The notes under the pieces were generated by a model that did no database searches, was not told the origin of the DNA, and saw nothing but the letters and a program-made list of their open reading frames with translations. From the IMG/VR virus record IMGVR_UViG_3300027973_000051: a stretch of 20,000 nucleotides of DNA; one strand, 5' to 3'. Position numbers and translations under genes: made by a program. Shown here in pieces: positions 1-20,000 of the stretch; within the stretch, counting starts at the first letter, position 1; each line of letters begins with the position of its first letter. Source of the stretch: an uncultured virus (IMG/VR IMGVR_UViG_3300027973_000051) (taxonomy: Duplodnaviria > Heunggongvirae > Uroviricota > Caudoviricetes).

Positions 1-232
1 TTAAAACCAAAGTTGCATTATCTGTAATAATTCCAGGAGTTGAAGTAGGTCTCTTAACCTTCATAGCAATATCCCACTCAGATCCTTCACCTTTTAAAAC
101 CAAAGGCTGTTTAGCATCATCTGTTACATAAACCTTAAATCCAGAAGTATCTCCACGAACAACAGTCCAAATAACAGTTGGTGGGGCATTACCAATATCG
201 TATGATGTCTGAGATCCTCTTAAAGTTGCCAT
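1..232 (-). CDS. Virion structural protein, 'RGDT' baseplate/tail-associated type (runs off the window edge)
   Basis: Hand translation MATLRGSQTSYDIGNAPPTVIWTVVRGDTSGFKVYV... is open to position 1. Shares W-x-(I/V)-VRGDTS with ORF 8409-8789. TGGTATAAT lies 6 nt before the ATG. Confidence 0.75.
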   Translation of the reverse strand, partial: MATLRGSQTSYDIGNAPPTVIWTVVRGDTSGFKVYVTDDAKQPLVLKGEGSEWDIAMKVKRPTSTPGIITDNATLVL

Positions 233-250
233 GATTAGATTATACCATCA

Positions 251-775
251 TTAGGCTAGACCGTTCTTGAGTGCGCCCCAAGTACCGTTGCCTTTTGCCT
301 CTACTATAATAATCCCAGTTGCATTTGAGTGTGCAACAACCCCTACAGCACCACCTGCAGTTACTGGTTTACTTCCATCTACTTCTGGTCCAACTAAGCC
401 ACCTGTTTCTCCAACATAAAGAGTATCACCATTGTCAAAACTTGAGGTGTTAATATTTTGAAGAACTCCTGCTACAACACACACACCTGATTGACCATTT
501 GTCAATTGTGTTTTTAATAAACCAAGAATTGGAGATGTAGTTGTAGGAAGTGCTTTTGATATTGTTGTTGCTGTTGAGTAACCTGTTGCATAAACAGGGG
601 TGCCAGCAGAAAGTGTTTGACCAGAATTATTAATAACACTAACCTGAATAATAGATGTATCTATTCCATTTAATGCAATTTGTACGCTTGTTGCAAGATC
701 TTTAAAATCTCCATGAACATTAACTGGATCATTAGCCAGCGGATACTGTAAATTCCAATTTTCTGTGGTTGCCAT
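251..775 (-). CDS. Putative virion decoration/fibre protein
   Basis: 174-aa Gly/Thr/Val-rich ORF. N-terminal YP..D segment resembles phage fibre anchors; GTPVY...KA...ILGL...NG..G pattern resembles capsid cement/fibre domains. Confidence 0.55.
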   Translation of the reverse strand: MATTENWNLQYPLANDPVNVHGDFKDLATSVQIALNGIDTSIIQVSVINNSGQTLSAGTPVYATGYSTATTISKALPTTTSPILGLLKTQLTNGQSGVCVVAGVLQNINTSSFDNGDTLYVGETGGLVGPEVDGSKPVTAGGAVGVVAHSNATGIIIVEAKGNGTWGALKNGLA

Positions 776-802
776 AATAAATTAATTATACCATGCTCAA
801 AT

Positions 803-875
803 TTGATTTTATGGACAAAATTATGCTATACTTGTCAGTAGACACCTACCAGGGTGTTATTGTTTTCTAAGGAGG
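803..875 (+). promoter_or_regulatory. Sigma70-type promoter and RBS for the lysozyme-like gene
   Basis: TTGATT (803-808), 18 nt, TATACT (827-832) with TGn extension. AAGGAGG at 869-875 before ATG 881. Confidence 0.6.
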
Positions 876-880
876 AAACT

Positions 881-1429
881 ATGATTAAATTTATCGAAAG
901 AAACAAAGAGATCATCAGCATACTCAGTATTTCTGCTTTAGTTAGTGTTATGTCAAATTCTGCTAATGCTACTATTAATGATTTAAAGCCCGAACAGGCT
1001 CAGAACGTGACAACAACCTCGCAAGAGGTTTTTTTGGTTTCTAAGCAAAAAAGGTTGGAGAGTTTTGCAAATAAGGCATCTCTAACTGATTTAGAACTAA
1101 AACAAATGCTACACCTTGTAGGGTTCAAAGGAAAGGATCTTATTGAGGCTTGGGCAGTGGCAAAAAAGGAATCTGGAGGAAGACCCCTAGCATTTAATGG
1201 CAACCAGAAGACTGGAGACAGTTCTTATGGAATTTTTCAAATAAATATGCTTGGTATTCTTGGTCCAGATCGTAGAAACAAGTTTGATTTATCGTCAAAT
1301 GCTGAACTTCTCAATCCCGTGCTTAATGCACAGATTGCATTTTATATGACCGATGGTGGAAAAGATTGGTCCTCTTGGCATGGGTTAACTGCTAAGACCA
1401 AAGAATTAATGAAACAATTTCCAAACTAA
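881..1429 (+). CDS. Lysozyme-like/lytic transglycosylase protein with N-terminal signal or anchor
   Basis: WAVAKKESGG (catalytic ES), GDSSYGIFQIN, NP..NA.IA and DWSSW motifs. Hydrophobic N-terminus IISILSISALVSVM. Start at 881 supported by the RBS. Confidence 0.85.
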   Translation: MIKFIERNKEIISILSISALVSVMSNSANATINDLKPEQAQNVTTTSQEVFLVSKQKRLESFANKASLTDLELKQMLHLVGFKGKDLIEAWAVAKKESGGRPLAFNGNQKTGDSSYGIFQINMLGILGPDRRNKFDLSSNAELLNPVLNAQIAFYMTDGGKDWSSWHGLTAKTKELMKQFPN

Positions 1430-1435
1430 AAACAT

Positions 1436-2314
1436 TTAGTCTAAATTAATCCCCACTATTTTTTGATATTGCTCAAAGAGTAGTGGGGATTTTATTCCAT
1501 ATTCACCTATATTTTTGTCTCCCGTTAATATTGCTTCAACCCTTTGATTTGATTTTGCTCTCAACTCTCCCCAATTAGGATTATCTTCCCAATGCAACCT
1601 TCTTTTTGAGTTTACTAAATTATAGTTTGTAAACATAAACTTAGTTACTGGAGAAACGATTCTAATACCTCGTGTGTACGCTCTTATGGCAAGTGAAAAC
1701 TCTTCGCCCTCAAAATATAACTCTTTATCATATGGTAACTCCTTCATAATCTCAGATGTTGTAAAAATGCAGCCAGCACAAATATACAAAACCTCATCAC
1801 CAAACTCTTTATCTTGCACTTCGGACCATGGCATTTTTGATCCGACTATCCTTAAATTTTTATCCCAATTAGGCTCAATTTTTTTTAATGTCTCATACGG
1901 TAGTGTTATGTATGAGTCTTCTGTTAACTCAAAAGGGTCGGGGTAATTTGTTAATATTAATCTATCACCCCAAAAAGATTTAGATTTGTTATAATTATTT
2001 ATAATAGTTGTATCCCAGTTTAAAGCAAACCTAGAGTGTGAGTCTATTTGTAAAAAATATTTACCTATAGGTTTGGCTGTCGCAATTGATCTTGCCCAAC
2101 ATGCACCTTTGCTTTCTGACCAATGAGTTTTAATATATCTTATCTGTTTATTTGGTATAAATGATAGGTCTGCATGTTCAGCATCTTCTGCTTGAGAAAA
2201 TACTGAAAAAAACAATGAATCTTTATTGTCTGCATTTTCATAACAATTTTTTACGGTATTTACAAGATCTGGATCTCTATAACTTGCTATACTAATAAAG
2301 ATTAGTTTATCCAT
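1436..2314 (-). CDS. GT-A glycosyltransferase, Skp1-hydroxyproline/polypeptide GlcNAc-transferase-like (GT60)
   Basis: IFISIASYRDP, SKGACWAR, YFLQIDSHSRF (DxH), NWD and YFEGEE..LA.RA.T.G motifs. Confidence 0.8.
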   Translation of the reverse strand: MDKLIFISIASYRDPDLVNTVKNCYENADNKDSLFFSVFSQAEDAEHADLSFIPNKQIRYIKTHWSESKGACWARSIATAKPIGKYFLQIDSHSRFALNWDTTIINNYNKSKSFWGDRLILTNYPDPFELTEDSYITLPYETLKKIEPNWDKNLRIVGSKMPWSEVQDKEFGDEVLYICAGCIFTTSEIMKELPYDKELYFEGEEFSLAIRAYTRGIRIVSPVTKFMFTNYNLVNSKRRLHWEDNPNWGELRAKSNQRVEAILTGDKNIGEYGIKSPLLFEQYQKIVGINLD

Positions 2315-2886
2315 GATACAACTGCATACCTTGTACCACTTGTGACTTCTAGAACAGAATGATTATATACATATGTTGATGGAAACATGATTAGTTGATT
2401 TGCTTTTGGTTTAAACTTAATATCAAACCTTGGAAAAACTATTTCTCCGCCTTCGTAATCATCATTAAAATAATATACATTCGAAACAGTTCTTGGGTAT
2501 TCTGGATGGTGGTCAACATGATTTGTAAAAAACTGGCCTTTACCATATCTTAAAATATCATATGAGGAGTGATCTGAAAAACTAAGACCATAGGTTCCCT
2601 TATATTCTCTTTCAAACTTATCAAAGGAATTAAAGAATGTTTCTGAAAGTGTTTTTTCAAAAAAGTCTCTTGGTGTTGGGTATACGCCATCAAATTCTGA
2701 TAAATATGGAACATATATTGAATCTGTGTCTCTAATTTTTTTATTTTCTCCACTATCAATTGCTGCAGCATTCCAGGGGATAAGTCCACTTTGTACTACA
2801 TCCTCTATGTCTTTTGGAAATGATTCATAATCATCTAGTACATCTGAATATACTACAATTCCTGGTGCAATTTCTTCTTTTATCAT
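2302..2886 (-). CDS. Prolyl 4-hydroxylase-like 2OG-Fe(II) dioxygenase
   Basis: LRYGKGQFF..HVD (HxD), YFNDDYEGGE..F, FPS...Y.H.V..V.SGTRY. Probable start MIKEEIAPG at 2886, just after the upstream stop. Confidence 0.88.
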   Translation of the reverse strand: MIKEEIAPGIVVYSDVLDDYESFPKDIEDVVQSGLIPWNAAAIDSGENKKIRDTDSIYVPYLSEFDGVYPTPRDFFEKTLSETFFNSFDKFEREYKGTYGLSFSDHSSYDILRYGKGQFFTNHVDHHPEYPRTVSNVYYFNDDYEGGEIVFPRFDIKFKPKANQLIMFPSTYVYNHSVLEVTSGTRYAVVSWIN

Positions 2887-2887
2887 T

Positions 2888-3151
2888 TTACCATTTACCA
2901 ATTGGGCATGATGCTTTTGCAAGTGTTGTTTTTGCTTTCATAAAGCATCCACATTTTTTGCATTGAGTTGTTAATTTAATCATTTCTGGACAAGCCTTAC
3001 AAATTTGGTATCTTATATCAGACTCTTCTTTTGGCAAAAAGTCAGAATTTGGATTTAACATGTCCCAAGGCTTAACAGTATCTGGATCTTTCATGTACCC
3101 AGCCATTTCAGCAATTTTATGAAATGCAGATTTTGTATTATTTTCTTCCAT
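2888..3151 (-). CDS. Small Cys-rich putative metal-binding protein (DUF6171-like)
   Basis: R..ICxxC...CxxCGCFM..K..L..ASCPIGKW. Paralogue at 11783-11980. Confidence 0.75.
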   Translation of the reverse strand: MEENNTKSAFHKIAEMAGYMKDPDTVKPWDMLNPNSDFLPKEESDIRYQICKACPEMIKLTTQCKKCGCFMKAKTTLAKASCPIGKW

Positions 3152-3173
3152 TTAAAAATTATACCATAGAGAA

Positions 3174-5420
3174 CTATACTGTGTCTGGACGGTCAAATAC
3201 TAACATTTTTGTTGTAAAGAAGTTGTCATATGGTTCGCAGTTAATAGAAACCTTGTCTAGTGTCATATATACTGTTTCTATTAGTTCAATATTTTTAAAG
3301 TCTCCAAGTTCTGGTGAGAATATTTGATATGTAGCATCAATATCTACAGCCTTTATAAATCTTGTAACTCCATCTTTTTTAACTAAGACATAGTGAGACT
3401 TAGAGAACAAATCTCCTTCAATATAAATAAACTCATCTTCTTGTGCAATATTAATAGCAACAATTTCAGTCTCTACAATATTTTCCATATCTAAAGATAT
3501 ATCAGATGATTGCCATGTTGTCCAGTCTGTTACATTATCATCAATCTTAAGAGCAAGTAGTTTATCTCCCACCTTTAGTTCTCCTGCTGATTTTTTAGAT
3601 CCTGGGGCTCCTGCGGTAAGTATGTCAGTCAAAATACTTATTGAGTTGAAGAAACCAAATGCTCCAAACGTTTCTCCGCCAGAAGGTACAAACGAGAAGG
3701 CTCCAAATGCAGTAAATCCTGATGGAGTAAAGGAAAACGCCGAAGGCGTAAATGAGAATGCACCAAATGCACCGAAGGCGCTAAATGTTGCTGGTGCTGG
3801 ATTGCATACGCACCGTCCAGCGCAATTAATTGTTCCAGCACATCCATCTGCTCCAGTACAATCCATATCGGCATTAGCACTACATGGTGCTGCAGTTGGT
3901 GCTACAGTAGCCGTTGGTGCAGGAGTTGTTGTTACGGTTGGTGCGGGAGTCGTTGTTACAGTTGGTGCGGGAGTTGTTGTTGGTGCTGCTGGACAGTCCC
4001 AATAATAAGCCAATGTACAAGGATTCTGGTAAATTGCAACTGGTGTTGAAGAACCATTACACTGTCTATTTTCAATCCCTTGATAAACTAAATTACAATT
4101 TGTAGGTGCAGGTGTTGTGGTAACCGTTGGTGTTGGTGAAGGAGTTGGTGAAGGAGTTGGTGAAGGAGTTGGTGAAGGAGTTGGTGTTGGAGTTGGTGTA
4201 CATGTTGGAACTGTAGGATATCCAGGGTATCCAGATGTAGAACAAGATGTTGCATAGTCATTACATAAAGAACCACTTACATCATAACTTGCAGTACCTT
4301 GCTCAGTTGATCCATTTTGATACTTTGTTGAGCAATACCAAGTTGTCCCTGGTGTAGGTGTTGGTGTAACTGTAGGGGTTGGTGTTGCTGAAGGCGTTGG
4401 CGTTGGCGTTGTTGTTGGAGTTGGTGTACAATTTATGGTTGGATAACCACTTGTGCTTGTTGTTGCATCTGTTAAAATACCAGTCATACAAAAACTTTCA
4501 AGGCTATCTAATGCTTGAATTAAGCCAACATTACTAGAGCCATGCACTAATACACCATCACAACATCCCGATGCATACCAAGTTGATGGTGCAGGTGTTG
4601 GTGTTGGTGTTTGAGTTGGAGCAGGTGTACAACTTGGTGTTCCGCTAGTTGGTGTTGATCCACAAACCCATCCAATTGGTGGATAACCATTTGCATTTTC
4701 TTGTGCAGCATATGCATCAGCACATGATGAAGATGTCTGAAATGGTCCATATCCAGTATTTGTTAAATCACAATAACCAAAGTAATTTGTTCCAGCAGTT
4801 GTAGTTGGTGTTGGAGTTGTTGTAGGTGTTGGAGTACAATTAACAGAAGGATAAGAAGTTCCATAAACAACAGTTCTTTGTGTTGGTCCTACTAAACTTT
4901 GTGTACAGAAACTATCTAATGCATCAAGTGCATTTGCTTCTGATGAAAGACTGCTTCCATGAATTAGTACACCATCACAACATCCTGATGCATACCACCC
5001 AGTTATTCCAGTGCTTGTTGGTGTTGGTGTAACTGTTGGTGTTGGTGTTGGAGTTGGAGTTGGTGTAACTGTTGGTGTTGGTGTTGGTGTTGGTGTTGGT
5101 GTTGTAGTAGATGTAGGAGCAGGAGTAGTTGTTGGTCCTGGTGTAGAAGTTGGTGCTGGTGTAGAAGTTGGTGCTGGAACATAAGCATAATAAATAAAAC
5201 TTACATCTGACTCATACTGAACAAGATCTCCAGCATTAGGAAGTTGAGATGCAATTTTATCACTTAAAGATGCGTTAGATGTATTAGAAGATCCACCATT
5301 AATAGGATTTAGTCCTGAACTATAAATTGTAGCAATTGCTTGGGCTGTTGTTAGGTTAGAAAGATTTGGTACTGTTACCATTCCTTTTGATGATGACCAT
5401 AGACCAAATGAGTTTAACAT
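3174..5420 (-). CDS. PASTA + Pro/Thr-rich mucin-like repeats + Cys modules + Phe-rich tract + C-terminal Hint-like domain; probable virion surface/fibre protein
   Basis: N-terminal VTVPNL...A...I...GL...IASQLPNAG (PASTA). Several (TP)n tracts and a duplicated WYASGCCDGVLxHGSS module. C-terminal S-ISILTDILT..ELKVGD, SKSH and INCEPYDNFF..LVFD blocks. Confidence 0.8.
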   Translation of the reverse strand: MLNSFGLWSSSKGMVTVPNLSNLTTAQAIATIYSSGLNPINGGSSNTSNASLSDKIASQLPNAGDLVQYESDVSFIYYAYVPAPTSTPAPTSTPGPTTTPAPTSTTTPTPTPTPTPTVTPTPTPTPTPTVTPTPTSTGITGWYASGCCDGVLIHGSSLSSEANALDALDSFCTQSLVGPTQRTVVYGTSYPSVNCTPTPTTTPTPTTTAGTNYFGYCDLTNTGYGPFQTSSSCADAYAAQENANGYPPIGWVCGSTPTSGTPSCTPAPTQTPTPTPAPSTWYASGCCDGVLVHGSSNVGLIQALDSLESFCMTGILTDATTSTSGYPTINCTPTPTTTPTPTPSATPTPTVTPTPTPGTTWYCSTKYQNGSTEQGTASYDVSGSLCNDYATSCSTSGYPGYPTVPTCTPTPTPTPSPTPSPTPSPTPSPTPTVTTTPAPTNCNLVYQGIENRQCNGSSTPVAIYQNPCTLAYYWDCPAAPTTTPAPTVTTTPAPTVTTTPAPTATVAPTAAPCSANADMDCTGADGCAGTINCAGRCVCNPAPATFSAFGAFGAFSFTPSAFSFTPSGFTAFGAFSFVPSGGETFGAFGFFNSISILTDILTAGAPGSKKSAGELKVGDKLLALKIDDNVTDWTTWQSSDISLDMENIVETEIVAINIAQEDEFIYIEGDLFSKSHYVLVKKDGVTRFIKAVDIDATYQIFSPELGDFKNIELIETVYMTLDKVSINCEPYDNFFTTKMLVFDRPDTV
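3895..5180 (-). repeat. Coding tandem repeats for Thr-Pro tracts (6-, 12-, 18- and 24-nt units)
   Basis: (GGTGTT)n, GGAGTTGGTGAA repeats at about 4135-4180, and PAPTVTTT-type units at about 3915-3985 inside the 748-aa ORF. Confidence 0.9.
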
Positions 5421-5426
5421 TTTGAA

Positions 5427-6059
5427 CTACGCCTTCAAATCGCCAATAAGAATCCAAGTATTTGTATCGTCTTTAAGAAGTACCGCACCAGAATATTGAC
5501 TTGCTATTCTTTTGTTTCCATTCTTACTATTTATTGTTACGCCAACTGTTGCTCCAGCAATTGTAACTTCTCCAGAGCCGTTTCTAATAATTTCAATTTT
5601 TTGTCCAACTACAAAAGGAACAGAACTATTTAGTGGAACTGTAATTATCTTGTCTGTTGCTGCAGTTACTCTAATTGTTTTACCTGCATCTAAAAGTGCA
5701 ACTGTGTAGTTGTCTGTTTTAGAAAGAATGTGTGCGGAATCATTATATTCTCTCCATGCACCATTATAATAATATTGAATTTCATTTACAACATTTCCAG
5801 TTGAATCTTGTCTAACAAAAGCAACTACTCCATTTGCTGGAGATGTAATTGCAGCATCTCTTGCTGCTGGATTAAGAAAATTATTAATTCCTGCTTTTGC
5901 ATTTACAACACTATCAAAAGAAACAGTAGAGGCAAATGTGTGTGCCCCATTCCAATCAAAGTTAGCAGCAGTATTTGTTGAACCTGCTACTGGATACCAA
6001 GTATCGCTTCCTTGATCATATATATAAGCAATTTTTCCAATTGAACTAGTTGTTGTCAT
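5427..6059 (-). CDS. Tail fibre/virion structural protein
   Basis: RDAAITSP.NG..AF and YYYNG.W motifs. C-terminal Y T..L.DAG...ITVP...F..GQ.I.I...G.G.VTI...W.LIGDL domain is typical of phage fibres. Confidence 0.7.
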   Translation of the reverse strand: MTTTSSIGKIAYIYDQGSDTWYPVAGSTNTAANFDWNGAHTFASTVSFDSVVNAKAGINNFLNPAARDAAITSPANGVVAFVRQDSTGNVVNEIQYYYNGAWREYNDSAHILSKTDNYTVALLDAGKTIRVTAATDKIITVPLNSSVPFVVGQKIEIIRNGSGEVTIAGATVGVTINSKNGNKRIASQYSGAVLLKDDTNTWILIGDLKA

Positions 6060-6162
6060 CTGATCTTAGCCCCAATGCTCTTAATTCTGCTTCAGTTAAT
6101 CCAAGAGCAACCAACTTTGCAATTCCAATTTCTTTTAATTCTTGTTCTGATGTTTTAGCCAT
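6046..6162 (-). CDS. Small protein, possible fibre-associated chaperone (38 aa)
   Basis: MAKTSEQELKEIGIAKLVALGLTEAELRALGLRSDDNN. Coupled to the upstream stop by TAATG and fills the gap between structural genes. Confidence 0.6.
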   Translation of the reverse strand: MAKTSEQELKEIGIAKLVALGLTEAELRALGLRSDDNN

Positions 6163-6599
6163 TATGCACCGATCTCTTTCCACTCAGTACCGCTATAAAC
6201 ATACATAGTAAGTGGTGATGAAGATGAATCAACCCAAAGCATTCCAACCGTTAAATCTGTTGTTGGAGCAGTTGAAGCATAACTTGCTGCAGCAGGTGTT
6301 GCCTCAGAAATTGCTGTTGAATTTGAGTCTACCCAAATAAAACCTTCTAGTGGGGCAGATGGCTTTGTTGAACTATACTCTGCACCAGTTCCAAGTTCTT
6401 CTTGATCTGTTACTCTGTCAGATAGAGCCTTAAGATGTCCTGCAACAGAGTTTGCTGGAATAAGTGATACATCTGTATTTGTTGGATCATAAGTTGAAGA
6501 TCCGTAGTGAAAAAGTTTAAGCGCTGCCTGAATATCTGCTGGATCATCGTATCCAGGAACTTTAGTTGGGTAGAGTGCCCCTATATTTTCTGCAGCCAT
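6162..6599 (-). CDS. Virion structural protein (fibre-associated)
   Basis: 145 aa with duplicated P....G.(I/L)WVDS.S motif and a YVYSG.EW tail. Confidence 0.65.
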   Translation of the reverse strand: MAAENIGALYPTKVPGYDDPADIQAALKLFHYGSSTYDPTNTDVSLIPANSVAGHLKALSDRVTDQEELGTGAEYSSTKPSAPLEGFIWVDSNSTAISEATPAAASYASTAPTTDLTVGMLWVDSSSSPLTMYVYSGTEWKEIGA

Positions 6600-6607
6600 A
6601 CATAAGA

Positions 6608-7186
6608 TTATACCACAGAAATAGACATATGAACGGTATAAGTATTATCTGGAAGTGGTGCCCAATTAGTACCGTCAAATTGTATTGCTGTTAAAGTAAT
6701 TGGCAATGTGTTTGACAGTGTTACTTCTCCCACCCCAATAGACACAGAAACAGGTCCAGTTGTATTAATTACACTTGCCTGAATATTAAAACTAGCAGCA
6801 GTTACTACGCCAATTCTATCTGATGGAACAATGTCAATAAGATTAATAGCAAATTCAGCAATACCGTCAGTAAATGACTTGCTTGCATAATTCTTATTAA
6901 AAAGGTTGGGGATTAATCTAAACAATCTCTTCCAAGTAAGGGTTCCGTCTTGTGATATATATTGGTACATATAAAGGTATTCATCACTTTGTGGTCCAAC
7001 ATTAATTACCATGTCATTTAACTGATACCCGCTTGGAAGCAGATTAGGAAAATCATTTGGACTATCAGAAAGATTATAGATATAACTTCCACGAGATCCT
7101 GCTGGACCAAAATCAACTTCAACATTTACTGTTGATGGTCCACCAAAAACTGTTAAATCTTCTGAGGAAACAACTATCTCTGCCAC
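6608..7186 (-). CDS. Putative virion structural protein
   Basis: 192-aa ORF with DFGP.G.RGS, co-oriented in the structural operon. Confidence 0.6.
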   Translation of the reverse strand: MAEIVVSSEDLTVFGGPSTVNVEVDFGPAGSRGSYIYNLSDSPNDFPNLLPSGYQLNDMVINVGPQSDEYLYMYQYISQDGTLTWKRLFRLIPNLFNKNYASKSFTDGIAEFAINLIDIVPSDRIGVVTAASFNIQASVINTTGPVSVSIGVGEVTLSNTLPITLTAIQFDGTNWAPLPDNTYTVHMSISVV

Positions 7187-7560
7187 TAGATTGCTCCAGT
7201 GACATCTTCAGTAACTGATATTGTTCCAGTAAGGAGCGTGTGAATTACTGGAGTTGTTCCTGGCTTTGTAACCTGAACATCGTATACATATGTCAATGAC
7301 GAACTTAGATTTCTTCCAGTTCCTGGAATTATTGTACACGTAATATAAAATGGTCCGTCAACGCCGTCTTGCTTAATTTCTGCCAATGCCTCTATTTGTC
7401 CAGATACGCCAGATGAACCACGTGATGGTGCAATTGTAAAAGCAGCACTTCCATAATCTGTTAAATCAAAATATGCTCCGCTAGAAATTTTTGGGAAAAT
7501 GTTAAACTCAAAGGTATCACCCTTGTAGTAATTAAAATTATATGTGCCTGGAAATGCCAT
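7186..7560 (-). CDS. Baseplate/tail-associated protein (GDT...YVYDVQ...TLLTG type)
   Basis: YKGDTF, YVYDVQV and TLLTGTISVTEDVT motifs. Confidence 0.65.
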   Translation of the reverse strand: MAFPGTYNFNYYKGDTFEFNIFPKISSGAYFDLTDYGSAAFTIAPSRGSSGVSGQIEALAEIKQDGVDGPFYITCTIIPGTGRNLSSSLTYVYDVQVTKPGTTPVIHTLLTGTISVTEDVTGAI

Positions 7561-7567
7561 AGAATTA

Positions 7568-8302
7568 TTATACCACGCTGACGTATACAGAATTAAGGAT
7601 TACTGATGCATCATAGTCTGTTCTGAGTTGAGGGACTGCTCCATTGCCCCACATTTTTTGGTTTTCAATAAAAATCTGCTGAGTAAAGGATATGTTATAA
7701 ACATGTTGATATTTGAAAGACCCAATTAATGATGCAACCTCTTGTTCATGGCTTGGGAAAAAAGTTCTTAGCCAAACCTCTGTATTTGTATTAAATGTTG
7801 TTAGTTCAAAGTTATAAGTTATAAAGACTTGCGCTCCCACATTTAATCCTTTAAAATTTAACATCTTTGAATGTGAATTCCAAAAACTTACACAGTCACT
7901 TGGTAAAAACTCTTCATTAGATTCACCAGAAACCATTTGTAAGTTTACCCAACCATCGATTCCTTTTGTGGCTCCAAGTCTTATATCTGATGGAGAACCA
8001 TTAAAATATGATGCCCAACCTGCTTGCTGTCCTGAAGAAGATAGAGAACTTTTACCATCTTTACCGTTTGGACCTTGAATTCCTTTTGGTCCTGTTTTTC
8101 CTTCTGGTCCTTGAGGTCCTTCTTTACCATCTTTTCCATCTTTACCATCTCTTCCTGCGGGACCTTGTGGACCTTGGGGCCCAGGGACTGGAAGGAAAGA
8201 AAGAGTATTTTCTTGATAAGGAGATGACTGACTCTGTTCTACTTGTGCAGCATAAGAAGATTTTTTTGCATTAGGAAAGTCCATAGATTTAGAAGCAGCC
8301 AT
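7568..8302 (-). CDS. Collagen-like repeat virion protein
   Basis: Continuous Gly-X-Y run GPQGPQGPAGRDGKDGKDGKEGPQGPEGKTGPKGIQGPNGKDGK, followed by a beta-rich domain. Confidence 0.8.
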   Translation of the reverse strand: MAASKSMDFPNAKKSSYAAQVEQSQSSPYQENTLSFLPVPGPQGPQGPAGRDGKDGKDGKEGPQGPEGKTGPKGIQGPNGKDGKSSLSSSGQQAGWASYFNGSPSDIRLGATKGIDGWVNLQMVSGESNEEFLPSDCVSFWNSHSKMLNFKGLNVGAQVFITYNFELTTFNTNTEVWLRTFFPSHEQEVASLIGSFKYQHVYNISFTQQIFIENQKMWGNGAVPQLRTDYDASVILNSVYVSVV

Positions 8303-8322
8303 AAGGACATTATCTCACTGTA

Positions 8323-8409
8323 TTATTTGTTTACTTTAAAGACTTTGTTTTTAATTCTAATTACTGGTGGCAACTCAGGTCTTGGAGTTGTTACTTTAAC
8401 TACCGCCAT
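8323..8409 (-). CDS. Small basic hypothetical protein (28 aa)
   Basis: MAVVKVTTPRPELPPVIRIKNKVFKVNK, with TAATG overlap to the upstream stop. Confidence 0.5.
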   Translation of the reverse strand: MAVVKVTTPRPELPPVIRIKNKVFKVNK

Positions 8410-8789
8410 TATAGGCTACCTGTAATATCTCCGATTACAGAGATAGTTCCAATCAAAGGTGTCCATACGGTATCTGAATCAATAGTTACTTGCAGATCAA
8501 AAGTTAATTCTGTTACAACTGATTTAAAACCAGTTCCCCAATTAGCGGTCAAGGAAGCGGGAGCCATAATATCTACATATCCAACTCCTGGGGTAATTTC
8601 CAGGGAGTCAAGGAAGTCAGACTGAGGATCATAAGATGTAGCCTCATATGTCCAATCAGAGGTATCAAAATATGTTATTTCATCATCCTGTAAAAATTCA
8701 ACTCTAAGCGGAGAGGTATCTCCTCTAACAATATTCCATTTAATACGAGCAGGGTCTGCTCCAAATATCTCAGGTGAACAAAGATTCAT
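8409..8789 (-). CDS. 'RGDT' baseplate/tail-associated protein
   Basis: WNIVRGDTS...FDLQV...WTP..GTI.V.GDIT. Start revised to ATG 8789 because TGGTATAAT (8799-8807) lies inside the longer ORF call. Confidence 0.7.
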   Translation of the reverse strand: MNLCSPEIFGADPARIKWNIVRGDTSPLRVEFLQDDEITYFDTSDWTYEATSYDPQSDFLDSLEITPGVGYVDIMAPASLTANWGTGFKSVVTELTFDLQVTIDSDTVWTPLIGTISVIGDITGSL

Positions 8790-8809
8790 AATACCTAGAT
8801 TATACCATG

Positions 8810-8865
8810 AAAAAAGACTAGTACTCAGGCTGGTGGGTATGAGAGACAAACCAGAGTACTAGTCA
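8810..8865 (-). ncRNA. Candidate ~55-nt hairpin small RNA or intrinsic terminator
   Basis: Perfect 11-bp stem GACTAGTACTC/GAGTACTAGTC (8816-8864), inner CTGGT/ACCAG pairing and a T6 tail. Extended -10 TGATATACT at 8872-8880 directly upstream. Confidence 0.5.
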
Positions 8866-9074
8866 AATAAAAGTATATCATATCAGTACAATTTGGACAT
8901 TGATATTTAAAGTTATCAAATTGTTATTGTCTATTATGTCCGTTTTGTCTATTATGTAATAACTCATCAGAAAAGGGATAGTGTATACTAAATATATATA
9001 AGAAGAAAGAACTATCTTTAAGTTAAGTTTTTAGTATATCTTATATATTATATATAGTATATAGAAAGAATAAA

Positions 9075-9974
9075 ATGAATCAATTTTACGACAAATACTT
9101 TTCTGGAAACTTAATAGGTGCAACTCGTGGTGGATTCAATAAACGTGGGGAAGCAATAGAAAGCAATACAACGTATGATGGTGTATGTCCAGATTGTGAT
9201 CATTATGGTGATTGTGCTATTGTAAGAAAAGGTAATATTTATCCAGATCCCTTAATAACTTACAAGATAAATAACTACGGATATAGGTCTGATGATATCA
9301 CAAAAGAAGATGCACTAAATAATTTTATATTTTCTGGATGCTCAAATACTTTTGGAATAGGCGTTCCAATTGAATCTATTTGGGCCCATCAAATTAATGA
9401 AGAACTTGGTGGAGAAAAATTTATAAATCTTGGAATGAATAGCGGGTCTCATAAAACAATAGTTTTTGATATATTTAGATACATTAAAAATTTTGGAAAA
9501 CCTAAAGGTGTCTTTGTTCTTTTTCCAAACATGGAGCGACATATAGGATTTAGCAAAGATAAAGATAAGAATATTTTTATACTAGTTTATAGAAATCCTA
9601 GAGGCAGAGAAGATATGCAAAAATGCCTAGATGCAATACCAGAAGATGTTGCATGGTTTGAGTTCTATCATACTGTTATGATGCTTGAAGATTATTTGGA
9701 ACAACTTGATATTCCTTTGGTTTGGGCTACTTGGGATGAAAAACTTAATAAAAAAATACTAGGAACAAAAGGTTTTAGAAATTATGTAAATACTGAAAAC
9801 TTTGATATATTTGATAGAACAAAGGCTCTTGGAAAACCAGATAAATTTAAAAATAGGTATTGGGAAATAGCAAGAGACCTTTCTCATATGGGAACAAAAT
9901 CACATATGTTTTACTATCAATTATTAATTGATGAATGGAGGAATAAATATGAGAAGAATAATCAATCGAGTTAG
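9075..9974 (+). CDS. SGNH/GDSL hydrolase-like protein
   Basis: FSGCSNTFG (block I), INLGMNSGS (block II), RDLSHMG (DxxH). Confidence 0.7.
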   Translation: MNQFYDKYFSGNLIGATRGGFNKRGEAIESNTTYDGVCPDCDHYGDCAIVRKGNIYPDPLITYKINNYGYRSDDITKEDALNNFIFSGCSNTFGIGVPIESIWAHQINEELGGEKFINLGMNSGSHKTIVFDIFRYIKNFGKPKGVFVLFPNMERHIGFSKDKDKNIFILVYRNPRGREDMQKCLDAIPEDVAWFEFYHTVMMLEDYLEQLDIPLVWATWDEKLNKKILGTKGFRNYVNTENFDIFDRTKALGKPDKFKNRYWEIARDLSHMGTKSHMFYYQLLIDEWRNKYEKNNQSS

Positions 9975-10016
9975 GTTTTATTTTTTTAAAAAGAAGAATA
10001 AAAATAGAGATTATAT

Positions 10017-10283
10017 TTACTGAGTAAATCTATCTATGTGTTTAATTAGCACATCATACATCTTATCAATCTTATCTTCTTGACGATTTCTAGATGTTAA
10101 AGAATCAATTCTTTGATCCTCAAGTGCAATTTCTAATCTATTGACCTGATCTTTGAGGCTTGATCCAGAATTGGGCTTAAGTTCTGCTAAATAATGTTTT
10201 ACAAGCCACTTGATTGCTCCCGCAAGAACTGCTACAATTGTAAGTACGGATACGGCAAGTGCTGCCCAGTCTTGAAGTGTCAT
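10017..10283 (-). CDS. Single-TM membrane protein with coiled coil (holin-like)
   Basis: WAALAVSVLTIVAVLAGAIKWLV TM segment, then PNSGSSLKDQVNRLE. TTGTATAAT lies 9 nt before ATG 10283. Confidence 0.6.
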   Translation of the reverse strand: MTLQDWAALAVSVLTIVAVLAGAIKWLVKHYLAELKPNSGSSLKDQVNRLEIALEDQRIDSLTSRNRQEDKIDKMYDVLIKHIDRFTQ

Positions 10284-10315
10284 AACTATATTATTATACA
10301 AGGAGTTTTAGAAAA

Positions 10316-11086
10316 ATGAAAACAGCCATACTTAAAACACTGGAGTATTCTCAAAATTTAATTATATCTCCAGATATGGATGGTTTTCTTTCCGCCGAGT
10401 TATTAAATCGTTATAACGGTTCTAAAGTCGTCGGTACATATGATAAAAACATTCTTTGTCTTTCCGACGATATAACAATAGAAGATTGTTTGTTTGTTGA
10501 TTGCGATATGAATCGTTCGGAATATGTTTCAATCGGAAATCATATGCGCCGATTAGATGACGGTATGTCAATTAAATCTTTTAATCCGAATGTACACTTC
10601 GCCGTAACAACATATACTGACAAGTTTCCATATGCAACGGCTTTTTTAGTCGCCGACGCAATAGAGGCTCCTACATCCCAAGAAGACCACATTCGCATGG
10701 CCTATGCTGACTCTACATTACGCAATATGGAAAATTACAGCGATAACATGCGATCTTGGTCTATGAGAATGAATCATCCTTCAATATCTTACATAATGGA
10801 CAATTCGGACATTATAAAAGAGGCAGATAATAAACTTCGAGAGGTATATCCAAACCAATCTTTTACATCTAAGAGGTTTGGTAAGAAGAGGTACATAGAA
10901 GCCCTTAACAAGGCATTTGAGGACCTTTCAATGGATTACCTACCACTGACCCAGGGTATCAAATTGTTATCAGACAAAGTAGGCTTAAACACCGTTATGC
11001 GATATAATAAAGATATCATCTCATATGCAGAAGTATTTGGTGGAGAGTATAGCGTTACCTATGATCAGGAGATAGAGTGGAAGTAG
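10316..11086 (+). CDS. DHH-family phosphoesterase-like protein
   Basis: IISPDMDGFLSA (DxDG), LFVDCD, GNH and NPN motifs. AAGGAG RBS upstream. Confidence 0.55.
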   Translation: MKTAILKTLEYSQNLIISPDMDGFLSAELLNRYNGSKVVGTYDKNILCLSDDITIEDCLFVDCDMNRSEYVSIGNHMRRLDDGMSIKSFNPNVHFAVTTYTDKFPYATAFLVADAIEAPTSQEDHIRMAYADSTLRNMENYSDNMRSWSMRMNHPSISYIMDNSDIIKEADNKLREVYPNQSFTSKRFGKKRYIEALNKAFEDLSMDYLPLTQGIKLLSDKVGLNTVMRYNKDIISYAEVFGGEYSVTYDQEIEWK

Positions 11087-11781
11087 AGTTTTATTGTAAG
11101 GATTCTAGAGAGGCTTTTCTGCAATCAGAGAGTGTGGATTTGTTTTTCACTCACCCGCCGTATTTTGTAACAAACAAATATCATTATGGTGGAGACCTAG
11201 CCTTGCAATTACAAAATAAAAAAGATTATTTTGCATATTTAGATGCCTATATCCAATGTATTAAAAATATGGAAACTGCTCTAAAGGACACTGGCTCAGC
11301 GATTATCATATTAAAAAATTATGAACACTCATTTGATATCATAGCCAAAATCAAAAGTGAAACAAATCTAATAATCACAAAAAGTCTTATTTGGGACTAT
11401 TCCGATAGTGTATTTTTACAGCATAACCAAGAAAGAACTGGAGATGAGTTTGCTATTATGCTTCTTCTTCATAAAAGACATAGTGTGCCTAGATATGAGC
11501 ATTTAGAGAACTTTGTTATTAGGACTCCTTGGGATACCGCCCTAGAATCAGTTAAAGAGTTTGATGAAATAGGCTTTGTTTATGATTGCTTCCCCGAAAA
11601 ATTAACAGAAATGATTCTAGATAACTATTCTGTACCTGGAGATACTGTTGCTGACATATTTGGAGGAACTGGCACTACTGCAGCAGTTTCACTGCGTATG
11701 GGCCGAAAGGCTATTTATAACGATGTCTCTATTGAACAGTTTAATATTGCCAAAAAGCGTCTTTCTGCTATAATTGACTAA
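11077..11781 (+). CDS. DNA N6-adenine/N4-cytosine methyltransferase (beta class)
   Basis: SVDLFFTHPPY (motif IV) precedes FP..L...I...S.PGD.V.DIFGGTGTT (motif I). Confidence 0.85.
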   Translation: MEVEFYCKDSREAFLQSESVDLFFTHPPYFVTNKYHYGGDLALQLQNKKDYFAYLDAYIQCIKNMETALKDTGSAIIILKNYEHSFDIIAKIKSETNLIITKSLIWDYSDSVFLQHNQERTGDEFAIMLLLHKRHSVPRYEHLENFVIRTPWDTALESVKEFDEIGFVYDCFPEKLTEMILDNYSVPGDTVADIFGGTGTTAAVSLRMGRKAIYNDVSIEQFNIAKKRLSAIID

Positions 11782-11782
11782 T

Positions 11783-11980
11783 ATGGACGACGTAAAGTTT
11801 ACAGATTTGTTTGACCCTAGTCAGCCTAGATCAGACAGAGGTTTAATTGAGCATCGTCTTAGTATTTGTAATGAATGCCCTGCATTTAGAAAAAATACAA
11901 AGAAGTGTACTAAGTGTGGATGTTTCATGAATTTGAAATCTACATTAAAGCAGGCAAAGTGCCCTATAGGAAAGTGGTGA
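11783..11980 (+). CDS. Small Cys-rich protein (DUF6171-like), paralogue of 2888-3151
   Basis: RLSICNECP...CTKCGCFMNLKSTLKQAKCPIGKW. TGCTATAAT at 11766-11774 precedes ATG 11783. Confidence 0.75.
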   Translation: MDDVKFTDLFDPSQPRSDRGLIEHRLSICNECPAFRKNTKKCTKCGCFMNLKSTLKQAKCPIGKW

Positions 11981-11983
11981 GAG

Positions 11984-12631
11984 ATGGAAAAAGAACATAA
12001 GTTTTTTGAAAGAGTTGTTAGGTCTGATATACCTTCACTTGAAAAATTTGTTTTAGAATTAAACGATGACCTACATGATGGACTATTTCCAGACATCACA
12101 AAAGAAGAAGTTATTGCAAAGAAAGAAATCGTTGGCGATGCTATTGGAACATCTTTTGCTCACAAGTATAATATTTTTCAATTTTTAAATTCAGATATCA
12201 GAAAGTTACACCAAGCGATTAGAGACATGACCATTGAGGCATGTGATTACTATGGTGTGGACTTTAATAAGCAAGAATATATGCTTCAAGGTTGGTTTAA
12301 TTGCGATAATAAGTCATCAGATAATTTAAATGATTTACATGATCACTGTGGTGGAGTTGGATTACCATTTTTCCATGGTTACTATTGTGTAAATGCAGAA
12401 CCATCAGTGACTCATTACCAGTTAGATCCAAAAAACAATCCAGAGGAAATTTTTGAGAATGTCAATGTTAATGACAGAGCAATCCTTTCTGTTGTTGGGA
12501 AACCACATAGAAAAGGCAAGTGGGAACAAGATAGCAAGCGAATTACTATTGCTTATGATATGATCCCACTATCTGCTCTTGGCGATAATAATGACAAAAA
12601 CTATTTGCAACACTGGGTACCACTAATCTAA
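11984..12631 (+). CDS. Putative 2OG-Fe(II) oxygenase
   Basis: WFN, LHDH, FHGYYCVN, distal H and RITIAYD fit a double-stranded beta-helix oxygenase. Confidence 0.65.
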   Translation: MEKEHKFFERVVRSDIPSLEKFVLELNDDLHDGLFPDITKEEVIAKKEIVGDAIGTSFAHKYNIFQFLNSDIRKLHQAIRDMTIEACDYYGVDFNKQEYMLQGWFNCDNKSSDNLNDLHDHCGGVGLPFFHGYYCVNAEPSVTHYQLDPKNNPEEIFENVNVNDRAILSVVGKPHRKGKWEQDSKRITIAYDMIPLSALGDNNDKNYLQHWVPLI

Positions 12632-12640
12632 GGAGAAAAA

Positions 12641-12826
12641 ATGACAAGAGAAGATATCATCAGCACAATGATCGATACAGTAAACACATTTAACGCTGAG
12701 TTAATGAAGCAAAATGGAGCAACTGATGAACAGGTATCAGAAGCAATTGTTTCACAGCGCCCTGCGTTTGAAGGCATGTTCGGACTTATTTATGACGAAC
12801 TACTTGCCAAAGGCGCTTTTAACTAA
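12641..12826 (+). CDS. Hypothetical protein (61 aa)
   Basis: AAGGAG RBS upstream and co-oriented with the operon. Confidence 0.65.
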   Translation: MTREDIISTMIDTVNTFNAELMKQNGATDEQVSEAIVSQRPAFEGMFGLIYDELLAKGAFN

Positions 12827-12839
12827 AATCTGAAAAATT

Positions 12840-13013
12840 TTATTTACCGCAAGTGCAGTCAGAGCAACAAGTTTCTGAAAATAACTTTACGGACAAATTA
12901 GGATATCCCTGATCAAGGATTGGTCTTCCCATTGCATCGTTTTCTAATAGTGGTTTTGACTCAAACTGGAAATCTTCATCCCAGGCATTTTCTAAATTAT
13001 CTAATATTCCCAT
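12840..13013 (-). CDS. Hypothetical protein with C-terminal CCxxCxC (57 aa)
   Basis: MGILDNLENAWDEDFQFESK...ETCCSDCTCGK. TGGTAGAAT lies 6 nt before the ATG. Confidence 0.6.
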   Translation of the reverse strand: MGILDNLENAWDEDFQFESKPLLENDAMGRPILDQGYPNLSVKLFSETCCSDCTCGK

Positions 13014-13082
13014 GAATTTATTCTACCACAAATCTGAATATTTTTACTAGATGTATGATACATGATTTAGAAATAAATAAAC

Positions 13083-13116
13083 AAAAAAAATAGTGAGCAC
13101 ATACTGGTGCCCACTA
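13083..13116 (-). terminator. Intrinsic terminator
   Basis: Minus strand TAGTGGGCAC-cagtat-GTGCTCACTA followed by T8. Confidence 0.75.
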
Positions 13117-13135
13117 GATCTTTTAGAGTACTATT

Positions 13136-13240
13136 CTATACACACTTGCAAGGGTCTATGTGTGTCATTTCAGCATCAAAAATAATGATACCTGTGTCTC
13201 CACATGACTCGCATGTGTGTGCATACATTGCTGATGTCAT
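13136..13240 (-). CDS. Small Cys-rich peptide (34 aa)
   Basis: MTSAMYAHTCESCGDTGIIIFDAEMTHIDPCKCV. Abuts the upstream stop, with GAGG RBS. Confidence 0.55.
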   Translation of the reverse strand: MTSAMYAHTCESCGDTGIIIFDAEMTHIDPCKCV

Positions 13241-13405
13241 CTACTTAACCTCAATCTTTCTAACACATGCTGAGAACTTAACCTTCTTGCCTAAGTCACT
13301 ATCATTGAGTGAGTCAATGAGATGGTCAATCTCTTTTGCATCTGTTGCGATGTTGTCAACAGATAGTAGATTGCTACCCTGCCAAATTGAGTATGTGATT
13401 GTCAT
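13241..13405 (-). CDS. Hypothetical early protein (54 aa)
   Basis: MTITYSIWQG..., downstream of the promoter at 13443-13471. Confidence 0.65.
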   Translation of the reverse strand: MTITYSIWQGSNLLSVDNIATDAKEIDHLIDSLNDSDLGKKVKFSACVRKIEVK

Positions 13406-13442
13406 TGTCTGTTCTTCTTTCGTTAGTTTGTTTATAAGGATA

Positions 13443-13497
13443 ATAATAGTAGGGATAAGGGAAAAAGTCAAGCATTTAGCGTGTGGTGTTGGTCACA
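13443..13497 (-). promoter_or_regulatory. Promoter with upstream CRP-like box
   Basis: TTGACT-17-TATTAT on the minus strand. TGTGG-N6-TCACA at 13482-13497. Confidence 0.75.
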
Positions 13498-13499
13498 CC

Positions 13500-13673
13500 T
13501 TAGAAGCCATACCATTTCTTGCGTATAGCCTCTATTGTGGCTATCTGTGCCTCATCTGCTGAGCGATAGGCTTCTACGCTTTCACGTATCCATGGAGACT
13601 TTAGCATAGCCTTCTCATGTGCTTCATGGCGAGCAAGGTCTTGCTCTGCCTTTATTCTGTTTAGTGTATCCAT
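13500..13673 (-). CDS. Hypothetical early protein (57 aa)
   Basis: MDTLNRIKAEQDLARHEAHEKAMLKSPWIRES...KKWYGF, with AGAAAGGTG RBS. Confidence 0.7.
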   Translation of the reverse strand: MDTLNRIKAEQDLARHEAHEKAMLKSPWIRESVEAYRSADEAQIATIEAIRKKWYGF

Positions 13674-13728
13674 TTAATGAACACCTTTCTTTAGTAGTTT
13701 TATTTAGTATTTAATTGTTATACCTGTA

Positions 13729-13794
13729 AGGGTATCATACATACCCTGAAAAGTCAAGGCGACACGCCGTTGGCGTGATGTGATGTGTGTCACT
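13729..13794 (-). promoter_or_regulatory. Promoter with ACGGCGTGTC element and CRP-like box
   Basis: TTGACT-17-TACCCT (TGn extended), GTGTC 3 nt upstream of -35, TGTGA-N6-TCACT at 13779-13794. Confidence 0.7.
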
Positions 13795-13810
13795 TATTCG
13801 CTACGCTCAT

Positions 13811-13826
13811 GCGAACATTTGTTCGC
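13811..13826. promoter_or_regulatory. LexA/SOS box (Gram-positive/actinobacterial type)
   Basis: GCGAAC-ATTT-GTTCGC is a perfect match to CGAAC-N4-GTTCG. Confidence 0.7.
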
Positions 13827-13879
13827 CTTATTTGGTAGGCTCATTGACCTTTTCTTTATTTAATTTTTTGTATACGGCA

Positions 13880-14048
13880 AGTATAACAGACATACCCCAC
13901 AAAGTCAAGTCCTGACACGGCGTGTCGCATGTGATGTCCCTCACATTTTACTCGGGTGAAATGTGGTGTAGGTCACATGTGTTCTACCTCACAATGTCCC
14001 TAATGTCCGTATTGCACCCTACCATTTGTCAGTGGTAGGTGTTACACT
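13880..14048. promoter_or_regulatory. Divergent promoter hub
   Basis: Minus: TTGACT-17-TATACT (13880-13908). Palindrome GACACG-G-CGTGTC (13914-13926). Three CRP-like boxes (13930, 13962, 13978). Plus: TGTCAG-N10-TACACT (14027-14048). Confidence 0.75.
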
Positions 14049-14104
14049 TACAGTATAAAGAAAAACAAGAGGTAAAGAAATCCTCTAAAGAAAGGTGGTC
14101 TAAA

Positions 14105-14278
14105 ATGACTACACTTACAGTATGTAAAGAGCATAACCCTATGCTATCCGCTATCTCCTCAGTAGGAGATGACCAATTCACTTTTTGTCAAGATTGTGAA
14201 AATAACATTGAGCGTTGGTATGACGATACTGACCCAGAAAGACTACCTATGTGGTCAGATTGGAAGGTTTCTAAATGA
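14105..14278 (+). CDS. Small Cys/His-containing early protein
   Basis: MTTLTVCKEH...FCQDCENNI...WSDW, with AAAGGTGG RBS. Confidence 0.7.
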   Translation: MTTLTVCKEHNPMLSAISSVGDDQFTFCQDCENNIERWYDDTDPERLPMWSDWKVSK

Positions 14279-14388
14279 GAGACTTTGTAGAAAAACTAGA
14301 AATAGAAAACTTTTGGGAAGATGAATACATTGACCCACTAGCAAAACGATTAGATGAACTAATCAAGAAAGGTAGTTACTCAAAATGA
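14275..14388 (+). CDS. Hypothetical peptide (37 aa)
   Basis: MRDFVEKLEIENFWEDEYIDPLAKRLDELIKKGSYSK, with ATGA overlaps at both ends. Confidence 0.6.
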   Translation: MRDFVEKLEIENFWEDEYIDPLAKRLDELIKKGSYSK

Positions 14389-14549
14389 GCACTTTCATAA
14401 ACCTTGCCTCTGTGTGTGGTAAATCTTCTGCTTCTGTTGATGTCTATGACCTAGACCTCAACCCTAATGGAGTTATCTGTTGCGATAACTGTAAGTCAAT
14501 TCTTATGTGCCGCAAGGCTTGGGATTTTCTATACAAGGAGAATAAATGA
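14385..14549 (+). CDS. Small Cys-rich protein (54 aa)
   Basis: MSTFINLASVCG...ICCDNCKSILMCR..., ATGA-coupled. Confidence 0.6.
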   Translation: MSTFINLASVCGKSSASVDVYDLDLNPNGVICCDNCKSILMCRKAWDFLYKENK

Positions 14550-14635
14550 AAACACTTCAAGAGAAATTAGATGAAGCAGCCATTGCACTAGAACCAGTGC
14601 TTTGGGAACTACTAGATGAAATTGATGGTAACTAA
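14546..14635 (+). CDS. Acidic peptide (29 aa)
   Basis: MKTLQEKLDEAAIALEPVLWELLDEIDGN, with AAGGAG RBS and ATGA coupling. Confidence 0.6.
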   Translation: MKTLQEKLDEAAIALEPVLWELLDEIDGN

Positions 14636-14688
14636 TGTTAGTTGTATGTATTGCAATGATGGTTTTTGGTTTTCTTTATTCCTTGTAA
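14635..14688 (+). CDS. Possible hydrophobic micropeptide (17 aa)
   Basis: MLVVCIAMMVFGFLYSL, TAATG-coupled and ending before a terminator. Confidence 0.35.
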   Translation: MLVVCIAMMVFGFLYSL

Positions 14689-14697
14689 ATAAAAAGC

Positions 14698-14727
14698 AAA
14701 GATCGCAGAATAAAAACTGCGATTTTT
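14698..14727 (+). terminator. Intrinsic terminator
   Basis: ATCGCAG-aataaaaa-CTGCGAT followed by a T run, with an A run upstream. Confidence 0.6.
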
Positions 14728-14740
14728 GACTCGGGCGGTT

Positions 14741-14806
14741 TGTGATGTAAAACACATCTAAGATACGGCGTGTCGTCTTGACTTTTTGACATTTCTCTGC
14801 TATACT
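14741..14806 (+). promoter_or_regulatory. Promoter with CRP-like box and ACGGCGTGTC element
   Basis: TGTGA-N6-ACACA, then ACGGCGTGTC-gtc-TTGACT-17-TATACT (TGn). Confidence 0.8.
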
Positions 14807-14856
14807 TCTAGTATAAAGAAAGTTGAGAAAGGTTCTCAAACTAGAAAGGTCAGAAA

Positions 14857-15021
14857 ATGACAAATAGAATGTGGGAAAGTCGAAATGACTTTCAGAATGA
14901 AAGTGACGCTAAGCGTCTTGGTTATGTAGCCTGTTCAGCAGGTTGCGGTAGAGTGACAGCATGGTCACTATGCGTAATGTGTGGAGGCAACTACGCCACA
15001 CACAACCTAGTAGGAAAGTGA
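14857..15021 (+). CDS. Small Zn-finger-like protein (54 aa)
   Basis: MTNRMWESRN...CSAGC...CVMC..., with AGAAAGG RBS. Confidence 0.65.
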   Translation: MTNRMWESRNDFQNESDAKRLGYVACSAGCGRVTAWSLCVMCGGNYATHNLVGK

Positions 15022-15082
15022 TCTAAATCACACAAACTGAACGGCGTGTCGTCTTGACTTTTTAGGTCTTATCTGATAGTCT
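15017..15082 (+). promoter_or_regulatory. Promoter with CRP-like box and ACGGCGTGTC element
   Basis: AGTGA-N6-TCACA, then ACGGCGTGTCGTCTTGACTTTTT (identical to the copy at 14765), 17 nt, TAGTCT (TGn). Confidence 0.75.
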
Positions 15083-15122
15083 TACTACATAAGAAAAACT
15101 AAATAAAGGACAAATTGGCTAA

Positions 15123-15174
15123 TGAGCCTAAGCAAATAAATGTGATGTAAATCACAGTGAGCCTTAGCAAATAA
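15123..15174 (+). repeat. 17-bp direct repeats flanking a CRP-like box
   Basis: TGAGCCTAAGCAAATAA and TGAGCCTTAGCAAATAA surround TGTGATGTAAATCACA. Confidence 0.85.
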
Positions 15175-15240
15175 GTAGTCAAAATGTCAGCCCCCAATGA
15201 TAGGATAGTCTTATCAACTTAAACGAAAGGTATAACACTT

Positions 15241-15426
15241 ATGTCATACACTGTAAAACTAGAAACCTTTTCAGGTTCTACAAAATCAATCTCACTCCCT
15301 AGCAAGGGTGCTGTTGCTCAATTCATTTCAACCTACCCTCAGACTTTGCCAATTGGTGTATCTGTGAAAATCGCTTGCGATACTCTTGGAATTACTGGAA
15401 CACTACGAGGAAAGGCCTCTCTATAA
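15241..15426 (+). CDS. Hypothetical early protein
   Basis: 61 aa, GAAAGG RBS, TGTCAG-N10-TAGGAT promoter upstream. Confidence 0.7.
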   Translation: MSYTVKLETFSGSTKSISLPSKGAVAQFISTYPQTLPIGVSVKIACDTLGITGTLRGKASL

Positions 15427-15629
15427 TGAAAATTGAACATAACCTAAAGTTTGTAACAGAGTTTGCAGAGGGTCACCCTGTAACGGCAACCATGTCTGCA
15501 CTAGATGAGTCTATGCGTGTTATCATGCTAGAGTCAATGCTAAAAGATTTAATTGCTCCACGCCTGCAACCAATTCTTGATGAAATAAATGCTAATGGCT
15601 CCTATGCAATTCTAAAGGTGGCAGACTAA
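15426..15629 (+). CDS. Hypothetical early protein
   Basis: MKIEHNLKFVTEF..., TAATG-coupled start at 15426. Confidence 0.7.
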   Translation: MKIEHNLKFVTEFAEGHPVTATMSALDESMRVIMLESMLKDLIAPRLQPILDEINANGSYAILKVAD

Positions 15630-15814
15630 TGAAGTACACTCGCAAAACTTTTATTGATGTCTCATCAATTCTAAATCAGTTTGAAAGTTCTATGGACTCT
15701 CACGTGTTTCAAGATTTAGTTTTTGAATTTAGTGAATTCTTTTTAGCAGACAATCCAAATTTTGATGAAACAAGATTTTGGGACGCTTGCGTTAAATCAG
15801 AAGCATTAGTATAA
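15629..15814 (+). CDS. Hypothetical early protein (DNPNFD..RF..AC type)
   Basis: M..TRK.F...S.IL...F..DNPNFDETRFWDAC, TAATG-coupled. Confidence 0.7.
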   Translation: MKYTRKTFIDVSSILNQFESSMDSHVFQDLVFEFSEFFLADNPNFDETRFWDACVKSEALV

Positions 15815-15819
15815 AATAA

Positions 15820-15847
15820 AAAACCTAAGCAAGTTTTAAAACTGCTT
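15820..15847 (+). ncRNA. Repeated pseudoknot RNA motif, copy A
   Basis: AAAAC-CT-AAGCA-A-GTTTT-AAAAC-TGCTT. Confidence 0.6.
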
Positions 15848-15876
15848 GATCTTTTCAAATAAAAATGCTCGGGTGG

Positions 15877-15897
15877 TTTTCCACAGGCTGTGGATAA
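15877..15897. promoter_or_regulatory. Inverted pair of DnaA boxes
   Basis: TTTTCCACA-ggc-TGTGGATAA; the second box is the reverse complement of consensus TTATCCACA. Confidence 0.7.
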
Positions 15898-16039
15898 GTT
15901 TAAGTGGATGTGATTTTTCTCACATTTCTCGAGCGTCTCATTATTTAAGACTACTCGCTAGTAATTAGATTTTTGTCAGTCTTTCATGATAGGATTACAG
16001 AGTAATAAGTTAATTAACAAAAAAGAAAGGCGGACTTAA

Positions 16040-16249
16040 ATGTCAGCACTAACCTATACAATAGATAACCTACTAGTAGGAAAACACTATCGCTCACGCT
16101 CTCGTCATGATGAGGGTACTATCTTACACGCAGAAAAGCGTGAAGGAATTTGGTATGGAGAAAATCTTGATGCCTATGTCGTTGAAGTATCTTCCACTTG
16201 TGGAATTAGAAACTTTTGGGCAACAGTAACAGTAAGAACAGGAGAATAA
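16040..16249 (+). CDS. Hypothetical early protein
   Basis: 69 aa, AGAAAGG RBS. Confidence 0.7.
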   Translation: MSALTYTIDNLLVGKHYRSRSRHDEGTILHAEKREGIWYGENLDAYVVEVSSTCGIRNFWATVTVRTGE

Positions 16250-16251
16250 TA

Positions 16252-16452
16252 ATGGGAAACTTATTTGATGAGATTGGCACTTGCTACACTTGCTATGATG
16301 AAGGTATCTTGTTTGTAGATATGGATAGCGAAGGATTTATAAATGATTTCTGCGCTGATTGTGAAAAAGGGCAAGGACTTGCTCAACAGTATGCTAAATG
16401 GTATGCTGAAAACGAATTAAACGAATACACTAAAGAAAAGGAAAATGCATAA
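16252..16452 (+). CDS. Small CxxC..CxxC protein
   Basis: MGNLFDEIGTCYTC...FCADCEKG, with AGGAG RBS. Confidence 0.7.
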   Translation: MGNLFDEIGTCYTCYDEGILFVDMDSEGFINDFCADCEKGQGLAQQYAKWYAENELNEYTKEKENA

Positions 16453-16667
16453 TGGAATACCTATACGCAATAACAGTATCACATGACGGAAAAGCCCCTC
16501 ATTGGACAGGTCGCTATGCAGACGCACTAAGTGCCGTTGATGAGTTTAATAAGCACATTGACTGGGGCTTTGCAGATGAATACGCAACAGTTAATTTATC
16601 TGAACCTAGTGGCAAAATGCACACTAGAACATTCTATCGTGAAGGACGAAAGGTAGTAACAAAATAA
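16452..16667 (+). CDS. Hypothetical early protein
   Basis: 71 aa, TAATG-coupled. Confidence 0.7.
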   Translation: MEYLYAITVSHDGKAPHWTGRYADALSAVDEFNKHIDWGFADEYATVNLSEPSGKMHTRTFYREGRKVVTK

Positions 16668-16987
16668 TGGGAAACAATACAGCAATAGACCTAGCAGAAA
16701 ATTTAGACCTATCACTTGAACAGGCTATTAGTTATCACTTACAGGGTAATCACTATCCTCCAGTACCGCTTAGCATGGTGCCAGTATGCGTACAGGCTAT
16801 TGACTTTGCTCATGAAGACCTATGGGATGAAACAATTGAAATGCCTGATGGAATTAGTTACAAGGGTGAAACCTGTGCTCCAGTATGGGCAATTATTGAG
16901 CAGCACCACCTTCATGCTTGGTTGCCTCAAGATGAAGATTTTGGTGATGAAGATGCAGGATTTGAATTAGGATTGGGGCTTGAATAA
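16667..16987 (+). CDS. Hypothetical protein (HLQGNHYPPVP, acidic tail)
   Basis: 106 aa, TAATG-coupled. Confidence 0.7.
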   Translation: MGNNTAIDLAENLDLSLEQAISYHLQGNHYPPVPLSMVPVCVQAIDFAHEDLWDETIEMPDGISYKGETCAPVWAIIEQHHLHAWLPQDEDFGDEDAGFELGLGLE

Positions 16988-17229
16988 TGAGTGCTACAAT
17001 GATTGACATGGAATTGAAGTTTGCAGATACACTAAAGCCTGATCAGTTAATGATTGAAGATTTGATTGCAATTAACGATGAGGTTGTTGAAGTAATTGAC
17101 ATTGACTCTGATGCAACAGGAACTATTTATGCCGTTGGATTTAGAAATGAGTTTGGTGAAAAAGATGTTGCAGAGTTTAATTTTACTGATGACGTTTCAT
17201 TGTATGTCTACGTTGATGATGACGAATAA
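16987..17229 (+). CDS. Highly acidic small beta-rich protein
   Basis: 80 aa, very Asp/Glu-rich, TAATG-coupled. Confidence 0.7.
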   Translation: MSATMIDMELKFADTLKPDQLMIEDLIAINDEVVEVIDIDSDATGTIYAVGFRNEFGEKDVAEFNFTDDVSLYVYVDDDE

Positions 17230-17289
17230 ATAAATCCCCTTCAAAATGGGGCCCGAGGCAAAATGTCCGTTTTGTACTAATTAAGATTA

Positions 17290-17318
17290 TTGACATTTTC
17301 CCCCAATTCTGCTAGAAT
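17290..17318 (+). promoter_or_regulatory. Near-consensus sigma70 promoter (leaderless transcript)
   Basis: TTGACA-17-TAGAAT with TGn; ATG follows 6 nt later. Confidence 0.8.
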
Positions 17319-17324
17319 TAAGAC

Positions 17325-17474
17325 ATGAAGAAAAATGCAGAGGAATTGCGTCGCCTAATGGAATTAAGACGCTCTAATGCTGCTTCCGCTGTCCCAAATA
17401 AAAAGAAATATGACAGAAAGAAATGTCAGTCCTTAATGCTAGAATTAAGAAAAGAAAGAGGCCCTCATGACTAA
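17325..17474 (+). CDS. Small highly basic protein (49 aa)
   Basis: MKKNAEELRRLMELRRSNAASAVPNKKKYDRKKCQSLMLELRKERGPHD. Not in the ORF track. Confidence 0.6.
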   Translation: MKKNAEELRRLMELRRSNAASAVPNKKKYDRKKCQSLMLELRKERGPHD

Positions 17475-18189
17475 ACTAAAAAGATCTAATGATAGAAAGG
17501 TGGCTAACCTTGTCACAAAAAATGGAAAACAAGCAGCAATCGCAAATACGTTTGGCTTACCTGCTGGAAAGGCTTTCTCGTGTCCTGGTGCCACTAGCGT
17601 ATGTGAAAGCGTATGCTACGCAGGAAAACTAGAAAAACTATTCAAGGGTGTAAAGGTTAATCTATTACATAACTGGGAATTACTTAAAGACGCTGATCAT
17701 GAGACCATGGTGCACTTACTAGATGAAATGATTAATGATTTTGTTAGTGACTGCAATAAGAAAGACGCTCCTAAATTATTCCGTATCCACTGGGACGGAG
17801 ATTTCTTCAATGATACTTATACACAAGCATGGAAGACTATCATACTTAATAATCCTGATATTCAATTTTGGGTTTATACACGAGTAAAGTCTGCAGTCTT
17901 AATCTTAAAAGACATAGACAATCTATCTTTATATTATTCTACAGATAGTGATAACAAGGCTATTGGTGTTGAACTTAAAAAAGATCATGGTGTGCGTCTT
18001 GCATACCTTGCTAAAAACTTTGCCATAGGTCAAGGTGAAATGAAAGAATTGTTTAATAAACCAGGGGCTAAGTGTCCTGAGAATAATAAACAAATACCAC
18101 TCATAAGCAATGCAGGTTCCGCTTGCGTTTCTTGCAGTTTATGTGTATACTCTAAAGCAGATGTAGTTTTTTCTGCAACCAAGAAATGA
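17467..18189 (+). CDS. Phage gp88-like protein (Cys-rich, radical-SAM-like)
   Basis: FGLPAG..SCPGAT..C...CYA, FRIHWDGDFF, FWVYTR and C-terminal CP...ACVSCSLC. Confidence 0.8.
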   Translation: MTKLKRSNDRKVANLVTKNGKQAAIANTFGLPAGKAFSCPGATSVCESVCYAGKLEKLFKGVKVNLLHNWELLKDADHETMVHLLDEMINDFVSDCNKKDAPKLFRIHWDGDFFNDTYTQAWKTIILNNPDIQFWVYTRVKSAVLILKDIDNLSLYYSTDSDNKAIGVELKKDHGVRLAYLAKNFAIGQGEMKELFNKPGAKCPENNKQIPLISNAGSACVSCSLCVYSKADVVFSATKK

Positions 18190-18195
18190 GAAACA

Positions 18196-18264
18196 ATGAC
18201 TCTACTAATACTAACTATCTTGTTTGTCTTAATCCTGTCCGCAGGGCTAGGTCACCACAAATAG
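18196..18264 (+). CDS. Possible hydrophobic micropeptide (22 aa)
   Basis: MTLLILTILFVLILSAGLGHHK, directly after the gp88-like gene. Confidence 0.4.
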   Translation: MTLLILTILFVLILSAGLGHHK

Positions 18265-18292
18265 TCCCAAATGTCCGTTTTGTCCCCTGAAA

Positions 18293-18367
18293 TGTGATGG
18301 AGGTCACAAAAATAAATCTAAAAAATGCCATAAATGACTTGAAAATGTCAGTAGGAAATGTTATACT
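18293..18367 (+). promoter_or_regulatory. Promoter with CRP-like box and TGTCAG spacer element
   Basis: TGTGA-tggagg-TCACA; TTGAAA-17-TATACT containing TGTCAG. Confidence 0.75.
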
Positions 18368-18398
18368 TAATACATACAACAACAAAAGGAGAAACACA

Positions 18399-18566
18399 AT
18401 GTCAGTAGCAACAAGCACATACAAGGTAGGCGACCTATACACTTCACAGAAGTCAAAGGTCACAGGAACAATCCTTGCGATTGACCCACAATCAAATGGT
18501 AATGTTCGTGTAAAGTTAGATGTTCAAGGTATCACTCGTTATACAACTTGGACACCTAAGCAGTAA
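18399..18566 (+). CDS. Small SH3/KOW-like beta protein (55 aa)
   Basis: YKVGD...GTI..I.....VRV.L pattern. AAGGAG RBS supports start 18399. Confidence 0.7.
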   Translation: MSVATSTYKVGDLYTSQKSKVTGTILAIDPQSNGNVRVKLDVQGITRYTTWTPKQ

Positions 18567-18573
18567 TTATCTT

Positions 18574-18600
18574 ATTCCTGAGTATGAATTAAAACTACTC
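18574..18600 (+). ncRNA. Repeated pseudoknot RNA motif, copy B
   Basis: ATTC-CT-GAGTA-T-GAAT-TAAAAC-TACTC. Confidence 0.6.
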
Positions 18601-18638
18601 CACACCCCCCCAACTAACAGAAATGGAAACGACCTAAC

Positions 18639-19061
18639 ATGGCAAGAGGAAAAGCAATCTCAGTAAAGATACCTACGCAACGAGTAATCGAAGCACTTGA
18701 GCAATCACTCAATAAACTAGAACTTGATTGGACATCACAAGAAGCCAACGAAGCAAGATACGAAATTGCTCGTAAGGCTTGGCAGAAAGCAGTTAGCGAG
18801 TTCGCAGTTGCTAACATCAGTAAGGCAGAAAACTTCCGCACCAACTATCGTTCATGGAACAATACTCTTAACATTGACTATGACTTAACAGTTAGCGAAA
18901 AAGAAATGCCTAAAGAGCCTGAGAAGGACTTTGTAACACTACACCAACACTCATACAATGAGCAAAAAGAGGAGATGGCTAACGCTATTCGTATTCTCAA
19001 GATGACAGATGAGGAAGTAGTTAATACTTCTACATACAACGCAGTTGCTCGTTATCTCTAA
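18639..19061 (+). CDS. Hypothetical helical protein
   Basis: 140-aa ORF, co-oriented, followed by a strong hairpin. Confidence 0.75.
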   Translation: MARGKAISVKIPTQRVIEALEQSLNKLELDWTSQEANEARYEIARKAWQKAVSEFAVANISKAENFRTNYRSWNNTLNIDYDLTVSEKEMPKEPEKDFVTLHQHSYNEQKEEMANAIRILKMTDEEVVNTSTYNAVARYL

Positions 19062-19065
19062 TTAG

Positions 19066-19100
19066 ATAATTGGGTGGGGTGTAAAAGCCCCACTCATTAT
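19066..19100 (+). terminator. Strong hairpin (terminator or processing stem)
   Basis: TGGGTGGGG-tgtaaaag-CCCCACTCA flanked by ATAA/TTAT. No clean U-tract. Confidence 0.5.
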
Positions 19101-19216
19101 CCCTTGCGTTCCACGCTATTTATAGCAAGTGTCCCCTGGGGATCCTTCGCCAGGCTGATTAGGGCGATAACAGAAATACTATAGAGCCAGTTCACACCAA
19201 CTGCAAGAAGTGTAAC

Positions 19217-19242
19217 TACCTGAGTAAGTATCAAAACTGCTC
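19217..19242 (+). ncRNA. Repeated pseudoknot RNA motif, copy C
   Basis: TAC-CT-GAGTA-A-GTA-TCAAAAC-TGCTC. Confidence 0.55.
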
Positions 19243-19316
19243 CCCGTAAGGGTCCTTGACAAATGTCAGTGACTAGTAGTACAATTGAACTAACCAACAA
19301 ACAGAAAGAGGCCCCC

Positions 19317-19742
19317 ATGGACCAAACAGAAACATCAGTAACAATCATAAACGCTACAGAAGATTTTCTTAAGTCAGAAATTGCAAAAAAGGATGAGCGC
19401 ATTGCTCAACTTGAAGACCACATTCAAAAAGTAACTCAGCGCTCCTATTCCGATTCAGCAGACCGTAACCGTATGGTTGAGGGAATGAAAGAATGGACCC
19501 TTAGTGAATTATCAGATGAAAGCATAACAGAAGAGCAAGCGGAAGCAATTGCTGAAATTATGGGCTTTGAATTAACAACAGAATTCGAAGTTGAAGTTAC
19601 AGTTATGTATTCAATTACAGTTAATGCACGTGATGAAGAGAGTGCACAGAATGCAATTCATGATATTGATTTTGACACTGTCTCTTATAACGATGAAAAT
19701 ATTTCATGGCTTAGCGCTAGCGTTGACAGAATAGATATTTAG
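19317..19742 (+). CDS. Acidic coiled-coil hypothetical protein
   Basis: Start MDQTETS at 19317 with AGAGG RBS. Upstream promoter TTGACA-18-TACAAT (19256-19285). Confidence 0.75.
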   Translation: MDQTETSVTIINATEDFLKSEIAKKDERIAQLEDHIQKVTQRSYSDSADRNRMVEGMKEWTLSELSDESITEEQAEAIAEIMGFELTTEFEVEVTVMYSITVNARDEESAQNAIHDIDFDTVSYNDENISWLSASVDRIDI

Positions 19743-19789
19743 TAGGGGGTCTACTAATAGACATGTCGAATGTCTTTAAACTAGGCAAG

Positions 19790-19818
19790 GGCCCTAAGCA
19801 TGGCCATGTAAACTGCTT
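19790..19818 (+). ncRNA. Repeated pseudoknot RNA motif, copy D
   Basis: GGCC-CT-AAGCA-T-GGCC-ATGTAAAC-TGCTT. Confidence 0.6.
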
Positions 19819-19856
19819 ATTTTTATTTTCCCTTGAAATTTTTGGCTCGGGTAAAA

Positions 19857-19958
19857 TGTGACCAATATCACAATGTGTTTAAGATCACAATTAAGAATGC
19901 CCTAATTGTCCATGTTTAACTATCTGGGCTTGCATTTGTCAGCCTATCCTGTTATACT
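19857..19958 (+). promoter_or_regulatory. Promoter module with two CRP-like boxes and TGTCAG element
   Basis: TGTGA-N6-TCACA (19857), TGTGT-N6-TCACA (19874), TTGCAT-17-TATACT containing TGTCAG. Confidence 0.75.
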
Positions 19959-19989
19959 TAGATTAACTACAAAAGAAAGAAGAAAACTC

Positions 19990-20000
19990 ATGGCACATGA
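19990..20000 (+). CDS. Start of next gene (truncated)
   Basis: ATG GCA CAT GA.. after a promoter and purine-rich leader. Too short to assign a product. Confidence 0.4.

What the first reader, a model, noticed from the sequence alone, without database searches (positions are those of the whole stretch)
1436..5420. Candidate phage-encoded proline-hydroxylation/O-GlcNAc glycosylation system with its own mucin-like substrate
Seen: four consecutive minus-strand genes encode a Pro/Thr-repeat PASTA protein, a small Cys protein, a P4H-like 2OG-Fe(II) dioxygenase and an overlapping GT60-type GlcNAc transferase. Established: in Dictyostelium and Toxoplasma, the prolyl hydroxylase PhyA and the GT60 enzyme Gnt1 act in sequence on Skp1, and other GT60 enzymes start mucin-type glycosylation on Thr. 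Inference: the phage hydroxylates and glycosylates its own (TP)n stalk, and perhaps the collagen-like protein at 7568-8302, giving a stiff glycan-coated fibre. The SGNH-like enzyme and second oxygenase could be further tailoring steps.
Basis: partly seen in the sequence, partly recalled or inferred. Interest (0 to 1): 0.85.

Follow-up and report, generated by a model that had tools for sequence, protein, structure and literature searches.

The report
Phage mucin-type tail-fibre glycosylation cassette
An uncultured lake phage encodes a protist-type protein sugar transferase and a proline-hydroxylase-like enzyme directly behind a gene for a predicted tail fibre with threonine/proline linkers, so it likely sugar-coats its own fibre much as eukaryotes coat mucins, probably on threonine rather than by the hydroxyproline relay first proposed.

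Summary
Observation confirmed: four minus-strand genes encode a PASTA/Thr-Pro/Cys/Hint-like protein, DUF6171, a P4H-fold 2OG dioxygenase and a GT60 enzyme. They fill a hypervariable slot in ~115-kb WhiB-bearing freshwater phages. Across 58 non-redundant slots, GT60 goes with Pro/Thr-repeat fibres (20 of 42 vs 1 of 16) and higher Thr content, but not with the P4H (15 of 21 vs 20 of 37, p 0.27); tree-corrected tests point the same way without significance. In mostly unrelated phages GT60 often lies near Thr-Pro proteins (29 of 58 loci), rarely near a P4H (4 of 58). Best reading: mucin-type O-HexNAc on the fibre's Thr, with Pro hydroxylation in parallel (0.5). The strict PhyA-then-Gnt1 relay is a rival (0.22), supported by P4H-GT60 fusions (21 of 120 long homologues). 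The collagen-like protein is a poor substrate (0 Y-position Pro). No biochemistry exists. My ten literature searches found no report in phages; this scan found the cassette before on other genomes.

The parts
3174..5420 (-). 748-aa predicted fibre/appendage protein, the proposed substrate: PASTA, five Thr/Pro tracts alternating with small Cys modules, Phe-rich repeats, Hint-like cap
   Evidence: no signal or TM stretch (max KD19 1.32); fused to the upstream adaptor gene in 25 of 58 relatives
5196..5378 (-). PASTA domain (aa 15-75)
   Evidence: PF03793, E 8.7e-6; present in 16 of 58 slot fibres
5007..5180 (-). first and longest Thr/Pro tract (aa 81-138)
3885..4835 (-). four further Thr/Pro tracts (4788-4835, 4341-4427, 4101-4199, 3885-3992) between Cys modules
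   Evidence: repeat-length indels in other runs
3645..3790 (-). Phe-rich short repeats (FGAF/FSFTP type) just before the Hint-like domain; boundaries approximate
   Evidence: read from the translation; same type in relatives
3177..3644 (-). divergent Hint-like C-terminal domain: Ser1, block-B His, Phe-Asp in place of His-Asn
   Evidence: Ser 42 of 42, His 42 of 42, Asp 41 of 42; Atlas Hint clusters; PF14890 in 16 of 42 members, not in the window's own
3158..3166 (-). extended -10 promoter-like element TGGTATAAT before the three-gene cassette
   Evidence: 8 matches in the window vs 1.7 expected; looser form in 31 of 54 relatives vs 6% in shuffles
2888..3151 (-). DUF6171 small Cys protein; tracks Cys-rich fibres, fused to GT60 in some relatives
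   Evidence: 47 of 48 fibres with 6 or more Cys vs 3 of 10; fusions in L093/L103/L104
2302..2886 (-). P4H-fold 2OG-Fe(II) dioxygenase (open frame reaches 2922; residue numbers in this report count from 2922)
   Evidence: PF13640; H135-x-D137, H188 in 59 of 59; model pLDDT 95, top Foldseek hits all prolyl 4-hydroxylases
1436..2314 (-). GT60 (PF11397) glycosyltransferase
   Evidence: D91-x-H93 and H241 in 55 of 55; model pLDDT 95, all listed Foldseek hits are polypeptide GalNAc-transferases
5427..6059 (-). conserved upstream gene, minor-tail/virion-structural-like; left border of the variable slot, probable fibre adaptor
   Evidence: phrog_8780 minor tail E 7e-17, phrog_18179 virion structural E 3.3e-16
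854..1429 (+). conserved lysozyme-like (SLT_3) gene; right border of the slot, not part of the cassette
   Evidence: PF18896, E 8.2e-14; used as anchor

Best explanation
The GT60 enzyme likely transfers a HexNAc (probably alpha-GlcNAc from host UDP-GlcNAc) onto threonines in the Thr/Pro linkers of the adjacent predicted fibre, mucin-style, while the dioxygenase likely hydroxylates prolines of the same linkers in parallel rather than as a required first step. Shown: the gene identities, intact catalytic residues, folds and gene linkage. Inferred: the protein is a virion fibre; it is the substrate; the sugar and acceptor residue; DUF6171 as a helper for folding or metal/disulfide handling of the Cys modules; the purpose (stiff, protease-resistant, glycan-masked stalks that hold hypervariable Cys modules away from the particle). 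All enzymes and the fibre lack signal peptides, so modification would happen in the host cytoplasm before lysis.
For: GT60 fold nearest to peptide-acting GalNAc-Ts, P4H fold nearest to protein prolyl hydroxylases. In 58 non-redundant complete slots: GT60 with Pro/Thr fibres 20 of 42 vs 1 of 16 (p 0.005); P4H 30 of 42 vs 5 of 16 (p 0.0075); Thr share of repeats 0.44 with GT60 vs 0.26 without (p 0.006; p 0.04 in the 33 loci fetched by the lysozyme alone); GT60 and P4H not associated (15 of 21 vs 20 of 37, p 0.27). P4H-less GT60s sit at five places of the GT60 tree, up to 82% identical to P4H-linked ones. Thr-run fibre with GT60 and no PF13640 in a 92-kb record, 85% complete (G029). GT60 loci without the lysozyme anchor: Thr/Pro-repeat ORF in 29 of 58, P4H hit in 4 of 58; 0 of 99 neighbour proteins from 23 such loci match a 2OG family, many are glycosyltransferases. 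Reverse test: 10 of 80 loci fetched by a (TP)7 pattern hold GT60, 5 of 80 a P4H, against about 930 GT60-pattern stretches in 2.9 million contigs. Second slot: P4H arrays follow Pro-rich PPFF fibres in 4 of 4 and are absent in 30 of 30 others.
Against: No biochemistry. Tree-corrected tests have only 7 independent pairs and none is significant (median p 0.06-0.25); block inheritance can mimic substrate coupling. In the 33 unbiased loci GT60 vs Pro/Thr fibre is 11 of 29 vs 0 of 4 (p 0.28). 22 of 42 Pro/Thr fibres have no GT60; five FTP-type fibres with 20-30 repeat Thr have neither GT60 nor P4H; two repeat-free fibres have a P4H. Three of the six P4H-less GT60 slots hold another 2OG-like gene, and one more (L104) has six PF13640 matches elsewhere in its genome. 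70 of 80 (TP)7 loci have no GT60. L265 pairs P4H+GT60 with Thr-free PFFP repeats. 21 of 120 long GT60 homologues are fused to a P4H-like domain. The window's nearest GT60 relative in the tree (L164, 55%) has a P4H. The Tyr three residues before the first iron His, seen in the B. anthracis P4H alignment, is Phe in 52 of 59. The cassette has its own promoter-like element, so it need not be co-transcribed with the fibre.
Confidence: 0.5

Rival explanations
1. Skp1-type relay on the fibre: the dioxygenase makes 4-hydroxyproline in the (TP)n tracts and GT60 then adds GlcNAc to the hydroxyproline.
For: 13-nt overlap of the two genes; Dictyostelium PhyA (6t8m) is among the top three structural hits; 15 of 21 GT60 slots also hold the P4H and 5 of 58 slots hold only DUF6171+P4H+GT60; L265; P4H-GT60 fusions in 21 of 120 long homologues; Gnt1 needs PhyA in Toxoplasma (PMC6939170, passages).
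Against: No association of the two genes across slots (p 0.27), GT60 tracks Thr share, not Pro share; GT60 next to Thr-Pro proteins without any P4H in other phage groups: 0 of 66 lysozyme-less loci, 0 of 99 neighbours, 31 of 35 records without PF13640, most of them fragments.
Confidence: 0.22
2. The enzymes modify other targets: host surface proteins or glycans (receptor masking) or other virion proteins such as capsid or tail tube; the slot is simply a hypervariable island where morons collect.
For: Own promoter-like element; cassettes in relatives also hold epimerases, methyltransferases, radical SAM and HtrL genes typical of surface-glycan islands; mycobacteriophage glycans sit on capsid and tail tube (as cited in PMC12619734 and PMC11256854); cultured GT60 phages XacN1 and Xoo-sp13 show no annotated fibre next to the gene.
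Against: Cassette content follows the repeat type of the adjacent gene in two separate slots; GT60 lies beside Thr-Pro proteins in unrelated phage groups too; both folds are of protein-acting families and neither enzyme has a signal or membrane segment.
Confidence: 0.2
3. Linkage only: fibre and cassette travel as one recombination block and at least one enzyme (most likely the dioxygenase) has an unrelated role, as proposed for the many 2OG oxygenases of aquatic phages.
For: 219 cultured phage records, mostly cyanophages, carry relatives of the dioxygenase, only 4 carry GT60; tandem cyanophage dioxygenases were read as secondary-metabolite enzymes (PMC2938197, passages); PKHD/PiuC-type hydroxylases are also among the sequence hits.
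Against: PKHD scores are far below cut-off (42 vs 143 bits); structural hits are all prolyl hydroxylases; P4H arrays are confined to Pro-rich fibres in slot B (though those four may be kin).
Confidence: 0.08

Closest known systems
Protist GT60 polypeptide alpha-GlcNAc-transferases (Trypanosoma cruzi enzyme named in PMC6939170; Dictyostelium Gnt2, recalled)
   Same: PF11397, DxH motif and third His, GT-A fold closest to polypeptide GalNAc-Ts; candidate acceptor is a Thr/Pro-rich mucin-like tract.
   Different: 292-aa soluble enzyme without membrane anchor, phage-encoded, next to its proposed substrate; donor and acceptor untested.
Skp1 pathway of Dictyostelium and Toxoplasma (PhyA, then Gnt1, PgtA and others; PMC6939170 passages)
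   Same: A PHD/PhyA-fold dioxygenase and a GT60 enzyme together; cytoplasmic.
   Different: No Skp1; repetitive target rather than one Pro; the two genes are gained and lost independently; no elongating enzymes in this window's cassette.
PBCV-1 viral prolyl 4-hydroxylase (PDB 5c5t; PMC3634087 passage)
   Same: Viral monomeric P4H acting on Pro-rich repeats; fourth structural hit.
   Different: Algal virus; no GT60 partner described in the passage read; the phage enzyme has Arg in the 2OG-binding position where C-P4H types have Lys (recalled).
Virion glycosylation of mycobacteriophages (Che8; Freeman 2023, seen only as cited in PMC12619734 and PMC11256854)
   Same: Phage-encoded glycosyltransferases modifying the phage's own proteins in an actinobacterial host.
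   Different: Targets there are capsid and tail-tube C-termini; here a GT60, a hydroxylase and a mucin-like fibre.
Bacterial hydroxylase+sulfotransferase operons with collagen-like or tail-collar substrates (predicted in PMC2938197, passages)
   Same: Logic of a 2OG oxygenase cassette modifying a co-encoded low-complexity protein.
   Different: Other oxygenase families, sulfation not GT60 glycosylation; also only predicted.
Bacterial intein-like (BIL) / Hint domains
   Same: N-terminal nucleophile position, block-B His, weak hits to 2lwy and gp41-1 intein.
   Different: Ser1, Phe-Asp end, invariant NCEP motif; C-terminal cap of a fibre.

Membership tests
CAZy GT60 / PF11397 | profile match above cut-off | tested here: met
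   145.5 bits vs 21
CAZy GT60 / PF11397 | GT-A fold related to GT27, with DxH and a third metal His | tested here: met
   all listed Foldseek hits are ppGalNAc-Ts, TM(query) 0.58-0.68; D91, H93, H241 in 55 of 55
CAZy GT60 / PF11397 | UDP-GlcNAc donor, alpha linkage to Hyp or Thr | not testable with these tools
   needs an enzyme assay
Prolyl 4-hydroxylases (PHD/PhyA/C-P4H group) | HxD...H iron triad and basic 2OG ligand | tested here: met
   H135, D137, H188 in 59 of 59; position 198 Arg 45, Lys 14 of 59
Prolyl 4-hydroxylases (PHD/PhyA/C-P4H group) | P4H-type fold as nearest structure | tested here: met
   PPHD 4iw3, CrP4H 2jig, DdPhyA 6t8m, vCPH 5c5t, PHD2; TM(query) 0.60-0.71
Prolyl 4-hydroxylases (PHD/PhyA/C-P4H group) | substrate-binding Arg, Tyr, Arg, Trp (PHD2 R252, Y310, R322, W389; numbering and role recalled) | tested here: inconclusive
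   R64 56 of 59, R144 46 of 59, W204 43 of 59, but the Tyr position is Phe in 52 of 59
Prolyl 4-hydroxylases (PHD/PhyA/C-P4H group) | hydroxylates peptidyl proline | not testable with these tools
   needs an assay
PKHD-type hydroxylase (PiuC/YbiX) | NCBIfam cut-off | tested here: not met
   best 42 bits vs 143
Skp1 hydroxyproline glycosylation pathway | GT60 depends on a P4H partner | tested here: not met
   by co-occurrence only: 15 of 21 vs 20 of 37, p 0.27; 4 of 58 other loci
Skp1 hydroxyproline glycosylation pathway | Skp1 substrate and elongating transferases | tested here: not met
   no such Pfam match among the 23 window proteins scanned; only one GT60 in the 72-kb record; record 67% complete
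Collagen P4H substrate (7568-8302) | Pro in the Y position of Gly-X-Y (rule recalled) | tested here: not met
   0 Y-Pro, 7 X-Pro in 15 triplets; 38 Y vs 192 X in 34 relatives
Hint / BIL domain | Cys/Ser1 and block-B His | tested here: met
   Ser 42 of 42, His 42 of 42
Hint / BIL domain | C-terminal His-Asn | tested here: not met
   Phe 30, Tyr 6 of 42, then Asp 41 of 42
Hint / BIL domain | self-cleavage | not testable with these tools
Phage tail fibre / virion appendage | present in the particle | not testable with these tools
   indirect: structural gene block, adaptor fusion in 25 of 58, Hint relatives annotated as virion proteins in 3 of 5 records

The most novel reading that the evidence does not exclude
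Aquatic phages run a modular, eukaryote-like 'mucin/extensin' modification code: each fibre repeat type is shipped with its own tailoring kit (TP or Thr runs with GT60; PVAPTP with a second oxygenase, a fucosyltransferase-like enzyme and an epimerase; VTPA with P4H and a cupin; PPFF with arrays of up to eight P4H paralogues), and a Ser1/Asp Hint cap trims the finished fibre. This would make phages a large reservoir, and a possible source, of mucin-type and hydroxyproline protein glycosylation.
Probability: 0.3. Interest if true: 0.88.

Novelty: new variant of a known kind. Interest (0 to 1): 0.65.

Why it matters
Phage virion glycosylation is documented in few phages, and on capsid or tail tube. 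A soluble 292-aa GT60 and a 194-aa P4H with a co-encoded repeat substrate give a minimal system that can be rebuilt in a laboratory E. coli strain. It would test directly whether bacterial viruses make mucin-type or hydroxyproline glycans, which acceptor prokaryotic GT60s use, and whether fibre glycans affect host range, stability or grazing in lakes. It would also offer a function for part of the many unexplained 2OG oxygenases of aquatic phages, and small enzymes for glyco-engineering.

Tried and rejected
Pfam, PHROG and NCBIfam gave nothing for the SGNH-like gene or the second oxygenase. PDB sequence search with GT60 found 0 matches at E 1. First repeat measure missed five-letter FTP repeats and overstated the Thr link; redone with classes set after seeing the data. 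Tree-corrected pair tests were not significant; part's output was cut. Collagen as substrate rejected. WhiB not found in the window's own 67%-complete record, found in 5 of 5 complete relatives. General promoter/terminator scan at chance level. No RNA holder listed. One contig of run X6 joins 1383 to 2927, as if P4H and GT60 were absent, on 26 letters only: not relied on. 44 of the 124 (TP)7 loci came almost all with short flanks and were left out of the count (0 hits). No named eukaryotic Gnt1/Gnt2 came up among the 120 long homologues listed, so no tree against them was built. No complex prediction was run (enzyme-substrate pairs are poor cases). Freeman 2023 is not held; the paper was unrelated. 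Literature searches with zero papers; listings without a description of this system. Subscription journals and all supplements were not seen and may hold a prior mention.


Full report
Setting. The window is the end of a 72.5-kb virus record, 67% complete, with siphovirus-like structural genes (read from the ORF list). The five public runs that hold half or more of its words are labelled freshwater metagenome (four) or metagenome (one). Five of five complete relatives (112-119 kb) carry WhiB, so an actinobacterial host is inferred; the own record has no WhiB match.

Observation. The four genes are as described. GT60: PF11397 at 145.5 bits; D91-x-H93 and H241 invariant in 55 homologues; the model (pLDDT 95) matches only polypeptide GalNAc-transferases in the Foldseek list. 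No GT60 structure turned up, so this shows a peptide-acting fold, not the acceptor residue. Dioxygenase: PF13640; iron triad invariant in 59; profile hits led by B. anthracis P4H, a PKHD-type hydroxylase and PBCV-1 P4H; structural hits are P. putida PPHD, algal P4H, Dictyostelium PhyA, PBCV-1 P4H and PHD2. One substrate-site Tyr is Phe in 52 of 59. The large protein has PASTA, five Thr/Pro tracts between Cys modules, Phe-rich repeats and a Hint-like cap; none of the four has a hydrophobic signal or membrane stretch.

The slot. I fetched loci by GT60, Hint, lysozyme and adaptor queries and kept those that run from the adaptor gene (5427-6059) to the lysozyme (854-1429): 58 after removing fibres sharing over 60% of 5-mers; one is a 100% copy of the window. 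The first gene of the slot is always a variable fibre-like protein, fused to the adaptor in 25 of 58. By repeat content 42 are Pro/Thr type, 9 aromatic, 7 without repeats (classes set after a first pass missed FTP repeats). GT60: 20 of 42 vs 1 of 16 (p 0.005). P4H: 30 of 42 vs 5 of 16 (p 0.0075). Any glycosyltransferase-like gene: 35 of 42 vs 2 of 16 (p 1e-6), but most of those labels (O-FucT-, GT8-, GT11-, GT2-, GT15-, GT61-like) are my recalled motif readings; Pfam named only epimerase, HtrL, radical SAM, methyltransferases, NTP transferase, cupin, DUF6065, PASTA and one 2OG oxygenase. DUF6171: 47 of 48 fibres with six or more Cys vs 3 of 10. In the 33 loci fetched by the lysozyme alone the P4H link holds (22 of 29 vs 0 of 4, p 0.008), the GT60 link does not reach significance (11 of 29 vs 0 of 4, p 0.28). 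On a lysozyme-gene tree there are 7 independent pairs; trends agree (2.7-4.7 same way, 0.1-0.4 opposite) but median p is 0.06-0.25.

Thr or hydroxyproline. GT60 and P4H are not associated (15 of 21 vs 20 of 37, p 0.27). Within Pro/Thr fibres GT60 goes with a higher Thr share (0.44 vs 0.26, p 0.006), while P4H does not go with Pro share (p 0.98). Six slots have GT60 without this P4H; they lie at five places in the GT60 tree; three hold another 2OG-like gene, and L104's genome has six PF13640 matches elsewhere; the cleanest case is a Thr-run fibre in G029 (92 kb, 85% complete, no PF13640). Outside this phage group: of 58 non-redundant GT60 loci of 8 kb or more without the lysozyme (a few are the same group with a shifted order), 29 hold a Thr/Pro-repeat ORF and 4 a P4H hit; of 99 neighbours from 23 loci that I picked for having such repeats, none matches a 2OG family and many are GT34, HtrL, GT2, GT7, GT10, GT25 or methyltransferases; 4 of 35 records searched have PF13640, most being fragments. 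Those proteins show the same (TP)n-plus-Cys-module build. In the reverse test about 2,300 stretches of IMG/VR hold (TP)7; 10 of 80 fetched with flanks hold GT60 (two from one contig) and 5 a P4H, against about 930 stretches for the GT60 patterns; contig length and habitat inflate this enrichment, and 70 of 80 have no GT60. For the relay: the 13-nt gene overlap, L265 with Thr-free PFFP repeats plus P4H+GT60, and 21 of 120 long GT60 homologues fused to a P4H-like domain. Both routes may exist; for this window I put Thr-directed at 0.5 and the relay at 0.22, so self-modification of the fibre in either form at about 0.7.

Second slot. These genomes have a second Hint-capped fibre before the ribonucleotide reductase (G000 45423-47078). 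In 34 non-redundant loci, two to eight P4H paralogues follow the four PPFF-type fibres and none follows the other 30 (the four may be kin). This supports P4H acting on Pro-rich repeats of the neighbouring gene.

Collagen and other candidates. The collagen-like protein has no Y-position Pro and persists in 15 of 40 loci without a slot P4H. The SGNH-like and second oxygenase genes are unlinked here but have homologues inside cassettes of relatives. A TGGTATAAT element sits between fibre and cassette, as before several structural genes and the reductase, so the trio may be its own transcription unit.

Known systems. Skp1 pathway and GT60 scope: PMC6939170, passages. Viral P4H on Pro-rich repeats: PMC3634087, one passage. 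Co-encoded low-complexity substrates of bacterial oxygenases, predicted: PMC2938197, passages. Mycobacteriophage virion glycans: only as cited in PMC12619734 and PMC11256854, passages. Among 50,697 cultured phage records only 4 jumbo phages carry a GT60 relative, 23-24% identical, annotated merely as glycosyltransferase or hypothetical. Searches returned no paper; others listed none on this system. Earlier notes of this scan describe the same cassette on at least six other genomes; they are not independent evidence, and the seven GT60 notes were seen after my co-occurrence tests.

Verdict. Real, recurrent, chemically plausible and apparently not in print for phages; a new variant of virion self-modification using protist-type enzymes. 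Interest 0.65: high testability, but no direct evidence and weak phylogenetic independence.

Noticed in passing
window 3177-3644 (-); G000 45423-47078: Hint-like cap of a branch with invariant Ser1, block-B His, NCEP motif and terminal Asp instead of His-Asn (42 members); two near-identical copies cap two different fibres per genome. Other relatives use canonical Cys...His-Asn-Lys caps or none.
   Followed up: partly
window about 3645-3790 (-); L016, L069, L065, L261: Short perfect aromatic or amphipathic repeats directly before the Hint domain vary by phage: FGA, FTP, FSP, PPFF, FSHYAG, INT. Possibly a beta-solenoid or amyloid-like tip; unexplained.
   Followed up: partly
L056, L057, L062, L065, L067, L071, L072, L080 (second slot): Tandem arrays of up to eight P4H-like paralogues follow PPFF-repeat fibres only.
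   Followed up: partly
window 11766-12631 (+): A second DUF6171 copy with its own extended -10 element precedes the second oxygenase-like gene, after a DNA methylase; a possible third tailoring unit.
   Followed up: no
window 239-247, 785-793, 3158-3166, 6607-6615, 7567-7575, 8799-8807 (-): Identical TGGTATAAT elements 5-25 nt before start codons; 8 matches vs 1.7 expected; suggests many short or leaderless transcripts.
   Followed up: partly
P0121-P0197: Giant prokaryotic proteins (up to 2,000 aa, some labelled Alphaproteobacteria/Rickettsiales) fuse two to four GT60 domains with P4H-like, GT2 and redoxin domains; others fuse GT60 with O-FucT, HtrL or radical SAM.
   Followed up: no
L135, L106, L121, L143, L318, L138: VTPA/VTPV-repeat fibres come with a cupin, mostly with P4H, and in some a GT61-like gene (label recalled) instead of GT60.
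   Followed up: no
L033, L040, L049, L051, L321: Cys-rich slot proteins with no repeats keep DUF6171 but no glycosyltransferase, pointing to DUF6171 as a Cys-module helper.
   Followed up: partly
window 9075-9974 (+): Motifs read like an SGNH hydrolase but no library hit; homologues sit inside slot cassettes in L058 and L133.
   Followed up: partly
window 12830-15240: About 2.4 kb with few convincing ORFs between the tailoring genes and a run of small early-type genes; not examined.
   Followed up: no
L454 12001-18958; L455 9992-16932: In cultured jumbo phages XacN1 and Xoo-sp13 the GT60 relative is followed by a carbamoyltransferase gene.
   Followed up: no

What the first reader, a model, noticed from the sequence alone, without database searches (positions are those of the whole stretch)
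15820..19818. Repeated compact H-type pseudoknot RNA with compensatory changes, placed after genes
Seen: four copies of P1a-CT-P2a-(A/T)-P1b-(0-4 nt)-AAAC-P2b. P1 covaries fully (AAAAC/GTTTT, ATTC/GAAT, TAC/GTA, GGCC/GGCC) and so does P2 (AAGCA/TGCTT, GAGTA/TACTC, GAGTA/TGCTC), while CT and AAAC are invariant. A degenerate fifth copy lies at 19759-19786. All are on the sense strand, three within 50 nt of a stop codon. Inference: a structured ncRNA family such as a nuclease-blocking element, protein-binding decoy (type III antitoxin-like) or small aptamer. I cannot assign it to a known family.
Basis: partly seen in the sequence, partly recalled or inferred. Interest (0 to 1): 0.85.

Follow-up and report, generated by a model that had tools for sequence, protein, structure and literature searches.

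The report
Coremin-family RNA knots between phage genes
A lake phage of actinobacteria places five copies of a tiny knotted RNA fold just after genes; the fold shares its core with a plant-virus RNA that stops RNA-degrading enzymes, so phages and bacteria probably use the same roadblock on their messages, though this is untested.

Summary
In detail: four 27-29-nt H-type pseudoknots on the sense strand (0.013 expected by chance). The 'degenerate' fifth copy is a conserved variant. Covariation survives tests blind to each stem (P1 115 of 122, P2 128 of 131). Rfam has no match.

The invariant bases are nearly those that mutagenesis showed essential in the plant-virus coremin Xrn1-resistant RNA. 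The exact coremin motif also occurs in gut DNA phages, ahead of scaffold genes, where this form occurs too. Coremin's loop G and second hairpin are missing, so this is a variant, not a member.

Best reading (0.45): a 5'-to-3' exonuclease roadblock (RNase J in this host), placed just outside the footprint of a terminating ribosome (P1 almost never closer than 4 nt to a stop codon).

Against: 18 of 79 carrier genomes lack RNase J; 16-22% of copies carry a terminator-like U-tract; one copy abuts a tRNA; behind a small Cys/His peptide gene the knot is fixed to the peptide codons, not the stop. Rivals: 3' cap or terminator (0.22), ribosome roadblock (0.2).

The scan has noted this family before on other DNA (87 findings).

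The parts
15820..15847 (+). Pseudoknot copy 1: P1 5 bp, L1 CU, P2 5 bp, AAAC linker; 5 nt after the stop of a 61-aa ORF, at the end of a gene block
18574..18600 (+). Pseudoknot copy 2: intercistronic, 7 nt after the stop at 18566 and 38 nt before the start of the 140-aa gene, followed by a C/A-rich leader
19217..19242 (+). Pseudoknot copy 3: P1 3 bp; followed directly by a 3-bp GNRA hairpin (19243-19252) and a promoter-like site (19256-19285)
19760..19786 (+). Variant copy with a 9-nt loop: three pairs, then a G.A mismatch, a bulge and the invariant A-U pair; keeps the AAACUA linker of coremin; in tandem with copy 4
19790..19818 (+). Pseudoknot copy 4: linker 2 nt longer; followed at once by a U-rich tract
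15629..15814 (+). 61-aa ORF of unknown function upstream of copy 1
   Evidence: no family
18399..18566 (+). 55-aa ORF upstream of copy 2 (start chosen by its ribosome-binding site)
18639..19061 (+). 140-aa conserved ORF downstream of copy 2; anchor for the 80 related loci
19317..19742 (+). 141-aa ORF between copy 3 and the variant/copy 4 tandem

Best explanation
The element is a Watson-Crick-extended relative of the coremin Xrn1-resistant RNA. On the phage's early polycistronic RNA it folds into a compact pseudoknot: a 3-5 bp P1 closed by C-G, a 5-6 bp P2, an invariant C crossing P2, and an AAAC strand on P1. It sits at the first position a terminating ribosome leaves intact. It acts as a one-way mechanical roadblock: the host 5'-to-3' exonuclease (RNase J in actinobacteria) degrades the upstream cistron and halts at P1, so downstream RNA keeps a protected 5' end and outlives the upstream part. 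Shown here: the fold by covariation, RNA strand, position, kinship of invariant bases with coremin, shared genomic niche with exact coremin, and a lineage-level association with RNase J. Inferred: tertiary contacts, nuclease arrest, and the identity of the nuclease.
For: (1) Bases invariant here are nearly those whose mutation abolished Xrn1 resistance in coremin (PMC6546385). These are the C-G loop-closing pair (88 of 90), first loop C and linker AAAC (90 of 90 each when not asked for), structure-only P1 pairs 2-3, a dispensable fourth pair, and two free linker bases. A 2-nt longer linker is tolerated and a 1-nt shorter one is not; here gaps are 6 nt in 104, 8 nt in 19 and 5 nt in 1 of 129. 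A CGAGUAA heptaloop, one base shorter than this loop, resists Xrn1 (PMC10520033). (2) The exact coremin pattern matches 108 or more viral stretches; 57 of the 80 listed are contigs of 15 kb or more, and 10 of 10 downstream ORFs I tested from such loci are head scaffolding proteins. The 8-nt-loop form (7 loci; phage phiNM4) and the 9-nt-loop form occupy the same slot, upstream of the high-copy scaffold and capsid genes. (3) Stop-to-P1 spacing has a floor at 4-5 nt and a peak at 5-8 nt in three sets. (4) Full copies per sampled genome: Bacillota 19 of 400 and Patescibacteria 6 of 300, against Gammaproteobacteria 0 of 400 and Bacteroidota 2 of 400. RNase J passes its cut-off in 0 of 61 Gammaproteobacteria, 0 of 61 Bacteroidota and 50 of 61 Actinomycetota (three of the 50 are unpublished genomes G1584, G1601, G1631), and in 54 of 79 carrier genomes, 61 with fragments and near-cut-off hits. 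(5) A flaviviral xrRNA blocks bacterial RNase J1 (PMC5760640). (6) Five of five complete relatives encode WhiB, so the host is actinobacterial.
Against: No nuclease or RNA-end data: RNA runs held only contigs of relatives. Coremin's required second hairpin is not enriched (0.40 vs 0.37, 0.17 vs 0.21, 0.32 vs 0.29), and its required loop G is U here. Ordinary frameshift pseudoknots of this size do not stop Xrn1. 18 of 79 carrier genomes have no RNase J hit, including all four Aminicenantes and two closed chromosomes (G021, G026). Copies or near-copies occur in a crAss phage, a Vibrio phage (L1 CC), a Pseudoalteromonas phage (AAAG) and an E. coli phage (P1 mismatch). 16 of the 19 Bacillota hits are one gene family, so the lineage contrast is not independent, and base composition may add to it. 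Only 29 of 208 kin copies have a ribosome-binding site and start within 60 nt. In the window three of four copies are followed by a new promoter-like site before the next gene. A copy 2-14 nt before tRNA-Asp (61 of 64) gains little from a 5' shield. 16-22% of copies carry an immediate U-tract.
Confidence: 0.45

Rival explanations
1. 3'-end element: the knot caps the upstream message against 3'-to-5' exonucleases after termination or RNase P cleavage. In the copies with a U-tract it replaces the hairpin of an intrinsic terminator.
For: U-rich tract within 0-4 nt of P2 in 31 of 191, 19 of 114 and 31 of 141 copies, against 0-2, 1-2 and 7-8 at later offsets; in kin it never occurs where a gene starts within 60 nt (0 of 25 vs 31 of 166). 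Copy 2-14 nt upstream of tRNA-Asp in 61 of 64 loci. Anchored to upstream stops. Present in genomes without RNase J. No strong plus-strand hairpin terminator in window 14920-20000.
Against: About 80% of copies have no U-tract. In the genome set the U-tract is not linked to absence of a downstream gene (p = 1.0). Position upstream of scaffold and capsid genes fits protection of downstream RNA better. Any hairpin slows 3' decay, so this does not explain the coremin-specific invariant bases. Kin copies share ancestry.
Confidence: 0.22
2. Ribosome roadblock: the knot sits at the mRNA entry channel of a ribosome at the end of an ORF. It pauses the ribosome or stops post-termination scanning, uncoupling translation of neighbouring cistrons and shielding downstream structures.
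For: The spacer of 5-8 nt equals that of recoding pseudoknots (the comparison is recalled). Coremin stalls scanning ribosomes and drives -1 frameshifting, also in an E. coli screen, and the Watson-Crick form does so without the second hairpin. Behind an unannotated Cys/His micro-ORF the knot lies exactly 11 nt after the last conserved codon in 24 of 28 loci across several phyla, while the stop codon lies before, inside or beyond the knot. Needs no RNase J.
Against: No recoding signal: stops are TAA in 96 of 100 close kin copies, and frames are mixed in all sets. 27 of 208 kin copies lie more than 50 nt from any stop, including copy 3. The floor is equally explained by exclusion from the ribosome footprint. 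The 28 peptide loci were hand-picked from 32 and are one family.
Confidence: 0.2
3. Protein-binding decoy such as a type III antitoxin mimic, or a binding site for a phage regulator.
For: Small pseudoknot with invariant loop bases, several copies in an early region; type III antitoxins are pseudoknots (recalled).
Against: Copies are dispersed, not a tandem array; no Rfam antitoxin match at E up to 5; they follow unrelated genes in many phyla and in bacterial chromosomes; no shared neighbouring protein.
Confidence: 0.05
4. Small aptamer (riboswitch) or self-cleaving ribozyme.
For: High conservation of unpaired bases; superficial likeness of the loop and linker to hammerhead core words.
Against: No common downstream function or expression platform. 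The hammerhead core CUGAnGA (PMC10085705 passage) is not met: the sixth base is Y, and the third and fourth bases vary with P2. 27 nt is very small for either.
Confidence: 0.03

Closest known systems
Coremin motif, xrRNA-C (BNYVV RNA3, cucumoviruses and others; PMC6546385, PMC10520033)
   Same: 3-4 bp first stem closed by C-G, first loop base C, penultimate loop A, last loop base mostly A/U, two free linker bases then AAACU, tolerance of +2 but not -1 linker length, tandem copies, position just after a stop codon. The 9-nt-loop variant also keeps AAACUA and a G.A juxtaposition.
   Different: Loop is 8 nt with U, not G, at position 2; five Watson-Crick pairs form P2; no conserved second hairpin; occurs in DNA phages and bacterial chromosomes; nuclease resistance untested.
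Watson-Crick coremin, xrRNA-WCC (SPlV5; PMC10321173)
   Same: Canonical pseudoknot pairs between the hairpin loop and the bases after the A-run; same first stem and linker layout.
   Different: WCC has a 4-nt loop starting with a required G, a 3-bp S2 that includes G8-C18, and needs the second hairpin for Xrn1 resistance; here the loop starts CU, the linker C is unpaired and P2 has 5-6 bp.
Luteoviral -1 frameshift pseudoknots (BWYV, PLRV) and readthrough pseudoknots
   Same: Compact H-type fold, L1 cytosine, A-rich strand on stem 1, 5-9 nt downstream of a decoding site.
   Different: No slippery site or leaky stop seen; lies in untranslated spacers; the BWYV knot does not stop Xrn1.
Type III antitoxin RNAs (ToxI, AntiQ)
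   Same: Small repeated pseudoknot RNA.
   Different: Dispersed rather than a tandem array, no cognate toxin operon seen, no Rfam match.

Membership tests
Coremin xrRNA-C | 3-4 bp first hairpin, structure over sequence, C-G closing pair | tested here: met
   Closing C-G 88 of 90; pairs 2-3 take all Watson-Crick types, pair 4 paired in 110 of 145; P1 pairs 2-3 formed in 115 of 122 matches of a pattern that did not ask for them.
Coremin xrRNA-C | Linker: two free bases, then AAACU; +2 tolerated, -1 not | tested here: met
   AAAC 90 of 90 blind; gap 6 in 104, 8 in 19, 5 in 1 of 129; requirement from PMC6546385.
Coremin xrRNA-C | A after AAACU (A20) | tested here: not met
   G in 96%, A in 4% of 129 kin copies. 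Met in window copy 2 and in the 9-nt-loop variant.
Coremin xrRNA-C | Loop consensus YG(NN)AD | tested here: not met
   First Y, penultimate A and last D are kept (last base C in 6%), but position 2 is U in 90 of 90.
Coremin xrRNA-C | Second hairpin directly after the linker | tested here: not met
   No enrichment over shuffled flanks in three sets: 77 of 191, 19 of 114, 45 of 141. Only window copy 3 has one.
Coremin xrRNA-C | Stalls a 5'-to-3' exoribonuclease | not testable with these tools
   Only contigs were available for RNA runs.
xrRNA-WCC | Watson-Crick pairing between loop and bases after the A-run | tested here: met
   128 of 131 P2-blind hits form all four variable pairs; none on the opposite strand.
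xrRNA-WCC | G as first loop base and a G8-C18 pair | tested here: not met
   First loop base C; last loop base A/U/C in 99% faces the linker C; requirement.
Type III antitoxin | Tandem repeat array upstream of a toxin gene | tested here: not met
   Copies dispersed over 4 kb after unrelated ORFs; no Rfam antitoxin match.
Type III antitoxin | Cognate ToxN-family gene in the genome | tested here: inconclusive
   0 of 5 complete relatives, but no control genome rang.
Readthrough or frameshift pseudoknot | Leaky stop or slippery site with a conserved frame | tested here: not met
   TAA in 96 of 100; frames 55/36/9, 18/17/5, 22/12/16. Slippery sites were inspected by eye in the window only.
Intrinsic terminator | U-tract directly after the stem | tested here: inconclusive
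   Present in 16-22% of copies, strongly position-specific; absent from the rest; none of the window copies is called a terminator.
Hammerhead ribozyme | CUGAnGA core | tested here: not met
   Sixth base is Y; bases 3-4 covary with P2.

The most novel reading that the evidence does not exclude
Coremin is not a plant-virus speciality but one branch of a cross-domain family of minimal RNA roadblocks. Three interchangeable forms (4-, 8- and 9-nt loops) are used by DNA phages and bacterial chromosomes. It would be the first natural bacterial xrRNA family, and the same knot could also serve as a pseudoknot-type terminator and as a ribosome checkpoint behind a small metal-binding peptide gene.
Probability: 0.35. 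Interest if true: 0.9.

Novelty: new variant of a known kind. Interest (0 to 1): 0.72.

Why it matters
xrRNAs are known from eukaryotic RNA viruses; one paper states that they never naturally meet RNase J1 (PMC5760640). A natural bacterial and phage counterpart would give phages a 27-nt device to set mRNA stoichiometry inside long operons, for example scaffold and capsid over portal genes. It would also offer a fully Watson-Crick model for the coremin fold, unsolved as of the 2023 papers read, in which the longer P2 may replace the puzzling second hairpin. It is directly testable in lab strains and with cultured phages that carry it (Mycobacterium phage Labelle, Bacillus phages Page and Pony, Lactobacillus phages), and could be a very small mRNA stabiliser for synthetic biology.

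Tried and rejected
Rfam on the window, on 20 and 8 chromosomal loci and on 8 loci including plant-virus coremin loci: no match at the motif, so Rfam lacks coremin too.

RNA evidence: 10 runs with shares of 0.05-0.08; four were laid and gave only contigs of relatives, some covering copy 3. They show no ends or strand, and DNA may be present, so they are not used as evidence.

Readthrough and frameshifting rejected. A DNA-level or ssDNA element rejected: three copies on the opposite genomic strand of complete relatives are sense to local genes, two of them 5 nt after a stop. A tRNA-acceptor mimic ending in CCA rejected: ACCA follows only 9 of 129 copies. A general coremin-like scan of kin loci was too noisy (617 plus vs 226 minus hits). 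A presumed larger ncRNA upstream of chromosomal copies turned out to be a micro-ORF, with no NCBIfam match. The Stenotrophomonas phage hit is not a copy. The plasmid search gave 5 weak records, not examined. The ToxN search was uninformative. No cultured relative of the 140-aa protein. Nested folding cannot model the knot and returned P1 or P2 alone.

Literature: nine searches found no report of this motif or of coremin in phages or bacteria. Supplements that could hold it were not seen: PMC5737381 (unreadable) and three files of PMC10690425 (not searched). The PMC10520033 supplement did not hold the RnHV2 context.
Full report
Setting. The window is part of a virus record. Positions 14000-20000 hold small plus-strand ORFs; of the 22 window proteins scanned, the only solid family in this stretch is GP88. 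The 140-aa protein found 464 relatives in viral contigs, of which the best 80 were kept. Five complete relatives (108-118 kb) all encode WhiB, so the host is an actinobacterium (inference). No cultured relative was found.

Observation. A descriptor finds exactly the four copies named, all on +, against 0.013 in 300 shuffles. In the 80 kin loci it finds 280 copies, all on +, in 79 loci; relaxed hits split 65 plus and 67 minus and are background. Because descriptors build in pairing, I ran blind tests. A kin scan that did not ask for P2 gave 131 distinct hits, 128 with all four variable P2 pairs, and none on the minus strand. A scan that asked for neither L1 nor the linker gave CU and AAAC in 90 of 90. 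On 145 distinct copies (60 kin, 60 genome, 25 viral-pattern; 6-nt gap only; selected by my descriptor), 8 of 9 pairs show changes on both sides. The covariation score is 0.534 against 0.192 shuffled and at most 0.124 when slid. Three copies on the opposite genomic strand of complete relatives are sense to their local genes, so the element acts as RNA. Rfam has no match.

The fifth copy. 19760-19786 has a 9-nt loop. Its pattern has 77 matches in viral contigs, 30 distinct cores. The first P2 pair is G-C 15, A-U 9, G-U 6 and never A-C (4.5 expected). It has a G.A juxtaposition and a bulge before the A-U pair; G and A were fixed by the pattern. 35 of 77 stand in tandem with a standard-type copy. 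Others lie between a minor head gene and a scaffold gene.

What it resembles. I noted the likeness to coremin from recall and then checked it in papers: PMC10321173 parts 1-4 of 6, PMC10520033 parts 1-4 of 6 and PMC6546385 part 2 of 4. Coremin needs a C-G closing pair, structure-only pairs 2-3, no fourth pair, two free linker bases, then A16-A20 of AAACUAC; it tolerates two extra linker bases but not one fewer. The natural variation here follows these rules. Coremin also needs loop YG(NN)AD, A20 and a second hairpin, and these are not met. The longer P2 covers the bases where the second hairpin starts in coremin, so it may replace it (inference). The exact coremin pattern matched 108 or more viral stretches. 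Of the 80 listed, 57 are contigs of 15 kb or more. Ten downstream ORFs that I chose from the 50 distinct contexts are all head scaffolding proteins of one family. Of 11 short contigs tested, 9 matched RdRP, viral coat or capsid, or benyvirus families at E up to 0.001, two of them weakly. The 8-nt form precedes a scaffold gene in 7 of the 80 titled genome loci and in phiNM4, there with a U.U mismatch. Three forms in one slot argue for one function.

Position. The spacer from stop codon to P1 is 12 nt or less in 100 of 208 kin, 40 of 109 viral-pattern and 50 of 104 genome copies. It peaks at 5-8 nt, and only one case falls below 4 nt. ORFs of 50 aa or more end inside the knot in 0 of 208, 0 of 114 and 4 of 117 copies, and run through it in 0, 2 and 3. 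Stops are not leaky and frames are mixed. Downstream contexts differ: a ribosome-binding site and start within 60 nt in 29 of 208 kin copies, 51 of 113 viral and 33 of 116 genome copies; tRNA-Asp 2-14 nt away in 61 of 64 kin loci; an immediate U-tract in 31 of 191, 19 of 114 and 31 of 141, far above later offsets.

Hosts. RNase J (TIGR00649) passes its cut-off in 54 of 79 carrier genomes (the 79 behind the 80 titled loci; 39 further loci not tested), or 61 counting seven fragments and near-cut-off hits. 18 have none, among them four Aminicenantes and two closed chromosomes. In even samples, centre genome removed, full copies (P1 of 3 or more pairs, P2 5 of 5) occur in 0 of 400 Gammaproteobacteria (3 raw), 2 of 400 Bacteroidota (4 raw; one of the two lies inside an ORF), 6 of 300 Patescibacteria (8 raw) and 19 of 400 Bacillota (23 raw). 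RNase J passes in 0 of 61, 0 of 61 and, for Actinomycetota, 50 of 61 (three unpublished genomes included). 16 of the 19 Bacillota hits are one gene family. Cultured phages with BLAST matches are mostly of Bacillota and cyanobacteria for one query, but other queries add Vibrio, Escherichia, Yersinia, Erwinia, Pseudoalteromonas and crAss phages. Of seven inspected, Labelle and crAss cr7_1 have perfect copies, four have one deviation each, and one is not a copy. The association with RNase J is a trend with real exceptions.

A side class that bears on mechanism. In 28 chromosomal loci, hand-picked from 32, the knot follows an unannotated 18-29-aa ORF ending in HCxxG(C/H), often near copper-handling genes. 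The first loop C lies 11 nt after the last conserved codon in 24 of 28. The stop lies upstream in 8, in P1 in 5, is the knot's own UGA in 12, and lies beyond in 3. There the ribosome must often melt the knot, and several loci show a terminator-like hairpin next (by eye). This favours a ribosome-directed or 3'-end role, at least in that class.

Verdict. The structure is established as far as sequence can show. It works most likely like coremin, as a one-way roadblock. I put nuclease arrest at 0.45, a 3' cap or terminator at 0.22, a ribosome roadblock at 0.2, a decoy at 0.05 and an aptamer or ribozyme at 0.03; these may coexist in different copies. It fails three defining features of coremin and is filed as a new variant. 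That xrRNAs can stop RNase J1 rests on passages of PMC5760640. Passages of PMC12191101 and PMC10085705 did not mention the motif. Nine literature searches found no report in phages or bacteria, but two candidate-RNA supplements could not be fully read. The scan's own notes list 87 findings with the words coremin, xrRNA and pseudoknot in at least 83 genomes and a close relative with the same reading; these are leads, not support. The eight notes shown per call did not mention the exact coremin before scaffold genes, the 9-nt form, the U-tract subset or the peptide-locked class; I did not see the other notes.

Noticed in passing
L357-L377, L206, L218, L220, L224, L229, L241, L248, L252, L257, L263, L279, L318 (60-90 nt upstream of the knot): Unannotated conserved 18-29-aa ORF with a strong ribosome-binding site, basic N-terminus and HCxxG(C/H) end, in Bacillota, Aminicenantes and other anaerobe-rich phyla. 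Often near copper ATPase, HMA, CsoR or MerR genes, with CsoR-like palindromes upstream in some (label recalled). The knot is fixed 11 nt after its last conserved codon in 24 of 28.
   Followed up: partly
L459, L461, L462, L466, L467, L481, L492, L517, L518, L530: The exact plant-virus coremin motif in gut dsDNA phage contigs, 27-98 nt upstream of a head scaffolding gene, mostly without a hairpin directly behind it.
   Followed up: partly
window 13482-19889: Twelve of 13 CRP-type palindromes (TGTGA-N6-TCACA, up to 1 mismatch; 1.24 expected) cluster in the early region upstream of promoters; noted by earlier findings too.
   Followed up: partly
window 14004-19960: Nine sites with TGTCAG-like hexamers 10 nt before a -10 box; earlier notes read these as PafBC-type promoters.
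   Followed up: partly
window 15877-15897: Two inverted DnaA-box-like nonamers just downstream of copy 1 (label recalled).
   Followed up: no
window 19147-19190: A second conserved non-coding element between the 140-aa gene and copy 3: a short hairpin with an almost invariant core and an A-rich tail, hit in 35 kin loci, always on +. The spacer 19062-19215 folds better than shuffles (z -2.5); no Rfam match.
   Followed up: partly
L334 and L338 (G031 contig C50): In a Polynucleobacter-labelled bin, four copies lie on one 16-kb contig, two followed by hammerhead-like CUGAUGA...GAAA words; probably a phage contig.
   Followed up: no
L213, L237, L280, L225, L256, L278: Chromosomal copies beside ArdA, ArdC, DUF2958 and DUF3768 genes, typical of leading regions of integrated mobile elements (the context label is recalled).
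   Followed up: no
L130:9020, L169:9098; L379, L384, L395: Further variants in kin phages: a 6-bp P2 with a 9-nt loop, and copies with an A.G mismatch in place of the A-U pair plus an extra U.
   Followed up: no
window 3174-5420: 748-aa ORF with long Pro/Thr repeats and Cys-rich modules, in the minus-strand structural region.
   Followed up: no
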